Origin: a phage
Direction: 5' to 3' (one strand)
Sequence record: PZ534511.1
Length of the DNA stretch: 64,000 nt
In this document: positions 1 to 64,000 of the stretch, piece after piece
How positions within the stretch are numbered: position 1 is the first letter of the stretch
Layout: each line of letters starts with the position of its first letter
Notes under the pieces: model-generated
Database searches by the model: none
Told to the model about the DNA's origin: nothing
Seen by the model: only the letters and a program-made list of their open reading frames with translations
Position numbers and translations under genes: made by a program

Positions 1-3000
1 TTGAGAAGTTGTAAGTTCCGTTATAAGTGTGTGTCCCTGAGAATGTGACATCTGCCTTCCCGTAAGAGATGCAAACCAACGCATACTTCCTGTCAGGCAA
101 CGTTTCTCCAGTCTCTGGGTGAGTTTTACCTACCTGGAACACACTCGGGTCAGTAGAGTCGTGACTATCACTAACGGAGCTTGGACCGCCCATCAACTGT
201 GACAAACAATTCCTTACCCATGTCCAGTTATTATCGCTGGAGAAGTCCACAGTCAAATCAAACACAACCCACTCATTTGGCTTCCACACAGGTGTTGCAA
301 TGGACTTGCCTACACCGCCTCCTTGGAGTGTTGCCGACTGTTCGGTGATCAGTGCCGCATAGGCCAGAGTTCCTAAACTCAGAGTCTGGCTTGCTGTCCT
401 CACTACCTTAGAATCAGCATCTGTGAAGTTGTTGATGATTTGGAATGTGCCATAAGTGTTTTTACAGGTAATTCTGGCGTTCAGCGTGTCAATCTTCCTC
501 ACATCTGCCATAGCAGTGTTAGACACAGAGAAGTCAGAAGCTTTAGCTGAGTTTGCCGCAACAGCAGGATCAACGTTAAGAGTTGCGTTGAACTGACAGG
601 CAGGGGTAACCAGCAGCTTGTTATCACCTATTTGCTTCCATGAAATACTTTGGACAGGTAGATTCCATTTAATACCTGAGAAAACTTTAGCAACCCTTGG
701 CCCCAAAGCTCCAGTCCTGTTGTCTTTACAGCACATAGACATGGTGATCGTTGACGGAGTTGCCTGACCGAACAATTCCTGTGCTTTTGCAGAGGACATG
801 GTGTAGAAATTGTCCTTAACAAACTCATCAGCGGCTAAAGATCCATCAGCCCTCCACCACTGGACCTGATACCCTGTTTTATCCCAGCCTCCAACCTGCT
901 TCAAGTCCTCCCAAGAGATTTCCAGATCCCCCGTGGTAGGGTTGATTGCAGCAGTTCCTGGTGTACCGGATGACCACAATGGGATATCAAACCACGCAGG
1001 TTTAACAGATTGCACTGCATTAGGACCTATTGCAGCAGCAAGTTGTTGACCCATCAGCACGCGAGCATCTTTCACCAGGCCCCATTCTATCATAGACCCA
1101 GAGTAACCTTCTTTCTTGTAGGCAGAGGATCCGTTCAAATGGATGAGCCTGCTGCAGTCGAAGCCATACGCTCCACCACCGTTAGGATCTGCAAAGTTGG
1201 TTATGATTCTATCCCTAATATTTTTCCATGCCCTACCTCCAATCTCGTAGTCATGGTCATAACATCTTTGCAACGTTGTCCAGCAAATGATTGCCATTCT
1301 TCTGCCGCCTGTGAACCCGAAAGCGCCGTCATTCAGCTCTTTCCACAGGTAACAGTTGGTTGTCCACATAGCCCTGTGGATATTGAACCAGTTTATAGAT
1401 TTGGCTGAGTTGTTCCACTGAGTCCCAGGTAATTCAGGCCACACTGCATTGACTAGCATGTCCTCTGTACCGGCATCTATTAAGAAGCCTCTTACCTTCT
1501 TGCCCATACCTACCCTGTCTTTAGCAATCCAATTGCCAAACAGTCTCAGTTTTGGACCATAAACAACATCCTCTGGGTGCTCAAAAGAGACATACTTTAA
1601 GTAGATTGTTGGGTCACCGTAGGTGCCATCACAAACACTTTTGTGCATGTTTTCGCCAAGGTCTAGACGAAGCCCCGTCACTACTTTAGACGTGTCGGTG
1701 AATTTGTCTGTTAAGTCAAATTCATACCACCACCACCCACCACCTAGCATAAATTTCTTGCATCGCACAGCGTCTGTGTCAGATATTCTCTTATCCCCTG
1801 CAAAAGGTGAATCAGCAAACTGATAGTGCAGAGCAGTCTCAAATAGGTGGGTGGAAGTTCCGTTCTCTGCAAGAACTTGCTTACCTATCAGATCGCACTT
1901 AATGATCATCACAACACGCTTGTATCCGTTTGTTACCGGAACTTGCATAGATATGGATGTTCCATCCATGTTCGATCTTAGATCACTCATGATGATATAG
2001 GGGTCGACAGCGTTGCCTAAAGTTTCAGGCCCTGGAATTATCTTGTATTTCTTGACCTGGCCCATAAATCTGTCACTGGCGTAAGTTGCAGCCTCAAAAC
2101 AAGAGCCACCACCAGGTAATTCTCCAGGTCCCCAGAAAAATGCCCCATAGCAGTTATAGAACCACTTATTAGGGTCGTATTTGTTCTTGAAGGTCTGGAC
2201 CTCGTTGGCCTGTTTTGTCAAGAAAACCTGCGTGTCTGTGAAGATTGCAGGGTTTACTCTCGCCTGTCTTGGAGGGTAACCTGTAGTTTGGTTAAACCAC
2301 AAATTACAAGAGTAATCCCTCATATAGTCATAATCAGAGTATTTGTTTACATCTTCGTTCCAACACATGTTTAGGTTGGTACCGCCCATGCATACAATAT
2401 ATTCTGCGACATACTTATCACTTCTGGTAGGAATACCTATGAACCATCTGTTAACAGGCTCATCCCAAGCTGTGCGCTCATCTTTAACGCAGATAGCAAT
2501 CCAGTCATGTGTTCCTGTTTTCTTGCACACATCTCGCTTCATACCATAGTAGAACTCTTTAGTATTCGGCTCAGGTGCATTTATCAGGTAACTCCATGCC
2601 TGATTTGCATAAGTTCCATTGGTGCGTGGATCATGATCAAAGGCATACATGATGATCCTTTCCCCACCAAGATGTTCGCCAAGAGTAACTTTGACATTCA
2701 CATCGCCGTAACCATTGCGAACAACATCCATATTATCAATAGAGATACCTCTGGGCGTGTAGGCAATTTTCAGCGAGTTATCTTCACTAGTGCCGCCAAG
2801 TGTAATCCCTATGTTGTTTGTTGTCCCGTCGACATATCTTACTGTAGCTTCCCAGCGTATTCCGAAATACCCTGCATCATGGCTGACAATTTTCAGTGTA
2901 CGAGCTCCTGGGTGAGGTTTTCCAGGATCAGGCCAAGGGTCTGGGTGTTCGTGAACAGTCAACGACGTTCCGTTCTGCTCATTAACCTGCAACATTTTAC

Positions 3001-4948
3001 CACCCTTGCCATTAGGATTGAACTCCCACAAGGCTTGTGTTTTCACAATATTGTCATACGTGGCGCGTCTTTGATCGTAGATCTCTTGGGTCACATCATA
3101 AGTGACTGATCCAGCATCCATTCTGTGGAGTCTGACCATATACGATGTATCCCCTTCTACTGCAGGCTGGGTCCCATTCAGCCCAAAGTATACAGTATCA
3201 TTAACATGGAACTGTTTGTTTCTACCGACAGTATGCCATTTACCATCAGACGGGTACGCAGGAACTATGGTGTTCCAGTTCAAAGTCCTTGTCGTATGGG
3301 TTCTGCCTGTGCCATGCTTGTCATGATAGGTTATTTTTACAGAGTACAGGCCACGTCTGTTAACATTTCTGTTATACTGGGTGACAACAACTTCATTGGC
3401 CCCTCCGTGGTTCCAGTTGGTGGAGAATTGGTAATTTGCATCTGTAACAACCGTGCCTGCAGCATTTACCAGTTCAATCTTGTCAATAATGAACGTAGCC
3501 CCCTCTGGCTGAGGCTTCAATTTCATCTTGACCGTGTCACCAATGTAAATATTGCTAACGCTGCTAACACCGTTAACGTCGAAAATATCCTCAACACCCC
3601 AACTGTCTACCGGGACATTTTTATACCAATTCTCCGGAATCTCTGTGAACCCTTGGCTGTTAAGTCTGCCGCCAAAGAGGTTATTAGATCCTGTAAAACT
3701 TCCCCTTGGGATACCTGACCACCAAAGTTTACCATTAACAACAGTAAAGGTACCTAAGAAACCTTCTCTGTGGATGCCTTGGAAATAAACACTCTCTGTC
3801 CAGCTGACTGGCAGGCGTTGCTCAACATATTTAGCTGTAGCAAGAGCTTGATAGTGGATAAAATCGGCCCTAGGACTATTGTTTGCAGATTGTGCACCAA
3901 TATCATTACATAAGTTGCGAGAGAACCCACGATACTGCTTAGTGCCATTATTGAAGAAAATGCCACTTGTGCCGTACCCACGAGCCATCATTACCTCATG
4001 GGTGTAGGTGATATTCAGTTCCCGCCATGTATCATCTCCCCAAATGTTTTGACCATAAAATACGTTAACAAGCTGCTGGTCATCGGGTCTATGCATCCTC
4101 TGTGTAGCAATTACTGCCCCGTTAGGACCACACATAAACCCTTTCCACTCCTCATCTGCAGGAATGCCCCTCAAATCGTTACGAGTAATCTGCACAGGAG
4201 GCCAAACAAGGTCGTTTCTACTGTTATTTCTCAGAAAGTCGTAACCTGCAATCCAGAATCCGTTAGGACCACCAAAAATAACCGAGTTGTCATGAACTTC
4301 ACAATTAATTCTTGGATTTTTCCAAGGACCTGTCTCTGGACTTTCAGATGTTTCACCGATCTTAACTGGAGTAGCGTGTTGACTTTTGTCAACATGAAGA
4401 GAGCCGTAAGTATTATTGCCAGAGCCGTACAGGTGAAGCATACCATCAGCCTCTGGTGCAGCAATTACCCACACGGTATTGTTTACGCCACCCATTACTT
4501 CAACAAGTCTCTCAGGATGGGTGTCCAAATGCAACCCTGTTACGATCTGTTCCGGCAAAGGTGTCCACTCTCTGACACAAACATCGTTTCCACCTGCTGC
4601 CTCCGATCCGATAAGACCAGCTGTGCAACCAATATAGAAAAATTTATTATCGAATGTGCGGATTACAAATGCACGGTCAGCTCTCCAAACATGGTCTACG
4701 TTCCAAGCTGCCTCATTAGGATAGTTTATTGTATCAAGATCTCCAGTCCGACACTCTCCGAACCTATTATAGCCAGTAATATTAAGCTGACCATCATCAA
4801 AAAGTATAGCTAAGCTATTTACATAGGATACTGTGTTGCTTGTACCATCACTGTTGTCTATTGGGTATGACAGAACAGCAAGTTCCTTAATTCCACCCCT
4901 CTTATCGAGGAAATGACGACCAAGTTTTAGCAAAGGGATTGGAAGCAT
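1..4948 (-). CDS. giant tail fiber/tailspike-like structural protein, N-terminal >=1649 codons (stop lies beyond window start)
   Basis: Minus-strand frame open from ATG (plus 4946-4948, GGAG RBS at 4955-4958) to position 1; manual translation begins MLPIPLLKLGRHFLDKRGGIKELAVLSYP; absent from ORF track, which appears to list only ORFs with an in-window stop; plus-strand ORFs 1010-4813 are Cys/Ile-rich antisense shadows. Confidence 0.6.
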   Translation of the reverse strand, partial: MLPIPLLKLGRHFLDKRGGIKELAVLSYPIDNSDGTSNTVSYVNSLAILFDDGQLNITGYNRFGECRTGDLDTINYPNEAAWNVDHVWRADRAFVIRTFDNKFFYIGCTAGLIGSEAAGGNDVCVREWTPLPEQIVTGLHLDTHPERLVEVMGGVNNTVWVIAAPEADGMLHLYGSGNNTYGSLHVDKSQHATPVKIGETSESPETGPWKNPRINCEVHDNSVIFGGPNGFWIAGYDFLRNNSRNDLVWPPVQITRNDLRGIPADEEWKGFMCGPNGAVIATQRMHRPDDQQLVNVFYGQNIWGDDTWRELNITYTHEVMMARGYGTSGIFFNNGTKQYRGFSRNLCNDIGAQSANNSPRADFIHYQALATAKYVEQRLPVSWTESVYFQGIHREGFLGTFTVVNGKLWWSGIPRGSFTGSNNLFGGRLNSQGFTEIPENWYKNVPVDSWGVEDIFDVNGVSSVSNIYIGDTVKMKLKPQPEGATFIIDKIELVNAAGTVVTDANYQFSTNWNHGGANEVVVTQYNRNVNRRGLYSVKITYHDKHGTGRTHTTRTLNWNTIVPAYPSDGKWHTVGRNKQFHVNDTVYFGLNGTQPAVEGDTSYMVRLHRMDAGSVTYDVTQEIYDQRRATYDNIVKTQALWEFNPNGKGGKMLQVNEQNGTSLTVHEHPDPWPDPGKPHPGARTLKIVSHDAGYFGIRWEATVRYVDGTTNNIGITLGGTSEDNSLKIAYTPRGISIDNMDVVRNGYGDVNVKVTLGEHLGGERIIMYAFDHDPRTNGTYANQAWSYLINAPEPNTKEFYYGMKRDVCKKTGTHDWIAICVKDERTAWDEPVNRWFIGIPTRSDKYVAEYIVCMGGTNLNMCWNEDVNKYSDYDYMRDYSCNLWFNQTTGYPPRQARVNPAIFTDTQVFLTKQANEVQTFKNKYDPNKWFYNCYGAFFWGPGELPGGGSCFEAATYASDRFMGQVKKYKIIPGPETLGNAVDPYIIMSDLRSNMDGTSISMQVPVTNGYKRVVMIIKCDLIGKQVLAENGTSTHLFETALHYQFADSPFAGDKRISDTDAVRCKKFMLGGGWWWYEFDLTDKFTDTSKVVTGLRLDLGENMHKSVCDGTYGDPTIYLKYVSFEHPEDVVYGPKLRLFGNWIAKDRVGMGKKVRGFLIDAGTEDMLVNAVWPELPGTQWNNSAKSINWFNIHRAMWTTNCYLWKELNDGAFGFTGGRRMAIICWTTLQRCYDHDYEIGGRAWKNIRDRIITNFADPNGGGAYGFDCSRLIHLNGSSAYKKEGYSGSMIEWGLVKDARVLMGQQLAAAIGPNAVQSVKPAWFDIPLWSSGTPGTAAINPTTGDLEISWEDLKQVGGWDKTGYQVQWWRADGSLAADEFVKDNFYTMSSAKAQELFGQATPSTITMSMCCKDNRTGALGPRVAKVFSGIKWNLPVQSISWKQIGDNKLLVTPACQFNATLNVDPAVAANSAKASDFSVSNTAMADVRKIDTLNARITCKNTYGTFQIINNFTDADSKVVRTASQTLSLGTLAYAALITEQSATLQGGGVGKSIATPVWKPNEWVVFDLTVDFSSDNNWTWVRNCLSQLMGGPSSVSDSHDSTDPSVFQVGKTHPETGETLPDRKYALVCISYGKADVTFSGTHTYNGTYNFS

Positions 4949-4957
4949 TGTGTTCTC

Positions 4958-4989
4958 CAGATAAGAAAACCGCCCCGTCAGGAGCGGTT
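4958..4989 (-). terminator. rho-independent terminator after 4999..6744 gene
   Basis: Inverted repeat aaccgc/gcggtt (4968-4973 / 4984-4989) with 10-nt loop, followed on the minus-strand RNA by GUUUUCUUAU. Confidence 0.5.
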
Positions 4990-4998
4990 AGATATATA

Positions 4999-6744
4999 TT
5001 AACGTTGTGCAATTACTACGTCTACGATATCACCAACACCACAATATGTTAATTGCAGCAAGGTAACACTATTAGCCTTGTTATTAATAACAGGCGTTGC
5101 CGACAGGATAGCATACTTATCGTGCAAAGTCACGTTGTGACCTACAGCATCCTGAATGACATAGATAACCGCAGTGAATGGATAAGGTTTATCTTCCGCT
5201 GATGTACCAGGCCATTGTCCTATTGTAAAATCCCCTTTCGCGTGGACAACATACATACTGGCCTGCCCGTTAGGTGTCCATGTCCCACTGGACGCGTCAA
5301 CCTCCTCTAAATCAAAATCTACCTTTCCTGCGTGGAAAGTAGGGGCAGTAATGGTTTTACCCGCCTCAATTTCTTGAGAGGTGGTTATCTTGCCACTGGA
5401 GTTAATGCCATTACAAACAAAGTTGACATTAGAGAAGTCTGGCAGCCACCCAGTCACTGTGCCGGATATTTCAAGGTTGTGAAGGTAGGTGGTGCCCGTC
5501 CCTGCTGCGTTTAAACTAACATCTCCATTTACCTGCAAGTTTCTGGTAACGTTGCAGTTTTCAGAGTTTGCAGTTGTTGCAGTTAAAGTAGTGGTTGTCA
5601 GCTCGGTAATTACACCTTTGTTGGCTGTAAGCCCTTCCCCTTCAAAAGTTGCACGCTCATTGACTCTTAGGGTATTCAGAGCTATGTTTTGGATAGAGGC
5701 TGTACCTCGAATAACTACAGATCCGCCAACTTCTAAATCACCATTTATTAATGCGTCCCCCGTGCTTTCAATATAGCTAGGGTAAATCATGGTGCCATCG
5801 ACAGAGTAGGTTATCCCTGTAACAGTGCCTGTCACCTCAAGGTTCTTAACCCTGGTGGTTCCATCTACCTGCAATGTCGGTTCGGTTGCTGCCTTCATGG
5901 CATTACCACGAATGTACACGTAGTCAAAAAAGTTATTACCTAGACCATCAAAATGCACATCGTTATTATTAGCCACTGGTTTCCCAGAAGTTATAGTGTC
6001 AGCTATAACCCTGTGGGTGGACACTTCATGAGGTTGCAGCTCTGTGCTTCTCCAGTCTGCATGCTTAGGATCACTCCACGCAAAAGTAAGTGTAGAAGTA
6101 TTTGCCGTGAGGATTAGGTTCCTGAAGCGTGCAGTAGAATCTGCTCCATTAACAGGCCCATGTAAGGTGAGTGTGCCACCAACTATAGTGTTAGCAAGTT
6201 CTGTAAGACCTTTTACCACCAAAGATCCTACAGTAACTTTCATTCCCTCCATGGCTTCAAATATGCTATCCACATAGTCAACAACAAACTCTGTGTTTGC
6301 TATAGACTCGGATTTGTCGTCCATTGGAGGCGTAGGTACTCGCGGGTCACCTTCGAACCTCGGACTGTTAAGTTTTGCGTAGTATTTTGCCATTACTGCA
6401 GAATCGGTATATAATCTCCAGTTTGGAGATTGTGAAGGATCTGCTGGCATTCTAACCGGGTTAGATTTTGATGCTGCGGGAGCGTACCACCACTGAGGGC
6501 CTGTGTCCCCTTTAAACTCGTACAGCTGGTTAAAAACTGTTGTGGATGCACCATACGCCCAAGGGATCGGTGGCGTTTTAAAATAAAGGGTGTCAAGCAT
6601 GGCTTTTCGTACCGTAGGGATGGTGGTCCCATCCTCTACGACAACTTCATCCACAGCGTTACCGTTGACAATCAGGTGCAAACGTTCAGAATCAACAATT
6701 ACTTGATCTACCGCCTGCTCAAAGCTTGTCATGTCTTGCGCCAT
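4999..6744 (-). CDS. tail fiber/tailspike protein (581 aa)
   Basis: ORF track; Thr/Gly/Asn-rich beta-structure-like repeats (TGTVTGITYSVDG, LEISGTVTGW); position in fiber gene cluster. Confidence 0.5.
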   Translation of the reverse strand: MAQDMTSFEQAVDQVIVDSERLHLIVNGNAVDEVVVEDGTTIPTVRKAMLDTLYFKTPPIPWAYGASTTVFNQLYEFKGDTGPQWWYAPAASKSNPVRMPADPSQSPNWRLYTDSAVMAKYYAKLNSPRFEGDPRVPTPPMDDKSESIANTEFVVDYVDSIFEAMEGMKVTVGSLVVKGLTELANTIVGGTLTLHGPVNGADSTARFRNLILTANTSTLTFAWSDPKHADWRSTELQPHEVSTHRVIADTITSGKPVANNNDVHFDGLGNNFFDYVYIRGNAMKAATEPTLQVDGTTRVKNLEVTGTVTGITYSVDGTMIYPSYIESTGDALINGDLEVGGSVVIRGTASIQNIALNTLRVNERATFEGEGLTANKGVITELTTTTLTATTANSENCNVTRNLQVNGDVSLNAAGTGTTYLHNLEISGTVTGWLPDFSNVNFVCNGINSSGKITTSQEIEAGKTITAPTFHAGKVDFDLEEVDASSGTWTPNGQASMYVVHAKGDFTIGQWPGTSAEDKPYPFTAVIYVIQDAVGHNVTLHDKYAILSATPVINNKANSVTLLQLTYCGVGDIVDVVIAQR

Positions 6745-6753
6745 GATTTCTCC

Positions 6754-7020
6754 TTAAGCTTTTTGCTCTTCGTTTTTAACGTGGTCAGGGTGCTGGCAAC
6801 CCCACCGGAGCGAGATGAATTTGCTAATAAGCTGGGGGCAAGCTACTGAAGGCGCGTATATCCACGCATACCATTCAGGAAGCGTATCATTATACCCCAT
6901 ATGAATAAACACCCCAGTCATCACCGCCATGCCTATGTTCGACCATAGCTTAGATTGGGACACTTTCGTAGGGTCATCAGATGCCGCAACCAGTCCCCAT
7001 AAAAACTGAGTTAGTTTCAT
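6754..7020 (-). CDS. small membrane protein, two predicted TM segments and charged C-terminus (holin-like topology)
   Basis: 88 aa; hydrophobic stretches WSNIGMAVMTGVFIHMGY and YAWIYAPSVACPQLISKFISL, C-terminal HPDHVKNEEQKA; ATG at 7018-7020 with GAGGG RBS. Confidence 0.3.
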   Translation of the reverse strand: MKLTQFLWGLVAASDDPTKVSQSKLWSNIGMAVMTGVFIHMGYNDTLPEWYAWIYAPSVACPQLISKFISLRWGCQHPDHVKNEEQKA

Positions 7021-7031
7021 TTACCCTCTTT

Positions 7032-8078
7032 TTAAGCATAAGATATAGTGATCCATTGACCATTTACAAGTTTTTGGATAGCACCTGTCCAGTAATCACC
7101 TTGATAAGGGTGTTTATAAGCGTAGTTACCAGAGCACATCACATGTCCAGGGTAGACTCTTGACTCTCTGTAGGTGGTTTTAAAACGGTTTGCTATCCTT
7201 ACATCATCAACCCCTCTGCTAGGCATAGGGATAGTAAGGTTACCGCTACTGTCTGCGCCGTTACCATTTACCCTGCGGACCACGTTTCTTCCACCAACTG
7301 TTGCATATTGGCCCCTGACGGTTTCATCGTTACAATCAACTCTTCCACCTATTTGAGCGCTTCCGCAGGATTGTTGTCCATTAACAGTGGCTCTTGGTAT
7401 CGTGACCGCATTGGCATTTGCAGAGGAACTTTTTGCATCGTTGCATTCAAGATTTCCTTGGATAGCCAGTCTTGCACGGTTGGCAGTTATAGCATTGAGC
7501 TTCATAGCTGAAAACACAGGCTGCCCACCAGAAGGTTGAAATCTCCAACGGAACCCATCTATTTGGTGAGAAGGATCATCAAGGTCTGTGCCGTCAGCAC
7601 CACCGATGTTGTCCATAATCCAGAAATCCATCGTCGTCTTGTCTGGAGTTATGGTGGTATATATTGCCGCACTGTCTGTTGACGCAGATGCAAACTCGAT
7701 TCTTTGAAGACCTAAAGTTTGAGTCTGAGTCATTATGTCTCCAGACTTGTCAACATATAGATCGTCCATTTCTTCAGGTGAGTATACATTGAGAACTTGA
7801 CGTGCAGCAGCTTTGTCTGGAACGTCTGCTAGATTATTAGTGACCCTTAAGAATCTATTATCCCATCCTGGGACAACATCTTCTGTTAAATGCTTCAACC
7901 ACGCAGAAAGCATGTGAAGTTCAAAGTTAACAACTTCACATGCCATTCTTTGTGTCATATCCCAACCTTTCAATCTCTCTTCTTTTTTTGGTTGAGATTT
8001 ATTCAACTCTCCCGTATTTTCAAGCACAACATCCTGATTGGCCCAAATATCAAGAGGGATAACTGGTTTAGTCATCAC
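7032..8078 (-). CDS. tail fiber/receptor-binding protein, paralog A (348 aa)
   Basis: N-terminus (MMTKPVIPLDIWANQDVVLENTGELNKSQP) and C-terminus (QKLVNGQWITISYA) clearly paralogous to 9090..10130. Confidence 0.45.
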   Translation of the reverse strand: MMTKPVIPLDIWANQDVVLENTGELNKSQPKKEERLKGWDMTQRMACEVVNFELHMLSAWLKHLTEDVVPGWDNRFLRVTNNLADVPDKAAARQVLNVYSPEEMDDLYVDKSGDIMTQTQTLGLQRIEFASASTDSAAIYTTITPDKTTMDFWIMDNIGGADGTDLDDPSHQIDGFRWRFQPSGGQPVFSAMKLNAITANRARLAIQGNLECNDAKSSSANANAVTIPRATVNGQQSCGSAQIGGRVDCNDETVRGQYATVGGRNVVRRVNGNGADSSGNLTIPMPSRGVDDVRIANRFKTTYRESRVYPGHVMCSGNYAYKHPYQGDYWTGAIQKLVNGQWITISYA

Positions 8079-8164
8079 GTTCTCCTGAGAAAATTCCTTA
8101 GGACTATTTTAACACTTTAGAGAACAAAATGCAAGAACGGAGTCCTTTCCGTTCTGACCTTTGT

Positions 8165-8479
8165 TTACCTTTTACTATGCTCTACGAGCATGTGCAAAAT
8201 CTTTTGTACATCAGCTCGGATGCCGGAGACATCTGTCCTGACATCCTGCTTAAGGTCGTTAATATCGGCCTCTAGCTTGCTTAACCGAGTCTCGATAACG
8301 GAATCAAGTCTATCTTTTGTAACCATACTGTTTTTCACTAAGATGAGGTCTTTCTCCAGCTCATCCAACCTCTTGGAAATGCCTTTCCATTTGGTGTGCC
8401 ACTGGTTGAAAGCCCATACACAGATCGGGACAACGGTACCCATGCAGATACCGTACAATGCCGCCAAATCCAACTCCAC
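8165..8479 (-). CDS. membrane-anchored coiled-coil protein (104 aa)
   Basis: N-terminal hydrophobic segment GICMGTVVPICVWAF followed by heptad-like charged region. Confidence 0.3.
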   Translation of the reverse strand: MELDLAALYGICMGTVVPICVWAFNQWHTKWKGISKRLDELEKDLILVKNSMVTKDRLDSVIETRLSKLEADINDLKQDVRTDVSGIRADVQKILHMLVEHSKR

Positions 8480-8490
8480 AACACCTCCTC

Positions 8491-9075
8491 TTAGAGGGTA
8501 GGTCGCTCCGGGAAGAAAATGTCAGGGGCTTTAGATGTATCTATTTCAAGAAGTTTTACCCTGTACATTTTCAAATCTCTGATGTTACGTTTCTGGTCAT
8601 CAGTAAGATCATATTCAAGGTCAATCATGTCTTGATAGGCACCAATTCTAGCAGTAGCCCAAGCAAGTTCTGTCTCTATGACACCCTCTGCCTGTTGAAC
8701 AAAGAATTCATTGTCTGTGACAAATTCATCACCAACTAAACGCAAAGCGTCGTGGTGAAGCATAATGTTTTCTGGTACCTCTTCTTTTTTGGCGATAACC
8801 ACACGAAGACCTGGAGCAGGCCATAAGGCATCAGGTTCTTCTGTAGATGTCTTAAGAATTCCCTTCTCGTCAACAAGTAGGAAGATACACCCTGGATTTT
8901 CTTGTCGTAATGTTCGTGACTGCACATACCAATCACCATCATCATTACGTAAAAAATACCCAGTGTATGCGGTGTAATCCTCGACCTCTTGAGGGGTCAG
9001 CTCCTTGGTTTCCTTGTTGGAGTAGTATTCGCCAGATCCCGGTTGGTAAAGTTTAAACTCTTGAAGTATTTTCAT
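8491..9075 (-). CDS. tail fiber assembly chaperone (Tfa-like)
   Basis: 194 aa directly downstream of a fiber gene; C-terminal region ELAWATARIGAYQDMIDLEYDLTDDQKRNIRDLKMYRVKLLEIDTSKAPDIFFPERP resembles lambda Tfa/Mu U family endings (from memory). Confidence 0.5.
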   Translation of the reverse strand: MKILQEFKLYQPGSGEYYSNKETKELTPQEVEDYTAYTGYFLRNDDGDWYVQSRTLRQENPGCIFLLVDEKGILKTSTEEPDALWPAPGLRVVIAKKEEVPENIMLHHDALRLVGDEFVTDNEFFVQQAEGVIETELAWATARIGAYQDMIDLEYDLTDDQKRNIRDLKMYRVKLLEIDTSKAPDIFFPERPTL

Positions 9076-9089
9076 GCTAGTCCTCCGAT

Positions 9090-10130
9090 CTATGCATAAT
9101 TAACAGTGATCCATTGACCATTTACAAGTTTTTGTAAAGGTCCTGCCCAGTAGGTTGAACCACGCATCTCTTTTTTGTCACCGAAATGCCAGCCTGTGAC
9201 AACGTAGCCGTTGCGGATTGGAGATTCAGAAACGCCGTCCACAAGTCTTGCACCGATTCTGATGTCTTGCACACCTGTCTGCGGGATAGTGATCGTTACA
9301 TCACCGTTACCGTTAGCCGTCACTCCATTCACGGAGCGCACCACATTTCTGTTACCGACAACACAGTGCTGGCTTCTTACAACCATACTGTCACAACTTG
9401 CACCACCATTAACATATACTGACCCAGCCGTCAACTGACTAGCCACATTACAGTTGGTGAATGTTGCTGTATTGCTGATAGTAAGGTTATTGCACCTCAT
9501 GTTATCGACAACTTCAACATTGCCTACCACTTTCAACAGCGCACGATTAGCCGTGATCGCGTTAAGGTACATCAAAGTGAACTCTGGATTAATATCCGGC
9601 TGAGTTGGCTGGAATCTCCAACGAAACGCATCTACTGTAGATGTACCACCATCATCAAACGACCCGGTATTATCACTTAACCCAAAGTCGAGAGTTGTCT
9701 TATCTGGGCCAATAGTTGTCTCTATCCAAGCCTTATCTGTCTCGGCAGCTTTAAAGTTGATACGTTGCAACCCCAAGGGGCCTGTCATTGTATCACCTGT
9801 AACTTTTACATACCTGGCGTCTGCCTCTTCCTTAGTGATAATCCCAAGGTTTCTACGGGCAACAGGGATGTTCAAAAGATCGCTCAAGTTATTATCACGT
9901 ACCAGATAACGGCCTTCTTGAGCGGGGATCTGCTCGTCAGCAATGTATTTTGCCCAAGTTCCGAGCATATTGAAAATATAGTTAAGTTCTTCACAGGATG
10001 GCTTTTGACCAAGATCCCAACCTTTTCTCCACAAATCATCAATCGGGCGTAGCCTGTTCTGTCTGTGGGTGTTAGGCAGAACCTGATCCTCCTCTGCCCA
10101 AATCTCTAATGGAAAACTAGGTTTTGACAT
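9090..10130 (-). CDS. tail fiber/receptor-binding protein, paralog B (346 aa)
   Basis: Shares N- and C-terminal segments with 7032..8078 (MSKPSFPLEIWAEEDQVLPNT ... QKLVNGQWITVNYA); divergent central region. Confidence 0.45.
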   Translation of the reverse strand: MSKPSFPLEIWAEEDQVLPNTHRQNRLRPIDDLWRKGWDLGQKPSCEELNYIFNMLGTWAKYIADEQIPAQEGRYLVRDNNLSDLLNIPVARRNLGIITKEEADARYVKVTGDTMTGPLGLQRINFKAAETDKAWIETTIGPDKTTLDFGLSDNTGSFDDGGTSTVDAFRWRFQPTQPDINPEFTLMYLNAITANRALLKVVGNVEVVDNMRCNNLTISNTATFTNCNVASQLTAGSVYVNGGASCDSMVVRSQHCVVGNRNVVRSVNGVTANGNGDVTITIPQTGVQDIRIGARLVDGVSESPIRNGYVVTGWHFGDKKEMRGSTYWAGPLQKLVNGQWITVNYA

Positions 10131-10142
10131 TTTATCTCCTGA

Positions 10143-12215
10143 TTATGAGAAGTCTGGAGGGACAACATCTTCTACATACCCTTTCAGAGCAACCTGCCCC
10201 ATATGAAGCACGGTAGAATCTCTGGCTGTAACAGTGATGCTGTCAGACATTACTTGCGGGTATGCCCACACATACTGTTTTACCTCAGGGTATCTATACT
10301 CTATGGTTGCCATGTTTCCGCAGATACATCTCCATAAAAATTCTTGGTAATTCCTGGTTGGGTCGTAGCCATATACCGGAGCAAGCTCTTTACTAGGAAC
10401 GAACCCTGCAAGGTATTGTATTTCAGACGGTTGCCAACCTAACTTAACGATAGGTATGTTTACAGACTCTTTTGCCTTTTCAATACCTCCCTGCATCACC
10501 CAATCGTAGCACTCGGTGCAGAAGAAATCAAGAGCACCTGCTTCTTTTTTATATTGGTCAGCAAGGTTCAGCTTTTGCGTAAGCTCTGTTTCCATAATGG
10601 TTGGGAAAAACAGCAGAGCTGTCATCTGAGCTGATGCAGCGTGTGCCTTTATTGCCTTTGAAATGGCCGCAATACGAGCGCCAAGCTTACCACGACAAAA
10701 TGCTACATACTTGTCGTAAACACCGCCAGTTTTAGGATCGTCAATAGTCCCAATATCTAATGCATACTCACCTGTCTCATCATAAAACGCCTGCTTTGTA
10801 GGGTAATCATAAATACAAGGTCTACGAGTATCGGTATTGTACCACCACCACGGTTCACCAACCTGCATAATCACTGGCAGGTTGTTTCTCATAGCGGCTG
10901 ATGCAAAATTCTTAAATACTGCAGTAAGGAAATTCATACCCTCTTCAATGGTTGGAGACAGGAGGTAGCTACAGGGTGTATACCCTGTTTTAGCGTAGTT
11001 ATCGTTCCAGTCTCTTTGGGTCCATTCCAACGGGCAGGCATCGCTGAAAAGCTCAAAACTTACAGATTGCATAACGTCGAAGTTATGTCGTTTGGCATTG
11101 TACATAAAATCATCATGCCATTTATAAGCTGCAGCGTTTAGCGCCCCTGTTCTGTTTATAGACCATTGGGTTCCTGACCATGTGTAGTCATAATAATGAC
11201 TCATACCAACATAATGGTTTATGGTTCCGGTATAGCCCAGACGCTTGATATTGTTCAACACCCTTAAAGGAGATACGTTCCACATATCGTCATATGCGGT
11301 GCAGATCCCAACGTCGTGCTCTTTAACCTGAATATTGTTAAGTTGCATCATTTTCCAGCCTGTGTCTGGCTGGAGCAGATCTAGGCGCAACTCACACTCT
11401 ACATTTTCCGTTCTCGGGTCTGTGCTATTACTTACCCAGTCTTTAGGCATAAGCGGTATTAAAATCCTTCTCACCTGTCGAGGATCAACACCCATCATGT
11501 TGTTGTTCTGATCCATCCCGACGCAGTCCTCGAAATCAATATGAATCTCTGCAACATTCTTATCCTCTGAGATGCTGACAGCATATTGAGCTAAAGGAAC
11601 ATAGATGATTGTGCCATCAACAAGGTCTACAGTCATAATCATCTTTTCAGGGGTGGAGAAGTTGCTGGCATTGGTTATTGACATTCTGAACCAAAGCTTG
11701 GTGTTTCTCATCTCATAGTGATCATCAAACCCAATACCGAAATGGTCATACTTGTCAACTGTTTCCCAAATGCACCCAGCCATACCTCCATATGTTCTTG
11801 ACACTAAACGGTTAATACAACAGTTGTTATCTGCAACAATACAGGTACTTTCAGTCTGCTGAGTAGTTGTAACCCAATACCTTGGGTGAAACATTCTCTC
11901 CTCAACAGTATCCCAAGATATCCTGTCAAGATTCTCATCTGAAACTATTGTACATTTCGCCCTTTGTGTTCCAATCATCACCCCTTGAGATTTTGATGAA
12001 AACTCCATAAAGAAGCTTCTTGGCAACCTGTTGGGTAATTTGTCAACAATTTCCACTGGGATCTCAATACTGGTTGCCCCAATTGGGATAGTTACATCAC
12101 CCTCAACATGATTATAATCCCTACCAGGAACGGCAGTATCCTGAACTGTGCGGTAATGAAACCGTGCAGCCATTGTAGAGTAATCACGGTAAGGTTTAAA
12201 AATAGCTGTTGCCAT
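10143..12215 (-). CDS. tail/baseplate structural protein (690 aa)
   Basis: ORF track; position between baseplate and fiber genes; Trp/Tyr-rich, no enzymatic motif recognised. Confidence 0.35.
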   Translation of the reverse strand: MATAIFKPYRDYSTMAARFHYRTVQDTAVPGRDYNHVEGDVTIPIGATSIEIPVEIVDKLPNRLPRSFFMEFSSKSQGVMIGTQRAKCTIVSDENLDRISWDTVEERMFHPRYWVTTTQQTESTCIVADNNCCINRLVSRTYGGMAGCIWETVDKYDHFGIGFDDHYEMRNTKLWFRMSITNASNFSTPEKMIMTVDLVDGTIIYVPLAQYAVSISEDKNVAEIHIDFEDCVGMDQNNNMMGVDPRQVRRILIPLMPKDWVSNSTDPRTENVECELRLDLLQPDTGWKMMQLNNIQVKEHDVGICTAYDDMWNVSPLRVLNNIKRLGYTGTINHYVGMSHYYDYTWSGTQWSINRTGALNAAAYKWHDDFMYNAKRHNFDVMQSVSFELFSDACPLEWTQRDWNDNYAKTGYTPCSYLLSPTIEEGMNFLTAVFKNFASAAMRNNLPVIMQVGEPWWWYNTDTRRPCIYDYPTKQAFYDETGEYALDIGTIDDPKTGGVYDKYVAFCRGKLGARIAAISKAIKAHAASAQMTALLFFPTIMETELTQKLNLADQYKKEAGALDFFCTECYDWVMQGGIEKAKESVNIPIVKLGWQPSEIQYLAGFVPSKELAPVYGYDPTRNYQEFLWRCICGNMATIEYRYPEVKQYVWAYPQVMSDSITVTARDSTVLHMGQVALKGYVEDVVPPDFS

Positions 12216-12901
12216 TAACCCTCCTGTCTAGTTGCGTTTACTGTAATACTTTCACAATAAATGGTTGTGGTGTCCCAATCAGGTCTTACGTCAGGAACAT
12301 ACAGCAAAGTAGCCAGCCCACCAACTCCGAATTGGTTTTCTTCCCACACTGATCCGAAGCCAAGAGCTGTAGAGTCCCCTTCAAAACCAAAAGCTTGCCC
12401 TTGCGATTCTGTAAGACGCAAATGACAAGGTAATGGTAGCATATCTAAGATCTGATCGATAGACTGCAATATGTCAAAGCAAGTTTTTCTAATATTTATG
12501 TCAAACCTGAAGTTGTCTCCTTTCCACGTATCGAAATTGTCTCTTCCGAACAATTGTCGCAAGGTGGAGATGACATCTTCGCGAGTCCCGCCCCTTGATG
12601 CTGCGGCCTGCTGAATAATTAGTGTGGCACGAAAATCAGCATCTGAAAGTCCATTCCTAAGAATACCAAGTTGATTACCAACTTCGTCAAGGTATCTTCC
12701 GCTGGCATTGTTAAGCAATCTTCCTTCAGCCAAACCTACCAGCATCTTATCAACATCCTCCAACCTTTTAAGGTATACGGTTAAGAATGTGACTAAATTA
12801 ACCTTCTCAGCCAGAAAATCTCCAGGCAGGTAGTCAAGACCTCCCTGAACAAAATCTGGCAGAGTGTGGATGTGGTTAACATCCGACTTAATCTCTGCCA
12901 T
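12215..12901 (-). CDS. tail/baseplate protein (228 aa)
   Basis: ORF track; stop/start overlap with flanking structural genes. Confidence 0.35.
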   Translation of the reverse strand: MAEIKSDVNHIHTLPDFVQGGLDYLPGDFLAEKVNLVTFLTVYLKRLEDVDKMLVGLAEGRLLNNASGRYLDEVGNQLGILRNGLSDADFRATLIIQQAAASRGGTREDVISTLRQLFGRDNFDTWKGDNFRFDINIRKTCFDILQSIDQILDMLPLPCHLRLTESQGQAFGFEGDSTALGFGSVWEENQFGVGGLATLLYVPDVRPDWDTTTIYCESITVNATRQEG

Positions 12902-12912
12902 ATCTCGCCGCC

Positions 12913-14403
12913 TTAAATAGTTTGTTGGAAAGTTATATTACTTTCGTCGAGGTCAAACACCTCGGTCATGTTCGCAACAATATCGTTTGTAGTGTAAGCT
13001 TCATCAGAAGCTCCTACGGATTTAACTTGAATTACCAGCCTATTAAATCTGCCTATTGACACAGCAGCAGATGCAGCACCTACCAATTGGATATTATACA
13101 ACGTATCTGCAACATCCAGTCCGTTAACAACCTGCAAAAGAGCCTCTATAATGGCATCTTTTTCGGTTGTAGAAAGCGCAGCACCGGAGTAGGTAATTCT
13201 TACATCTAGGCGGTAGGTGTTTGCCTTGGAGTAATAAATTCTTTCAGTTTGACCGTCAGATGTAGTGACATCGTAGAAAATATTACCATAAGTCCTGTTC
13301 GTACAGGCTATAGTTTGGTAAAGTGCTTGGCAAATGTCTTCCGTTGCACCACCAAACACAACCACTTGGAACTTGTAAGGGGGTATACCTTTAGCATCAG
13401 TTTTATCGGTGTTATTGGAGAACACTCTCACTTTCTCAACACCTTTCACCTCGCTTACAGCGCTAAGGATTGCAGGACGGGTAGCCTTAGATGTTAACTG
13501 TTTTGTGCTGGAAGCTCTTAAGCGATACTCTGAGTCTTTCTCAACATCCCTGCCCTCATTGAATCTTTCTCGGTTGGTAAGCTTGATAAATCCACTGGGA
13601 GTAGGTGACATTGTTGTCACGGTTTCTGCCTCTCTTGACAACTCACCCGCCTCGTTAGCGATAACATCCAGTGTGATAGTTCTTTCCCCTACAATCGGGG
13701 ATACTCTGAAATCTACTCTACTATTAAGTCCAACTTGATCAAGATTCGAATTGTACCCTATCCACAACGTTCCTGTCAACATATCTATCTGAATCAAATC
13801 GTCGTTCAACAGGGTTGTATTATCGACAATGAACTGCTTAATCTCTCCGTAAAAGCTTGGCAGATCAGAAGAGTCCAGAGACTTATCTGTTAAAACCAGA
13901 CTTTTTGTTTTGATACTTCCATCTGTCTGGTTGGTAATTTGAAAGTTGTATTTACCAATCCTTAGGTCTGGGGCATTTATTCTGTGAGCAATAAGATTCC
14001 CTGCTACTTGCACATCGTTGCTAAGAACAAAGTTGCCACTGTCCAGCGTATAAGTTTTGGAATCATAAATCATATTGTACGGCACAGTTGTGTTGATTGT
14101 CAACTGGCAGGTACCTGATGATTTAGAACGGCCTCTTCGGTAAATACCTTGTCTTCCAAGAAGCTCATCTAGGTAAATACCTTCTGCCCCATACAGCGTC
14201 TGTGATGCGTATACAGATGCTGCCATAAGAATAAGTTGATACTCTCGCTCGTTGAAGATAGTGGTCAGCTTATCTGCAACGGAGTTACTCTGTACGTTGA
14301 AGTTTTCGCCAAAAGCACGGATCAGGCTTTGCTTAGTTTCAACGATTAGGTCATTTAGGGTTGGTATAACGAAACCAGCCTCTGTCAATCCATACTTAGC
14401 CAC
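12913..14403 (-). CDS. baseplate/tail structural protein (496 aa)
   Basis: ORF track; size and position compatible with baseplate wedge (J-like) protein; inference only. Confidence 0.35.
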   Translation of the reverse strand: MAKYGLTEAGFVIPTLNDLIVETKQSLIRAFGENFNVQSNSVADKLTTIFNEREYQLILMAASVYASQTLYGAEGIYLDELLGRQGIYRRGRSKSSGTCQLTINTTVPYNMIYDSKTYTLDSGNFVLSNDVQVAGNLIAHRINAPDLRIGKYNFQITNQTDGSIKTKSLVLTDKSLDSSDLPSFYGEIKQFIVDNTTLLNDDLIQIDMLTGTLWIGYNSNLDQVGLNSRVDFRVSPIVGERTITLDVIANEAGELSREAETVTTMSPTPSGFIKLTNRERFNEGRDVEKDSEYRLRASSTKQLTSKATRPAILSAVSEVKGVEKVRVFSNNTDKTDAKGIPPYKFQVVVFGGATEDICQALYQTIACTNRTYGNIFYDVTTSDGQTERIYYSKANTYRLDVRITYSGAALSTTEKDAIIEALLQVVNGLDVADTLYNIQLVGAASAAVSIGRFNRLVIQVKSVGASDEAYTTNDIVANMTEVFDLDESNITFQQTI

Positions 14404-14470
14404 GTCACTCCTCCGGTATGAAAATCTCTACAAGGTATTTTACCAAATTTTGTAACAATAGTCAATCTGA

Positions 14471-14500
14471 GCATAAAAATAAACCCCGCCGAAGCGGGGC
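14471..14500 (-). terminator. rho-independent terminator after J-like gene
   Basis: ccccgc-cgaa-gcgggg hairpin (14484-14499) followed on minus RNA by UUUAUUUUUAU. Confidence 0.6.
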
Positions 14501-14508
14501 TTTAAAGG

Positions 14509-17500
14509 TTAGTCGTGAGACTCGTTCCAAGGTCCCTGGAAGCTAGAGTTTGAACGACTTACTATCACAGTAGGACAGGATATTGTAACACCTGTTATAG
14601 CTGAGGTGGACCAGCGTGTGTAAATTTCAACAATAATGTCTATGGTCTGTTCACCCAGCCCTGTTATCCCGACTGCACACATACCATCGTTGTCGTTACC
14701 ATACTTCTTGCCAGCGAGCAACTGGTGCCCCGCTATCCACACATTCAACTGGGAGCCTCCTAGAGTTCCGTTAAGCTTAAAGAAGAATGTTACGTTCTTA
14801 CCTTGTCCTTGAACGTTATCCACGTATCTCCATCTCCAACGGCAAACCTGCTGCTGAGAGTTGTATACTGGAGGACAGTCACCGTAGGTCTTGTGTGCAA
14901 CTATTGCACCTTCGAACTGGTTAGCACGAATAACAGAAGCCTCTACACGCCCACGGAAGGTACCTCCGGTTGCATCTATGGTGCCCCTAAAGCTACCGTT
15001 ATTGGCATAAACATCCCCACGGAAGGTACCACTGGTGGCGTTAACTGCCCCTGTGAAGTTACCAGAACTGGCGTTGATGTTGCCTTTCACCCATACATCC
15101 ATAAATTGGGCGTGCCCGTTCTTGTTAATATACCAACCGTATTTATGGTACCCGTTGCCATCGTAGTTGTTTGACGAAATTTCTTGTGCGATCTTGGCAG
15201 AAGAGATCGTGCCATTCTCTATAAAAGCGTCTTTCAAGAACGCTTGGTTGTTCTTGATTGCGAAAGCAAGGGTTGCTGTTCCATTTCCGGGGTTGTATAC
15301 CGCAAAGTTGTTTGCACTAACCATGAAGTAGGATTGAACTTGGCCCCCAGACCCTTCCATCCCCAACTGGATACCTGCAACATATTTATTCCCTGCGGAG
15401 TCTACCTGTATTTTTGTGCCCCATTGAGCATTTACTTTACCCTCTAAGTCGGTTACAGCCTTAGATGTTGTAGCTACTGCAGCCCTAAGCTCAGATACAT
15501 CCCCAACATCATTGATGATCTCCTGCTTAGCGACAGCAAGTTCTTGACGAATAGCTGACGCTGTGCCGTTGATAAGGTCCACAGTGGCTTTGTTGGTATC
15601 GGAAATTGTAGCATCCAGCGCTGTTTTTGTGGAGGTCAGTTTTCCATCCAAAGCATCAATCGCTTGCTTGTTGGTAGAGATCTCCCCACGTGCAGAAGTT
15701 ATTTGCTCTGACAGTGCAGATGTTTTCTGATTCAACAAGTCAGTGGTGGCCTTGTTGGTATTGGCAATCAAGGTGTTGAGGTCAGTTTTTGCGGTAGTTA
15801 TCTTGCCGTCAAGGGTGGTATAGTTTTTAGATACCGTCGCGTTTGTCTGACTAATCTTTTGATCCAGAGTTTCAGATGTCCTGTTCAAAAGATCTACAGT
15901 GGCTTGGTTAGTGCTCAAGATGCTTGCGTCAAGTTCTGTTCTCTGAGTATTGATCTTACCATCCAGAGTTTTATCTCCGGCTAAATACCCGCTCTCAACT
16001 CCCCCTATCTGCTCTACCAGCTCACCTTTGGCGGCAACCAATTTCTCATCTAAAGCCTCTGTCTTTTTGTTCAGAAGATCAGTAGTTGCTTTATTGGTTG
16101 TCTCGATTAGAGATGCCAGTCTGCCACTTTCAGTGTTCAGATCGTTGGTGAATTTGTTCTGTGCAGCAACAAGTTTCCTATCCAGCGCTGTAATGTTACC
16201 ATTGACATCTTCAAACTTCTGAGTTGTTTCTGTAACTACCGCACCTATTCTGTCCCCAAGTTGCTGGAACGCTTCATCTACCCTACCATCCATGTACCTG
16301 TTAAGTTCTGTGACACGATTTTCAACCTCTTCAATAGAGGAATCCAAAGTGCTCATCAACTCTTTATAAGTTTCTGTCTTTTTGAATTCAGCATCTATCT
16401 GAGGCATCAAATCCTCAATAGAGGTGTAGCAGCGTGCAGCGCATTCTACAAACTGAGAACTACCAAAAGCGTTTGTGGTTCGAATATACCAATAATAAAC
16501 CTTATCGTTCTGCAGACCTTCAGATGTCCAAGTTGAACCAACACCCATACGGGTGGCGTTTGAAGTAACGGTTGCATCACTGGTGTCTGGCAACCTTGTC
16601 ATACCGGATGTCCAAAAGTCATACTGGGTGCTAACACTTGCTAAATCCCTACTATGCGGAATCAAGGTGATAGCAAAGTATCCTTGCTTAACCTCTACAG
16701 AAACCGGAGCTTCAGGTGCCTGAATGTTAAACTCACAATACGCTTCTGGAGATACACCACCTTTATAAGATGTTGCAACCACGGTTGCTGTGTATGACCC
16801 TTTGGTCAAACCTTCTACTCTGACAAACTGCTCAACTGTCTGTGCTGTCCAAACAATCTCTCCGTTCTTTCTTACCTGCACAATATTTTGAGCGTAAGTC
16901 CCAACGTTGTCCCAAGCCAAAACACCGTGAGTTACTTCCCCAGCTTGGAGAACGGAGTATCTGAAGTTTTGCGGTTGAGCTACACCAGATGGAGATATCG
17001 GAATATCTACATTGCCAGAATCCGGAAGTTGCCCTGTGGCATCATTCCACTCTTTAGCATCTTGACGAAGTTTTACCTTGACACCACCCTTTTTGGTAAA
17101 CTCCCATTCAAGAACCCTCATTTCTTGGCCCACTATACCTATACTTGGAAGGTTCATTGTAACGTAACGACCAGGTTTAAATTTAAAACCTCGCATATTG
17201 CAGGTGACTTCAATAATCCTGCCAGCTCTCGCGCGTCTTAAGAAGATTGCAGAAACACGCTGAGCTTGATAAGGGCTGGTAACAAAGCGATAGTCTATAT
17301 CGATTATCTTTCTTTCTCCATCCTTCTCTATCCACTCTGGGACAAACACTGATGGAAAATCTGTTTCAGAATACCCTTTGGTCGGACTAGTGAATCTGCC
17401 GGTTATTGTGTTGGATCTTTTGTCAAATGAGGCTTCCGGGTAGATCTTGACCTCACCACAGACACAATCCTCACTCAGTGTCATTGTTGCCGGGCCATAG

Positions 17501-18348
17501 TATGCACCAACCAGCAAACCATACTTACCAGCTACATAGCTGAGATCTGCGCCACAAGCTTTCAGCATTTCTGCCATAATACTTGCTGGGGCCTCATCCA
17601 TATCGAACTCGCCATTAATTGTGTAACGACGCTCGCTGGTTCCGTCTGCGTTTCTTACAGCCTCGTCGCATATGTTGGCAGCCTCCTTGAAGGACTCCCA
17701 GTTGATGGTTTCGTCAGGACATTTAAGGTACGTTCTTAAATAGTCCAGAATCACCAAGGCAGCGTTATTGGTATACACCTCTTTACTAGTGCGAGGATCA
17801 TAGCATTTTTTACCAACCTTGACGAGTGTGACGTTTGGCAACCCAAAAGGAAACTTGTTAGGGTCAAACCTAAAGCTGACCCGTAGCCAACTGATCCCTC
17901 TACCTATCATGTCCGGTGACCACGATGGGCAGTGTGTGCCCATGAAAGGATCAGAGGTTTTTCTATCGTTATGTAGCTCCCACGATACCAAATCCCCATA
18001 CGAAGAAATAGGATTACCGTCGATAAGTATATCTTCTATACCTTCCAGAGGGTGATTGGCAAGAACAATAGCACAATGAAGGGTTCTGTCCCTGTCCTGC
18101 TCCAAAAACGCAAGCAATCCAGATGTACGTGTCTTCCCATACACTACAGAGCAAGGTGCAGCAGAAGATCTGAGAAGCTTTTGTCTATCTTGCTGACTTC
18201 TGTAAGATTTGTTTCCCTCGAAAATCTTATCCAGAGTTCTGGTGGTAACAGTGTTCAGGCTGTCAGCCAGAGCTGCCTTGGATGCGTTCCAGTCATAACT
18301 TGAAGATCTTGCAGAAGCAACGATGTTATCAATCATTGCAATTGGCAT
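14509..18348 (-). CDS. central tail fiber / tip attachment protein (lambda J-like, 1279 aa)
   Basis: Recalled similarity to lambda J over several blocks (e.g. [25 protein letters not shown] ~ lambda [63 protein letters not shown] ~ lambda [36 protein letters not shown]); internal coiled-coil repeats. Confidence 0.7.
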   Translation of the reverse strand: [1279 protein letters not shown]

Positions 18349-18785
18349 TAATACCTCCAGACATCAACAACGATAGAATCTTTCATGTCGAACATAAAGA
18401 CCCCTTTATCACCTTTAGCCCAAATCTGGTTGTTCCAGAACACACCAGCGGTGAGCCCGTTCAGACCTTCGAAAATGACAATATCTCCACGCTGAGCCTG
18501 TTTAGGAGTATCCAGCCGAGTCATAAAGAGATCAAAAATAGTAGGCAGGTGTGTGGTTTTGAAACGAAGCATGCACCATCTTTTGCTTTCCAACTCTGTT
18601 TTATACGTTCCTTCAAAGTTAGAAAGAAAATCTGTTCCGTATTGGGCATCAACACACTTAGCCGCAAAGGTGCAACAATCGTGGAATCCCCATTCAAAAG
18701 GTATGGTGGCCTCTTCGTCAAACACTTTCCACAATCTTTCTTGCCAATCCACTAAACGAGGATGTGTGCTCATTAAACCTCCCAA
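18348..18785 (-). CDS. tail tip assembly protein (possible NlpC/P60-like, gpK/I-like)
   Basis: 145 aa immediately upstream of J-like gene; conserved-looking HDCCTF Cys motif. Confidence 0.3.
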   Translation of the reverse strand: MGGLMSTHPRLVDWQERLWKVFDEEATIPFEWGFHDCCTFAAKCVDAQYGTDFLSNFEGTYKTELESKRWCMLRFKTTHLPTIFDLFMTRLDTPKQAQRGDIVIFEGLNGLTAGVFWNNQIWAKGDKGVFMFDMKDSIVVDVWRY

Positions 18786-19339
18786 ATGATCGGGCGGCTC
18801 GCCACCTGATCCACATATTTAAAAAATCTGTCGTTATCGTTTCTTGAGCTGTGGCTTTCCTCCGTGTACCGATAAGGAAAACCTCTTAACCAGCTGTTGA
18901 AGATGGAGGAGATGGATATGGACAAAGCACTATTCTCGCCTGTCTGAATAGCCATATCTGTTATAAGGCCGTCAAACAAGCCATTAGTTGTAACAGGCAG
19001 ACCATTCTCCATAGCGGTAATGTACAACGTGGCACGACAACCAGAATACTCCGTCTTCAGCAGATCACCCACATACTTAGGATCAAACCCGTTCAATGTC
19101 GCTACCACAGATCCGAAGTTGGTGGCATCTTTCTCAGACACAGCAGTTAACGTTGCTGATCCACCTATCCCTATAAAATGTTGCCCCTCAATTACTACAA
19201 CACCAGTGCCTGAGCACACCCTGACAGTTCCTGTCGGTAGCTCCAGCTTTGCAGCAATTAAGATCTCAACACCATCAAGCTCCAGCTTTTCAAGAAATAA
19301 ATTATCTAATGGCGCTCTGATCATCTTAGAAATCCTCAA
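18773..19339 (-). CDS. tail tip protein (188 aa)
   Basis: ORF track; overlaps neighbours by 13-14 nt in operon with J-like gene. Confidence 0.3.
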   Translation of the reverse strand: MRISKMIRAPLDNLFLEKLELDGVEILIAAKLELPTGTVRVCSGTGVVVIEGQHFIGIGGSATLTAVSEKDATNFGSVVATLNGFDPKYVGDLLKTEYSGCRATLYITAMENGLPVTTNGLFDGLITDMAIQTGENSALSISISSIFNSWLRGFPYRYTEESHSSRNDNDRFFKYVDQVASRPIIWEV

Positions 19340-19916
19340 AGAAGTTGATAACTATATTATCACCTTTTTGCATAGCATCGACTTTTTGCTTAATTTTATA
19401 AATATCTCTGATATGAAACCTACCCTTCGGAGATTGAGTTATTATCTTCATGGTGTCCCCTGCGGCAATAGGCTTTCTAAGTCTTGGAGATATGCCTATA
19501 ACAGCAGACCCAACACCATCACTACGCACTGGAGCTGTTACCACTTTCAATTCATCATTGACAGATATTTTATCCCCAGCTCTAGCTATGTCTCTGTTTG
19601 GCTCCCATCCGACCGTCTTCAAAAAATCGTCGTTACCAGTAGGCCCAAGGGCGATTGGCTCATTAGTTGTTACTGAGTGACCGTAAGTTTTAATAAGAAA
19701 GATGTTTCCATCTTTATACACCTGATCAACAAAGCTCTTAAGCTCTAGCAACTGTGACTCGCTGATATTGGAGACCGTCAAAGTGCCTTTCCAGTTAGGT
19801 GTGGCATAGGTTACTTTTTGCGTTTTACCTGTAAATGGACTTTTAAACGTAACAATATCTGCCAGCAGCTCCAATCTAATATCTGGAAGATATCTAGGCC
19901 TTTCCCATAAAAACAT
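19326..19916 (-). CDS. minor tail protein (196 aa)
   Basis: ORF track; position analogous to lambda M/L upstream of K/I/J. Confidence 0.3.
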   Translation of the reverse strand: MFLWERPRYLPDIRLELLADIVTFKSPFTGKTQKVTYATPNWKGTLTVSNISESQLLELKSFVDQVYKDGNIFLIKTYGHSVTTNEPIALGPTGNDDFLKTVGWEPNRDIARAGDKISVNDELKVVTAPVRSDGVGSAVIGISPRLRKPIAAGDTMKIITQSPKGRFHIRDIYKIKQKVDAMQKGDNIVINFFEDF

Positions 19917-19980
19917 TGTGCCTCCGGGTTAAACAATCATGATAGCTATTTTACCAGATTTTAAGTTAATACGCAATACA

Positions 19981-20010
19981 AACAAAAAGCCCCCGCCGAA
20001 GCGAGGGCAA
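19981..20010 (-). terminator. rho-independent terminator after long tail fiber gene
   Basis: gcccccgc-cgaa-gcgagggc hairpin (19991-20010), U-run on minus RNA from 19981-19990. Confidence 0.55.
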
Positions 20011-20015
20011 AACAG

Positions 20016-23000
20016 TTACTTCAGTTTCTCTTGCAACCCAGTAACAACCTCTGTCAATTTTTTAACCTGCTCCTCAAGGGCGGTTATTTTATCATCTTGT
20101 TCTCTGCAAACCTGAACAAGCAATCCTGTTACAGCCGCATAGTCAACATTATAGAATCTTTCCTCGGTCATCAGAGGAATACCATCTTGAGTAGGACCAG
20201 GAACCTCTTTCCTTTTCACGAAAGAACCAACCGCTTCAGGCAATGCTTCCATAACCTCTTGAGCAATTACCCCCGCGTGAGGCATACCATTCTCTTTTAG
20301 AGTGTAGGTATAGCCTTTCATCTTACGGATAGCTTCCAACGCGTTAGGAATAACCTCTATGTTATCCTTCAGGTCACGGTCAGAGCTCTGGCTGACAGCG
20401 GTGCACTCTACTACGCCGTTGACAGCAAAGTACCTTGACTTGGCCTCATCTGTCTTAGCACCACAATGCCATACCCAACTGGCAGATGTAGCGTTGTCGT
20501 TTATCTGAAACTCAAGCACGTTCTTCCTGTCTGCGCCATTACCCCAGTAGTACATTCTGCCTGTATTAGAAGGCATGTTGGAAGTGTTGGTAACATCGGT
20601 CCCACCACCTGTATGTATCATGAACTCTGGGTCAAGATTGGAACCTGCGGTTTTAAGAGTAATTCCCTTACCACCAAGCTGCTGCCAAGGTCCCCATGTG
20701 AAAACACTACCTATTGTTGTTCCATAACGCAGGAATTTTTCCCCAAGATATGATATATACTCCTGTACGCAACTCTCTGGAACATTGGCGTAGTTCCTGT
20801 ACACGATAAGCGTACCTGCCCGGGAGCATGGGTAGTTTCTATCAGGTGTGGCTTGAGCATTGGCCTCCTGATGATAAAAACCTTCCCTATCCCCTTTGTA
20901 GTCGTTAAGGTCATTAATCCCCAGACCTTGCCCTCTGTGTTGTATGACCTTGTTCCACGCTCTATGGTTACCACCCTCGATAGATCTGGTGTATAACTGA
21001 TCAAGGCGTCCAGCCATTTGGAAAGCATAGTTTCCAGAGAACGCCACAGACAGTCCACCAACAACCATCGAGCCTTCTGGTCCGTTAACATTACCCGCCA
21101 TTATTTTTGACGGGTTATTAGACCCAAACTGGTTGTTCCAGTCTCCACCAGTATGACATACAAAACCACCAGGGGCCGAGAAAGTACCGTCTTTGTTGAA
21201 ATTGTAGAATCTGTGAGCTGTGCCCACAACATCGCGAACAATAACTTGACCAGCTTCTGGGGTAGATCTGAACTCTGCCTGACCTTTGAGGCCAGCACCA
21301 TTACCGCATTTAGAGGTAAACGTACCGTTAGTTAGATCCTCTGTTCCATCTGATGCACACTGGAATCCTGCATTAGAGAATAACGCCTTTCTAGGGCTGC
21401 CATAGCACAAATAGTCAATACCGTCAGCCCATAGTTCGACTTTAGGCATGTTCATTTTGCTCATCACCGCATAGCGTTCAGCAGTGCCTATATAGTGCCA
21501 CTGTGTGCCGCCGCCAGTGTAGAACCCAGAGGTACCTTTGAAGTCAACAATAGGTCTGGTGTTGGTATTGTTATCTCCAAGAACAGCAAGATTCAAATCT
21601 GCTGACTGGAGAGGCGCAACAAACTTAACACCGTCCTGATTGTCTGTTACAGCTCCGACCTGGTAATCTTGCTCTCTGGTAAACACTTCTACAACATTTC
21701 TACTTGCGTATACGCTGACAGGGAAAGCACGAGCCTCTACATAGAAAGCAACATACTCTTGTTTACCCCTTGTTGGAGCAACCATCCCAAGAAGTGCTTT
21801 TTCATTCTGGTAGAAATTTACTACCCCGTAGAAAGAGTCTCCTCTGTCTGTCCAGCCCCCAGTTCTGTAATGGCACTGCAGAGTAGCGCAGTTCATAGGG
21901 TCACTGCCGGATGACGATCTGGTAACTATGGTAATATCAGTACCAGTTGCTGGAGCATAGTACGGATCTGTTCTAACGATGATTGGGTAGTATTTCCCAT
22001 CTTCCATCCCTGCAGTTCTTGGCAGTGTTAAGAAATCTTTGACACCCGCAGCTATAGGAACTTTGAACAGATTCTGAGCATCTGCCAGGGTTGTAGCCCC
22101 AGTGCCACCTGCGGCGTGAGATAAAGGTTCCCACTTGGCCTTCCGGTTGTTATAAACACCCCATTCCAGAGTGCCGTTACCGGACTCATCCATCCCACCA
22201 TCCCAGACGACCATCTTGGCGGCTTTCTTGGACCCCCAGAAGCCTCTTTCTGCTCCTGAACTACGAATCCACTCTCCAAGTCCCCAGTTTGTCAGCTGAC
22301 CAGTAAGATCCCCAACCTGCATGTATTTAGGGCAGTCTAACACGCCGTCTTCGCGTAAACCTAAATATCTATGAGTTTCAGATCCTTTTGCACCTTTGTG
22401 CAGGTGGATTGTCAACCAAGCCTTATTGTCGTTTCTTACCTCAGAATAGATCCTATATCCATGCTCAAGGACACCGTCAGTATTATATTTATCTCCATGG
22501 AGAATACCTGAGGCCGATTTAACATCTCCCGAGTATTGAGCTAAGTAAAGGTGCCCGAAGGCTGGCGAGTTGTTTTTACCAAGGCCAATATGAGATCTGA
22601 AGGTATCATCGTTACGAGGTCTGACCATCGGCTGCCATGCAGTCCACTGATTTGTGTTGGCCTGATAGGTTCTCAAATACCAAACATCTACGTTAGAGAA
22701 TGGATAGTATTCCTGACGACAACCTGTACCGCCGTTAGCATTGTTCTGCCAAACAATCAAGTGACCAGCACCAGAACCTGCAGGGTAACCATTTGCCTCA
22801 GTTGCATTAGCAGTCATCGGCTGGTAGTATATACCATCCTGATTACCAGTCAAATTATTGATATTGAAATTTGCATCAAGCGCAGCACGCTGCTTATAGA
22901 AAGCACCGATATTGATACGGACTCCAGCGGCATCTCTAGCCCCTGTGCCGCCTTGCTCTATAGCAAGAGGTTGCCACGAAGCTGTTTGTTGGTTCCACAT

Positions 23001-23816
23001 ACCCCAACGGCCTGTTGCATCAAGCTGCAAGTACCCTGCCGTATTTAAATCATCTCCAGCACGGATAACTGTTCTTGTTGGGTTATTTGTCTCTAGGCGT
23101 TTAAATTCATCACGAAGTGCTATTCTTTTTGTTGTTGCTACACCGTTGGTTACTGCAATGGTGTACATAGCTCCGGTGGTAGCGCCACGGAAAATACCAT
23201 CAACAGTTGTAGTATCACGACGAGATACCACACCGTTCAGAAATTTTTCACCAGCTGCTACAGAAGGGTAGTTGGTAGTTCTTCCCTCTTCAATAACTGC
23301 AGGGCCAACAAAGTTATCAAGGTGAATAACATCGCCTACAGTGTGCACTGTACCAAAATCTACACGCTGTGCAAGTGCTTTAGCATCGTTAGCTGTCTGA
23401 ACAGTAACATCCATTACATCCTGGACAGACTGCCCTTCGGCTGTCATGATCATAGATGCGCCAATGGTAGATTCCAGCTCCTCCCTTAGGGACGGGTCAG
23501 TATATACCATCCATGCAGCGTCAGTAATCCCACCATCAGCGTACGGTGAAGACAGTGCAGGAACAGTGTGTGGAAATTCGCCTTTCCAACGCAGGTAGAG
23601 GTCTTCCTCTTCGAAGTAGGCAAAATCCATTGGGCCGTTTAACTTACCACCTTCCTTAAAGGAGATTACATGAGAAACAGTCCCATCCACATGGACAACA
23701 TCGCCAATTTTTACACGACGAGTCAGGTCTGGTTGTTGAACAACCAGGTAATCATCCTCTGTCACTGCGGTAGTGGCAGGAAGAGATTCAATTCTGACAA
23801 CTTTAATATCAGCCAT
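20016..23816 (-). CDS. long tail fiber with C-terminal intramolecular chaperone (peptidase S74-like) domain
   Basis: 1266 aa; C-terminus SSDRDLKDNIEVIPNALEAIRKMKGYTYTLKENGMPHAGVIAQEV...coiled coil matches autoproteolytic chaperone of endosialidase/T5 L-shaped fibre type; N-terminal domain shared with 26451..27119. Confidence 0.6.
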   Translation of the reverse strand: MADIKVVRIESLPATTAVTEDDYLVVQQPDLTRRVKIGDVVHVDGTVSHVISFKEGGKLNGPMDFAYFEEEDLYLRWKGEFPHTVPALSSPYADGGITDAAWMVYTDPSLREELESTIGASMIMTAEGQSVQDVMDVTVQTANDAKALAQRVDFGTVHTVGDVIHLDNFVGPAVIEEGRTTNYPSVAAGEKFLNGVVSRRDTTTVDGIFRGATTGAMYTIAVTNGVATTKRIALRDEFKRLETNNPTRTVIRAGDDLNTAGYLQLDATGRWGMWNQQTASWQPLAIEQGGTGARDAAGVRINIGAFYKQRAALDANFNINNLTGNQDGIYYQPMTANATEANGYPAGSGAGHLIVWQNNANGGTGCRQEYYPFSNVDVWYLRTYQANTNQWTAWQPMVRPRNDDTFRSHIGLGKNNSPAFGHLYLAQYSGDVKSASGILHGDKYNTDGVLEHGYRIYSEVRNDNKAWLTIHLHKGAKGSETHRYLGLREDGVLDCPKYMQVGDLTGQLTNWGLGEWIRSSGAERGFWGSKKAAKMVVWDGGMDESGNGTLEWGVYNNRKAKWEPLSHAAGGTGATTLADAQNLFKVPIAAGVKDFLTLPRTAGMEDGKYYPIIVRTDPYYAPATGTDITIVTRSSSGSDPMNCATLQCHYRTGGWTDRGDSFYGVVNFYQNEKALLGMVAPTRGKQEYVAFYVEARAFPVSVYASRNVVEVFTREQDYQVGAVTDNQDGVKFVAPLQSADLNLAVLGDNNTNTRPIVDFKGTSGFYTGGGTQWHYIGTAERYAVMSKMNMPKVELWADGIDYLCYGSPRKALFSNAGFQCASDGTEDLTNGTFTSKCGNGAGLKGQAEFRSTPEAGQVIVRDVVGTAHRFYNFNKDGTFSAPGGFVCHTGGDWNNQFGSNNPSKIMAGNVNGPEGSMVVGGLSVAFSGNYAFQMAGRLDQLYTRSIEGGNHRAWNKVIQHRGQGLGINDLNDYKGDREGFYHQEANAQATPDRNYPCSRAGTLIVYRNYANVPESCVQEYISYLGEKFLRYGTTIGSVFTWGPWQQLGGKGITLKTAGSNLDPEFMIHTGGGTDVTNTSNMPSNTGRMYYWGNGADRKNVLEFQINDNATSASWVWHCGAKTDEAKSRYFAVNGVVECTAVSQSSDRDLKDNIEVIPNALEAIRKMKGYTYTLKENGMPHAGVIAQEVMEALPEAVGSFVKRKEVPGPTQDGIPLMTEERFYNVDYAAVTGLLVQVCREQDDKITALEEQVKKLTEVVTGLQEKLK

Positions 23817-23851
23817 TCTTTCTCCTGAAAGGGGGCAAACAGCCCCCTATG

Positions 23852-26449
23852 TTAAAGGTACAATCCACGGTATTGAGCATAAAGACCCAGACCGCGAAGG
23901 ATTTCGCCAGAGTGATAGCCAACCGGATCAGAAACTGCCCAGCAGCCGTTTAAAATATTATCCCCATTAATGAAGTGGTGCTTTTGCAGTAGCTTCACAC
24001 AGGCTTCTACAACAATATCTATTTGAGGTATTGTCTCTGAATACCCGCACAGACCTAGCCAGCAGCAACCTGCAAGCCATTCACCTACCACCCACATCCT
24101 GTCCCCTCTGTCTTGATAAGAGTATCCCCCAGAGGTGTTAAAGTCTGTAGGCAGATTTCCTGAATGAGATGACTGGAATCTGTTGAGGAACCATGCCCAT
24201 TTCTGGCAGAACAGGAACAGTCTTTCATCAACAGGTTCTTTATGTTTCTTGAGCTCATATATTGTGCGGCACGCAGCAACAAAAGATCTTGACTGGAGCT
24301 TAGAGTTATCTACCATCTCCCACCAACCAGTCAACCCTTCATTGCCTCTCTGCCATACATAACGTGAGGCAACTGGACCCTCTGTCCTAAATGTATTATT
24401 ATACCAGACTTGAGCGTCATACAGAAAGCCTATTGTATTTGACAATCTATGGCGATCTATGTTTTCTGCACCCATGCAGTAGACTGCTGGGTATTGCATG
24501 CCAGGGTAGGGCCAATTTGGCTTTTCCTCTAAGAGATAGTTTTCCTTATCTATCACCTTTCCGGCAGGGAACACACCCGGTGTGTGCCTGTATGCACCTT
24601 GCTTGTAGTTTCTGACATAGCAATCGCCAACCTTAGCGGTTGATTCTGTCTTGCTTGCCATCCACACGCTAAACCAGATTAGATAAGCATCCCTATCTGC
24701 AATATAGAATTGCGGCAGCGTGTTGACGCAATACAGATCAAACAAGCCATTACCTATCTGCCTGTCGCTTAGACTGAAATCTACAGAGGTTAGTCCCTTA
24801 GGATTAGCAAAGAAAGGTTTAATCTCTTCTTCGGTGTGATGAGGTTGTGTCGGATCTAGTTTGAAATCTCCTAGAGTAAGAGTTTCTGTTATCCATTGTC
24901 CATTGGTGGCATATAGATCAGCATACCATAACCACCTGTCTTTGTCAAGAAATTTGACCCTTACCATCTCATCATCTGATCGATAAGTTACTGAGTTTAA
25001 AGAAATCTCTCTTCCAAAATTGAAAGTTACTTTACCTCTTGCTATATTACAACGGGTGAAGTTGTCAGAGTGGTTGTAAATGTCGGTATCATACTGCATA
25101 CTAACACTAGCACCACCGCTTACGGCAATGTTTTCCTCTTTAGGTAAGAGATACGGATTACCGTCTTTACCAACCACCTCTACGAAATCGGTAACCTTGG
25201 CAACTATTTCTGTTACCTCTGCCCTTCCAAAAGGAACCCCTATCCTGTACTGTTTTTTGTTATTGTTGCCATCATTAAGGATGAAATGTGGCTGGAACAG
25301 AACCCCCTCTCCTCCGAAATTCATAACAATTTCAGCATCTCTGCCTATTTTGTATGTAGTCCCTTTTTGGATTATTTCGCAAGGCTGGCGTGCGTTCATT
25401 CTAAAATTGATATACCCGTCACTGTCCCTGCTCATGACAGGAACTGTTCCTGCAACAAGACAAGTACCATCTGTAAACGGTGCCTTAATCAACGTGGTCT
25501 TTCTAAACAATTTGTCGTAGGCGTTTATATCACTGAAATTAAGCAGTTTGTTGTAAGACTGTTCAAACGCGGTGTAATACTTTTCCTCACCTGTCAAGGT
25601 GTAGAGTTGATAACAAGCGTCACACCACATTTCTTCCCCGTCCAACTCTGGGGCCTGATTATCTGCAACCACGTTTATAGGATTTACAATTACAGGGGAT
25701 CCTGCAGGTATCACCGATCCACCCTGCTCCTGAGGTAATCTTACACAATAGGTCACCTTGTGGCTGCCTGTAACACCCTTATCTTGTAATTGGATTGTGC
25801 CGAACTCTACAGACGTATGACCACTGTCGGCTATGCTACCGTTAGCCCAATAGCGGTTACCATCCCATGCTATGTACCACTCAACCCACCAACTTAATCC
25901 GGATGTTGTCCAATCTGGGTTAGCATCTGTGCCACCGTAAACATCAGAGTCTACAGTGTTTCTTCCTAACACACCGTTATACGCTTGGAATGCCTTGTCC
26001 AGGTATTCCCCCCATGTCGGAGATCCAGCTGGGATTTTTCCTCTACCGTTGGTAAAAGACACCACCACATCTTTAAACCCACCGTGTGATGGAACCCCAT
26101 CTGTGGATAGAGGGTAGTGGGACAATCTTTGCATTTTACTTTCTACGGCATATGCACCCAGAAGATGACTATTGTAAGCTTCCCAAGCATCTTTTGCCCT
26201 ATCCAGATAGAAATCGCTTTTCGATGCCCTGTATGCTTCAATGTATCCCAGAATCAACACAGCTTGGGACTCATGCATTGCCCAATCGTTATTTATCTTA
26301 TTACCTGCCCACCCTGCAGCTATAAGACCATCAGGGTTTACTAGCTTATTTTGTGTAGGTGTGTTGGTAATACCTGTGTTGTTATCGAGGCACTTCCTGT
26401 GCCCCTCAATCATCTGAAATACGTTATCAATGTTGTGTTGAATACGCAT
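23852..26449 (-). CDS. tailspike/tail-associated protein, possible glycan-hydrolase fold (865 aa)
   Basis: ORF track; Trp/Tyr/Asp-rich sequence; sits between two fibre genes; function inferred only. Confidence 0.35.
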   Translation of the reverse strand: MRIQHNIDNVFQMIEGHRKCLDNNTGITNTPTQNKLVNPDGLIAAGWAGNKINNDWAMHESQAVLILGYIEAYRASKSDFYLDRAKDAWEAYNSHLLGAYAVESKMQRLSHYPLSTDGVPSHGGFKDVVVSFTNGRGKIPAGSPTWGEYLDKAFQAYNGVLGRNTVDSDVYGGTDANPDWTTSGLSWWVEWYIAWDGNRYWANGSIADSGHTSVEFGTIQLQDKGVTGSHKVTYCVRLPQEQGGSVIPAGSPVIVNPINVVADNQAPELDGEEMWCDACYQLYTLTGEEKYYTAFEQSYNKLLNFSDINAYDKLFRKTTLIKAPFTDGTCLVAGTVPVMSRDSDGYINFRMNARQPCEIIQKGTTYKIGRDAEIVMNFGGEGVLFQPHFILNDGNNNKKQYRIGVPFGRAEVTEIVAKVTDFVEVVGKDGNPYLLPKEENIAVSGGASVSMQYDTDIYNHSDNFTRCNIARGKVTFNFGREISLNSVTYRSDDEMVRVKFLDKDRWLWYADLYATNGQWITETLTLGDFKLDPTQPHHTEEEIKPFFANPKGLTSVDFSLSDRQIGNGLFDLYCVNTLPQFYIADRDAYLIWFSVWMASKTESTAKVGDCYVRNYKQGAYRHTPGVFPAGKVIDKENYLLEEKPNWPYPGMQYPAVYCMGAENIDRHRLSNTIGFLYDAQVWYNNTFRTEGPVASRYVWQRGNEGLTGWWEMVDNSKLQSRSFVAACRTIYELKKHKEPVDERLFLFCQKWAWFLNRFQSSHSGNLPTDFNTSGGYSYQDRGDRMWVVGEWLAGCCWLGLCGYSETIPQIDIVVEACVKLLQKHHFINGDNILNGCWAVSDPVGYHSGEILRGLGLYAQYRGLYL

Positions 26450-26450
26450 C

Positions 26451-27119
26451 TTAGATAGCTCCTGCGATAATCAGTGCCCCGTACCAAGTTAACCCGTTGT
26501 CGTAGGTTTCCAACTTGAAAATATCTGTTGCACCAGCTGTAAATGTTAGGATAGGATCTCTTCCGTAGGACCATTTAACATTACCAGGCCAATAGACTTT
26601 GTTGCCGCCAGAGGTCTGAGTAATGCATACGGTTATAGTCCTCGCCACCCCTTCAAGACCTTCTGTTTGATTTTCAAAAGAGATTGTGGTATTTGAAGTT
26701 AGTCGAACCTTAAAGGTATCCGCAACTTCAAGATCCATATCAAGCTGACCACCGATAGATCCGTAATCAACTATTCTGCCAGAAGAAGTTGCAGCAAGCT
26801 CACCAAAAACAGACCAGGCATTTGCAGACACACCCCCAGCACCCTCTACAGTGGAGTCTGGGAGGATTATTTTAGGATAATCCCCGTTCCACGTGTAGTA
26901 GCGCTTAGTTTCTGGATCATAAGCAAAGTCCTTCTTGCTCTTAAGATAACCACCCTCTGTGAAATAGACTATCTTAGTGATGCTAAGATCGTTGACAACA
27001 TCGTCAATCTTAGCCTTTCTTGTCCCATCAGTCTGGTTGACAACCAAGAAGTCATCACTCAGGACTGTTTCTGCATCTTCAAGATCTGGAATTGGTATTG
27101 TAGGATAAGCTACAGCCAT
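26451..27119 (-). CDS. short tail fiber/adaptor protein (222 aa)
   Basis: N-terminus (LEDAETVLSDDFLVVNQTDGTRKAKIDDVV...FTEGGYLKSKKDFAYDPETKRYYTWNGDYP) parallels N-terminus of 20016..23816. Confidence 0.4.
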   Translation of the reverse strand: MAVAYPTIPIPDLEDAETVLSDDFLVVNQTDGTRKAKIDDVVNDLSITKIVYFTEGGYLKSKKDFAYDPETKRYYTWNGDYPKIILPDSTVEGAGGVSANAWSVFGELAATSSGRIVDYGSIGGQLDMDLEVADTFKVRLTSNTTISFENQTEGLEGVARTITVCITQTSGGNKVYWPGNVKWSYGRDPILTFTAGATDIFKLETYDNGLTWYGALIIAGAI

Positions 27120-27128
27120 GATTTCTCC

Positions 27129-27845
27129 TTAGTTAACATCAATAGCACGACCAGACTGGTTGGCAATAGCCTCATCATTGGAGGTAGCAATAACACCAGA
27201 GTATTCGCGCTCATCTGGAGCAAGCGTCCAGGTATTGCGGTTAATGGTTTGTTCTGCCTCAGTCATCAGCAGATCTTTATCCTGAGTCAACAGAGAGCCT
27301 ACAGGGATCGGGTTTTCCATCTCAGGACCAGCATACTGGTTCCACCATGTGGCATCTCCGGTTCTAGGCAATCTGAAGTTGATCAGATAGTACAGTTTAT
27401 TAGCCCACTTAATCCAACCCTCATCATCACAGAGGGAGGTTGTCCCAGAATCAGGCTGTGGGTAGGTGAACTGATCAAGACCTACAAAAGCCAGCCTTAC
27501 AATCTCGTTCTCTTTGGTAACAACCTCAAAGAACGCTTGGTATGTTCTCGATCTTCTATCCATGGTGGATTGGAAGTTTATGATGTTTAGCACATCCGGC
27601 TCTTGTCTTGCCACTTCCATAATCTTGTTATCAAGAACAGTCTTCATGACCTTCTTGCTGAGAAAGTCCATATAAGGGAAGCCAAACAGCTCGTCAAAGT
27701 ACCAGCTCCCCTTCCACGTATTAAATCTCATCCACAAGCGCTGGCGCAGACTTACCTGGTTTGAATCTATCAACTCAAGACCTTTGTCTATCGCCAAATC
27801 GCCTGTCTGTGGGTCCATCAATATATCACTATAAAGCGTAGCCAT
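27129..27845 (-). CDS. baseplate protein (238 aa)
   Basis: ORF track; operon position between spike-like protein and fibres. Confidence 0.3.
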   Translation of the reverse strand: MATLYSDILMDPQTGDLAIDKGLELIDSNQVSLRQRLWMRFNTWKGSWYFDELFGFPYMDFLSKKVMKTVLDNKIMEVARQEPDVLNIINFQSTMDRRSRTYQAFFEVVTKENEIVRLAFVGLDQFTYPQPDSGTTSLCDDEGWIKWANKLYYLINFRLPRTGDATWWNQYAGPEMENPIPVGSLLTQDKDLLMTEAEQTINRNTWTLAPDEREYSGVIATSNDEAIANQSGRAIDVN

Positions 27846-27857
27846 GAAAGCCCTCTA

Positions 27858-28535
27858 TTAGTGCGGTCCACTTGTCTCGCCATCAGGGCAAGAGTGGGTA
27901 TGACCTTTATATTCTGCATAGAATGAATCCAAATCCACGCCAGCAGCAGTTATAATTCTACCAGATGGGTCTATTGTGGCACCATTCATTCTGATATTTC
28001 CATCCACAGCAGCTCGCAAATTGGCAGCACCGTTAGTGAAAGAAAACTCCCCGCTGCTGTCGCACCGTAATGTTCCACCCGGTGTCTGAAGCTCAAAATC
28101 GCCAGAAGGTGTCAGTTTAAAATAAACCCTATCATTCCATAACTCTACGTTATCAGGATCGATCTGTAAAGCGTTTGAGTCTGAATGAACGGAGGTGATT
28201 GCCCACCCTGGAAACAGGCCGTGAGTTTGTTGATCGTCGTTATTGTTTTCATTCCTCTCTGAAAACTGCAATCCTACAACATCTCCGGCCTTAATAGGAA
28301 GTGTTAACCTTGCCTTTCCGCTGTTTGCAGACATCACCTGAATTGGAACGTCATAGATAAGGGGGTATCTCTCCACATCTCCGTCATCAAACGTGGTTTC
28401 AGCTATTGGCTGCACAGATGCAGAAGGGATACTGTAGTCTACACTGACAACTCTGGCCCTGATACTGGTGTGGTAGTCCCTCATTATTTTTTCTATGAAG
28501 GATCTTACAGCAGCATCTTTCCTATTTATTGCCAT
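27858..28535 (-). CDS. baseplate hub/spike-like protein (225 aa)
   Basis: ORF track; position downstream of tape measure; weak recollection of gpV/gp45-like N-terminus. Confidence 0.3.
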   Translation of the reverse strand: MAINRKDAAVRSFIEKIMRDYHTSIRARVVSVDYSIPSASVQPIAETTFDDGDVERYPLIYDVPIQVMSANSGKARLTLPIKAGDVVGLQFSERNENNNDDQQTHGLFPGWAITSVHSDSNALQIDPDNVELWNDRVYFKLTPSGDFELQTPGGTLRCDSSGEFSFTNGAANLRAAVDGNIRMNGATIDPSGRIITAAGVDLDSFYAEYKGHTHSCPDGETSGPH

Positions 28536-29539
28536 TATACCTCCTCAGTTTTGTCAACAACTCCACCCACTGTTTCCCCAAGGCCAAGCTCTGTAGTGTA
28601 ATCACCTCCTTCTATGGTGCCCTTATGATGCACCGTGATCACCTTATAGAATCCTGTATATTGCTTGCTTTTAAGATAAATAGTGGACTCTGGGAGGATA
28701 GCTCCGTTAAGGCATGTGGTTACAGTAAGGCCAACATCCTCTCTCGGGTTTTTCTTTTTCTTTTTAGATGTCGAACCGCCTTTGGCAGCAGCTTTAGCTT
28801 TTCGTTTTTTAGCAGGTTCTGGGTTTTTAGGGGTAGGCGATCCGTGCATCCCAGACTCTGCACTTATTTCAAACACAGAGTCTTTGAACCTTTTTCCAAC
28901 CTTGGTCCAATACAAAGCTCCATCCTGAACGCTAAATGTGGAGTTGGTCAGCCTTGCAAACCTGCGGAGGTTCTCTGCAGTGTTTCCAGAGAAAGCCATA
29001 GAGTATTGCAAAGTCTGGTTTCCAAAACCCACAACCCTACCTTTTGGCAAGTTCATATCCTTCAGCAGGTCATTAAGCACAGAGTTCAGAGGTGTACCTT
29101 TCTGATAAGATCTTGTGCTTTGGCACTTAATAATGTTCTCAGTACCATCTCCAAAGATGAACTTAGTTTTTCTGGTCGGACCTTCCCATCTGTCTTCAAC
29201 AAACTCTACAGTTCCGGAGAATATTAACTGGTTCTCATCATCATATCCAGCTTCAAACATAACTGCAAGGGCATCAGCCTGATGCATATCCAGATAGTTA
29301 ACTGTATCGTCAGACAGGTTGTAAACTGTCACATAACCTTTGTTTGGCTCTTTGGTATTATCCTTTTGTATGTCAAACTCTATATTGGCAGCACCAGTGT
29401 CAGAGCTAACTTCATAAACTCCGGAATCACTCTCCCCTTTCTTTTCAACAGATTTTGGGATATTGGTTTTTGATTTACCGCCATGTTCTACAGGACGACC
29501 AAACAATAATCGCCATGTTCTACGTCTGTACTCCGCCAT
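28535..29539 (-). CDS. tail/baseplate protein with Lys-rich segment (334 aa)
   Basis: ORF track; KKRKAKAAAKGGSTSKKKKK low-complexity tract. Confidence 0.3.
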   Translation of the reverse strand: MAEYRRRTWRLLFGRPVEHGGKSKTNIPKSVEKKGESDSGVYEVSSDTGAANIEFDIQKDNTKEPNKGYVTVYNLSDDTVNYLDMHQADALAVMFEAGYDDENQLIFSGTVEFVEDRWEGPTRKTKFIFGDGTENIIKCQSTRSYQKGTPLNSVLNDLLKDMNLPKGRVVGFGNQTLQYSMAFSGNTAENLRRFARLTNSTFSVQDGALYWTKVGKRFKDSVFEISAESGMHGSPTPKNPEPAKKRKAKAAAKGGSTSKKKKKNPREDVGLTVTTCLNGAILPESTIYLKSKQYTGFYKVITVHHKGTIEGGDYTTELGLGETVGGVVDKTEEV

Positions 29540-29919
29540 TATTCTAACCCTTGCTGTTCCTTGTAAAGATCAACCGGGGTGCCGTATACAAGTTGTAGCT
29601 CAGATCTCGCCCCAAGGTTATATCTTCCAACCCTGCCCCAATATTGATCGTCTTTAAACGACAGCGCCATCAGTCTACCTTTCGGTAAATCATCTCGGTA
29701 ATGCAGTCCGTCTAAAATATCTTGACAAGCTGTTACTTTTCTGGTTACTAAAGGGCTGTCACCTACCGGACCAAGAGATAACCACCAGGACTCATCCCTC
29801 TCATTCCATTGCATACGCATTTCATACGTTTCGTTGTCTAAAACAACACGCATGGTTTGATCAGGAAAGCCGTCAATGTCCCACACAAAGGTGATTATGC
29901 ACCAATCTTTAAGCTCCAT
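29539..29919 (-). CDS. tail protein (126 aa)
   Basis: ORF track; ATGA start/stop overlap with neighbour. Confidence 0.3.
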   Translation of the reverse strand: MELKDWCIITFVWDIDGFPDQTMRVVLDNETYEMRMQWNERDESWWLSLGPVGDSPLVTRKVTACQDILDGLHYRDDLPKGRLMALSFKDDQYWGRVGRYNLGARSELQLVYGTPVDLYKEQQGLE

Positions 29920-29931
29920 TATACGCTCCCC

Positions 29932-30843
29932 TTATTTCCCGTTAACTTTGTTGTAGTTCCCCTGCTCAGATGGGACTATGGTAGAAGGTCTTCCATATTC
30001 CTGATAATACCAATCCGCAGCCGATTGGGTAACACCGTTTTCATCTGTCCACATCATGGATTTGTATGGCTGCCACTCCTCTGCAGCATTTGTGGATGCA
30101 GTGTCTGCGAATGCTCCTGTGTCCCTCTTGTTACCTACGTTACTACCATTCTTACAGTCGTTGACAGCACCTTTTTGTTGGGTCTTGCCTACTTTCTTAG
30201 GATTGCTGTATACAGTTGCATTAACAACCTTGTTCAAGTAGAATGTGCGGAACTCTGTAAGTTCTACATCAAAAACCATTGCAGCACCTTCACCAACAGA
30301 CTTGCTGGCAGAAAGGCTGGTTATAATGTAGTTCTCAAGGAGTCTTTCCTCGGTAACCAAAGAAACCAATTGGCGCTTATTAATGATCTCAGTCAAAGCC
30401 TCCAGTGCAGCGCCCGGTCGCATAGATGCTGCAGGGTTTTTAGAGTCAGTATTCCTGTCAATGTAGTTTTGCTCATAGATTATATGTGGTGATGTATTTA
30501 CCCTACCAGTAAAAGAAAATACACCATCTTTAATTACAGCGTGGTCTGACAGGGTAGACTTATCTTCCACTGCAAAACTAGTTTTATCAACAGAATGTTT
30601 GAAAGAATAGTTCTCAACCTGGTCGAAGATAATGGCAAGATCGTTAGTAAAGTTTTTACCCTTCATCTCCGTATTGCGACCACCATAGTTAAGACCGCTG
30701 ACAAACATAGTGTACTTTACATCGCTTTCAGTTTGCTGCTCTGCCTTTTCAGCCTTTGGAGATTTAACCTCTTGAGGCTTGTACAGGTCTTTTTCATCAA
30801 CTATATTGCTTGGCATAACCTCTCCAGGACACTCCGATACCAT
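29932..30843 (-). CDS. tail protein downstream of tape measure (303 aa)
   Basis: ORF track; first gene after tape measure in operon. Confidence 0.3.
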   Translation of the reverse strand: MVSECPGEVMPSNIVDEKDLYKPQEVKSPKAEKAEQQTESDVKYTMFVSGLNYGGRNTEMKGKNFTNDLAIIFDQVENYSFKHSVDKTSFAVEDKSTLSDHAVIKDGVFSFTGRVNTSPHIIYEQNYIDRNTDSKNPAASMRPGAALEALTEIINKRQLVSLVTEERLLENYIITSLSASKSVGEGAAMVFDVELTEFRTFYLNKVVNATVYSNPKKVGKTQQKGAVNDCKNGSNVGNKRDTGAFADTASTNAAEEWQPYKSMMWTDENGVTQSAADWYYQEYGRPSTIVPSEQGNYNKVNGK

Positions 30844-30879
30844 CTAGATATTGTATCATAAAATAGCCGTTTTTACAAC

Positions 30880-30908
30880 ACCGATAAAATAAAGGGGGCC
30901 GGAGCCCC
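30880..30908 (-). terminator. rho-independent terminator after tape measure gene
   Basis: gggggc-cgga-gccccc hairpin (30892-30907) with U-run on minus RNA. Confidence 0.55.
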
Positions 30909-30922
30909 CCCTGCACAGTTTA

Positions 30923-33259
30923 TTACCAAAGGTCGGTAGACATGAAGTTGATATCTTTATTGTTCTCCCACTCAAGTTTTGCATCAAATATTTTGTTAAA
31001 CTCACCCTCATCTATTGAAATCGTGATTTTCCCATCACTGATCTCTAAAGGTAGCATTTCCATAGTTCTTAATTGAGAAGCAAAACCAGGGCCACCCGGC
31101 AACGGAAGAGTCCCGCCCGGTAAGGTGTCCAAAGGATTAACAAACCCGTTACCTCCCGATATGATATCTTTGCGAATCATATCGCTGATAGTATCCAGCT
31201 GCTGATTTCTTTCACTTAGTGGGTTGTAACGGTCATTAAATAATTCCCCGGCGCTTAGTATTGTACCGATAATGCCCAGCTTACCGAGCAGACCAACTTT
31301 GCCACCAGGTGTCTTGAGGCCACCTCCACCTTTTCCTGCCGGAGCTCCACCACCAGATCCTTCTGTAGTAGCGGCACCCGCTGCTCCAGCTGCACCCCTT
31401 AGAGAGTTAAGGAATTTAAAGGTTTTTACAAGCATAGATGCCATGACAAAACCTTTTGTTAGGGCGTTGACGACCAGCATGATGGCAGCAGCAAACCCTG
31501 CCCATTTAGCATAGCTAAAGGTGTCATGAAGCTCTTCAGAATATTCCTTCGTCTTGGCTGTTATGAACCCCCATTTAATCCCCCATTCAAGGAAAAACAT
31601 GCGGATCTTGACTATAGTGTTGTTTAGTTCACCAACTACCCAGTTAAGGCCTCTCACAAACCCGCTAACAAAATCACCAGAGGCATCCCACACAAATTGC
31701 AGAGTCTCACCCGTGCGGATCAGTGTATAATAGAACTCTGTTAGTTCGTCAGACCAACGGGTGAACAGTTTCTGACGAGTCAGTTCGATGAAGGTTTTCA
31801 GTCTGTTTTCTGCCAGCACGTTAGACTTCTGCATTCTTTCATAACCAGCTGCAGATGCCTCGTTCATGTACTTAGCCACATACTTCATGATCTTGGCTGT
31901 TTTAACCTCACCTTTCTTCATCATGTCCATGAACTGATCCATGGAGAGTTCAGAAAGACCAAAAGCCTCTTTGGTGGCCTTGATAAAAGGTTCGTATGCA
32001 CCAGGCAATGCTTCAGCAAGTTGTTGCTTCAGTTCTTCGGACATTACTTGCCCTTTACCGAGCATTTGCTGGATTGCCATAATACCGCGCTGGTATTTTA
32101 CCTCATCGGCACCATAAGCAGCAGCATACTGGGAGTATGCAGAAAACAGCTCATGCACTTCCTGATTTGTCATCTGGTTTTTGGCGTTTACCGACATCTG
32201 GGCGTAACCTTGAAGACCAGATTTGAGATCAAAACCAAGACGCATAGCCTCTTGCTGGACAAACGCAACCTCACTGTTAGCTTTGTTTGGATCTCCAGTA
32301 ACAGCAGTAAGAGCAGCACTTGCCCCCTCCATCATGTGACCGGATCTATTAACTGCAGCAAATCCAGAAAAAGCTGTATACGCAGCTGTTGCATTAATAA
32401 CAGATCTACGTAAGTCTCTCATGGCATCGCCTAGTGTAAGCGTTTGGCTGGTGGCGCTTTTAAACCCAGACTGCAGCGCTGACAGGTGGGCGTTAAAGGT
32501 TGACTTCTTCATCTCCCCGCGAGCAAACCTGGACTCTAACTCTGAGTATCCTGGCAAGCTTCCACGGAATCCGGCCCCATACTTGGCAGAAAGTCTTATC
32601 GCGGAGTTGTAGAGGTGGGTTCTCCTTGCCTCACGATCCGACATAAGCCTATTATCCATACCAGCTTTACTGTCTCTTCTTAGCTGTCTATGATAACGAT
32701 TCATGGCAGCGGTCTGGGCTTTCACAAGATTAGGATCTGAAGCCACTCCACCCATGTTCGGGTTGCCTGGAATATATCTGAAAGACTTGGCGTTAGCAAG
32801 AACTCTTGCCTTAGGTGCCTTATAACCCCCATAGGATACTGGTGCAGATTTGGCAGCTTTTTTAGCCTCTTTAGCTTGCTGCTGGTAGAACTTACGCATC
32901 CTAGCCATCTCTGGGTTTTTGGCGGTAAGATTGCCTACAGCTTGCCTACGTCTTGCATTCTCCCTACGCTCTATTGCAGCCTTTACTGCAGCCTCTTTCT
33001 TAGCCTGAGCAACGCTCTCCCTGTGCAGTTTAGCATTTGCTTGAGATTGTTGTCTGGCAACACGTTGCATTGTCTGCTGAGTTTTAACCGCCACTGCCTG
33101 CCATCTACTCATGGGGTTGGCTGAGTTAAAATCCTCGCCCAGTTTCCTGAACTCCCTCCCAATACTGCGAATTTTCTCTACAGCTTTTTTGTAGGAGGAG
33201 TTCTCTATCTCAAAGCCAATCTTGTTGACTGTTGTGGCAACTATTTTGTTTGTAGCCAT
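30923..33259 (-). CDS. tail tape measure protein (778 aa)
   Basis: Long, largely alpha-helical composition with Gly-rich tract GAAGAAGAATTEGSGGGAPAGKGGGGLKTPGG; located after tail chaperone genes. Confidence 0.6.
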   Translation of the reverse strand: MATNKIVATTVNKIGFEIENSSYKKAVEKIRSIGREFRKLGEDFNSANPMSRWQAVAVKTQQTMQRVARQQSQANAKLHRESVAQAKKEAAVKAAIERRENARRRQAVGNLTAKNPEMARMRKFYQQQAKEAKKAAKSAPVSYGGYKAPKARVLANAKSFRYIPGNPNMGGVASDPNLVKAQTAAMNRYHRQLRRDSKAGMDNRLMSDREARRTHLYNSAIRLSAKYGAGFRGSLPGYSELESRFARGEMKKSTFNAHLSALQSGFKSATSQTLTLGDAMRDLRRSVINATAAYTAFSGFAAVNRSGHMMEGASAALTAVTGDPNKANSEVAFVQQEAMRLGFDLKSGLQGYAQMSVNAKNQMTNQEVHELFSAYSQYAAAYGADEVKYQRGIMAIQQMLGKGQVMSEELKQQLAEALPGAYEPFIKATKEAFGLSELSMDQFMDMMKKGEVKTAKIMKYVAKYMNEASAAGYERMQKSNVLAENRLKTFIELTRQKLFTRWSDELTEFYYTLIRTGETLQFVWDASGDFVSGFVRGLNWVVGELNNTIVKIRMFFLEWGIKWGFITAKTKEYSEELHDTFSYAKWAGFAAAIMLVVNALTKGFVMASMLVKTFKFLNSLRGAAGAAGAATTEGSGGGAPAGKGGGGLKTPGGKVGLLGKLGIIGTILSAGELFNDRYNPLSERNQQLDTISDMIRKDIISGGNGFVNPLDTLPGGTLPLPGGPGFASQLRTMEMLPLEISDGKITISIDEGEFNKIFDAKLEWENNKDINFMSTDLW

Positions 33260-33313
33260 GGTTTCCTCATAATAAAAAGGGCCAGATCCCAGAAAAGGAA
33301 TCCGGCCCTTAGA

Positions 33314-33562
33314 TTATCCTCTCCTGCGCTTAGCTTTCGCAGCAGCTGCGGCAGCCTTCTGCTCCCGCTCCATTTCCCTGTTTTGGACGGTATCTAGGAA
33401 TTCTTCGATATCAAGATACTCACATAGCTTCAGGAAATACGCCATATCTGCAAGATTTAGCGATTCAAAATTTTCCCCTTTGAAATTCTTGAGCACCCTG
33501 CACCAAAGAAAGTCGAACCAGTTTAGTGAACTGTTCTTGGCTGCCCACTCACTGGCCCTCAC
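33314..33562 (-). CDS. tail assembly chaperone, downstream frame (82 aa as listed)
   Basis: GTG-initiated ORF whose frame stays open upstream into the 3' end of 33574..34047 in the -1 frame. Confidence 0.3.
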   Translation of the reverse strand: MRASEWAAKNSSLNWFDFLWCRVLKNFKGENFESLNLADMAYFLKLCEYLDIEEFLDTVQNREMEREQKAAAAAAKAKRRRG

Positions 33563-33573
33563 AACAACCTTGC

Positions 33574-34047
33574 TTATTCCTGCTCTTCCGGAGTCTGATC
33601 CAGATTGTTCACCTGCTGAATCATACCCATCTGCTGTAACATCTCCAGAAGGCTTCCTAAACCGTCTTGTGTGAAAAAACAGCCGTAGTTAACCTCCAGA
33701 ACCTTACCTGCCAGCTTAATCATCTCCAGCAGATGCCCTGCAAACACAACATCCGGGTTAAGCCTATCCACACCATCTACGGTAATATCTTCGAACAAGA
33801 TTTTAAATAGCTCTTCAATGGAGTTATCATCAAGTTCTTGGAACAGGTAAGCCAGGGCTGTAGGAAGGACCTCTGCCATATTCTGACCACCTGAGAGAAT
33901 AGATCCACCGATAGCACCTAGCGGGACAGCCACAATCTTACCGATTTTAGGCATGTTTTTCATTGCTTTCATCGGCCCCCAGTGGGTGATCACAAAGTTG
34001 TGCCCTGCTAAATCAATCTCTGTTGTAGGTCTAAAGTTTATAGCCAT
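33574..34047 (-). CDS. tail assembly chaperone (157 aa)
   Basis: Acidic C-terminus; position between tube-like gene and tape measure (G/E-like). Confidence 0.35.
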   Translation of the reverse strand: MAINFRPTTEIDLAGHNFVITHWGPMKAMKNMPKIGKIVAVPLGAIGGSILSGGQNMAEVLPTALAYLFQELDDNSIEELFKILFEDITVDGVDRLNPDVVFAGHLLEMIKLAGKVLEVNYGCFFTQDGLGSLLEMLQQMGMIQQVNNLDQTPEEQE

Positions 34048-34209
34048 TTTATAGCATCCTTATTAGTCATGTTGTGCACCATATTTGTGTATTTTACCAT
34101 GATTATGGTGCATTGTCAATTTAACCTTTCAAGCAATTCAAGAACGTGTGTCAAAACCATAAAAGCAAAAAGCCCCACCCGAAGGTGAGGCTTATGCTAA
34201 AGTGTGCCC

Positions 34210-34683
34210 TTAAATAATACCTGCAAGACCTGCGAGGCCAGTAAGAGCACCAGTGATGTTATCACGGTTGAGCCATGCATCCAGAATACCGATATCCCAG
34301 TCCAGTTGACCTACTTCGGTTCCGTAAGTCAGGTCAGGCTGTTTCTGGATCCAACCGATTGTGGAAATACCAGGGCCCTGGCTACCTTCCAGCAGAACCG
34401 GGAAGAATACCAGGCCAGTAATAGATGCCTGTTTCTGCCAGTCAGAAAGGTAAGCGTTCCATACAGAAGTGTTCTGCAAAGATACAGTCATAACACCGGA
34501 TTGGTTACGGGACAGAGCCGCAGACATTTCACCATCCACACCGACGTGAGGATAAATGTTGTCTTCGTTTCTTGAAACAACAATCTTGGTGTCAGCAGCG
34601 AAGCCAGTGACACGCTGCTGCATCAGATACAGTTTGACCTTTTTAGGGTCATACGCATAAGGAGTTAAAATTTGAGTTTCCAT
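34210..34683 (-). CDS. tail tube protein (putative)
   Basis: 157 aa immediately downstream of sheath-like gene. Confidence 0.4.
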   Translation of the reverse strand: METQILTPYAYDPKKVKLYLMQQRVTGFAADTKIVVSRNEDNIYPHVGVDGEMSAALSRNQSGVMTVSLQNTSVWNAYLSDWQKQASITGLVFFPVLLEGSQGPGISTIGWIQKQPDLTYGTEVGQLDWDIGILDAWLNRDNITGALTGLAGLAGII

Positions 34684-34693
34684 CTAGGCTTCC

Positions 34694-36070
34694 TTATTCA
34701 GTCATTGCAACAGCATTGGTGGATTTAGAACCAACTTTGTCCAGAAGGACGTTGATCCGGATACGGACGAAGTGCAGGGCGTTGTTATACACCAGTTCTA
34801 CTTTCACACCTTCCAGAACACGAGCAGCCAACTGATTGGTTGGGATTTCTGCACGTTTAGGAACTGTGATGATCGGGTCGTAGAATACATTATTGTCTTC
34901 GTCGAAACCTGTCAGGATCGCACCATTCTTAATGCCAGTGTTGATTGGGTTGTTCATCAGGACAGACTTGATAACCGGAAGATCATCATCAGACATCTTC
35001 ATGCTTAAACCCATGTTGGAGCGACGATGCATGTACCCAAACATAGATTCTTCAGATCTGAACTTGATCCAGTGTGCAAAACGAATAGCGTCTGCATACT
35101 GACCTGAAGCACACTTACCTTCCCAGAAAGCGCCAACACCGTTAATCATTCTGTAGAAGTTAACGTGGTTTTCCCAAATAGCCATACGCTGAGTTAAAGT
35201 CAGAGACGGTGCAATCACACCTGGCATCTGTTTTAAGTGCAAGCTGTCGCCGTAAGACGGATCGTTGGATGCCATAGCACCTATGATACCACCCTCCGGG
35301 AAGTCCTTATCTGCACGAGGATCGTACATGCCAACACTGTCATATTGTGCAGCCATCAGTTTGGTGGCGATGTTATTATCTTTGCCAGTCACATCTTCTG
35401 CAGTAGAGTAGACATGCAGCTTGTAGTTAGCCTGAGCCCACTTCGCACATGCTTCAATGTCGGTGTGGTCTTCATGGCACAGGAAGTACCAATTGTCACG
35501 CTCAGCATTGATCTTATCAACTACTGTAGAAGGTTTTTCAGCATTGGCGATATTTTTGATTGTATAGTTACCAGTATGATAACCAACAGTACAGTCACCC
35601 GTGATGGTGAGAACACCGTCTTCAGCCGCTACAGTGATATCGTCCAAGTTATCATCTGCTTCGATTTTAGTCTTCATGGACTCTGCAATCTGAGTTGCAC
35701 CTGTTCCACCAGAGATAGGCACTATCAGAGAAGTATTGTAGCCACCTTTTGCAATAGTCATTACGACATCGGTATCAGCTGCGGCAGCAATACCTTTAAA
35801 ATCTACAGTGGTTTTTTCTTTTGCCTGTCTGCCGATCATAACATACTGCGGAGGGAATACACCGCCGAAAGCTTTTGCTGCAAACTCATAAGCTGCAGAG
35901 CCTTGTGCGAAACCGTCTTCCACCATCTGATCCAGCTCAGCATATACACGAGCTCGCTCAGTAAAGTTGTTGTGGATAGCGATGAACAGCGGAGTTTCGA
36001 AACCTACAGTGTCAATAGGCTGGGTTCCGAGGTTAACTGTAACATCTACCACTTTATCTAAATATGGCAT
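34694..36070 (-). CDS. major tail protein, probably contractile sheath (458 aa)
   Basis: Size, operon position before tube and chaperones; C-terminal part (GAFWEGKCASG ... VELVYNNALHFVRIRINV) resembles sheath C-terminal domain from memory. Confidence 0.45.
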   Translation of the reverse strand: MPYLDKVVDVTVNLGTQPIDTVGFETPLFIAIHNNFTERARVYAELDQMVEDGFAQGSAAYEFAAKAFGGVFPPQYVMIGRQAKEKTTVDFKGIAAAADTDVVMTIAKGGYNTSLIVPISGGTGATQIAESMKTKIEADDNLDDITVAAEDGVLTITGDCTVGYHTGNYTIKNIANAEKPSTVVDKINAERDNWYFLCHEDHTDIEACAKWAQANYKLHVYSTAEDVTGKDNNIATKLMAAQYDSVGMYDPRADKDFPEGGIIGAMASNDPSYGDSLHLKQMPGVIAPSLTLTQRMAIWENHVNFYRMINGVGAFWEGKCASGQYADAIRFAHWIKFRSEESMFGYMHRRSNMGLSMKMSDDDLPVIKSVLMNNPINTGIKNGAILTGFDEDNNVFYDPIITVPKRAEIPTNQLAARVLEGVKVELVYNNALHFVRIRINVLLDKVGSKSTNAVAMTE

Positions 36071-36112
36071 TTGTTTCCTCTTAATATCTGTGCACGGATA
36101 TCAAACACGCAG

Positions 36113-36127
36113 TGTAATCATTACACT
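36113..36127. promoter_or_regulatory. perfect 15-bp palindrome upstream of sheath gene
   Basis: gtgtaatcattacac is its own reverse complement; lies in 72-bp gap upstream of 36070 start. Confidence 0.3.
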
Positions 36128-36142
36128 ACACAATTATAACGA

Positions 36143-36694
36143 TTACTGACCACTGTCTGTAACCGCTTTACCAGAATTGGGTGAAGGGAAGTGTGTGGTT
36201 ATTTCAGCCTTAATTCCCTGAAGATCCTCAAAAGCCCCAATGTCTGTTTCAACAAACCTTACGTTAAATGTCAGCATCACAGTGGCTCTATTTTCATACG
36301 TCTGCTTATTCAACGGCACTCTTTGAGGTGAGATTGTTGAATTGTTAGAGTAGGCAAAGCACGATCCCAGAGGGAAATACTTGTCATAAAACATTGGAAG
36401 GTTTATTGCTTGCAATACTCTGCTAAGTGCAGCATATGCTCTGCCACGATAAGCTGTTAACAGATAAGTAACAGTGTAACTGTGGGTGACGTAAGCATTA
36501 CCCTCTGCATCTTGAAACTCATTATCTTCCCAAGTTGTGGGATTGATCGCCAAGGTTTGTAAAAGTACAAACTCACCTTCCGGCTTCGGTATGGTAGAGC
36601 TTTCTGCCAGAACTACAGTTCTTCCTGTGGCAACCTTGACGAGCTTAGCAATGGTTGTTTCAAGATCAGAAAAAACTTTTTCGAAAGCTTCCAT
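36143..36694 (-). CDS. neck/tail completion protein (183 aa)
   Basis: ORF track; between head and tail genes. Confidence 0.3.
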   Translation of the reverse strand: MEAFEKVFSDLETTIAKLVKVATGRTVVLAESSTIPKPEGEFVLLQTLAINPTTWEDNEFQDAEGNAYVTHSYTVTYLLTAYRGRAYAALSRVLQAINLPMFYDKYFPLGSCFAYSNNSTISPQRVPLNKQTYENRATVMLTFNVRFVETDIGAFEDLQGIKAEITTHFPSPNSGKAVTDSGQ

Positions 36695-37119
36695 CAGTTT
36701 TCTCCTTCAGGCTCTTCTACTACAAAAAATCTATATCTCCCACCACCAGAGGTAACATATGCATCGCATTTTAAAACGGTAAACCATTTCAAGTCACCAC
36801 GAATGTCAGGAAGTTGAATTTGATCAGCCATTGCATATGTCCCTTCATCCGGACTATACAACTTGGTTGAAGAGTAAACTGTAAAAGCCTCGTACTGTCT
36901 GTCACCTTCAGGGTTTATTTGAGAGGAGTAATCTTTAGCTGCCCTTCCTGTCAACGGCTGCACAACACACTCTAAGACATCAAACTCTTCATACTCAAGT
37001 TCTAACCCCTCGTTGGCAAAAGGGCCACCAACTGTTTTGTTATACACTCTGTGGCGACCTTTGAATGTTTTACGAGGTATTAGTCTGTTCTTTCCTATCA
37101 GCTTATAACCTGCTGCCAC
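36694..37119 (-). CDS. head-tail joining protein (141 aa)
   Basis: ORF track; operon position. Confidence 0.3.
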   Translation of the reverse strand: MAAGYKLIGKNRLIPRKTFKGRHRVYNKTVGGPFANEGLELEYEEFDVLECVVQPLTGRAAKDYSSQINPEGDRQYEAFTVYSSTKLYSPDEGTYAMADQIQLPDIRGDLKWFTVLKCDAYVTSGGGRYRFFVVEEPEGEN

Positions 37120-37134
37120 TCAACCCCCTTATTT

Positions 37135-37605
37135 TTACTGTCCGATTTTAAAGGTTGCAGATTCAAGCAGCACATCGTAATGCCGCATAGCCTCGTTGAA
37201 GCCCTTTTCTTGTGCCCACTGCTCACTAACAGTAGGATTACTAAACTGCCCAGCCTCAATAACAAACTGGATAGCTTTGGCCCCTGTGTCCCCCATCTGC
37301 TTAAGAATAGCCTCTGCACTTGATCCTCTAGCCATAGCTCTCAACAATTTTTCTGTCAAGGTCTGTAGTTGAGTACTATGAAATGCAAAGGCTGTCTCCA
37401 TGAAATTGCGAACAGGCAGCCCGTTCCAACCGAAGTTGTGAATGGCTGCCAATGTTGCCATATTTAAGCCTGACGGGTGAGGTTCGTCATAAAAGCCGTA
37501 GGTTATTGTTTTACTTTCAAGTCTCACAAGTTCTTTGTAGAAGCGATCTAAACGCTTTAGGTTGAACCTTGTTTGACATTTAACCTTTAGCATTATATCC
37601 CTCAC
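37135..37605 (-). CDS. head-tail connector/completion protein (156 aa)
   Basis: ORF track; operon position. Confidence 0.3.
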   Translation of the reverse strand: MRDIMLKVKCQTRFNLKRLDRFYKELVRLESKTITYGFYDEPHPSGLNMATLAAIHNFGWNGLPVRNFMETAFAFHSTQLQTLTEKLLRAMARGSSAEAILKQMGDTGAKAIQFVIEAGQFSNPTVSEQWAQEKGFNEAMRHYDVLLESATFKIGQ

Positions 37606-37646
37606 TAATGTATTTTACCACAAAGATACATCAAAAGCAACAATTT

Positions 37647-38267
37647 TTAAAAACTGCGTTTGCGTCTTGGGTGGCGAGGAGGTTGGTTATTTAGACCACT
37701 GATAGGTGTAATCCCCTGGACATCGAACGGTCCGTTGCTGTTTTCATTAAATTTAACCCGAATTCCTTCGTCTACACGAACACCACCAATGATAATCATT
37801 CTGCTGTAAGCATCTAGCTCAGAATCTACATAGTCTGGGTGTGCCAGCAGCCAATCAAGGAAATCCTTCCATTGGGCGTAGGAAGATCCACCACGAATCT
37901 CTATGGTCTCATCACCTATTTTTTCCAGACGGGAAGTTATACTTGCATTACCACTGGACACTTCCTGCATCATCAGCCACCGCACAAGCTGCACAAGCAC
38001 ATTGTACTTAAGCAGGGGCAGCTTATCAGGATCTGCCGGATAATTTAGTTTCAACTTCTCCATGTCAAGGAATGTTTTAATTACCTCATCAGGGAGGGTT
38101 TCCTCATCAACATTGCCAAGTAACAACCTCATAATATTAATAAGAGGTTGGTCTGGATCAGGTTCCGGAGGTACAGGATCTTCTTTTGGTGGTTCTTCTG
38201 GGGTATCGACTACACCATCATGGTTAGGCGGTGACGGGATAATCTCTTCATCTTCATACCATGCCAT
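37647..38267 (-). CDS. head-tail adaptor protein (about 206 aa)
   Basis: Start trimmed to ATG at 38265-38267 (MAWYEDEE) with GAGG RBS; track start at 38324 overlaps upstream gene. Confidence 0.3.
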   Translation of the reverse strand: MAWYEDEEIIPSPPNHDGVVDTPEEPPKEDPVPPEPDPDQPLINIMRLLLGNVDEETLPDEVIKTFLDMEKLKLNYPADPDKLPLLKYNVLVQLVRWLMMQEVSSGNASITSRLEKIGDETIEIRGGSSYAQWKDFLDWLLAHPDYVDSELDAYSRMIIIGGVRVDEGIRVKFNENSNGPFDVQGITPISGLNNQPPRHPRRKRSF

Positions 38268-38326
38268 TTGAAAATACCTCGTAAAAATAAAGCCCCATTC
38301 CTGATTTGGAAGGGGCCTTAACAAAA

Positions 38327-39154
38327 TTATGCCAGTGCAGCCTCAAAATCTTTCATCATATTTTGGAAAGTTTTTGCCTTACTTAAGGTAACACCGTACT
38401 CTTTAGCGAAGGCTTGAAGTGCATCTTTTGAACCACTTTTGTCATCTTCGTTGTTAAGAGCTGCGGCCTGTTTAAGGATTTCATCCTTATTCTCAATGGC
38501 TACAAATGAGGAAGAGGATACAGTCACATCTTGCGGATCTGCTACAGTAACTTCACCGTCACCACCAGGTTCAGTAGGACCTACAGGCGGCTCCGGCTCT
38601 GGTTCAGGCGGTGGAGCTATCGTAGAGACCAGTCCAAGATTTACAACCTGAGAACGTTTCTTAGGCCACTCAATGGTGAAAGTTTGGGTATCTTCTTCAT
38701 AAACAATGTTGCATTGCTCATCGTTTATGGTCACTTTTTTAGGCATCCCTACAGGGTCCCATAGATGGCCCTCTGCCACGGAAACTTGGAAAGCAGCATC
38801 TACCTCTTTAAACACTGAAGGAGTTAGTGTGATATTGACATCCCCGCTTTGCAGTGTTAAAGTGCTTTCATCAAGGTTCTCTGTGAAGAACAGAAGAATA
38901 ACACCCATACGGATAGTTGAAATACCAGTATCAATTGGCAGGCCTGTGTGTTTTGCAATCTTCTGGAAGAAGTCTACAATCGTTCTGCATGGATAGTGAA
39001 CACTGCCAATAACGAATTCTGTTGGTGGCAGAAGAGCTGATAAACCAACATTGATTTCTGGATTGTATTGTGCTAAAAATTGATAAAAACTTAACTGATT
39101 GTTGAAAACTCTTAATAGAGGATCATACTCAACTGGATATACGGCTCTCTTCAC
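38327..39154 (-). CDS. head-associated protein with Pro/Glu-rich linker (275 aa)
   Basis: ORF track; PPPEPEPEPPVGPTEPGGDGE linker; downstream of capsid gene. Confidence 0.3.
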   Translation of the reverse strand: MKRAVYPVEYDPLLRVFNNQLSFYQFLAQYNPEINVGLSALLPPTEFVIGSVHYPCRTIVDFFQKIAKHTGLPIDTGISTIRMGVILLFFTENLDESTLTLQSGDVNITLTPSVFKEVDAAFQVSVAEGHLWDPVGMPKKVTINDEQCNIVYEEDTQTFTIEWPKKRSQVVNLGLVSTIAPPPEPEPEPPVGPTEPGGDGEVTVADPQDVTVSSSSFVAIENKDEILKQAAALNNEDDKSGSKDALQAFAKEYGVTLSKAKTFQNMMKDFEAALA

Positions 39155-39174
39155 GGGACACTCCTGTTAAACCC

Positions 39175-39210
39175 TAATAAATAAAAAGGGGAGGGGAGAA
39201 CCCCCTCCCC
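39175..39210 (-). terminator. strong rho-independent terminator after major capsid gene
   Basis: ggggagggg-agaa-cccctcccc hairpin (39188-39210) followed on minus RNA by UUUUUAUUUAUU. Confidence 0.7.
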
Positions 39211-39234
39211 GTATGGGATGAATCACCTTAGTGA

Positions 39235-40245
39235 TTAGCCACCGTTTTTCAGAGTTACTTTAACAACCAGCTCCGGACGGGTGTTAACTGCCAGCATAGA
39301 AGTTTCAGATTCAATCTTCTCTTCACGCAGGTATGCAGAGTGTTTATACCACATATACAGTTCCTGTGCTGGAGTATTTGCTTCGTTAACATCGTCTGCC
39401 GGAGCAAAGTGCAGCTGGAACATCTGATCAATACCCATCGGCAGAATGCGAGCTTCTTTCTTAGGAATATTGCCAGAGATATCTTCGATAAAGGTGATAC
39501 CTTTATGTTCGAACACACGATAAACGCTGTCCTGACCGCCAGCACCCAGACGACGACGCAGAGGTTCCTGAGCAGAGCCGTAGTAGGTGTATGCCAGCTC
39601 TACCAGAGGGTGGTGAGTGATTGCACTGAAGAACTCAGGAGAGCACAGAGCCACGATACGGTAGCCAGCAGCGTTGTCACCAGCTTGCAGGGCGATATGC
39701 AGACGAGCGTCTTCCAGAACTTCCATCGGGTCCTGATCTGCTTTTGCTGGATCGATTTCTACAGATTTCTGATCTACGCCCCACAGAGTGTAGTAGTCAT
39801 ACTGACAGGTTGTGTCACCAGGTGCATAGGATTTACCCAGAATAGCCTGGAACAGCGCTTTCTCACGCAGTGCTTCATGAGAAACACGGATACGGCGAAC
39901 AACGCGGGTTACTACGTCCTGAACAGTTTTCGGAGCATCAGGGGTGAAGTAACGACGGAAGTTCTGAACATCTGCTGCGGTGATGCCTTTGTCCAGAGGG
40001 AAGAACGGGATGTTCAGGTTTTTAACCTGAGCACGTTCACTACCAACGTAGTTACGCTCACCACCACGACGGCGTGCCGGAATGTCGGTTACAACTTCAT
40101 CAACACGCTCAATCTGAGCAATTGTTGAGGTGCCGAGACGGGTTTCGAACAGATCCATACCAGTAATCAGGCGGAATTGACGTGGAACAAGGTCCAGAGT
40201 AGCACCTAAATCAACAATGCCAAATTCATCTTTACGAGTAATCAT
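39235..40245 (-). CDS. major capsid protein (lambda gpE-like family)
   Basis: 336 aa, position after scaffold and decoration-like genes and before strong terminator; size and composition typical of E-family capsid proteins. Confidence 0.55.
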   Translation of the reverse strand: MITRKDEFGIVDLGATLDLVPRQFRLITGMDLFETRLGTSTIAQIERVDEVVTDIPARRRGGERNYVGSERAQVKNLNIPFFPLDKGITAADVQNFRRYFTPDAPKTVQDVVTRVVRRIRVSHEALREKALFQAILGKSYAPGDTTCQYDYYTLWGVDQKSVEIDPAKADQDPMEVLEDARLHIALQAGDNAAGYRIVALCSPEFFSAITHHPLVELAYTYYGSAQEPLRRRLGAGGQDSVYRVFEHKGITFIEDISGNIPKKEARILPMGIDQMFQLHFAPADDVNEANTPAQELYMWYKHSAYLREEKIESETSMLAVNTRPELVVKVTLKNGG

Positions 40246-40293
40246 TTATTTCTCCAAAGTAAAACTTAAATATTTTCCCGAACAATTTAGGAC

Positions 40294-40683
40294 TTACTCT
40301 TCACCAAGAGTCTGGACGTGAACTTTGTTACCCAGAGCTTCCAGCTTTTCAAGAACAGCCTGCTTAGCTGCTTCACCGTTAGACCCCAGCAGCTTATCTT
40401 TTGCAAAGGTAACACCGTGAACTGCAACAACCAGTTTATATTTCTGACCTGTTTGCAGAGGCTCAGCAAGATGAACTTTTCCTGCATCTTTTACCAAAGC
40501 TCGGTCTACAAGAACACCATAAACGTCTGAGCCATCATCGTTAGCGATAGTGCCAGTTTTTGTTACAACAGTACCCGCATGGTGGTGCTCTGTCAGTGTA
40601 ATTTCCATCTCTTTAAAATTGTAGCCAGCATCGCTAGAATCAACTTTGCCGAGCACGATATCAGAATATTGAGCGGTAATCAT
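40294..40683 (-). CDS. head decoration/capsid-associated protein (129 aa)
   Basis: Small protein between scaffold and capsid genes (gpD-like position). Confidence 0.3.
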   Translation of the reverse strand: MITAQYSDIVLGKVDSSDAGYNFKEMEITLTEHHHAGTVVTKTGTIANDDGSDVYGVLVDRALVKDAGKVHLAEPLQTGQKYKLVVAVHGVTFAKDKLLGSNGEAAKQAVLEKLEALGNKVHVQTLGEE

Positions 40684-40703
40684 TTATTTCCCCCGTTAAT
40701 GTC

Positions 40704-41681
40704 TTATTTGTTAGATTCTGCACGTGCACGAGCAAGTGCTTTTGCAACGTTTTCAGCAAGAATTTCTTCTGCGGATTTCGCAATATCATCCACAACAGGT
40801 TCGCCATCATTACCATGTTCAGTGGTGGCAAACTCTTCTTTAGTTTTATGCACCTCTGCTTCCAGCTCTTCAATTTTTGCTTGAGCTTTCTCCAGCATAG
40901 CTACGATAGGTTCGTTAGCTTTTTCCAGCATGAAGTTAACCAGGGTTGCGTGATCTTCTTCACCAACAAAGCTTAAAGCTTGAGCCTTAGTCAGCATTTT
41001 AGCTTTTTCAACTTCAACCTGGGCCTTGATGATTTCTTCAGCTTTACTCTGGGTTGCTTTCAGCTCTTCTACTTGCTTCAGCAGATCCAGATACTCTTTA
41101 GTTTTGGTTACGTCCACCGGATTCTCCTCGGTATTTGCGGATTTTGCAACATCATCCACCTCGGTAGTTTTATCCACCTCAGCAGGTTCCTGTACCGCCT
41201 TGATCAGGTTCCCTTCTTTATCGAAGAGATCAGCGGTTACTTGTTCAAAAATCTGTTGTGTTTTTAACAGGCTGTATTGATCTACCACACTAAGCTGCTT
41301 GCCTTCTTTTGCAGCTTTATGAATGGTCACGTTATCACAACGCTCTTCCAGCCATGCAATACAAGACTCTGCGTCAGCTTGCGCCCATTCCCAATCAGGA
41401 TGCTCTTTAGCCCAAGCCTCCTCTTCAATCTCAAAACCAAGCATGTGTGCAAGTGCTTTAGCATCATCATACCACATATCGAAGAAACGACGCAGGTATT
41501 CTTCAAAACTAAGCTCCACAGTAACTTGGCGAAGTGCCTTAACAATGTCGTCTGTTAACTGCTCAGGCTTAAGATCACTCTTCATTAAAAGAGATACAGG
41601 TCTGTTGTTAGCGCTATAGCCTTGCGCCTTATGGCACAGGGCAATCCCCTTCTCTTTAATAGTAATCGTTTTTTCAGACAT
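40704..41681 (-). CDS. scaffolding protein (325 aa)
   Basis: Highly acidic, coiled-coil-like sequence (EELKATQSKAEEIIKAQVEVEKAK), between protease-like gene and capsid. Confidence 0.5.
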   Translation of the reverse strand: MSEKTITIKEKGIALCHKAQGYSANNRPVSLLMKSDLKPEQLTDDIVKALRQVTVELSFEEYLRRFFDMWYDDAKALAHMLGFEIEEEAWAKEHPDWEWAQADAESCIAWLEERCDNVTIHKAAKEGKQLSVVDQYSLLKTQQIFEQVTADLFDKEGNLIKAVQEPAEVDKTTEVDDVAKSANTEENPVDVTKTKEYLDLLKQVEELKATQSKAEEIIKAQVEVEKAKMLTKAQALSFVGEEDHATLVNFMLEKANEPIVAMLEKAQAKIEELEAEVHKTKEEFATTEHGNDGEPVVDDIAKSAEEILAENVAKALARARAESNK

Positions 41682-42112
41682 TATTCATTGCCCTCTTCTA
41701 CAACACTGATTCCGAAGTTTACGTTGGTAATTTCACCAGTTTCTTCATCAACATTACCTGTTGCCTGAATGCTTAGGCCACCAACAATGCCAGCCTTCTT
41801 AGCTTCCCATAGTTCAGGATTATTGTATTTAACTTTAGCAACCCAAGAGCCAGCCTTGATGACCTGCTCAGTGCCAATTACTACAACATCAAACTCTTCT
41901 TGAATCCACGTCTTTTCAATAGTGAAAGCATCTGTAGAGGTCAAGTGAAAAAGGTTTTCAGAAACTAGGCCTGCGGCGTATGCTGCGTCCCAGTTATCTT
42001 TAGCCTTTTTGATGGTGTCTTTACTCATCCACTCACCGTGAGCATCTTTAGTGTCAGGCTCGTAGATGATTTCGTAGGAAATCATTTCTTCCTGTGGCAT
42101 CTTATTCCCCAT
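41681..42112 (-). CDS. prohead protease or head maturation protein (putative)
   Basis: ORF between portal and scaffold; start moved to first ATG after portal stop (42110-42112); true start uncertain. Confidence 0.3.
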   Translation of the reverse strand: MGNKMPQEEMISYEIIYEPDTKDAHGEWMSKDTIKKAKDNWDAAYAAGLVSENLFHLTSTDAFTIEKTWIQEEFDVVVIGTEQVIKAGSWVAKVKYNNPELWEAKKAGIVGGLSIQATGNVDEETGEITNVNFGISVVEEGNE

Positions 42113-42167
42113 GTGGATTATTTTATCACGCCAAAGGAGGTTTTGCAACCCCCTGTGTTGATAATTT

Positions 42168-43724
42168 TTAATTTTCCATGTTGGATATGGAATTATCTCT
42201 GGTTGATGACATCTTAGAAGTGCCGTTACCAGTGGATCCTGCAGCCATTCCATCACCAGCCCTACTGATGTCCTGGCCCAAGAGCTTCATCAGCTCTTCC
42301 TGATCCATGTCCTCGTCAAATCTTTCATCAAACCCGCCTACTTCAAGAATCTTATTAATTACTGCAGGAGTTTTTGGCAAGTAACCTACAGCACCGATCC
42401 TCTGGACAAATTTGGAGAAGCTCTCCATGTCCACCTCTTCAATCAGACCAGGTTTCAGTTTAGGCATATCATCATCTTCAAGGATGATACCATTCAATGC
42501 CAGAAGCTGTGGAATAAGATCCTTATTGAAGGCTTCAGTGATAATATCTATATCACGCTGAACAAAATGACCATGGATAGACTGTTTTGACTCAGACAGA
42601 GAGAAGGATCCAACGTTATCGTTACCGAGGTTAATAAAGCCAGCACCGAAACGGTCAAGAATCGCCTTCTTACGGGCATCAATCAAATCTTTAGTCGAAT
42701 ACTGCTTACCCATACCATCAACCCCCTTCAGGGTCATGGAGTAAAGCTCTTTACCAGACTTATCTCTATCAGACGGAAGTATAAAGAAACTTTGCTCACC
42801 ACTATGGGCGTTTGCTGCGTCAAGCATAAGGTCTGCAACCATTCTCCCTTCCATTGAATTCGGGTCAATGCTGGCCTTGTTCAAAATATTGGAAGGAATT
42901 TTCAGCTCAAGCACGCCACCAAGGTCTTTGGAACAGCCAACAACCTCAAGGTTTTCAATCAGAACTTTCTCACGGAAAGATCTGTAGCAACCTATCATCG
43001 GTGACACACCTGCAGGGTTAGATTCTGTTCCTGACAGGGTCATGAGCATAAGCTTTTTAGCAGGGATGAAAATTTCAGGCTCATTAAAGCCTTTTGAAGG
43101 CATTGCAGCAAGAGGTCCAGCCCAGCGTGCATTCTGAGTGTTTAGAAATGCATTAGGTGACTGATAAATACCTGTCAGTGTTCTACTATTCTTGTCAAAA
43201 ACAAACGGCTCTGATCTGGACAGGCTGGCCTGAGGTCGGAATGCAATTTTATCAATAAGAAGCATCCCGGCATATTTACCTTCTTTCTCTCTGCGGTATA
43301 CTTTCTCAAACAGTGAAAAACCATACTCGTTAAAGGTAGCTGCGCTTCTTGCAATATCTCGAAGAGTTTGTTGGTTTGCCAAATTACGCAAAGAATACTC
43401 TATAAGCTCGGCAGCTTTCTTAGAGTCTTCACTTTTAACATTATAAAGGATCTTAAAATCATTGAATGCTTTCGTGATGAAAACATATTTTGTATCTAAG
43501 GCAGTAGCAACTGTGGAATCACATTTCATAGTCTCCACTGTGGCAATCAGCTGAGGCCAACGCAATTCCTCAACCATCATAGATTGCGATTCTGCCATAA
43601 TTTGGGAAAGTGCGCCAGAACCGATCTCACTCATACGAACATTATGAGTTGGTGCGCCTGCGTTCCCAGATTTATTCACAGTTTTGGCTGTGGCGTTGTG
43701 TTTCCTGCGGTTCTTTTTGGACAC
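42168..43724 (-). CDS. portal protein (518 aa)
   Basis: Size and position directly downstream of terminase large subunit; GTG start with GAGGGG RBS. Confidence 0.55.
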   Translation of the reverse strand: MSKKNRRKHNATAKTVNKSGNAGAPTHNVRMSEIGSGALSQIMAESQSMMVEELRWPQLIATVETMKCDSTVATALDTKYVFITKAFNDFKILYNVKSEDSKKAAELIEYSLRNLANQQTLRDIARSAATFNEYGFSLFEKVYRREKEGKYAGMLLIDKIAFRPQASLSRSEPFVFDKNSRTLTGIYQSPNAFLNTQNARWAGPLAAMPSKGFNEPEIFIPAKKLMLMTLSGTESNPAGVSPMIGCYRSFREKVLIENLEVVGCSKDLGGVLELKIPSNILNKASIDPNSMEGRMVADLMLDAANAHSGEQSFFILPSDRDKSGKELYSMTLKGVDGMGKQYSTKDLIDARKKAILDRFGAGFINLGNDNVGSFSLSESKQSIHGHFVQRDIDIITEAFNKDLIPQLLALNGIILEDDDMPKLKPGLIEEVDMESFSKFVQRIGAVGYLPKTPAVINKILEVGGFDERFDEDMDQEELMKLLGQDISRAGDGMAAGSTGNGTSKMSSTRDNSISNMEN

Positions 43725-43744
43725 AAGCTTTACCCCTCAAAACA

Positions 43745-43774
43745 GTATAACAAAATAGCCCTCGTCAGAGGGCT
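43745..43774 (-). terminator. hairpin/terminator-attenuator between terminase and portal
   Basis: agccctc-gtcag-agggct perfect 7-bp stem (43757-43774) followed on minus RNA by AUUUUGUUAU. Confidence 0.4.
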
Positions 43775-43824
43775 AGTATCTCCAATTACTTTATTGTACC
43801 ACATCTAATTAAGATTGGCAACAC

Positions 43825-44625
43825 TTAGATAAAACGCTTGAACATAGAAGGTGATGAGATTGATGGAATCACACAAGGAAGTGCTACCTCCTCTTTCTCC
43901 AGGAAATTAATCGCAGAAGCTACGCAGTCGGCCCAGTCGTCTTTTCTGTTAAATGTTGATCTTTCCCCGTTGAATTTTTCAAGTTCAGTCAGAAATGCTT
44001 CCAGAGTATCAGGATGGAAACTGGATTTTACAATCCTCACCATTCCTTGTTGGGCAAGATTGGCAAAAGGTGAGAACCTTGTCAGTTTAGACTTGTTGGA
44101 AGGCATTGGGTCTTCTTCAACCCTGAACCCTTCGGCAAGCAAGGATCTGGAGGAGGTTAAGAACTCACTCTTACCTGCCTGCCCTGGGTCCACAGAGAAG
44201 ACGATTATGCAATCATCACCATCGAACTGCGCCTGTTTCCTGATGATCACATCTCGTTCACCAGCCTTTTTACAGAACTTGCCTTCCAGACCTGTGGAAT
44301 ACCTCCCGTCATCCACGTTCTCAGGACAATAATCACCGGACAGGTAATAAAAGCCGTCGCTATCTTTACTTACCTTAATACTGGCAGTAAAGTCAGGAAA
44401 TTTATTACCGGAAGTTCTCTCGGTTCCTGCCTTATCCCATGCCCTGCAAGATACTGACCCAAGAGGTACTCTATCGGCATCACGAAGGAAAGATCTTTGA
44501 AAATAGTTTGCACCCTCAGGCTTTGCAAACCAGTTACCATGGAGAAGCTGAGCTTTTTCCAGCTCTGGTAGACCTTCAAGGAAAGCAAGGTATTCTGGGT
44601 TATCTCTCAGGCAGACAGGATTATC
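43825..44625 (-). CDS. terL: terminase large subunit, exon 3 (nuclease domain); 5' boundary approximate
   Basis: Frame open from about 44631 to stop at 43825; contains nuclease-type acidic motifs (CRAWDKAGTE, DCIIVFSVDPGQAG, KDDWADCVASAIN); upstream intron carries group I R/S-like elements. Confidence 0.6.
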   Translation of the reverse strand, partial: DNPVCLRDNPEYLAFLEGLPELEKAQLLHGNWFAKPEGANYFQRSFLRDADRVPLGSVSCRAWDKAGTERTSGNKFPDFTASIKVSKDSDGFYYLSGDYCPENVDDGRYSTGLEGKFCKKAGERDVIIRKQAQFDGDDCIIVFSVDPGQAGKSEFLTSSRSLLAEGFRVEEDPMPSNKSKLTRFSPFANLAQQGMVRIVKSSFHPDTLEAFLTELEKFNGERSTFNRKDDWADCVASAINFLEKEEVALPCVIPSISSPSMFKRFI

Positions 44626-45604
44626 GAATCCTTATATTCAAAGGTGGTCGCAACACCACCTTCCGCACCTTTACGTGCTGCTGCATGTTACCATGCAGAG
44701 TAGACTATATCACCACCCATTTCAGGGTGCTTCGCTTTTCGAGCGCCATAAGCTTGCGCCCTACTCCCTCTCGGGATAGTCGTTGAACTACATTACCAAT
44801 CGTAATTGTTTGAAATATAGGTGTAAGTCTTACGGTCTTTTATTCCTTTAACAACACTAAAACTTACTCCCCACTTCTTAGCTATTTTATTGACACACAA
44901 GACCTTATCACTAAGATCCTCGCAGATACCTATTATCTTGTGCTCACTTATCCGATTAGAGGTTGGCACTTTTCTAAAGTTAAACTCTTTAGAAATATCT
45001 GGGTATACTGAGCCATTCTTTATACCACTTACAAGTGGTTGATTGACACCGAACATTTCACAAATGTCTTTTACCCTTGCGCCTTGTTCTAACAGCCTAC
45101 ATATTTCAAGAGCAGTGGCATCATCCAGGGACCTGTATTTATTGACATAGTCCTTTTTAAGTCCCATTTCATGAGCGTGATGTGTGTTTTCCTCAGGCGT
45201 TGTCCACTCAAGGTTCCATGCGGCGTTATTCAACTTATTACCATCTAGGTGGTTTACTTGAGTTTTCACGCTGGGATTGTCATTATCAACAAAAGTCATA
45301 GCAATCACTCTGTGAACGAGCACTTGGAACTTTTTACCGTCCTCGCACAAAGTTACCATAGCATAGCCAGTCTTTTTCTGCACATTAGGATGGAGGAATT
45401 TATTAGAATACAGACTGTAAATTCTGCCATCGTATGTAGCACAATAATGATTGTAGCCTAAAAAGCCTAAATTTTTCATTTCAAACATCTCCCTACTACA
45501 GGTTCGGAAGGGTAATTATAGCTGCTGATTGTCCGTTTAGCAATCGGATTTCCCAGCAATTAACGAAGTTATTCGACGTGCATTTCTGCACGAAGCCACT
45601 ATCA
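44626..45604 (-). mobile_element. group I intron 2 in terminase gene (boundaries +/- about 15 nt)
   Basis: Separates terminase exon 2 and 3; contains HNH ORF plus conserved-looking elements GTTCAACGACTA (plus-strand tagtcgttgaac 44778-44789) and GATATAGTC (plus 44703-44711). Confidence 0.55.
44793..45488 (-). CDS. HNH homing endonuclease (intron-encoded)
   Basis: 231 aa; HNH core NHLDGNKLNNAAWNLEWTTPEENTHH; located wholly within intron 2. Confidence 0.65.
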   Translation of the reverse strand: MFEMKNLGFLGYNHYCATYDGRIYSLYSNKFLHPNVQKKTGYAMVTLCEDGKKFQVLVHRVIAMTFVDNDNPSVKTQVNHLDGNKLNNAAWNLEWTTPEENTHHAHEMGLKKDYVNKYRSLDDATALEICRLLEQGARVKDICEMFGVNQPLVSGIKNGSVYPDISKEFNFRKVPTSNRISEHKIIGICEDLSDKVLCVNKIAKKWGVSFSVVKGIKDRKTYTYISNNYDW

Positions 45605-45925
45605 TTTAATGGTTGCGCCTATAAACGAGAATGACAACGGTCTTGGCTTGATCTCAACACCCAGTCCGTTAACCGTGGTGTATTTCTCTATCAACTCTTC
45701 TTTAGAGTCTCCCCAGATAAATTCACCGTCGCGTCGGATAAAATATCTTTTCTTACCGCATTTCTCCGGATCTGGATACCCTTCATCGTCCAACCACCAT
45801 CTAACCAGTTTGGCAAGCATGTGTTCTGAATCGGGGTTACAGCTGATAACCATTCTTGATGGATACTTTGACTGAGATCGCAGACGAGACATCAGATAGT
45901 CTATCTGCTCCCATTCGAATTGTGT
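45605..45925 (-). CDS. terL: terminase large subunit, exon 2 (ATPase coupling region); boundaries approximate
   Basis: Frame open 45928..45605; sequence TQFEWEQIDYLMSRLRS...MVISCNPDSEHMLAKL continues logically after exon 1 Walker B (FDEG). Confidence 0.55.
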
Positions 45926-46808
45926 CGTTTATGTTCGGGCAAGGTCGCTAGTCTTGCCCCGCCATTTTCAGGCAGCTGCATGTCTCCATGCAGACCAGAC
46001 TATATCTTATGAATGTGTAAATACTCTGCCGCTCTAAGAATAGTTTCCTCATCCTCTTGGAAGAAACCTAAAGCTCTGTTGCATTTATCACAAAGCAACC
46101 CTCTTACAGCACCAGTTTTATGGTCATGATCAACACAAAAGAAATCTCTATACCCTTGCGTCCTATACTCATCAAGGGATATTCTACAAATGGCACACTT
46201 ATGATCTTGATCTGAGAGTAGACGATAGTATTCATCTTTTGTTATGTGAAATTTCTTCTCAATCTGATAAAACTTTTCACACATCTTACACCTGTTCGTA
46301 ACCAGATATACTTTACCATAGTCACGTTTTGTGTAAAAACTATCAGCGAGCATACTTTCATGACAAGATTTGCATTCAAAAAGTTCACCTTTCTTCAGCA
46401 AGTCTTGAATAAACAATGCTGCGTCATCTCTCTTAACCATATTTTTGTTTTTACGAGATCCACCCTTCCTGTAGTACATATAGCATTCCTTGCATGTACC
46501 TGAGTATCCATCCTTGCTCTTAGATGATAAAAAGAAATCATCAATAGGTAGAACTCTTTGGCAATCCATACATTTTTTAGTATTACACATTCACCCTCCC
46601 GTTTCGAATCGCTTGATTCTACGTCTTTCGACTAGTCGTTGAACGTTCATCCTCTCGGATGCTTCGCTGCGGATTATCTAAATTAACACACTGTTACCAT
46701 ACCTTCGATCTCTCTTCGAAGCCTCTATCATGTTACCATGACAGGTTGGTGGTGTCAATAATAAAGATTTCCCCGCAATTAGGGAGGTTTTACGAGAGCT
46801 ACAAATTA
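45926..46808 (-). mobile_element. group I intron 1 in terminase gene (boundaries +/- about 15 nt)
   Basis: Inserted immediately after Walker B codons; contains R-like element (plus tagtcgttgaac 46633-46644), HNH ORF, S-like element (plus gactatatc about 45999-46007). Confidence 0.55.
46000..46590 (-). CDS. HNH/endonuclease VII-like homing endonuclease (intron-encoded)
   Basis: 196 aa; N-terminal Cys-rich zinc finger and C-terminal CVDHDHKTGAVRGLLCDKCN motif; ATG with GGGAGGG RBS; inside intron 1. Confidence 0.65.
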   Translation of the reverse strand: MCNTKKCMDCQRVLPIDDFFLSSKSKDGYSGTCKECYMYYRKGGSRKNKNMVKRDDAALFIQDLLKKGELFECKSCHESMLADSFYTKRDYGKVYLVTNRCKMCEKFYQIEKKFHITKDEYYRLLSDQDHKCAICRISLDEYRTQGYRDFFCVDHDHKTGAVRGLLCDKCNRALGFFQEDEETILRAAEYLHIHKI

Positions 46809-47234
46809 ACCCTCATCGAAGCAAACCATGGTATACTCAAGCCCTTGATGGTTAAGCTTATCTTGTACATACTCCATGTGGCAGTATTTTACAACAGCTC
46901 CCTTTTTGCTTCTATCCCACTTGCCGGTGTTCGGATCAAACCGTGGAAAAATGAACTTATGATCCTTCTCTCTGAACTTTGGCTTAATGTTTTCAGGCAG
47001 ATCACTATAAATAGCTACTGCTTTAGGCCATAGTCCACCCTCACCTTCCAACTGTGGGGTTGTTCTTCGGAACATAACCACAGAGCTGTGGGGGTCATCA
47101 ATAATTTTAAGTGGCATCAATTGCAAGAGGAACGACTTGCCAGACCCTGCGGCACCGCCGATTACCAAAATATCTGCATCGTTTTCAAGGATCATCTTCT
47201 GCTTTTCAGAACACGGTCCGTAAATCTTAGACAT
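46809..47234 (-). CDS. terL: terminase large subunit, exon 1 (ATPase Walker A/B)
   Basis: Walker A GGAAGSGKS, Walker B MVCFDEG at exon end; in-frame TAA follows immediately (intron start); ATG overlaps spanin stop (TAATG). Confidence 0.7.
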
Positions 47235-47521
47235 TAACCTCTCTCCTTTGGAAACAGTGTTCTAATATAGTCTTGCAAAATGATCAATTTAGCTCTATCA
47301 TTGCTACAAGACAGATTATTATCCCTCATAATGCCAGAATTCACTGCATCTGGCGCACCTTTCTTCAAAGGCATAGCTTTAGCAGGTGGTTTCATGGCAC
47401 CTTCCGGGGGTTTAACAATCAACCTTCCTACATCAGGAGGGTCAATCTTGTATTCTCTCTCAACGCTGGTTGCACACCCACATAATAACAAGCACACAAT
47501 AAACAGTGCAGCAACTCTCAT
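47234..47521 (-). CDS. o-spanin (Rz1-like outer-membrane lipoprotein)
   Basis: 95 aa; signal peptide ending in lipobox-like LLCGC, Pro-rich mature region; overlaps i-spanin by 4 nt. Confidence 0.55.
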   Translation of the reverse strand: MRVAALFIVCLLLCGCATSVEREYKIDPPDVGRLIVKPPEGAMKPPAKAMPLKKGAPDAVNSGIMRDNNLSCSNDRAKLIILQDYIRTLFPKERG

Positions 47522-47916
47522 CGACCCTCCTGATTAATACTCTCATTATAAATATCTATAAGCTGATCAGGGAGTGTTGACTTCTTACCCTCAGGTGATT
47601 GGAGGTAAATAATCTGCTTTTCTTTACCTGCCCTCTCAGCTATATTTAATTTATCCTGCAGATCAGAAAGAGATTTTTCAAGGTTTTTAACCTCCTCTGC
47701 GTGGCCCATTTTAATCTTGTCGGCCTGCTTTTGTTGCTGATCAAGGATCCGTTCCCACTTTAACTCTGTTGCTGACACACCCTCCTGGTAGGCATCATTA
47801 AGCTTGGAGTTAAACCAATACACGGCCCCAAGATAAGCTGTACCTATCGCAGCTGCAAAAACTAAACCTTTTATGATCCCTTTATACCTACTCAGCCATG
47901 TTAAAACTGAAATCAT
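47518..47916 (-). CDS. i-spanin (Rz-like)
   Basis: 132 aa; N-terminal TM (GLVFAAAIGTAYLGAVYW) followed by coiled-coil periplasmic domain. Confidence 0.55.
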   Translation of the reverse strand: MISVLTWLSRYKGIIKGLVFAAAIGTAYLGAVYWFNSKLNDAYQEGVSATELKWERILDQQQKQADKIKMGHAEEVKNLEKSLSDLQDKLNIAERAGKEKQIIYLQSPEGKKSTLPDQLIDIYNESINQEGR

Positions 47917-47930
47917 TTTAAGGCTCCAGA

Positions 47931-47965
47931 AACGAAAAAACCCCGCAGCTATGCAGCTAACGGGG
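47931..47965 (-). terminator. rho-independent terminator upstream of spanin genes
   Basis: ccccg...cgggg stem with internal agct pairing (47941-47965), U-run on minus RNA from aacgaaaaaa. Confidence 0.45.
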
Positions 47966-48021
47966 CGGGTTAAAATTGAGTAACCTAAATAGATCGAAAC
48001 TAACTAAAAGGAGACTAATAC

Positions 48022-48292
48022 TTATCGAGGCACTCGGTGGATGATTCTAACAGTAACTGCATTTTCATTCATCAAGTATGCATCTACATCTCTGTAAATA
48101 TAAAACTTCTGCTCACTATCAACAACACAAGCTACTGCCCCTTCAGAGTTGTCTTCAAAAAAGACCACCACTGCATCGCAGCTGAGTTCATGATATGACT
48201 CTCGAAGATTTACAGCCAGAGGATTGAAATCGTCACGAAAATCTACAGTATGGGTTGGATTTACACGCTCTACAATTTTAAGTGTATACATT
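48022..48292 (-). CDS. hypothetical protein (90 aa)
   Basis: ATG at 48290-48292 (MYTLKIVERV); track N-terminal extension to 48381 rejected because it overlaps tRNA-Pro. Confidence 0.4.
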
Positions 48293-48337
48293 TTAAAGGT
48301 TCCTTTTGTTTGTATATGTTTAAAGTATAACTGAAAG

Positions 48338-48414
48338 TGGTCTCCACGGAGTGATTCGAACACTCGACCTCCTGATCCCAAATCAGGCGCTCTACCAAGC
48401 TGAGCTACGCGGAG
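48338..48414 (-). tRNA. tRNA-Pro (anticodon UGG)
   Basis: Manual fold: acceptor CUCCGCG/CGUGGAG, D-arm GCUC/GAGC, anticodon loop UUUGGGA, T-loop UUCGAAU, CCA encoded. Confidence 0.8.
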
Positions 48415-48425
48415 TATTTATTATT

Positions 48426-48500
48426 TGGTGGCCCTGGGTGGAATTGAACCACCGTCTGGCGATTATGAGTCGCTTGCTTGAACCTTCCAGCTACAGGGCC
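48426..48500 (-). tRNA. tRNA-Met or tRNA-Ile2 (anticodon CAU)
   Basis: Acceptor GGCCCUG/CAGGGCC, anticodon loop CUCAUAA, T-arm GGUGG-UUCAAUU-CCACC, CCA encoded; G1-C72 suggests elongator type. Confidence 0.75.
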
Positions 48501-48501
48501 A

Positions 48502-48577
48502 TGGTGCTGATAGCAGGACTCGAACCTGCAACCTATTGATTACAAATCAATTGCACTACCAATTGTGCTACATCAGC
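48502..48577 (-). tRNA. tRNA-Thr (anticodon UGU)
   Basis: Acceptor GCUGAUG/UAUCAGC, anticodon stem-loop AUUGA-UUUGUAA-UCAAU, T-loop UUCGAGU, CCA encoded. Confidence 0.8.
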
Positions 48578-48582
48578 AAAAA

Positions 48583-48681
48583 GGTGCTAGGTGATGGAAT
48601 CGAACCACCTATGTATTCAACGACTACCTCGTCTATTTTCAGGATTAAAAATCCTCGCCCTTGCCAAAGGGCTTACCTAGC
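48583..48681 (-). tRNA. atypical tRNA-like gene (about 99 nt; identity unresolved, CCA not encoded)
   Basis: Perfect 7-bp acceptor (GCUAGGU/ACCUAGC), D-arm GCCC/GGGC, T-arm GGUGG-UUCGAUU-CCAUC, but about 47 nt between D- and T-arms containing AGGAUU-UUU-AAUCCU hairpin and a second GACGA-GGUAG-UCGUU hairpin. Confidence 0.45.
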
Positions 48682-48779
48682 TCAGTATGTTGACCATGTT
48701 GCTAGTCGGCGATGACGACTGTAACATTTGATAATCCGGTTCTGCTTCCGGCTTTCGCTTAATTACAAGGTCAACAATA

Positions 48780-48870
48780 TGGCTGAGGGTAATGGAATCG
48801 AACCATCATCGAGTCATCCTCAACGGGACGGTTTTCAAGACCGCTTGAGCACCATTGCTCCCTACCCTCA
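48780..48870 (-). tRNA. tRNA-Ser (anticodon UGA), type II
   Basis: Anticodon stem-loop GCGGU-CUUGAAA-ACCGU, long variable arm (UUGAG-GAUGA-CUCGA), T-loop UUCGAUU, discriminator G, CCA encoded. Confidence 0.75.
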
Positions 48871-48984
48871 TTTATAAACAATACTGATAATGACACTGAT
48901 TTTCGAGCAGTTAGTGACTAGTATAAACGACGATAAATATCAATGCCATTATCTGTATGATTTATGCATTTAAAAATGTAAATT

Positions 48985-49071
48985 TGGTGGGGAGTGGTGG
49001 AGTCGAACCACCCGAGTCGCAATGACAATAGATTTACAGTCTACACCGCTACCTCTACGGGATAACTCCCC
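48985..49071 (-). tRNA. tRNA-Tyr (anticodon GUA), type II
   Basis: Acceptor GGGGAGU/ACUCCCC, anticodon loop CUGUAAA, long variable arm, T-loop UUCGACU, CCA encoded. Confidence 0.8.
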
Positions 49072-49075
49072 AATT

Positions 49076-49150
49076 TGGCACCCCGTACTGGACTCGAACC
49101 AGTGTCAACGGCTTAGAAGGCCGCTGCTTTATCCACTAAGCTAACAGGGC
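49076..49150 (-). tRNA. tRNA-Arg (anticodon UCU)
   Basis: Anticodon stem-loop GCGGC-CUUCUAA-GCCGU, T-arm ACUGG-UUCGAGU-CCAGU, acceptor with two G-U pairs, CCA encoded. Confidence 0.7.
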
Positions 49151-49208
49151 ACTGGGTGGCTTTCTTTTACACCTTAGCCGCCAGAAAAGGTGGGAGACCA
49201 TGTTTACA

Positions 49209-49237
49209 ATATTACACTGTTAAGCAAAGTTTGTCAA
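49209..49237 (-). promoter_or_regulatory. sigma70-like promoter driving tRNA cluster
   Basis: On minus strand TTGACA (plus 49232-49237), 17-nt spacer, TAATAT (plus 49209-49214); about 55 nt upstream of tRNA-Arg. Confidence 0.55.
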
Positions 49238-49246
49238 GAAAATATT

Positions 49247-49585
49247 TTAACTATTGCCAACAGGCTGTATTTCTGTGGTAAATGGCATAAAAGGTGCTGG
49301 TTTTTCAGCCTCTTCTACTACCACCTCTTCCTCTTCACCGAACATCTCATCATATTCTTCCTGCATTCGGTCTGCCTTATCAAGAACATACTCTGCAATG
49401 CTTTGACGAATATTTTGTTTGGTTTTCGGGTCCAACATCAGCTCTCTTAAAACTTTGTGAGCTTCTGGAACCATCGCTATAAAAGATTCCTTCATATCAA
49501 GGATGTTCTTCTCTAGCTGAATGGCGTTGGACTCCTCTTTCAGAGGTCTGCCTCTACGGCGACGCTTTTTAGTTGTATCCGCCAT
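49247..49585 (-). CDS. small DNA-binding-type protein with basic N-terminus and acidic C-terminus (terminase small subunit or regulator candidate)
   Basis: Start trimmed to ATG at 49583-49585 (MADTTKKRRRRGRPLKEE) with GGAGGA RBS; acidic tail EEEEVVVEEAE. Confidence 0.35.
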   Translation of the reverse strand: MADTTKKRRRRGRPLKEESNAIQLEKNILDMKESFIAMVPEAHKVLRELMLDPKTKQNIRQSIAEYVLDKADRMQEEYDEMFGEEEEVVVEEAEKPAPFMPFTTEIQPVGNS

Positions 49586-49613
49586 GTTTCCTCCATTATC
49601 ACGTGATAGGTGG

Positions 49614-49642
49614 ATTTTATCATAGCAAATACTGATTGTCAA
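49614..49642 (-). promoter_or_regulatory. sigma70-like promoter for 49247..49585 gene
   Basis: On minus strand TTGACA (plus 49637-49642), 17-nt spacer, TAAAAT (plus 49614-49619). Confidence 0.55.
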
Positions 49643-49929
49643 GTTCGCCGCAGGGTGGTATTCCCTGCGACTTGTCCAGCGTCCTAGACCAGCAAGACCC
49701 AACAAGTGGGTTACCAGAGCCCATTACCGCACTTTGGCTCGACCTTATTACAGGTTGGCTGGGGTCACATCGTCATGTGCTGGCTGCCCCTACCATTTTA
49801 AGTGTGGTGCACTATCAAGCCCTCTAAGGGGAACTCAGTCTTCTCCGAACCCTGTTTCAAAGCATCCGGAGATAAAGCCATCAAATTCATCTTTAAATTG
49901 GATATTCATCATGATACACGAAAACAACC

Positions 49930-50172
49930 TCATTGTAAAGCACAAATAAATAAAACATACTTAATTTGTTTGTTATCAGGCTCAGGGTAGAAGTAGAAGA
50001 TCTTGCTATCACCGATCTGAACACCACCATCCCAACAGCATAGCCCATAACCCGTATTCATACAAGCTAAGTCGTTGGCAAAATCTATTGCATCATCCAG
50101 TGCACGAAATTCACCTTCATCTTCTAAATAATCCTCATTCATGGAACGAAAAACGAGCTTAACCTTAAACAT
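49930..50172 (-). CDS. hypothetical protein (80 aa)
   Basis: ORF track only. Confidence 0.3.
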   Translation of the reverse strand: MFKVKLVFRSMNEDYLEDEGEFRALDDAIDFANDLACMNTGYGLCCWDGGVQIGDSKIFYFYPEPDNKQIKYVLFICALQ

Positions 50173-50248
50173 AGCATTACCTGTAGACCTCGTAAGTTAA
50201 AATTGTATCACATCATATTGCAGATCTTATCAGGTAACATTATTTTTG

Positions 50249-50458
50249 TCAACAGATTCCGGCCTTATCTCGCCTGTCTGCGTATTCTTTAATCGCAACC
50301 TCCTCTGCATTGGTGACTAAATCTTCAAAGTAACTCTCAAGCTCCTCGTCAATGTCAGGAAACCAACTCTTTTTCCTGTCAGTGTGAATCGCAGACTTGT
50401 TGAATTTATTACAGTTCTTTGCTACCGGATTATTCATTAATAGCCCCTCAGCGTTCAT
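50249..50458 (-). CDS. hypothetical protein (69 aa)
   Basis: ORF track only. Confidence 0.3.
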   Translation of the reverse strand: MNAEGLLMNNPVAKNCNKFNKSAIHTDRKKSWFPDIDEELESYFEDLVTNAEEVAIKEYADRRDKAGIC

Positions 50459-51026
50459 AGTAAATCTTATTTAACATTACCTCATCCTTTGCAGAAAGAA
50501 TACCGAGATATGCATCACCGAACCTGCCTGCAACAACCTCTACATGATACATCACTTCGTTAATATCGTCAAGAGTGATAACTGGATGACCGTATCTCTC
50601 TGAGTATTGTCTCAGAGTGCGATGTAGGGAATCATCATCGTAGGCAGACTTTTTAATATCACAAACACGACGAATAGCCTTGATGTCGAAAAACCCTGTG
50701 CGATACCAACCAAGAAAAAGGTTTCGTGCAGTGTCAACACCTACATCAACACCGTCAAGAACCTTATCTACAAGATAGCTGTCATCCTTTGGACCTGCTT
50801 CCTTAGTTCGAATGTAGTTGCCATCTTTTCCAGGTGACAGCTCCTTCTCATCACCAACCTGAATGCCATCATTTGGCGGTGTTAACCACTTATCCGGATG
50901 CTTACGATCACGAGCGTTAGAATGATTACGCTGGAAACCTGGCTTCCACTTGAAAGTTTTCTCCATCTGTTCTTCATTCTGATAACGTTTTGCAATCTTT
51001 TCACGGTCATCTTTGCGTGGACTCAT
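50448..51026 (-). CDS. hypothetical protein (192 aa)
   Basis: ORF track; no recognisable motif. Confidence 0.35.
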   Translation of the reverse strand: MSPRKDDREKIAKRYQNEEQMEKTFKWKPGFQRNHSNARDRKHPDKWLTPPNDGIQVGDEKELSPGKDGNYIRTKEAGPKDDSYLVDKVLDGVDVGVDTARNLFLGWYRTGFFDIKAIRRVCDIKKSAYDDDSLHRTLRQYSERYGHPVITLDDINEVMYHVEVVAGRFGDAYLGILSAKDEVMLNKIYYER

Positions 51027-51530
51027 AGCTGCCTCCTCTTCAAGTTATAGAAAAACTCACTGTATCGCTTTGTAACGAGCTTTTCTATCAAACTGGTGCG
51101 ATTGCCTTACCTGATATAGTTTATATAGCTGTGGAGCGATTTAGGGGCCTTCTTGTCCGTTTCCACACATAAACTTCATCCAAGCTCGCGCGGGAGACTC
51201 TCAACCGACTCCTTCCGGCGCTGGCAAGCTTTCGTCGGTGGTCCACATCAGTGCTCGGCCTTTGGCCTGCGCTATCGCTTCGCTCCCACACATGTTAACA
51301 GACCTGCATGTATGCACTTCTGTTATTGTGTGCACCAGAGAGGCCCGGCATCTCGCCCCTCGTAGGCGAGTGCCAATGAAGGGCCGACACTACCAATAGT
51401 AAGTAATAAATTTAAAACATGGTACTTAGGATCTAATATATTCTACATAAGTTAAGTATATGTACTTAGTACCATAAGTACTAGATCTTTTGTTTTTTAT
51501 TATTTAGTTATTTTAGTTATATTCTTTATG

Positions 51531-51611
51531 TGTCCGTATCACGGACAGTTAGTGTCCGTATTACGGACAGATTTGTCCGCGTGACGGACAGTAGTGTCCG
51601 TATCACGGACA
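51531..51611. repeat. array of four phased 17-bp palindromic sites (TGTCCG-N5-CGGACA), putative operator/iteron array
   Basis: tgtccgtatcacggaca (51531-47), tgtccgtattacggaca (51553-69), tgtccgcgtgacggaca (51574-90), tgtccgtatcacggaca (51595-611); centre spacing 22/21/21 bp; flanked by AT-rich segment. Confidence 0.8.
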
Positions 51612-51686
51612 GTTACTAACCTCTGTTCCAGAGCGAACATAAAACATACGAATCCTTATAGTACAGATATTTAAGTTTTTACTGGT

Positions 51687-52037
51687 CTAACCAGTTGTTG
51701 ACATTCGAATAACTTCTTCTGGTGGCAAAACTTTGGAAAATGTGCATCTTTTACCTCTCCCTTGTGTGGATATTTCAACCACTCCCGCACATTCTAAAGT
51801 TTTAACGCACGCTGCTGCTTTTGTTTTCTTTATTCCAACATCTGCTGCAATTTTCCTTGTGCTGGGTGTGAAGCGTGAACTTCCTCCAAGCTTATACCAG
51901 TTGTGCAGGTAGCAGTATACGATCTTGTCATACAAGTCAAGAACAACAACCTCCCCAGTTGTGTCATTCAAAACTTTTGACATAGACAGTATTTCAAGGG
52001 GGACTTTAAGATATAGCAGCTTATCCCCATCTTTCAT
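51687..52037 (-). CDS. small helix-turn-helix DNA-binding protein (candidate binder of adjacent palindromes)
   Basis: 116 aa; HTH-like segment TRKIAADVGIKKTKAAACVKTLECAGVV; gene ends 76 bp from palindrome array. Confidence 0.4.
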   Translation of the reverse strand: MKDGDKLLYLKVPLEILSMSKVLNDTTGEVVVLDLYDKIVYCYLHNWYKLGGSSRFTPSTRKIAADVGIKKTKAAACVKTLECAGVVEISTQGRGKRCTFSKVLPPEEVIRMSTTG

Positions 52038-52084
52038 ATCTCCTGATTCTCCTTGTGTGGCAATTTTCTTTAAAATAGCAGGGA

Positions 52085-52639
52085 TTACTCCCCGCTGTCA
52101 ATAGCAAAACTCATTGCAATACGGTATGCCTCTTCTAATGGTAAGAGTCTCCCCCACACATCCCAACCGACATCAAACTGTCTGCCAAACAACTGTTGTG
52201 TGGTTCCGTGAGCATGACCGAACAGTTGGACTGATCCGTGAGGCTTTCTGTTCCACTTTGCAAACTGGTAATGGCTCATACAGATCAAATTCTTGTTGTG
52301 GCGAAGCTCGTAATAATCTACAACCTCATGACCGAACTCTTTCATAATTCTGACAGTCGTCCTTGTGTCATGGTTGCCACGAACAAGAATAATATGTCCG
52401 TTCAACATATTTAGAATATCTGGAAGTAAGTTGTTGATATTCTTATCATTAGTGCACGCAATATCTCCCAAGTGGAACACAGTGTCTGCAGGTGACACAA
52501 CAGAGTTCCATTCGGCGATGATTCCCGCATTCATACTGTCAAGATTGTGATCATACTGAGATCTGTGTTTTTGACATGAATCAAACTCCATGACCCGCTG
52601 GTGGAGAAAGTGTGTGTCGCTTGTTACAAAGTATTTCAT
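52085..52639 (-). CDS. calcineurin-like metallophosphoesterase (Ser/Thr phosphatase or 2',3'-phosphoesterase type)
   Basis: Motifs DTHF (D-x-H), HLGDIACTND (GD), VRGNHD (GNHD), GHAHG; start trimmed to ATG 52637-52639 with GAGGA RBS. Confidence 0.7.
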   Translation of the reverse strand: MKYFVTSDTHFLHQRVMEFDSCQKHRSQYDHNLDSMNAGIIAEWNSVVSPADTVFHLGDIACTNDKNINNLLPDILNMLNGHIILVRGNHDTRTTVRIMKEFGHEVVDYYELRHNKNLICMSHYQFAKWNRKPHGSVQLFGHAHGTTQQLFGRQFDVGWDVWGRLLPLEEAYRIAMSFAIDSGE

Positions 52640-52646
52640 ACATTCC

Positions 52647-53184
52647 TCATTTAAGTTTAATGCAGTTTTTAAGCTGGCGTTCCATACGATCCACAACCTT
52701 GTCTGGAACATCATGAATGCTTTTATTGCCGTGGCGGTTTTCAACCACGATCACGGTATAACTATACCCATGACTGATTGCCATGTCAACATATTCCTGC
52801 ACATGTTTTTCTTTTGTAAACGTATTACTTACCACGATACGGTCGTATCCCATACGCATCATATCTTCTACGTTATCTTTCGGTATAACTATACCCATGA
52901 CTGATTGCCATGTCAACATATTCCTGCACATGTTTTTCTTTTGTAAACGTATTACTTACCACGATACGGTCGTATCCCATACGCATCATATCTTCTACGT
53001 TATCTTTGCACCATTTCGCTGCGAGTGTTACTTTACTTGCATCCCAGTTGTAATTGCCGTCATCGTCATACCAGAACATGTCGTTCTCAAAATGTGGATA
53101 CAGACCCTCTAAAGATAGCGCATTTGCCAGTGTTGATTTGCCAGACCCTGGTAGACCACGCACGATATATAGCATTTTAGACAT
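52647..53184 (-). pseudogene. P-loop polynucleotide-kinase-like gene (T4 Pnk kinase-domain-like) disrupted by 127-bp tandem duplication
   Basis: Walker A GLPGSGKST after ATG 53182-53184 (GGAGG RBS); reading frame breaks at duplication junction, producing two overlapping ORFs (52873..53241 and 52647..52931) that both encode KDNVEDMMRMGYDRIVVSNTFTKEKHVQEYVDMAISHGYSYT. Confidence 0.6.
52754..53007. repeat. perfect tandem direct duplication, 2 x 127 bp
   Basis: 52754-52880 is identical to 52881-53007 (cggtataactatacccatgactgattgccatg...tcttctacgttatcttt), checked base by base; unit length not divisible by 3. Confidence 0.9.
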
Positions 53185-53212
53185 AGTGACCCTCCGTTTT
53201 AATTTCAACGAT

Positions 53213-53241
53213 AGTATACCTAACTGTTTTGTTAATTTCAA
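53213..53241 (-). promoter_or_regulatory. sigma70-like promoter for kinase/phosphoesterase genes
   Basis: Minus strand TTGAAA (plus 53236-53241), 17-nt spacer, TATACT (plus 53213-53218). Confidence 0.4.
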
Positions 53242-53244
53242 GTG

Positions 53245-53274
53245 TTGACACTAGGTTATTTGTGTGGCAGGATA
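53245..53274 (+). promoter_or_regulatory. candidate divergent promoter for RNA ligase operon
   Basis: TTGACA at 53245-53250; weak -10 candidates 17-18 nt downstream (caggat/aggata). Confidence 0.3.
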
Positions 53275-53302
53275 GACTGACAAAATGACAAATGAGGAAC
53301 GT

Positions 53303-54220
53303 ATGATGAAGTATTTTAATGCAGACGACCTAGTTGACAAAGGTCTTGTAACCAGTAGGTATTACCCAGATCTGGGGTTAAAGATCTATAAATATGCTAG
53401 AAAAGTATTTTACAACAATTTATGGTATTTGTCCCCTCGTTTACTGGAGTGCCGAGGCATTGTTGTAGGTAATGAAGGAAATGTTGTGGCATGGCCCTTC
53501 ACAAAAGTGTTTAACTTGGGAGAAAACTCCACCAACCTGCCTGACAATAAGCTTGTGACTGCGGTAGAGAAAAAGAACGGATTCCTTGGTGTGGTATCAT
53601 CTCATAAAGGTGACCTATTGTTCTCAACAACCGGGTCTCTTGATTCTCCATATTGTAACCTTGCAAAGGAAACCATCCAAGAGCAATGTGGTAATTTAGA
53701 TCTTATCAAGAAGGTTATGGGCAATGAAAACATGACATTCATGTTTGAAATTTGTCACCCTTCAGATCCGCATATTGTTCAAGAAGACCATGGCGCATAT
53801 TTGATAGGTTGCAGATATAATGATTCTGGAATAATGCTACCAGAAGCAGCTTTAGATGGGATTGCCAAATACCTTGGTGCAAAACGTCCTCTCACTGTGC
53901 GTGAAATCCCGTTCAGCTATGCAAAAGAATTAGCCGCAGAAACAAGGGGCGAAGGGTATATGATCCGTAAGCCTTACTACCCTTATGACCTGCAGCTGAA
54001 GATCAAGTCTCCATACTATTTGGCACGGAAGGCCGTAATGAGGGGTAAAGCTTGGAAGATTTGGGATGATGATATCTTTAAACGTATTGACGAAGAGTTT
54101 TACGGCATGGTAAACTTCATTCGTAGCAATTACACAGAAGATGTGTGGAACTGCCTCCTGGAGCAGGAACGCCGTGAGATACTTGATTGCTATTTTCACA
54201 ACGAGGACTATATGCAATGA
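53303..54220 (+). CDS. RNA ligase, T4 Rnl1 (RnlA)-like
   Basis: Recalled alignment to T4 Rnl1: LLECRGIVV ~ ALECRGIMF, TKVFNLGEN ~ EKFFNLNEN, nucleotidyltransferase motif I EKKNGF ~ TKEDGS; start set at ATG after GAGGA RBS (track start 53285). Confidence 0.7.
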   Translation: MMKYFNADDLVDKGLVTSRYYPDLGLKIYKYARKVFYNNLWYLSPRLLECRGIVVGNEGNVVAWPFTKVFNLGENSTNLPDNKLVTAVEKKNGFLGVVSSHKGDLLFSTTGSLDSPYCNLAKETIQEQCGNLDLIKKVMGNENMTFMFEICHPSDPHIVQEDHGAYLIGCRYNDSGIMLPEAALDGIAKYLGAKRPLTVREIPFSYAKELAAETRGEGYMIRKPYYPYDLQLKIKSPYYLARKAVMRGKAWKIWDDDIFKRIDEEFYGMVNFIRSNYTEDVWNCLLEQERREILDCYFHNEDYMQ

Positions 54221-54567
54221 AGAAGTTGATTGTGTGGCTGGATGACTTGAGAGATCCGTCAAATTACGGAATCCAAAATGCTCTTTGGCTGAAGAACTCT
54301 TCTGAGTTCATGGATTTTATTAACGATAATAGAAAGCTCTACAGGCGCGTTTCTGAGTGGCATTTTGACAGCGATTTAGGAGAAGTCTTAGAAGGGTACG
54401 ACTGTTTCTGCATGTTAGAGGAAAAATTTGTATTTGGTAAGCCTCCTGTAGTTGACAACGTGAAGATTTTCGTGCACACTTCTAATCCATCAGCGGCTCG
54501 TAAATTCATGCTTGCAGCTGACTCGTTTAAAAAGTTTGGAATAGAGATTAAACAAAACATCTACTGA
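54217..54567 (+). CDS. hypothetical protein (116 aa)
   Basis: ATGA overlap with RNA ligase stop; MKKLIVWLDDLRDPSNYG; no motif assigned. Confidence 0.4.
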   Translation: MKKLIVWLDDLRDPSNYGIQNALWLKNSSEFMDFINDNRKLYRRVSEWHFDSDLGEVLEGYDCFCMLEEKFVFGKPPVVDNVKIFVHTSNPSAARKFMLAADSFKKFGIEIKQNIY

Positions 54568-54575
54568 GGACACTT

Positions 54576-55337
54576 ATGCGACGACTGATTATTATCTCCG
54601 GTGCTGGTTTGAGCGCTGAATCTGGTATTCCCACTTTCCGATCTGGTAGCACTGCAATGTGGGAGAATTTCAGCATCGATGAGGTGTGCAACATCCACAC
54701 CTTTGCCAAGAACTACTATAAGGTGCATGACTTTTACAATGCACGCCGTGTAGCTCTGGGCAGTGTTGATCCTAACCTTGCGCATCTCCGGATCGCTGAG
54801 TGGTATTCCCGCTGGCCTGGCCGTGTGATCAATCTTACCACCAATGTAGATGATTTGCTGGAGCGTGCTGGTGTAAAACATGAAGATATTCTACATGTCC
54901 ACGGGTATTTGCCAGAAATAGTCTATGAGGACGATGAAGGAAGTAACGTCATTAAGGACATTGGATACTCTGAGGTAGATCCAGGAAAGTATATCTGGGT
55001 TAAGCCTAATGTGGTGTTCTTCGGAGAAGTAGCTCCGAAGTATACAGACATGTACGACCTGTTGACTTCCCTTACGAGTAATGATATGGTTATCCTTGTA
55101 GGGTGTTCCAACACAGTTATCAATTTTAACTGGGAGCTATTCCCTGCCTGCAATAAGGGAACCAAACTGCTGATCGTTAACAAATACGACTCACAGCATC
55201 TAGAGGAGAATGGCATTTCACGTAGTGATATTTACCAGTACGAGGATCGCGGCATCCCAGTTTGGTTTAACGGGGCGGTTGACGCTTTCTCTGATAAAAC
55301 ATTCATTGAGACCGTAGAAAACTTTATGGAACTTTAA
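54576..55337 (+). CDS. SIR2-family (sirtuin-like) NAD-dependent protein
   Basis: Sirtuin signature GAGLSAESGIPTFRS, PNLAHLRIAEW, TTNVDDLLERAG, catalytic-type HG in LHVHGYL; no obvious Cys4 zinc ribbon. Confidence 0.7.
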   Translation: MRRLIIISGAGLSAESGIPTFRSGSTAMWENFSIDEVCNIHTFAKNYYKVHDFYNARRVALGSVDPNLAHLRIAEWYSRWPGRVINLTTNVDDLLERAGVKHEDILHVHGYLPEIVYEDDEGSNVIKDIGYSEVDPGKYIWVKPNVVFFGEVAPKYTDMYDLLTSLTSNDMVILVGCSNTVINFNWELFPACNKGTKLLIVNKYDSQHLEENGISRSDIYQYEDRGIPVWFNGAVDAFSDKTFIETVENFMEL

Positions 55338-55350
55338 AAGGAGACCTTTA

Positions 55351-56064
55351 ATGCTGAATACTAAACTGATCGACAACCTGGAAAAACTGTCTCAGCCTGA
55401 AAACTACCTTTGGTCTGCCAACTGGGTGGAAAACTGGAACCGTGTGGCAGCTAAAGTGAAAAAATCATACACACCATTCGAATTACAGCTTAGCTTCATT
55501 GAGGAAGAGTTCAATGAAGTTTTGGAAGAGCTGGAGAAAGGTGATGGTGGAGATCACCTGCTAAAAGAGGCCTGCGATCTTCATGTTGTCACAAGTTATG
55601 CCGCTTATCTTGTTAATGATAATCACGAAAAGTGGTCAAACCTGTTTGATAATCCGCGAGGTCTTAAGTTCAAGATCGGTGAGTTCTATGATACACTGAT
55701 CGCTGCGAAAAACACCTCTAAGCAAAGAGCATCCGCTTACCGCTTAGCAGAGTTGTCAACAGCTTTGCTGTTCCAGCTTCGCGGCGATGTGTGCGGGATG
55801 ATGCGTAAGGTTCTCAAATCTAATGACAGCAAGTTTGCACGGGTCAACCATCTACGGTATTCACACGGTGCCAGTGCAGATATGCCTGCTGAACAACTCA
55901 TCGAGTTGGAGATTAAAGATCTTGAGCGACGCTTTGATGGTAGATATGAAGGTTTTGTTGCTAAGGAAGAATTCTACAACGGTAATAAAGTTATCATATT
56001 TCTTGACAGTAAAGGTAAGATCATGAAGCCTTCTAGCTTCAAGGATGTAACAGAGTATATTTAA
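55351..56064 (+). CDS. MazG-like nucleoside triphosphate pyrophosphohydrolase
   Basis: EExxE-type motif FIEEEFNEVLEELEKGDGGDHLLKEACDL. Confidence 0.5.
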   Translation: MLNTKLIDNLEKLSQPENYLWSANWVENWNRVAAKVKKSYTPFELQLSFIEEEFNEVLEELEKGDGGDHLLKEACDLHVVTSYAAYLVNDNHEKWSNLFDNPRGLKFKIGEFYDTLIAAKNTSKQRASAYRLAELSTALLFQLRGDVCGMMRKVLKSNDSKFARVNHLRYSHGASADMPAEQLIELEIKDLERRFDGRYEGFVAKEEFYNGNKVIIFLDSKGKIMKPSSFKDVTEYI

Positions 56065-56071
56065 CAACATA

Positions 56072-56100
56072 GCCGGGATTACCCGGCTTTACTTGTTGTG
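56072..56100 (+). terminator. candidate rho-independent terminator after MazG-like gene
   Basis: agccggg-atta-cccggct hairpin (56072-56089) followed by ttacttgttgt. Confidence 0.4.
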
Positions 56101-56106
56101 GAAAGT

Positions 56107-56436
56107 ATGCAAGTGAGGCAGATAGTTATGTACAAGCACTCTAGAGATCTTGAAAACGATGCTGTGTTTGGGGATCAGATGAAAGAGTTGGTTAAACTCA
56201 TAGGCAGGATAGAGGATAAGTTTGACACTAAAATCTACATCGACAGCAAAGTATTCAACCACAAAATATGGACAAATCTGTGTGTTGGACTGCATGGAGA
56301 TAAAGATGTGGTAAATTTAGTTGTAATTAAGTTCATAGTGTGGCAGAATAAAACTATAAACTATTACGATCCACACCTGCTTGTTTACCCGATAAAAGAC
56401 CTATTAGATAAGGAGGACTGCAATGCCGTTATTTAA
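56107..56436 (+). CDS. hypothetical protein (about 109 aa)
   Basis: ORF track; first ATG used (track start is GTG at 56098). Confidence 0.3.
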   Translation: MQVRQIVMYKHSRDLENDAVFGDQMKELVKLIGRIEDKFDTKIYIDSKVFNHKIWTNLCVGLHGDKDVVNLVVIKFIVWQNKTINYYDPHLLVYPIKDLLDKEDCNAVI

Positions 56437-56692
56437 TCTTGCTAAACCTGTAGAAGCACACCAGTTTGACGGAAGCTCTTCATCAGTATCTGATCTGCAA
56501 CGGTGGATTGATACAGGTGTGTTTACATCGTCACCTGTTCGGACCAGAGATCTTCGTCGTATGTGTGAGCTTGTAGAGCCGTTTGGTAACCTAGTCTTGT
56601 ACCAGGGTGATTGGCTTGTTGATTTTATGGGGGACTGGTTGGTAATGAGTAAAGAAGAGATGTTTAAAATTTTTAAGGAAGAGGTAGAGTAA
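56423..56692 (+). CDS. hypothetical protein (89 aa)
   Basis: ATG with AAGGAGG RBS. Confidence 0.4.
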   Translation: MPLFNLAKPVEAHQFDGSSSSVSDLQRWIDTGVFTSSPVRTRDLRRMCELVEPFGNLVLYQGDWLVDFMGDWLVMSKEEMFKIFKEEVE

Positions 56693-57975
56693 TGCATCAA
56701 ATCAAAACAACACTGTACGCACTGAACAAAGATGGCAGCTACCAACAGTGGAAAGTATTCACGGATGGTGATAAGGTTATCGTAGAGTTTGGCAAGCTTG
56801 ATGGTAAACTGCAATACAAAGAGACGATCTGCACACCTAAGAACGTGGGTCGTACCAATGAAACTACAGCTGAGCAACAGGCCGAGCTGGAAGCGATCAG
56901 TAAGTGGGAAAAACAAGTCCGTCTGGGGTATGTTGAAAACATGGAAGATTGCGAGCAGGGTGTTGACCTTTTACCCATGCTGGTGCATGACTACCTGAAG
57001 CGTGGCAAGGCACTTAAATTACCTTGCTGGATCTTGCGTAAGTTAGATGGCCTTCGTCTGCTTGTTGTTTTCCAAAATGGTGAGCCTAAATTTATTTCCC
57101 GTGGTAATAAGTCCTACCCTATTCAAGGAAAGCTTTTAGAGCAACTTCGTTCTTTCCATTCTACCACTGGGATTAAACAACTTGATGGGGAACTATACAT
57201 TCATGGTCTTCCTTTGCAGAAAATAGTGTCTCTTGCAAAACGGTGGCGCACACAGGAAGAGATTCAGGCCGAGATCGATAAAGACTATGAGGCAGATAAA
57301 AAACGCCGTCATGCAGCAATTAAGGCAGGCTTATCAACATACAAAAACTTCAACAAGATAGATATTCCTGTCGATGTTGAGCCTGTTCGTGATGATTTGC
57401 GTTACGGTGGGTACTGTAGCTACGATCTGGAGTATCACATTTTTGATATTCCTAGCGACAAGGTGTGGTGGGATCCAGAAACAGAGTCTGGACGCTGCAA
57501 GGATCTTATGGATGCAGAGGATACCGTTACCACTCTGATGCTTGACCATATCAAGGTTGTTGACGCAGAGCTTGCGTACACAGTTGATCATTGCGAAGAA
57601 TCTGTTGGTATATTCATGTCCGAAGGATATGAAGGTACTATCATGCGTAATTTCTGCGGTAAATACGAGTACGGTCAGCGAACATCTGAAGCATTGAAAT
57701 GGAAAAAGTTCAACGACGCAGAGGTGAAAGTTATTGACGTTGAGAAAGATAAGAATGATGAAGGTGTTCTTATCTGTGTTGACAAGGAAGGTGTTATTGT
57801 TAAAATGAAGATGAAAGGCACGCACGAGGAGCGTAGCTATGACAGGATGCAGGAAATGATCGGCAAGTTTGTCACCTTCAAATATCAATCAAGGACAGAA
57901 GACAACAACTACCAATTCCCTGTCGGTATCTGCGTCCGAAATGTTGACCCAGACACTTGGGAGGTTCTGGAATGA
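56692..57975 (+). CDS. ATP-dependent DNA ligase (T7-type)
   Basis: Adenylation motif I KLDGLR within LPCWILRKLDGLRLLVV; 427 aa; GAGG RBS. Confidence 0.7.
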   Translation: MHQIKTTLYALNKDGSYQQWKVFTDGDKVIVEFGKLDGKLQYKETICTPKNVGRTNETTAEQQAELEAISKWEKQVRLGYVENMEDCEQGVDLLPMLVHDYLKRGKALKLPCWILRKLDGLRLLVVFQNGEPKFISRGNKSYPIQGKLLEQLRSFHSTTGIKQLDGELYIHGLPLQKIVSLAKRWRTQEEIQAEIDKDYEADKKRRHAAIKAGLSTYKNFNKIDIPVDVEPVRDDLRYGGYCSYDLEYHIFDIPSDKVWWDPETESGRCKDLMDAEDTVTTLMLDHIKVVDAELAYTVDHCEESVGIFMSEGYEGTIMRNFCGKYEYGQRTSEALKWKKFNDAEVKVIDVEKDKNDEGVLICVDKEGVIVKMKMKGTHEERSYDRMQEMIGKFVTFKYQSRTEDNNYQFPVGICVRNVDPDTWEVLE

Positions 57976-58099
57976 TGTAGGAAGGTTTAGTAGGTAACGG
58001 TAGCCAATCGAATGATGGTTTTTCAATTGGCACCTACATAACCACACTGTGTAGTGTTGTTGATCTGGTTAGTTATGAGTAAACTGGAGAGTATGAAAA

Positions 58100-58570
58100 A
58101 TGAAACTTGATAAAAATGTTCAACGAAAAGCTTTCTTGGATATGATCGCATATTCAGAAGGCACAGATAATGGTAGACAACCCACCAAGGATCGGGGCTA
58201 TGATGTCATAGTTGGTGGCAAGCTGTTTAGCGATTACAGCAAGCATCCAGGTGTGTACGTTAAGCTAAATGCTAAACTTACCTCCTCCGCTGCTGGGCGT
58301 TACCAGGTTTTGGAGAAGTTTGCTAAACACTACATGGAACAGTTAGGATTGCCAGATTTTGGCCCTGCCAGTCAGGACAAGATTGCGTTGCAACTGATCC
58401 GTGAGTGCAAGGCTCTCGCCGACATTGACGAAGGGCGTATCCACGAGGCTATCCATAAATGTCGTTCCCGCTGGGCTTCGTTACCTGGTGCTGGATATGG
58501 TCAGCATGAACAGAAGATTGAGAAGTTGATCGAGGTGTTTAAAAAGGCAGGCGGTGTTGTCCTTGATTGA
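58100..58570 (+). CDS. endolysin, lambda R-like lytic transglycosylase
   Basis: Near-identity of blocks to lambda R from memory: QRKAFLDMIAYSEGTDNGRQ, GYDVIVGG, AAGRYQ, WASLPGAGYGQ. Confidence 0.85.
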   Translation: MKLDKNVQRKAFLDMIAYSEGTDNGRQPTKDRGYDVIVGGKLFSDYSKHPGVYVKLNAKLTSSAAGRYQVLEKFAKHYMEQLGLPDFGPASQDKIALQLIRECKALADIDEGRIHEAIHKCRSRWASLPGAGYGQHEQKIEKLIEVFKKAGGVVLD

Positions 58571-58633
58571 TCATTGACATAACCACACGGACGTGGTATT
58601 GTTGCCTCATAAAATGTTTAGGAGGGTTTAACC

Positions 58634-58840
58634 ATGAAAGATTTTCTGTTGGCAATTTTGTTCATGGCAGCATGTCTGGCCTGTGGTGTCGTGTTTGCAG
58701 GTGAAACAGCGTATCTTGTCGATGTATATCGGGACAATGGTAAACGTATTTGCCTTTATGAGACAAGCCAAGGTGAGCTCTACGAGCTTGTGAAACAAGG
58801 CGAGGCTGGATCTTGTCCTCGCACCCATTTCTTTGAATGA
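58634..58840 (+). CDS. small membrane/secreted protein (possible lipoprotein or holin-like lysis accessory)
   Basis: 68 aa; N-terminal hydrophobic segment LLAILFMAACLACGVVFA; AGGAGGG RBS; directly after endolysin. Confidence 0.35.
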   Translation: MKDFLLAILFMAACLACGVVFAGETAYLVDVYRDNGKRICLYETSQGELYELVKQGEAGSCPRTHFFE

Positions 58841-58849
58841 GGAGAATAC

Positions 58850-59314
58850 GTGGAAGACGGACGTTTAATGAAGTCTGAACGCAGGCTTATTGTGCAACTG
58901 ATCCCAGAAACAGCTTGGTATAATAACCTCCGGAACGCTGTGAAGAAGAGTGAGTGGGATAAGATCCGCAAGAAGTGCTATAGAGAAGCCAACTACACTT
59001 GTGAGGTGTGCGGCGGTAAAGGCAGCAAACACCCAGTGGAGTGTCATGAACTTTACACTTTCGAAGAGGGAGTGATCCGGCTTGTCGGACTGATAGCGTT
59101 GTGCCCAGATTGTCACACATCGGTGCATCCTGGGTTAGCAAATATCCGTGGAAAGTATGATCAAGCAGTTAATCAGTTGGCTAAGGTGAATAAGATCACC
59201 AAAGGTATGGCAGAGGCGTATTACCGAGACTGCTTTGCAGAGTGGCGTGAGCTTAGTAAAGTTCCAGAATGGAAGACTGACTTTTCGTGGATAGAGGGTT
59301 ACCTTGATGGCTAA
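58850..59314 (+). CDS. HNH-like zinc-binding nuclease domain protein
   Basis: CEVCGG...VECHE...LCPDCH...H spacing typical of HNH/zinc-finger nucleases; GTG start with GAGGAG RBS. Confidence 0.4.
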   Translation: MEDGRLMKSERRLIVQLIPETAWYNNLRNAVKKSEWDKIRKKCYREANYTCEVCGGKGSKHPVECHELYTFEEGVIRLVGLIALCPDCHTSVHPGLANIRGKYDQAVNQLAKVNKITKGMAEAYYRDCFAEWRELSKVPEWKTDFSWIEGYLDG

Positions 59315-59597
59315 GAGACCTGTAAAAGAGAAATTCGATAAGACAGCTTTTGTATTCGATACACCTCTGGACGATATCATCAGAGGTATGCAAGCCTTGT
59401 ATCGGAAGGCTGAATCTGAGCAGTTGTCTGAATCAGAACTTTACTGGCTTGGTTGGTGGGAGTTAAACCTGCCTAAAGCTGAAAGTTCTTGTCTGAGAAC
59501 TGTTAAAACGTGCGCCCAAGAAAACGCTGCACTTGGAATCTACCACAAAAGGAAAAGATCAACAAAAAGCTCTCCAAGAAAGACTAAAAAGTCTTGA
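59307..59597 (+). CDS. hypothetical protein, basic C-terminus (96 aa)
   Basis: ORF track; first ATG used. Confidence 0.3.
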   Translation: MAKRPVKEKFDKTAFVFDTPLDDIIRGMQALYRKAESEQLSESELYWLGWWELNLPKAESSCLRTVKTCAQENAALGIYHKRKRSTKSSPRKTKKS

Positions 59598-59623
59598 CAA
59601 AAGTGTTATTAATCTGATATTAT
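59594..59623 (+). promoter_or_regulatory. near-consensus sigma70 promoter
   Basis: TTGACA (59594-59599), 18-nt spacer, TATTAT (59618-59623); AGGAGA RBS and ATG at 59657 follow. Confidence 0.6.
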
Positions 59624-59656
59624 CGGTCAGATATCTATAAACTAGGAGAACTAGAT

Positions 59657-59965
59657 ATGCTTAAAATTTTTATTGTTGAAGATAAAGATATTGTCCAGTT
59701 GTATGCAAACGAGAATCATAAAGGTATGATTCTGAAGAAGGCAAGCAACCTTCATGAAAACACAATTCAACCTGGCGATGTAATTAAGATCTGTGGTTAT
59801 ATGATACCAGACTCCTTGATGAAAATAACCCACCACTGGGGGTCTAATCCGTTCCTTTTTGAAAAGTATTGGGATGTTGAGTCACTTATTGCAGAGAGTG
59901 ATGATGCATTCCATTACAGCATCCAACCATCTTGCAGAATAACTAACAGGAGGGTCTTTGAGTAG
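59657..59965 (+). CDS. hypothetical early protein (102 aa)
   Basis: First gene after strong promoter; good RBS. Confidence 0.45.
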   Translation: MLKIFIVEDKDIVQLYANENHKGMILKKASNLHENTIQPGDVIKICGYMIPDSLMKITHHWGSNPFLFEKYWDVESLIAESDDAFHYSIQPSCRITNRRVFE

Positions 59966-61097
59966 AGAATATCCACTTATTGAGTCCATAGATTGTCTGG
60001 CTGATCTTCTTGAACCTGACGCTATAGTTTATTATGACTTCGATCAGGTTGCATATCAAGCTGCAGCAAGTTGTGAAAAAAGGACAATTGAGGTAACACA
60101 CAAAGCCTCCGGACGTAAGAAGATGTTTAAAACACGAACAGAGTTCTGGGGGCGGCAGAAGAACACCGTTGGTGGTTGGTTAAAAGCTGAGAATACCAAC
60201 CGTGAAGCTGCATGTAAAAAGGCTGGCAAGGAGTTTATTCCGTGGACACGAGAAGATTTCGATGTCTTGGATATCCAAACCCCTGATCCTGTAGAGAACT
60301 GCTTGCACACAATTAAGTGTAAAGCTAATGCAGTCCTTAATTATCTCGGTATTCCGGAAGATCGGTGCGTGGGGGTACTTGGAGGCACAGGTAATTTCAG
60401 ACTAGATCTTCCCATGCCGGAAAGATATAAAGCCAACCGTAACAATACTCTTCGACCACTGCTGCTTGGAGATGCAAGACAGTATCTCCAAAAGCAGTAT
60501 AATGCTCAAGTGATCAACGGTATCGAGGCTGACGACTGGTTAGCTATTCAGCAATTTGAAGGTTGGAACCACTACCAAAAAACAGGTAAGTTCAACAAGT
60601 TTATTATCTCTATTGATAAGGACCAAAGAACACTACCTGGGCTTGTGTTCGATCCCATGCGAAACGATAAGGGTGATTTTGTAAGGGAAACCCCTATGCT
60701 GATCGATAACGGTATGGGGAACATCTTCATGAAGCCTAATGGAGAGGTTGGTGGTTACGGAATGCTGTTCTTCGGATACCAAATGCTGTGTGGTGACTCT
60801 GCTGACAACATTAAGCCGTATCAAGGACTTATCGGTAAGGGTAAGTTCGGAGATGCCTCAGCATTCTACCTACTGTCTCAGTGCAGCACTCCAAAGGAGA
60901 TGTGGGTGGCTATTATTGATCAGTACAAGAAGTGGTTCCCGAAAGGTGTTGTTAAGTATACTGACTTCAATGGTATTGATCGTAGAATTTCCGTAGGTCA
61001 ATGGATGAGTATAATTTTTGACTGTTTGTATATGAAGCGGACATTCAATGATCAAACAAAACTTGTTAACGTTCTTAGAAATGTTGGAGCAATTTGA
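59958..61097 (+). CDS. 5'-3' exonuclease / flap endonuclease (T5 D15 / T4 RNase H family)
   Basis: Motifs GIEADDWLA and LCGDSADNIKPYQGLIGKGKFGDASA; TTG start preceded by AGGAGGG. Confidence 0.75.
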   Translation: MSREYPLIESIDCLADLLEPDAIVYYDFDQVAYQAAASCEKRTIEVTHKASGRKKMFKTRTEFWGRQKNTVGGWLKAENTNREAACKKAGKEFIPWTREDFDVLDIQTPDPVENCLHTIKCKANAVLNYLGIPEDRCVGVLGGTGNFRLDLPMPERYKANRNNTLRPLLLGDARQYLQKQYNAQVINGIEADDWLAIQQFEGWNHYQKTGKFNKFIISIDKDQRTLPGLVFDPMRNDKGDFVRETPMLIDNGMGNIFMKPNGEVGGYGMLFFGYQMLCGDSADNIKPYQGLIGKGKFGDASAFYLLSQCSTPKEMWVAIIDQYKKWFPKGVVKYTDFNGIDRRISVGQWMSIIFDCLYMKRTFNDQTKLVNVLRNVGAI

Positions 61098-61429
61098 TGA
61101 CTAAAAATTCTGTAGATAGTGCAATTATGGAAGCTGTTTTTGAGGATGATCATACAACAGGGACACTTAAAACAAAAAATACATTCGTTGTTGCCACAGG
61201 TATGTGGCGGTTGTATGAAGATGACACCATTTCATACATCCTGTACACTGATGATTACGCAGATGACCGTGTATGGTCTGCTGTTTTAAAAGAGGATTGT
61301 GAACTGATTGAGGGCGAGCGGTTATGCATGTTCACCAGTGTGGAAACAGATGTTAAGCTTTGCTCTCTCGTCTTGTTCAAAGATAAGGCTTATGCTCCTG
61401 ATGAAGGAGAGGAGGATGAGGGAGTATGA
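61094..61429 (+). CDS. small highly acidic protein (111 aa)
   Basis: ATGA overlap with upstream gene; Asp/Glu-rich (YEDDTISYILYTDDYADD, PDEGEEDEG). Confidence 0.4.
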   Translation: MMTKNSVDSAIMEAVFEDDHTTGTLKTKNTFVVATGMWRLYEDDTISYILYTDDYADDRVWSAVLKEDCELIEGERLCMFTSVETDVKLCSLVLFKDKAYAPDEGEEDEGV

Positions 61430-62055
61430 GAGAGCGTCTATTATCCATAGACCAGTCGTTGACACACACAGCTTGCGTTGTATGGGACGATGGAAAGCCT
61501 GTTCATAAGGTTGTGTTACGAACTCAAAGCTCATCTGCAAAAGAGAAGAAACCAGGGACGGTTTCTTTTGCAACAGCTGCTGAGCGTATTGACTGGATCT
61601 GCAAACAGGTCAGATATTATATCCACACGCACGGAGTTGACACCGTGGTTATGGAAGGGCTTTCCTTTGGATCACGCGGGGATGCCACACGTGAACTGGC
61701 CGGGTTGTTTTACGGTCTTGAAATTATGCTTTGGGATGCCTTAGCTGATTGTGCAAATGACGGCCTGTTTAAGGTCCACACAGTGACACCAACAACCGCC
61801 AAAAAGTTTGCTCGCAGTCATCTTCCTGAAGAACTTGCTTTTGAGGAGAAGAAAAAGCTTGACAAAAAGACAGGTAAAGAGCATACTGTGAAGAAACCTG
61901 TTACAATGGATAAAAAGTTGATGGTTAAGGCCTGCGAAGTATCTGAACCTGGGTTCCTAGACGGAATCAATTTGGTACAAGGTAAGGCCGATCTCGCAGA
62001 TGCTTATTGGATAGGCAGGGCTCATCTGGAGGGATTATCGCAAAGCGTAAAATAA
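61426..62055 (+). CDS. RuvC-like Holliday junction resolvase
   Basis: RuvC-type acidic motifs in order: SIDQSL (first Asp), VVMEGLSFG (Glu), KADLADAYWIGRAHL (paired Asp + His) compared to E. coli RuvC GIDPG / AIEQVF / ADAADALAIAITH. Confidence 0.55.
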   Translation: MRERLLSIDQSLTHTACVVWDDGKPVHKVVLRTQSSSAKEKKPGTVSFATAAERIDWICKQVRYYIHTHGVDTVVMEGLSFGSRGDATRELAGLFYGLEIMLWDALADCANDGLFKVHTVTPTTAKKFARSHLPEELAFEEKKKLDKKTGKEHTVKKPVTMDKKLMVKACEVSEPGFLDGINLVQGKADLADAYWIGRAHLEGLSQSVK

Positions 62056-62612
62056 GAAAGAAAGCTGTCAAAGCCCCAGTTCATAACGGGTGGTTAAAAG
62101 ATTCTAAGGACATAGCCAACTTTCGAAAAGAATTGTCAGAGGAGCAGGATGGTCTTGATCCGATCTTGTGCGAGCCACTTCGTAAGCCTTGTTTAGATCA
62201 TGATCATCTGACTGGTCGTTGCAGGGGTGTTTTGTCTCAATGCACTAATACCTTTGAGGGGTATGTGCTTAAATACTGGATGAAATACTGTAACGAGTAT
62301 ACAGATTGCAGTTTATCAGAGGCGTTGCGCCGGATGGCTGACTATTTGGAGAAAGACTACAGCGACTTCCCGCTCCACAAAAACTACAGAGATGATATGA
62401 CAAAGTTCTTGAGGAGATGCTCTAAAGCTACGATTATTGCACGAGCAGAATCAGATCTCAATCTTGTCATTAATCCGGAGTGCACCAAGCATGAGGCTAT
62501 TGAGTTCTACATGCAGGAGTTTATAAAGAAAACTGAGGAGAGAGATTTCTATGGGGATGAAAAAGGTATTCAATCCTTGCGACTCAGTCCTGATCAGGAT
62601 GAAATACCGTAA
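62007..62612 (+). CDS. endonuclease VII-like (T4 gp49 family) nuclease; start codon uncertain
   Basis: CLDHDHLTGRCRGVLSQCTN matches endo VII zinc/HNH-like core; no in-frame ATG upstream of domain; track start is TTG overlapping RuvC-like ORF by 49 nt. Confidence 0.55.
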   Translation: MDRQGSSGGIIAKRKIRKKAVKAPVHNGWLKDSKDIANFRKELSEEQDGLDPILCEPLRKPCLDHDHLTGRCRGVLSQCTNTFEGYVLKYWMKYCNEYTDCSLSEALRRMADYLEKDYSDFPLHKNYRDDMTKFLRRCSKATIIARAESDLNLVINPECTKHEAIEFYMQEFIKKTEERDFYGDEKGIQSLRLSPDQDEIP

Positions 62613-62772
62613 CTGGAAAGGTGTTGTTGCAGATCGCTGCGTTACTGAGCCTAATTTATGGTTTGGCTCTACAGAGTATCATAAAGAAGAGCAGTGGTTG
62701 ATGCGTGCCTTCGATGTAGACAAGGGCGAATATCGTGACTTCGCTTTAAAAGACATTCTTCAGTTTTACTAA
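62551..62772 (+). CDS. hypothetical protein (73 aa)
   Basis: ATG with GAGGAGAGAG RBS; overlaps 3' end of endo VII-like ORF. Confidence 0.35.
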   Translation: MGMKKVFNPCDSVLIRMKYRNWKGVVADRCVTEPNLWFGSTEYHKEEQWLMRAFDVDKGEYRDFALKDILQFY

Positions 62773-62784
62773 GGAATCTTAACG

Positions 62785-63768
62785 ATGATGACAAAGTTAA
62801 CTCTTGAGCAAATTTTAACACTAAAGCAACAGGGATACACTAATAGACAAATTGCTCGTGAATTTTTAGGCCGTGAGTCACGTGAGAGCTGGATCCGACT
62901 ACAGCTTAAACGTGCACAAGAGAATATGTCAGAGATTGTAGGAGAAGCAACGGAGCGCTTCCTTGAAGAGCACAAAGGTGCTAAAGTTTGGGTGTATGAT
63001 ACAGAGACATCCCCAACAAACGGCTGGTTCTTTGGGCACTATAAGACCAACATTCAAACCTGTGGTATTGAAGTTATGCCCTATATGCTAACTTTCGCAG
63101 GTAAGTGGTTAGACAGTCCTAGTGTGGTTGACTGTGCTCTTCCTGATTATAAAATGTGGGGCGAAGATATTCACAATGATCTCGAATTGATTCAGGATTT
63201 GTGGTATTATCTGGATAAATGTGATGTCGCAGTAGCCCACAATTCAGGTTTTGACTGTGGGTGGGCCAACCAACGATTTGCATTTCACGGGTTGCCGCCA
63301 ACAAGCCCATACAAAGAGGTTGACACCCTCAAAATGATCAAGAAGGCATTCCGTTTGAATGCAAACACTTTGGAGTATGCATGCAAATACTTCCAACTTG
63401 CCCGGCAGAAACTGATTGACCACACATTTGAAATGTGGATCAAGTGTGTTCACGGTGATCTTGAGGCATTTAAACAGATGCGGGAGTACAATGTTGGCGA
63501 TATCCTATCTCTGGAAGGCCTGTATTTGCTGGCACGCCCGTTTGCTAAGCAGCACCCCAACATGTCGTTGTACTACCAGGACGAGGAGCCAAAAGTTCGT
63601 TGCCCACGCTGTGGTGGAGAACACCTTCACGAGGAAGAAGCTTTGGCGTATACTCAATTGAGCGCATTTAAAACATACCGCTGCGAAGGTTGTGGATCTG
63701 TTGTTCGTGATCGTAACAACATCCGTACCAGAGAAGAAATGAAAAACACCCTGATTCAGATAATCTAA
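62785..63768 (+). CDS. DEDD-family 3'-5' exonuclease with N-terminal HTH-like segment and C-terminal Cys4 zinc ribbon
   Basis: Exo motifs VYDTETS (Exo I), HNSGFD (Exo II), YNVGD (Exo III); CPRCGG...CEGCG at C-terminus. Confidence 0.65.
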   Translation: MMTKLTLEQILTLKQQGYTNRQIAREFLGRESRESWIRLQLKRAQENMSEIVGEATERFLEEHKGAKVWVYDTETSPTNGWFFGHYKTNIQTCGIEVMPYMLTFAGKWLDSPSVVDCALPDYKMWGEDIHNDLELIQDLWYYLDKCDVAVAHNSGFDCGWANQRFAFHGLPPTSPYKEVDTLKMIKKAFRLNANTLEYACKYFQLARQKLIDHTFEMWIKCVHGDLEAFKQMREYNVGDILSLEGLYLLARPFAKQHPNMSLYYQDEEPKVRCPRCGGEHLHEEEALAYTQLSAFKTYRCEGCGSVVRDRNNIRTREEMKNTLIQII

Positions 63769-63775
63769 CAATTAT

Positions 63776-63803
63776 AGGGAGGCTTGCGCCTCCCTTTTCC
63801 TTT
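63776..63803 (+). terminator. rho-independent terminator after exonuclease gene
   Basis: gggaggc-ttgc-gcctccc hairpin followed by ttttccttttgg. Confidence 0.65.
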
Positions 63804-63813
63804 TGGAGGTACT

Positions 63814-64000
63814 TTGAGCAAGAAAGAGTCCAACGACAAATATTACACAAACCCTGAGTATGCAGAATATCTTGTTGGTAAAGTAAAAGATAAGTATGGG
63901 AATTGTGCATACGTTGAGCCTTCTGCTGGAAGGGGTTCTTTTTCAAAACTATTTTCAGAGATACTGTCGTACGATTTAGTACCAGATCCTGAATTTGAAG
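63814..64000 (+). CDS. N6-adenine DNA methyltransferase, N-terminal fragment (runs off window end)
   Basis: TTG start after GGAGG RBS; YYTNPEYAEYLV and AdoMet-binding motif I-like VEPSAGRGSF; not in ORF track because no in-window stop. Confidence 0.5.
   Translation, partial: MSKKESNDKYYTNPEYAEYLVGKVKDKYGNCAYVEPSAGRGSFSKLFSEILSYDLVPDPEFE

Follow-up and report, generated by a model that had tools for sequence, protein, structure and literature searches.

Several described systems are close to the locus studied here. [quoted passage not shown] For its sirtuin, removal of RNA 2'-phosphates with NAD+, in the manner of Tpt1/KptA, has been predicted (PMC9503650). In the literature library searched, work on phage sirtuins was limited to comparative genomics; experimental work was not found. 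The proposed functional analogue of the phage sirtuin is Tpt1/KptA, which in fungal and plant tRNA splicing acts together with 2H/Macro clean-up enzymes. As in those systems, a putative NAD+-dependent step would be associated in the phage neighbourhood with a ligase of the Rnl1 family, a kinase and enzymes for cyclic phosphates. Any relation would be one of functional analogy and not of membership: the Rossmann fold of the sirtuin is unrelated to the ART fold of Tpt1/KptA, the sirtuin is acidic, and its neighbours include neither a 2H nor a Macro gene (the closest relative has a macro-domain gene at a distance of ~87 kb).

The locus lies in a 64,000-nt stretch of phage DNA (the window) from a Vequintavirus, an rV5-like E. 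coli phage with 96–98.6% identity to over 100 phages in GenBank, in which these genes have already been annotated. Its gene set is identical to that of V5/Mydo, and nothing essential differs from the published description; in Vequintavirus the kinase and phosphoesterase genes are inverted onto the other strand, the pyrophosphatase gene is located directly 3' of the sirtuin gene, and in this window the kinase gene is broken by a 127-nt duplication. The locus is real and already known: its genes are annotated, and the phage genus is well sampled. As a scan result it is ordinary; its value is that of a clean, compact operon in which the published prediction can be tested.

Three close-packed plus-strand genes at 54217–56064, encoding the cREC protein, the sirtuin and an all-alpha NTP pyrophosphohydrolase, form one compact unit with the preceding ligase gene (Table 1). 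Ligase and cREC genes overlap by 4 nt (ATGA, combining the cREC start with the ligase stop codon), the next gaps measure 8 and 13 nt, and a terminator-like hairpin closes the unit 3' of the pyrophosphatase gene. The kinase and metallophosphoesterase genes (52085–53184, minus strand) are divergent and situated upstream of this unit. Both the coordinates of the three reading frames and their adjacency to RNA-repair genes had been given correctly in a preliminary description of this DNA. An Rfam scan of the window returned tRNAs only.

Table 1. Features of the ligase–sirtuin locus and its upstream genes (window coordinates).
Feature	Position	Strand	Evidence
Calcineurin-like metallophosphoesterase	52085..52639	-	Pfam Metallophos_2 2.2e-06, Metallophos 8.1e-06
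P-loop polynucleotide-kinase-like gene (AAA_33), split by frameshifting duplication	52647..53184	-	Pfam AAA_33 7.2e-09
Perfect 2 x 127-nt tandem duplication within kinase gene	52754..53007	.	Repeat search: 100% identity, spacing 127
T4 Rnl1-like RNA ligase, first of four-gene unit	53285..54220	+	Pfam RNA_lig_T4_1 2e-14
cREC (cyclic-phosphate processing receiver-like) protein, 116 aa	54217..54567 (ORF 54217-54567)	+	Pfam PF20274 1.1e-13
Zinc-less class-III-like sirtuin, 253 aa	54576..55337	+	Pfam SIR2 1.3e-26
All-alpha NTP pyrophosphohydrolase (MazG/HisE/dimeric-dUTPase superfamily), 237 aa, C-terminal beta-hairpin	55351..56064	+	
Terminator-like G+C hairpin + T-rich tail	56071..56088	+	Terminator scan: 7 pairs, 6 G-C

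A T4-type healing-and-sealing set, consisting of an Rnl1-family ligase, a 5'-kinase and a 3'-phosphoesterase, is encoded together at this locus and is kept in 13 IMG/VR loci. This arrangement resembles the T4 Pnkp-Rnl1 system, which counters the PrrC anticodon nuclease and likewise belongs to a lytic myovirus. It differs from T4 in that kinase and phosphatase are separate proteins, in the use of a metallophosphoesterase as phosphatase where T4 has a HAD enzyme, and in the additional cREC, sirtuin and pyrophosphatase genes. The Rnl1-like ligase, annotated as 'RNA ligase' in relatives, is carried by 830 phage records; PDB sequence searches with the ligase and with the kinase gave nothing useful. 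In relatives the kinase gene is one intact 411-nt CDS. In the window as sequenced it is split into two reading frames (52873–53184 and 52647–52931) by the frameshifting tandem duplication, and a 611-nt query aligned to only 484 nt in each of the 12 best relatives. The metallophosphoesterase, an intact 555-nt CDS in the closest relative (WLY85562.1), matched aq_1665 in the PDB (1.2e-10) and adjoins the RNA ligase in the 13 IMG/VR loci. It is a candidate RNA 3'-end healing enzyme, for removal of 2',3'-cyclic or 3'-phosphates.

The 253-aa protein is a true sirtuin that lacks the zinc ribbon and has a complete set of NAD-binding and catalytic residues. Its Pfam SIR2 match (PF02146) scored 94 bits, with the cut-off at 24, and covered profile positions 1–178 of 180, and the sirtuin signatures quoted in the preliminary description were all present: GAGLSAESGIPTFRS at residues 9–23, TTNVDDLLERAG at residues 88–99 and HG at residues 109–110. 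The homologue alignment showed a conserved NAD-binding loop GAGxS (G9-A-G11-x-S13), and across 31 aligned sequences G9AG..S, F21 R22, Y54..R57, N90 D92, H109 G110 and FFGE were invariant. Y54 and R57 align to Y102 and R105 of SIRT5, which bind anionic substrates; all 31 aligned homologues retained the Y54-x-x-R57 motif, and a lenient motif search found Y-x-x-R in all 117 homologues examined. The Cys4 zinc ribbon, whose apparent absence had been remarked upon earlier, is indeed missing. The protein contains three Cys residues (38, 177 and 192), with none between the catalytic H109 and F148 of the FGE motif, and no CxxC was found in the corresponding interval of the 117 homologues. In the AF2 model (pLDDT 89), a beta-hairpin at residues 110–128 occupies the position of the ribbon.

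Profile and structure comparisons, which had been suggested as a check, placed the protein inside the SIR2 fold and in a deacylase-like class III. The model, with its Rossmann fold, matched CobB (Foldseek 1.4e-18, TM 0.75–0.83), the best sequence matches were SIRT5 (1.7e-20) and CobB (2.4e-20), and the NCBIfam profile 'NAD-dependent protein deacylase' matched with 3.4e-35. With CobB and SIRT5 the protein shares the fold, GAGxS, the N/D pair, the catalytic His, FGE and the anion-binding Y-x-x-R motif. It differs from them by the hairpin of ~30 residues in place of a Cys4 zinc ribbon of ~55, by scores below the NCBIfam CobB cut-offs (121 bits vs 243 for NF001753; 102 vs 320 for NF040867) and by the essentially phage-restricted distribution of its clade, for which a scan of genome contigs gave only two MAG loci and thus no operon context from cells. 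SIR2 was the only domain detected with Pfam, and the ART-fold domain PF01885 of Tpt1/KptA was not found. The protein is acidic (pI 4.9; family median 5.05).

The 116-aa protein between RNA ligase and sirtuin, previously listed as unknown, has a known domain, cREC_REC (PF20274; 52.1 bits against a cut-off of 27), which was also carried by 20 of 20 full-length homologues. Among 14 homologues, D9 D10, D51 D53, H87-T-S-N-P91 (including T88 and S89) and K96 were invariant. The active site is acidic and receiver-type, with the Asp phosphoryl-transfer residues of receiver and HAD proteins kept; no kinase sensor that could serve as a histidine-kinase partner was annotated in the genome of the relative. 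It is the presence of cREC, for which phosphodiesterase activity is predicted, that connects the sirtuin with the chemistry of cyclic phosphates and ADP-ribose. A 162-aa ORF at the cREC position in one locus (L040) was considered as a divergent cREC and rejected, as it showed neither similarity nor a Pfam match.

The third protein had been described as a MazG-like pyrophosphohydrolase. Its placement in the all-alpha superfamily was upheld, whereas its predicted structure was nearest to dimeric dUTPases and not to MazG proper. Dimeric dUTPases, MazG and HisE are reportedly united in one all-alpha NTP pyrophosphohydrolase superfamily, a grouping said to go back to Moroz and co-workers in 2005. 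The protein is a helical bundle with an EExxE ... ExxD metal-binding motif. Among 47 relatives, 10 matched Pfam MazG (PF03819) and 34 PRA-PH (PF01503); the window protein itself matched neither, and the family profile hit HisE in the PDB with an E-value of 0.015. From other members of the superfamily the protein is set apart by an additional beta-hairpin at its C-terminus, which is conserved in the family (R198, Y199, K223, K226) and lies outside the 133–149 residues that align to dUTPase, MazG and HisE structures. We know of no MazG-type enzyme that cleaves ADP-ribose. In its distribution, the pyrophosphatase follows the sirtuin no more closely than it follows DNA ligase.

Sirtuin neighbourhoods in other phages were compared with that in the window. 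The 13 IMG/VR loci (44–58% sirtuin identity) have the gene order MPE-Rnl1-(cREC)-kinase-SIR2-DNA ligase-orf89-MazG-like, unlike that of the window. On a metagenomic contig, a sirtuin gene lies in an Rnl1 cluster, less than 500 nt from a gene for a pyrophosphatase of only ~26% identity; two short metagenomic contigs with distant pyrophosphatase relatives had uninformative context. In T5-like phages the sirtuin gene is followed by one for the RNA-repair phosphatase HAD_SAK_2 (2.3e-20; 28 of 60 loci). Jumbo phage phAPEC6 encodes SIR2, a Nudt16-like Nudix enzyme and cREC in tandem, with no ligase nearby. Because the phAPEC6 trio carries a Nudix enzyme, the combination that recurs is sirtuin, cREC and a pyrophosphatase, in which Nudix and all-alpha enzymes replace each other.

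Coupling of sirtuin and ligase across phages is loose. In the T5-like IMG/VR loci no ligase match lay closer than 10 kb to the sirtuin, and these loci, together with the organisms and record lengths in the hit lists, indicated that T5-like phages apparently do not have an Rnl1-type ligase. Conversely, most Rnl1-bearing phages (Pseudomonas, Streptomyces) apparently do not have this sirtuin, as judged from the make-up of the hit lists rather than record by record. Of the 60 sirtuin loci, 14 showed no recognisable partner; one example is Justusliebigvirus alia, in which sirtuin and ligase genes are 30 kb apart. The sirtuin neighbours in KVP40 and Justusliebigvirus had no informative domains.

We tentatively propose that cREC, sirtuin and pyrophosphatase may constitute an NAD+/ADP-ribose branch of a phage module for RNA end-healing and sealing. 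The sirtuin–HAD_SAK_2 pairs of T5-like phages and the sirtuin–Nudix–cREC trio of the jumbo phage support a link between NAD/ADP-ribose chemistry and RNA-end repair. The place of the sirtuin inside the Rnl1 clusters of the 13 IMG/VR loci and of the metagenomic contig, the invariant Y-x-x-R motif, the phosphoryl-transfer residues of cREC and the near restriction of the sirtuin clade to phages also speak for the proposal. The opinion in the preliminary description that the function cannot be read from sequence was too pessimistic, since conserved gene context yields a specific, published hypothesis (PMC9503650).

In this proposal, which follows Iyer et al. (2022), cleavage of tRNA or mRNA by host metal-independent RNases would produce termini with 2',3'-cyclic phosphate and 5'-OH. 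The cyclic phosphate would be opened by a phosphoesterase (cREC or the metallophosphoesterase), the 5' end phosphorylated by the kinase and the break sealed by Rnl1. The sirtuin would take off a remaining 2'-phosphate with NAD+, as Tpt1/KptA does. The 2'-phosphate would attack C1'' of NAD+, with nicotinamide as leaving group; the 2''-OH, activated by His109, would then attack the phosphodiester. The products would be 2'-OH RNA and ADP-ribose 1'',2''-cyclic phosphate. By established enzymology, the 1'',2''-cyclic ADP-ribose intermediate of sirtuins parallels the second step of the Tpt1 reaction. cREC would open the ADP-ribose cyclic phosphate and the all-alpha pyrophosphatase would cleave the pyrophosphate derived from ADP-ribose, a Nudix enzyme filling the equivalent slot in jumbo phages. 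In its most specific form, which is possible and somewhat more doubtful than the general proposal, the zinc-less, class-III-derived phage sirtuin would be an NAD-dependent RNA 2'-phosphotransferase convergent with Tpt1/KptA, with Y54 and R57 holding the phosphate and with cREC and pyrophosphatase disposing of ADP-ribose 1'',2''-cyclic phosphate.

Several observations speak against the proposal. The sirtuin keeps every residue expected in a lysine deacylase and has CobB and SIRT5 as nearest sequences and structures, and its acidity sets it apart from the basic, RNA-binding Tpt1. Kinase, metallophosphoesterase and Rnl1 already suffice for repair of the T4 type, in which no 2'-phosphate is left. 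The phyletic coupling is loose and 14 of 60 loci are partnerless; ADP-ribose cleavage is not known from MazG-type enzymes, and the pyrophosphatase follows DNA ligase at least as closely as the sirtuin.

Alternatively, and rather improbably, the sirtuin would be an NAD-dependent lysine deacylase like CobB and SIRT5, with desuccinylation or demalonylation as the probable activity in view of its Y-x-x-R motif. It would alter the acylation state of phage or host proteins in the course of takeover, and its linkage to RNA repair would be regulatory or incidental. cREC and pyrophosphatase would then clear O-acyl-ADP-ribose, as cellular Nudix and esterase enzymes do. This explanation is consistent with the SIRT5, CobB and NCBIfam deacylase matches, with the invariance of all catalytic and acyl-lysine-tunnel motifs (F21 R22, N90 D92, H109, FFGE, Y54/R57), with an acidic pI, unremarkable in protein deacylases, and with sirtuins that occur without ligase in T5-like phages and in the 14 partnerless loci. 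However, scores were far under the NCBIfam CobB cut-offs, and the zinc ribbon, to which all characterised deacylase sirtuins owe the shape of their peptide cleft, is missing from 117 of 117 homologues. Moreover, the recurring neighbours (Rnl1, kinase, MPE, HAD_SAK_2, cREC and Nudt16-like Nudix genes) encode enzymes that act on RNA ends or phosphates and not on protein modification. The residues of cREC are those of Asp phosphotransfer and not those of an esterase, so that a phosphate-containing ADP-ribose product fits better than an acyl product.

It is unlikely that the four-gene unit merely groups independent nucleic-acid housekeeping genes of the early/middle region, in which case the 'MazG-like' protein would be a house-cleaning enzyme of the dUTPase/dCTPase type and cREC alone would work with the ligase. 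Against such a lack of common pathway stand the co-orientation of the genes within a terminator-bounded unit, the 4-nt overlap that couples cREC to ligase, and the ~26%-identical pyrophosphatase, whose gene is still no more than 500 nt away from the sirtuin gene of an Rnl1 cluster. The Nudix pyrophosphatase in the equivalent place beside sirtuin and cREC in the jumbo phage, and the conserved C-terminal hairpin beyond the dUTPase/MazG/HisE alignment, point in the same direction.

A counter-defence function independent of RNA repair, be it depletion or rewiring of NAD+, destruction of Thoeris/TIR cyclic ADPR or action on alarmones, is highly improbable: linearisation and cleavage of cyclic ADPR-type messengers by cREC and pyrophosphatase is conceivable, and has been raised for cREC (PMC7824862), the jumbo-phage trio has no ligase nearby and the sirtuin clade is phage-restricted, but RNA-end enzymes dominate the contexts, the sirtuin is single-domain and deacylase-like class III, nothing indicates (p)ppGpp specificity, and signal degradation would leave the NAD-using sirtuin without a task. 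The sirtuin shares its superfamily and NAD+ substrate with defence SIR2 NADases (ThsA, DSR1/2, SIR2-HerA, SIR2-pAgo); unlike these, it is encoded by a phage and not by the host, stands among RNA-repair genes and has no sensor or partner domain (SLOG, HerA, pAgo, TIR). When cREC, sirtuin, pyrophosphatase and ligase were scanned with PADLOC, none matched a defence family (best for the sirtuin 0.034, to an unrelated candidate), upon which the reading as a defence-type SIR2 NADase was dropped. From the preliminary description, an NAD/ADP-ribose role in phage–host conflict is retained as the best reading, while the likeness to NADase effectors is not, given the class III deacylases CobB and SIRT5 as closest relatives; its alarmone-directed variant found no support, with dimeric dUTPases as the nearest structural match of the third protein.

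Should the published prediction hold, the phage sirtuin would represent a second solution, unrelated to Tpt1, for removal of RNA 2'-phosphates. It would be the first sirtuin with a nucleic-acid phosphate as substrate and would widen sirtuin chemistry beyond acyl-lysine, while cREC, together with a pyrophosphatase that is all-alpha in the window and a Nudix enzyme in jumbo phages, would represent a previously unseen route for disposal of ADP-ribose 1'',2''-cyclic phosphate. More than 1,000 sequenced phages (among them T5-like, V5-like and jumbo phages) would then spend NAD+ on RNA repair, which would bear on why hosts defend themselves by NAD+ depletion.

The region 53000-58000 has matches in 122 GenBank phage records, 90-99% identical in nucleotide sequence, with Escherichia phage 241Ecol014PP (Vequintavirus, 98.6%) as top match and rV5-type phages beside it. 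The sirtuin and RNA ligase were each 100% identical at the protein level to those of 241Ecol014PP, in which the four genes are labelled RNA ligase, 'cyclic-phosphate processing domain-containing protein', 'NAD-dependent deacetylase', and 'nucleotide pyrophosphohydrolase'; the pyrophosphatase was 100% identical in several V5-like phages. The locus is real and correctly placed, but represents a known, already interpreted neighborhood in a heavily sequenced phage genus. It has been proposed that the sirtuin acts on RNA 2'-phosphates in a KptA-like manner, while cREC and other enzymes open cyclic phosphates or process ADPr>P (Iyer et al., 2022; PMC9503650). Experimental work on any phage sirtuin was not found in the literature searched.

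In GenBank relatives, propagated annotation errors label the pyrophosphatase 'putative Sir2-like protein' (phages ime, navn, nimi, pangalan, and others) and the kinase 'putative phosphoesterase', and one sirtuin homologue in Klebsiella phage vB_Kpn_3 carries the name 'tail assembly protein'. In these genes, approximately 18-25 'Campylobacter phage' records (GenBank MG0656xx, host C. jejuni) share 93-100% identity with V5-like or phi92-like phages of E. coli, which suggests mislabelled hosts or contaminating coliphages.

The stop codon of the Rnl1-like RNA ligase gene overlaps the cREC start codon (ATGA). Gaps of 8 nt (cREC-sirtuin) and 13 nt (sirtuin-pyrophosphatase) follow, with a Shine-Dalgarno sequence at each. 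Divergently upstream of the ligase unit lie genes for a polynucleotide-kinase-like P-loop protein (AAA_33) and for a phosphoesterase of the calcineurin-like type (MPE). The kinase gene is frameshifted into 103-aa and 94-aa pieces by a tandem duplication that was not present in the 12 best related phages and stems either from an error of assembly or from an inactivating mutation private to this phage; this apparent disruption is an addition of the present work.

Features of the sirtuin operon and its surroundings
Feature	Coordinates	Strand	Remark
Seven phage tRNA genes (Pro, Met, Thr, Ser, Tyr, Arg)	48338-49150	-	4-5 kb from RNA-repair operon
Perfect tandem duplication, 2 x 127 nt	52754-53007		Within - strand kinase gene (52647-53184)
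cREC gene	54217-54567	+	116 aa
Sirtuin gene	54576-55337	+	253 aa
Pyrophosphatase gene	55351-56064	+	237 aa
Terminator-like hairpin, G+C-rich	56071-56088		3' of pyrophosphatase
orf112 (112 aa), PHROG 7684	56098-56436	+	Between pyrophosphatase and DNA ligase
orf89 (89 aa), PHROG 14585	56423-56692	+	Between pyrophosphatase and DNA ligase

Within the tRNA cluster, a 99-nt tRNA-like element (48583-48681) yielded an odd 4-nt anticodon call and an Rfam tRNA score of just 35.5 bits; the closest relative annotates just four tRNAs at the corresponding region. Between a 192-aa ORF (50448-51026) and a 'replication initiation protein' homologue (51687-52037), approximately 650 nt (51030-51690) held nothing but short overlapping ORFs on both strands and no Rfam match, and the sole CDS annotated there in the relative spans 102 nt. 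In distant phages, orf112 and orf89 accompany the RNA-repair/DNA-ligase cluster, upstream of the phosphoesterase gene and after the DNA ligase gene, respectively. The closest relative (OR062943.1) also encodes, approximately 87 kb from its sirtuin, a 122-aa macro-domain protein (125324-125692), which may process ADP-ribose-1''-phosphate or O-acyl-ADP-ribose.

The preliminary description had placed the three ORFs exactly and recognized a sirtuin that seemed to lack the zinc ribbon, and both assignments were confirmed. The 253-aa protein matched Pfam SIR2 (1.3e-26) and PHROG 2162 (6e-110), its nearest sequences in the PDB were SIRT5 and E. coli CobB (~2e-20), and its AlphaFold model (pLDDT 89, pTM 0.87) superposed on CobB (Foldseek E 1.4e-18, TM 0.75-0.83). 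Across 31 homologues, F21, R22, N90, D92, H109-G110, and the FFGE motif were invariant, and the GAGxS loop was invariant or almost so. The protein contains three scattered Cys, none of them between H109 and F148, and has approximately 30 residues at the zinc-ribbon position, where SIRT5 has approximately 55; the model shows a beta-hairpin at residues 110-128. CxxC was found in this interval in 0 of 117 homologues. Y54 and R57, invariant in aligned homologues, align to SIRT5 Y102 and R105, which in class III sirtuins grip anionic acyl groups; Y-x-x-R was recovered in all 117 when searched for with a lenient motif. Clade-wide loss of the zinc ribbon alongside this invariant pattern is a further addition of the present work.

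The 116-aa protein, previously described as unknown, proved to be a cREC domain (Pfam PF20274, 1.1e-13, 52 bits versus a cut-off of 27), as defined by Iyer et al. in jumbo phages (2021; PMC7824862), with invariant receiver-type residues (D9, D10, D51, D53, H87-T-S-N-P91, K96). The pyrophosphatase had no Pfam match of its own. An exhaustive profile search retrieved 166 clusters of full-length relatives; among 47 scanned, 34 matched PRA-PH (HisE) and 10 MazG, so that the earlier label 'MazG-like' names the superfamily correctly and is imprecise at the subfamily level. An alarmone substrate, also suggested earlier, found no indication. N30, E53, D76, N158, K161, K223, and K226 were invariant and E52, E56, R198, and Y199 almost so. 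In its confident model (pLDDT 94) the protein is nearest to dimeric dUTPases, and it has a conserved C-terminal hairpin; both points are additions of the present work.

A tentative reading, the best supported although short of even probability, is that in RNA end repair these genes supply an NAD+/ADP-ribose branch. Via ADP-ribosyl transfer, the sirtuin would remove a 2'-phosphate, with His109 promoting attack by the ribose 2''-OH. This step would have counterparts in the bicyclic intermediate of sirtuins and in Tpt1 step 2, a parallel inferred from established enzymology. cREC would then open ADP-ribose 1'',2''-cyclic phosphate or RNA>p, and the pyrophosphatase would break down the ADP-ribose product. 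A phosphate-bearing substrate fits the invariant Y-x-x-R, the Asp-based cREC chemistry, and loss of the zinc module, which shapes the peptide cleft.

Against RNA end repair, the sirtuin keeps all deacylase residues and is nearest to CobB and SIRT5. The rival reading of a CobB-like desuccinylase or deacetylase, with O-acyl-ADP-ribose clean-up, is doubtful. Its acidic pI (4.9) also counts against RNA end repair, as does the complete T4-type pathway already formed by kinase, MPE, and Rnl1. Moreover, cleavage of ADP-ribose is not known from any MazG-type enzyme. That the genes are housekeeping genes unrelated to one another, the third protein being the phage's dUTPase, is unlikely; the OR062943.1 genome contains no annotated dUTPase. 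The counter-defence module directed at NAD or a signal, put forward in the preliminary description, is improbable; a PADLOC search gave no match.

Loose phyletic coupling is a further point against the RNA end-repair reading. Phage records numbered 1013 for the sirtuin and 830 for the Rnl1-like ligase, and their overlap, judged by which organisms and record lengths make up the two match lists, lies mostly in approximately 320 pyrophosphatase-bearing V5-, Mydo-, and phi92-type records. T5-like IMG/VR loci carry the sirtuin, with no Rnl1-type ligase found within 10 kb, Pseudomonas and Streptomyces phages carry the ligase without this sirtuin (by organism counts), and in Justusliebigvirus alia the two lie 30 kb apart.

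Among 60 sirtuin-encoding IMG/VR loci examined, 13 showed MPE-Rnl1-(cREC)-kinase-SIR2-DNA ligase-orf89-pyrophosphatase, an order that differs from the window in placing the sirtuin between kinase and DNA ligase. T5-like loci (28/60) showed SIR2-(60-aa ORF)-HAD_SAK_2-DUF7415-DUF7415, whose HAD domain is a 'Swiss-army-knife' RNA-repair phosphatase (2.3e-20), and 14 had no recognizable partner. A metagenomic contig with a pyrophosphatase only ~26% identical retained MPE-Rnl1-AAA_33-x-x-SIR2-x-x-pyrophosphatase, followed by a Band_7 gene. On metagenomic phage contig L064, the Band_7/SPFH gene (9406-10311) lies directly downstream of a distant sirtuin/Rnl1/pyrophosphatase cluster; SPFH modules were reportedly put forward as RNA-repair scaffolds by Burroughs and Aravind in 2016. 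Jumbo phage phAPEC6 has SIR2-Nudix(Nudt16-like)-cREC and lacks a ligase within 5 kb of it. All three published context types were reproduced independently, and substitution of Nudix and all-alpha pyrophosphatase for each other beside sirtuin and cREC is an addition of the present work. The locus survey therefore identified sirtuin, cREC, and pyrophosphatase as the recurring core, which is joined to RNA-end enzymes in several lineages.

Follow-up and report, generated by a model that had tools for sequence, protein, structure and literature searches.

An exonuclease gene and an adjoining predicted adenine methyltransferase gene, a candidate source of GTAC methylation, in Vequintavirus DNA

The window is a stretch of 64,000 nucleotides of phage DNA (PZ534511.1), and the present analysis is concerned with its last part, where a complete exonuclease gene is followed by the beginning of a methyltransferase gene. 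The features of both genes are as follows.

62785..63768, + strand: exonuclease gene from the ORF list, 327 aa, complete, with an HTH-like part, a DEDDy 3'-5' exonuclease core and a zinc ribbon
62803..62925, + strand: N-terminal helical bundle, HTH-like, residues 7-47, core GYTNRQIAREF (AlphaFold2)
62980..63549, + strand: DEDDy exonuclease core, residues 66-255 (motifs, Foldseek, Pfam matches of homologs)
62998-63009, + strand: Exo I, D72-T-E74-T (DxE motif)
63238-63255, + strand: Exo II, H-N153-SGF-D157 (NxxxD motif)
63487-63501, + strand: Exo III, Y235-NVG-D239 (YxxxD motif)
63592..63720, + strand: C-terminal beta ribbon with a putative Cys4 zinc site (sequence, AlphaFold2 strands)
63601-63612, + strand: C273PRC276, a CxxC read in the sequence
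63682-63693, + strand: C300EGC303, a CxxC read in the sequence
63776..63803, + strand: terminator-like hairpin AGGGAGGC-TTGC-GCCTCCCT with a T-rich tail, between both genes (terminator scan)
63805..63816, + strand: GGAGG ribosome-binding site (63805-63809) and TTG start (from 63814), read in the sequence
63814..64000, + strand: first 62 codons of the methyltransferase gene, TTG start, cut by the window end (translation)
63835-63855, + strand: motif X-like stretch DKYYTNP (translation)
63913-63942, + strand: motif I, VEPSAGRGSF (translation)

It was found that 121 Vequintavirus records match the window over 2.6 kb at 98-99% nucleotide identity, and on this match the window is assigned to Vequintavirus, the rV5-like E. 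coli coliphages, which are myoviruses. Several of the matching GenBank records annotate a 'DnaQ-like 3'-5' exonuclease' and then a 'putative N6 adenine methyltransferase'. The orthologues of the exonuclease and the methyltransferase are bas53_0194 and bas53_0193 in phage JohannBauhin (Bas53, MZ501083), and bas51_0201 and bas51_0200 in phage WalterGehring (Bas51, MZ501111). In these two genomes and in the rV5 record DQ832317 both genes occur in the order seen in the window, with essentially no difference except that the window end truncates the methyltransferase. The terminator scan puts the hairpin and its T-run at 63776-63795, the 51-nt intergenic stretch folds as RNA at -19.1 kcal/mol (z = -3.4), and a 'terminator' is among the features of MT682716 that lie under the 2.6-kb match. 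The neighbours of the exonuclease gene are a FEN-like 5' exonuclease, a RuvC-like resolvase and endonuclease VII, and the nucleotide-salvage genes for thymidylate synthase and ribonucleotide reductases are encoded near it. The best explanation of the locus as a whole, to which we give a joint probability of roughly 0.7, is that two adjoining genes with a terminator-like hairpin between them stand within the Vequintavirus block for DNA replication, recombination and nucleotide metabolism, the first coding for a DEDDy exonuclease of recombination or repair and the second for an orphan adenine methyltransferase of GTAC. Both genes are ordinary and already known and annotated, and they do not make up a new kind of system.

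An AAGGAA ribosome-binding site precedes the ATGATG of the exonuclease ORF by 8 nt. The encoded protein is identical to bas51_0201 at 326 of 327 residues and matches the PHROG family phrog_403 over its full length (E 1.8e-110). The original prediction of the three Exo motifs of a DEDD exonuclease is borne out, as all three are present and conserved in 57 homologs: D72, E74, D157, Y235 and D239 are invariant and N153 is kept in 56. Such conservation is far beyond chance. The AlphaFold2 model has a mean pLDDT of 79.6, and over core residues 71-250 the block means are mostly 80-97, the lowest being 70. The top Foldseek matches in the PDB (E ~1e-4) are the exonuclease domains of family-B polymerases, DnaQ domains, the DinG exonuclease domain and RNase T. 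The modelled protein has an RNase H-like DEDD fold. At the level of sequence families, the window protein itself reached no Pfam gathering threshold and gave no PF13482 match at E <= 0.1; PF13482 is matched by 51 of the 57 homologs and PF10108 by 47, and when a profile was built from the rV5-like exonuclease proteins it found members of PF13482 with E values of 1e-67 to 1e-78. Because Exo III reads Y235-NVG-D239, with both residues invariant, the exonuclease is placed in the DEDDy subgroup. The earlier label 'DEDD' was thus right as to the superfamily and needs sharpening to DEDDy (PolB-exo/YprB type), not the DEDDh type of DnaQ/epsilon.

The core is flanked by two accessory modules, both of which had been claimed before. 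The N-terminal HTH-like stretch is modelled by AlphaFold2 as three helices (residues 7-15, 20-28 and 34-47) with block-mean pLDDT of 79-91 over residues 1-40, and its Pfam HTH matches remain below threshold (HTH_38, E 0.034; HTH_7, E 0.094). MerR is matched by 7/57 homologs and HTH_11 likewise by 7/57. The C-terminal CxxC...CxxC ribbon is present with CPRC and CEGC on modelled strands; the ribbon strands (281-289, 294-300 and 306-310) belong to a moderately confident part of the AlphaFold2 model (block-mean pLDDT 56-76, residues 271-327), and the zinc-ribbon Pfam matches are below threshold (E 0.002-0.005). A complete set of four cysteines occurs in 8-9 of the 57 homologs, all in the rV5-like clade, and across the family at large just C273 and C300 stay conserved, their partner positions being Ser or Thr. 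A reading of the ribbon as a Lar-type restriction-alleviation domain was rejected, its match being just E 0.004 and below threshold. The HTH-like bundle and the putative Cys4 ribbon would most likely bind nucleic acid or a partner.

Among known proteins, the stand-alone 3'-5' exonucleases of PF13482 (RNase_H_2, YprB-like) and PF10108 (DNA_pol_B_exo2) share the RNase H-like fold and the DEDDy residues, and the best structural match is with family-B DNA polymerases, at their exonuclease domain. The window protein differs from the PF13482 and PF10108 enzymes in its added N-terminal HTH-like bundle and in the full Cys4 ribbon, which is found in the rV5 clade only, and it is without the TPR domain of YprB. 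E. coli DnaQ, the DEDDh proofreader known as Pol III epsilon, is of the same superfamily and its structure (PDB 1j53) aligns weakly with the Exo II region (E 0.012), whereas Exo III of the window protein is YxxxD and not HxxxxD. The protein is predicted to be a Mg2+-dependent 3'-5' DNA exonuclease of the DEDDy class (PolB-exonuclease/YprB type), and its fold and gene context suggest that it could be trimming 3' ends in phage recombination, repair or DNA processing.

The phrog_403 label 'DNA polymerase exonuclease subunit' implies a different function, namely that of a proofreading subunit acting in trans on the phage DNA polymerase as DnaQ/epsilon does with Pol III. The exonuclease indeed aligns to the exonuclease region of the DNA-polymerase family phrog_17 (E 9.6e-10), and weak matches to the Exo II region of DnaQ epsilon were seen in NCBIfam and among PDB sequences. 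Yet such a role is unlikely, as the epsilon equivalog models give 26.6 bits (NF004316, cut-off 196) and 23 bits (TIGR01406, cut-off 222.7), and Exo III has the DEDDy tyrosine in place of the histidine of epsilon. Also against it, the phage polymerase, which is of family A, has T7-like N-terminal exonuclease motifs of its own and its gene lies ~50 kb from the exonuclease gene in the genome. The evidence for a putative exonuclease region in this polymerase is limited to motifs (it begins MSMWSFDFES and contains HNCYSYD), to PHROG profile coordinates (polymerase and exonuclease align to the same phrog_17 stretch, positions 670-843) and to a pairwise BLAST alignment of polymerase residues 96-189 with the Exo II region of an approximate T7 gp5 sequence (E 4e-6). 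When the exonuclease family profile was compared with the phage polymerase by hhalign no significant match was obtained, and phmmer gave no match of the polymerase N-terminus to PDB sequences. Distant homologs of the exonuclease further argue against proofreading: they lie on small marine phage contigs (~37 kb), three genes downstream of a faint Rad52-family match, and within the ~12-15 kb examined per contig no gene was called as a polymerase. To judge from its modelled fold and its gene context, this nuclease probably serves recombination or repair and not polymerase proofreading. Since it is a DEDDy nuclease of the PolB-exo/YprB type with additional modules, and the polymerase has exonuclease motifs of its own, the common label 'DNA polymerase exonuclease subunit' is probably misleading.

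It could also be imagined that the combination of HTH, exonuclease and ribbon makes a targeted anti-host nuclease and not a housekeeping nuclease of recombination; its purpose would be, for instance, to break down host DNA so that the nucleotides can be salvaged, or to destroy the nucleic acid of a defence system. For this speak the added HTH and zinc-ribbon modules, which are suggestive of targeting, the nearby salvage genes, and a weak PADLOC match to a CRISPR-associated DEDDh model, which shows only that such domains serve defence contexts. This idea is nevertheless quite improbable: nucleases of recombination and repair are encoded right beside the gene, and the family is kept in phages of unrelated types, where it is found in replication and recombination modules.

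The methyltransferase gene begins with a TTG codon, and the same start is annotated in GenBank MZ501083. A GTAC site is present at 63809-63812, between the ribosome-binding site and this start. Because GTAC upstream of the start codons of homologs is not enriched (11 loci against 9.7 expected), its occurrence here is probably due to chance. The 62 residues encoded in the window are all identical to those of bas51_0200 and of protein P0010, and they match phrog_5172 (E 4.9e-24). The methyltransferase motif I claimed for the truncated ORF was found as VEPSAGRGSF, an AdoMet-binding ExxxGxGxF motif, with E35, P36, A38, G39, G41 and F43 invariant in 61 homologs. On extension motif IV is found as well: the Bas53 and Bas51 orthologues, whose first 62 aa equal those of the window, read FIGNPPFG, and the GNPPFG motif, which lies beyond the window end, is invariant in the 61 homologs. 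In the full-length orthologues of 272 aa the order is thus motif X (YYT, residues 10-12), I (34-43) and IV (84-89), followed by a C-terminal beta-rich domain of 150 aa.

The class of the enzyme had to be read from PADLOC, fold and motifs because curated family libraries gave no threshold match. No Pfam or NCBIfam model reached threshold, the best in Pfam being Eco57I (E 0.013) and MTS (E 0.046), and searches against NCBIfam and PDB sequences gave no matches. The PADLOC MTase_II model PDLC03255 covers residues 8-253 of 272 of the full-length orthologue (E 2.4e-34). Its AlphaFold2 model (pLDDT 93.1) has M.TaqI, HsdM, M.BseCI and CamA among its structural neighbours in the PDB, and the top single Foldseek match is the tRNA methyltransferase TrmN. 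The Rossmann domain of M.TaqI (PDB 2ADM/1G38), the archetypal gamma-class enzyme, is superimposable (Foldseek E ~3e-7, 19-21% identity) and M.TaqI has the same motif order X-I-IV with an NPP(Y/F) catalytic loop; it differs in length (421 aa against 272) and in its C-terminal target-recognition part, which is unmatched, M.TaqI recognising TCGA. Thus the original prediction of an N6-adenine methyltransferase agrees with the motif order, the PADLOC MTase_II match and the M.TaqI-like fold of the full-length orthologue.

The family of ~260-aa proteins to which the enzyme belongs is without a Pfam model and has at least 794 cluster representatives. In bacteria, a ~200-aa gene is directly beside the methyltransferase homolog in 16 of 80 loci, in 15 of them downstream, and each of the three neighbours tested gave a match to a model of Type II restriction enzymes (E down to 8e-11). 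Genomes of Sphingomonadales and Rhodobacterales are among those with such restriction-modification pairs. The phage gene has no adjacent restriction gene, and it is regarded as an orphan because the downstream gene (152 aa, phrog_9938, function unknown) is unlike the bacterial restriction-enzyme-like neighbours. The truncated ORF is, on sequence and modelled fold, assigned as the start of a 272-aa orphan gamma-class Type II N6-adenine DNA methyltransferase.

NPPF and NPPY motifs are also found in RNA and protein methyltransferases, and the enzyme might act on an adenine or guanine of rRNA or tRNA instead of DNA. Several homologs are labelled 'predicted RNA methylase' by JGI, 7 of the 61 homologs weakly match Pfam RrnaAD (rRNA adenine dimethylase), and PH1948-like RNA methyltransferases stand with TrmN among the structural neighbours. 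An RNA target is highly improbable all the same. The full-length match is to a PADLOC model of Type II restriction-modification methyltransferases, the bacterial homologs are directly beside a Type II restriction-enzyme-like gene in the 16 loci, the fold matches are dominated by M.TaqI, M.BseCI, CamA and HsdM, and a DNA m6A motif without an assigned enzyme exists in the virion.

This last point leads to the question of the target of the DNA methyltransferase. It has been demonstrated by nanopore sequencing that virion DNA of Bas51 carries m6A at essentially every GATC and GTAC (PMC12548924), so that the m6A looked for in virion DNA is present in this near-identical phage (S4 Table). In the Bas51 genome GATC occurs 703 times (1406 adenines) and GTAC 258 times (516 adenines). 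In the wild type 1405 methylated adenines were counted at GATC and 509 at GTAC, and in the T83P methyltransferase mutant 35 at GATC and 511 at GTAC; the methylome also has 349 'other' methylated sites (PMC12548924, S4 Table). Three adenine methyltransferases are predicted for the phage, and an experimental assignment exists for the 177-aa GATC gene only. The mutated residues D69, D79 and T83 fit this gene, bas51_0176, and the 272-aa methyltransferase was ruled out as the mutated gene, having Q69, A79 and I83 at these positions. The GATC enzyme is also a small orphan NPPY/F methyltransferase of the same phage, and both proteins share phrog_799 similarity in the catalytic half; it lies ~16 kb away, differs in length and target, and its loss leaves GTAC methylation intact.

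The candidates left for GTAC are the 272-aa bas51_0200 and the 441-aa bas51_0070, whose motif IV catalytic loop reads DPPF and which matches a Type III Mod model (E 7e-205). Since GATC belongs to bas51_0176 and GTAC methylation outlasts its loss, by elimination the 272-aa methyltransferase would probably be making the GTAC mark, and it is the most parsimonious source of GTm6AC in Bas51. With the target adenine flipped into its NPPF pocket, the enzyme would methylate it from S-adenosylmethionine so that both strands carry GTm6AC, which would explain the near-complete GTAC methylation of Bas51 virions. M.HpyAXII and M.PabI (GTm6AC) are gamma-class enzymes like the 272-aa methyltransferase and have the same product as that proposed here (PMC2588503, PMC10273834). 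In motif IV the catalytic Asn stands at nearly the same place, N87 in M.HpyAXII against N85 here. M.CviQI is a further enzyme known to make GTm6AC. These enzymes are longer (331 aa against 272) and their partners are DNA glycosylase restriction enzymes of the PabI type, whereas the bacterial relatives of the 272-aa family adjoin the different, ~200-aa protein resembling Type II restriction enzymes. M.HpyAXII is known as a solitary methyltransferase with conserved activity (PMC2588503, PMC10273834), and in the work on H. pylori GTm6AC was shown to block digestion by RsaI. M.RsaI was considered as an analogue and rejected, as it makes m4C and not m6A (PMC6256690). A structure search of the BFVD viral library for known GTAC enzymes gave uncharacterised relatives only, and nothing relevant was found in the literature on RsaI/KpnI resistance of rV5-like DNA or on Sphingomonas GTAC methylomes.

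There is, however, a second way to divide the marks between the two remaining genes. Bas51_0070 stays a candidate for GTAC because some beta-class Mod-like enzymes recognise palindromes, and the 272-aa protein, while being an adenine DNA methyltransferase, could then make some of the 'other' sites or be weakly active. Two genes remain for one palindromic motif and 349 other sites; the target-recognition part of the 272-aa model has no informative structural neighbour; and bacterial loci with the homologous restriction-modification pair show no specific depletion of GTAC, its observed/expected ratio being 0.84 both with and without the restriction gene. Type III Mod enzymes generally act on a single strand of short asymmetric sites. 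The ~349 remaining non-palindromic sites suit such an enzyme better than does a palindrome of 4 bp with ~99% methylation of both strands. Small monomeric gamma Type II enzymes, on the other hand, typically handle short palindromes, and the gamma class also includes M.HpyAXII, which is known to make GTm6AC and whose catalytic Asn has a similar position (PMC2588503). This division of the marks is therefore possible but doubtful, and the 272-aa enzyme is kept as the probable source of GTAC methylation.

It had been suggested that a phage-encoded methyltransferase serves self-protection against host restriction, and GTm6AC may mask GTAC, and longer sites containing GTAC, from restriction enzymes that are sensitive to m6A. 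To our knowledge, none of the restriction systems tested in the BASEL study targets GTAC. Against these systems the Vequintavirinae were 'exceptionally susceptible', apparently without effective protection (PMC8594841), and the suggested self-protection is not established. Protection, if real, would be narrow. Phage methyltransferases can mask restriction sites, and they can also trigger retron defence (PMC12548924); bas51_0176 itself, the 177-aa GATC N6-adenine methyltransferase, triggers the retrons Asa1 and Squ1 (PMC12548924). As phage methyltransferases can do both, it matters for the engineering and therapeutic use of Vequintavirus which enzyme makes which mark.

The value of the present assignment is mostly that of correct bookkeeping, as both genes already carry annotation in a part of the near-identical rV5-like genomes, of which there are more than 100. 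The Bas51 methylome nonetheless holds an unexplained and essentially complete GTm6AC signal which outlasts the loss of the GATC methyltransferase. We consider the chances slightly better than even that a compact gamma Type II enzyme of the ~260-aa family methylates every GTAC of Vequintavirus virions and that the phage has three active adenine methyltransferases. If this is true, the ~260-aa methyltransferase family would gain its first specificity, and phages described as 'restriction-sensitive' would be running three active adenine methyltransferases, namely the GATC enzyme, the Mod-like enzyme and the GTAC enzyme.

The exonuclease and methyltransferase genes occupy the last 1.2 kb of the window. 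When checked in the sequence, the original prediction had placed and described them accurately. The stretch holds two ORFs separated by a hairpin:

62785-63768, plus strand: complete exonuclease ORF of 327 aa (ORF list)
63776-63795: strong hairpin with a T-run between both ORFs (terminator scan and RNA fold)
63814 onwards: second ORF with a TTG start and a GGAGG ribosome-binding site ahead of it, cut by the window end after codon 62

Near-identical genomes already carry annotations for both genes. The 2.6 kb around them shows 98-99% identity to 121 phage records, all of which are rV5-like Vequintavirus genomes, and the inspected BASEL-collection records label the pair 'DnaQ-like 3'-5' exonuclease' and 'putative N6 adenine methyltransferase'. 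Other records call the first gene 'DNA polymerase exonuclease subunit' or 'putative exodeoxyribonuclease' and the second 'SAM-dependent methyltransferase', 'RNA methylase' or 'hypothetical protein'. One GenBank record names 'DNA-binding transcriptional regulator YobV' as a product under the 2.6-kb match. Across the region, about 20 unannotated MG0656xx records ('Campylobacter phage', host C. jejuni) show 97-99% identity to rV5-like phages of E. coli, and their host label looks doubtful.

The surroundings form a block of DNA-transaction genes, with a DNA ligase, a FEN-like 5' exonuclease (phrog_107), a RuvC-like resolvase, an endonuclease VII and a 73-aa ORF upstream and a P-loop NTPase, thymidylate synthase and ribonucleotide reductases downstream. 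The RuvC-like gene (61426-62055; phrog_159, E 5.5e-39) adjoins the endonuclease VII gene (62007-62612; PF02945, phrog_423) with a 49-nt overlap; two different junction-resolving nucleases in one module represent an unusual duplication of function. The 73-aa ORF (62551-62772), which overlaps the endonuclease VII gene at the latter's 3' end, matches phrog_3715 strongly, a family with no assigned function, and WYL/WYL_2 (Sm-like SH3 barrel) weakly (E 0.02-0.03). Of the two relatives used for comparison, Bas51 (phage WalterGehring, MZ501111) is about 5 kb longer than Bas53 (MZ501083), which is explained at least in part by several homing-endonuclease insertions that split essential genes in Bas51; in its annotation the DNA polymerase, the large terminase subunit and the class III ribonucleotide reductase are each assembled from two parts.

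Motifs, folds and family matches bear out the gene calls themselves, an exonuclease and then an adenine methyltransferase. The exonuclease matches phrog_403 end to end (E 1.8e-110), and the 327-aa protein alone gave no threshold-level match in Pfam or NCBIfam. Direct homology search with it returned only 9 relatives; a profile built from these reached 442 proteins, mostly with PF13482 (RNase_H_2, 'YprB-like'). When 57 aligned homologs were scanned one by one against Pfam, PF13482 was found in 51, RNase_T in 50 and PF10108, described as a 'predicted 3'-5' exonuclease related to the exonuclease domain of PolB', in 47. All 57 share D72, E74, D157, Y235 and D239 without exception and 56 have N153, a pattern that places the enzyme among the DEDDy exonucleases (PolB-exo/YprB type) and not with DEDDh enzymes like DnaQ/epsilon, a sharper class than the annotated label. 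Its AlphaFold2 model (mean pLDDT 79.6; core block means mostly 80-97) consists of an N-terminal helical bundle (7-15, 20-28, 34-47, 49-62), a core (68-253) and a C-terminal three-stranded ribbon (281-310). Against the PDB, the model is closest to the exonuclease domains of family-B polymerases from archaea and eukaryotes; DnaQ domains, the exonuclease domain of DinG and RNase T come next. The claimed CxxC...CxxC arrangement is real in the sequence; all four cysteines are confined to the rV5-like clade, and elsewhere among the 57 homologs only one Cys per knuckle is kept. The HTH-like stretch is plausible but weak: GYTNRQIAREF and three modelled helices speak for it and a few homologs have MerR or HTH_11 matches, but the HTH matches of the protein itself lie below threshold.

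Support for the label 'DNA polymerase exonuclease subunit' is poor, because the phage polymerase has exonuclease motifs of its own. This family-A enzyme (925 aa in Bas53) begins MSMWSFDFES and contains HNCYSYD, and both it and the stand-alone exonuclease align to positions 670-843 of the phrog_17 polymerase profile. A further lead, not a database result, is the alignment of polymerase residues 96-189 with the Exo II region of T7 gp5 (E 4e-6). Together, these three lines suggest a proofreading domain within the polymerase itself. Distant members of the exonuclease family occur in marine phage contigs of about 37 kb, among genes with a faint Rad52-family match and YopX, DnaA C-terminal-domain and DUF3127 matches, and no polymerase was called in the ~12-15 kb read per contig. 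Given this context and the neighbouring resolvases and 5' exonuclease, the protein is most economically read as a nuclease that would process 3' ends in recombination, repair or DNA maturation, in which the HTH and the ribbon could be DNA-handling or partner-handling modules.

For the methyltransferase (METHYLTRANSFERASE), the 62 in-window codons are identical to the N-terminus of 272-aa proteins of Bas53, Bas51 and the cluster representative P0010. In the full-length protein the motifs follow the gamma-class order, with a motif X-like DKYYT, then VEPSAGRGSF as motif I and FIGNPPFG as motif IV, and their residues are invariant in 61 homologs; extension thus supplied the DPPY-like motif IV and left the original claim standing. 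The family, which numbers 794 cluster representatives in one search, is not covered by any Pfam or NCBIfam model, and the PADLOC MTase_II model PDLC03255 matches nearly full length (E 2.4e-34). Neighbours of the AlphaFold2 model (pLDDT 93.1) in the PDB are mainly gamma-class adenine DNA methyltransferases (M.TaqI, M.BseCI, CamA, a Type I HsdM subunit), and RNA methyltransferases including TrmN and PH1948 are also among them. An RNA target is argued against by gene pairs within the family that resemble true Type II restriction-modification systems. In 16 of 80 surveyed bacterial and archaeal loci encoding relatives, a conserved gene of ~200 aa directly adjoins the methyltransferase (downstream in 15), and all three examples tested match the PADLOC REase_II model PDLC03460 (E down to 8e-11). 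These neighbours (loci L008, L014, L031 and 13 others; ~4760-5450 in most) share an N-terminal HGxxFE, an SIK motif and a C-terminal RRLQCS; they have no Pfam match, and the PADLOC Type II restriction-enzyme match is weak. They are probably the uncharacterised cognate restriction enzymes of this methyltransferase family. No such partner lies beside the gene in the phage, which makes the enzyme an orphan; on motifs and model it is best classed as a gamma-class Type II orphan. Just past the window end, bas53_0192 (152 aa, L001:9196-9654; phrog_9938, no assigned function, no Pfam match) shares 38 nt with the methyltransferase gene at the latter's 3' end. A homolog of it (~30% identity, E 1.5e-10) adjoins a 54%-identical methyltransferase in locus L007, so this pairing may be conserved.

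Native Bas51 DNA was sequenced by nanopore in a 2025 PLoS Biology retron paper (PMC12548924), which quantified GTAC methylation without discussing it in the main text.

Methylated adenines in Bas51 DNA (PMC12548924, S4 Table)
Wild type: GATC 1405; GTAC 509; other 576
T83P methyltransferase mutant: GATC 35; GTAC 511; other 349

The Bas51 genome contains 703 GATC sites (1406 adenines) and 258 GTAC sites (516 adenines), therefore both are ~99-100% methylated on both strands, and the m6A expected in virion DNA is present. The GATC enzyme is a different gene: the mutated residues D69, D79 and T83 fit the 177-aa bas51_0176 exactly, with T83 directly before NPPY (84-87), and the 272-aa protein, with Q69, A79 and I83, is ruled out. 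E. coli K-12 is not known to possess an adenine methyltransferase for GTAC, which means that the GTAC mark must come from the phage. Two candidates remain, the 272-aa methyltransferase and a 441-aa beta-class adenine methyltransferase outside the window:

L003:13734-15059: bas53_0069, in Bas53
L092:14456-15781: bas51_0070, in Bas51

The latter (PF01555, E 1.5e-42) matches Type III Mod models (E 7e-205), and no Res partner is annotated among the neighbours of either copy. Enzymes of the Type III Mod kind usually modify a single strand at short asymmetric sites, which would fit the ~349 residual 'other' adenines of the GATC mutant, of which bas51_0070 may be the source, better than a 4-bp palindrome carrying the mark on both strands. 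M.HpyAXII, a characterised GTm6AC enzyme, is gamma-class like the phage methyltransferase, with its catalytic Asn at position 87 as against 85 (PMC2588503). On these grounds we assign GTAC methylation to the 272-aa methyltransferase gene with a probability of about 60%. Two indirect checks speak neither for nor against this assignment: GTAC observed/expected is 0.84 in bacterial loci with the restriction gene as well as in those lacking it, and GTAC sites ahead of homologous genes are about as frequent as chance predicts.

The suggested self-protection is plausible but narrow. GTm6AC blocks RsaI (PMC2588503) and PabI-family enzymes (PMC10273834), and m6A-sensitive enzymes with GTAC-containing sites, such as KpnI at GGTACC (20 sites in Bas51), should also be affected. 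GTAC is strongly under-represented in the window (117 sites against 241 expected from base composition) and is the second most depleted 4-bp palindrome of the Bas53 genome (Markov observed/expected 0.59; CTAG 0.51), which is compatible with past selection by GTAC-cutting enzymes; despite this depletion, the sites still present are fully methylated in Bas51. However, Vequintavirinae were exceptionally susceptible to the restriction systems tested in the BASEL study (PMC8594841), which argues against a broad protective role. Phage methyltransferases also carry a cost, since the sister GATC enzyme triggers two retrons (PMC12548924). A GTAC lies at 63809-63812, exactly between the GGAGG and the TTG start, and could point to autoregulation of the enzyme through the mark it makes; it is probably there by chance, because among 80 homologous genes 11 have a GTAC upstream where 9.7 would be expected, which is no enrichment.

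The analysis corrects the 'polymerase subunit' label on the exonuclease gene, and offers for the published, unexplained GTAC methylation a testable assignment to the 272-aa methyltransferase gene.
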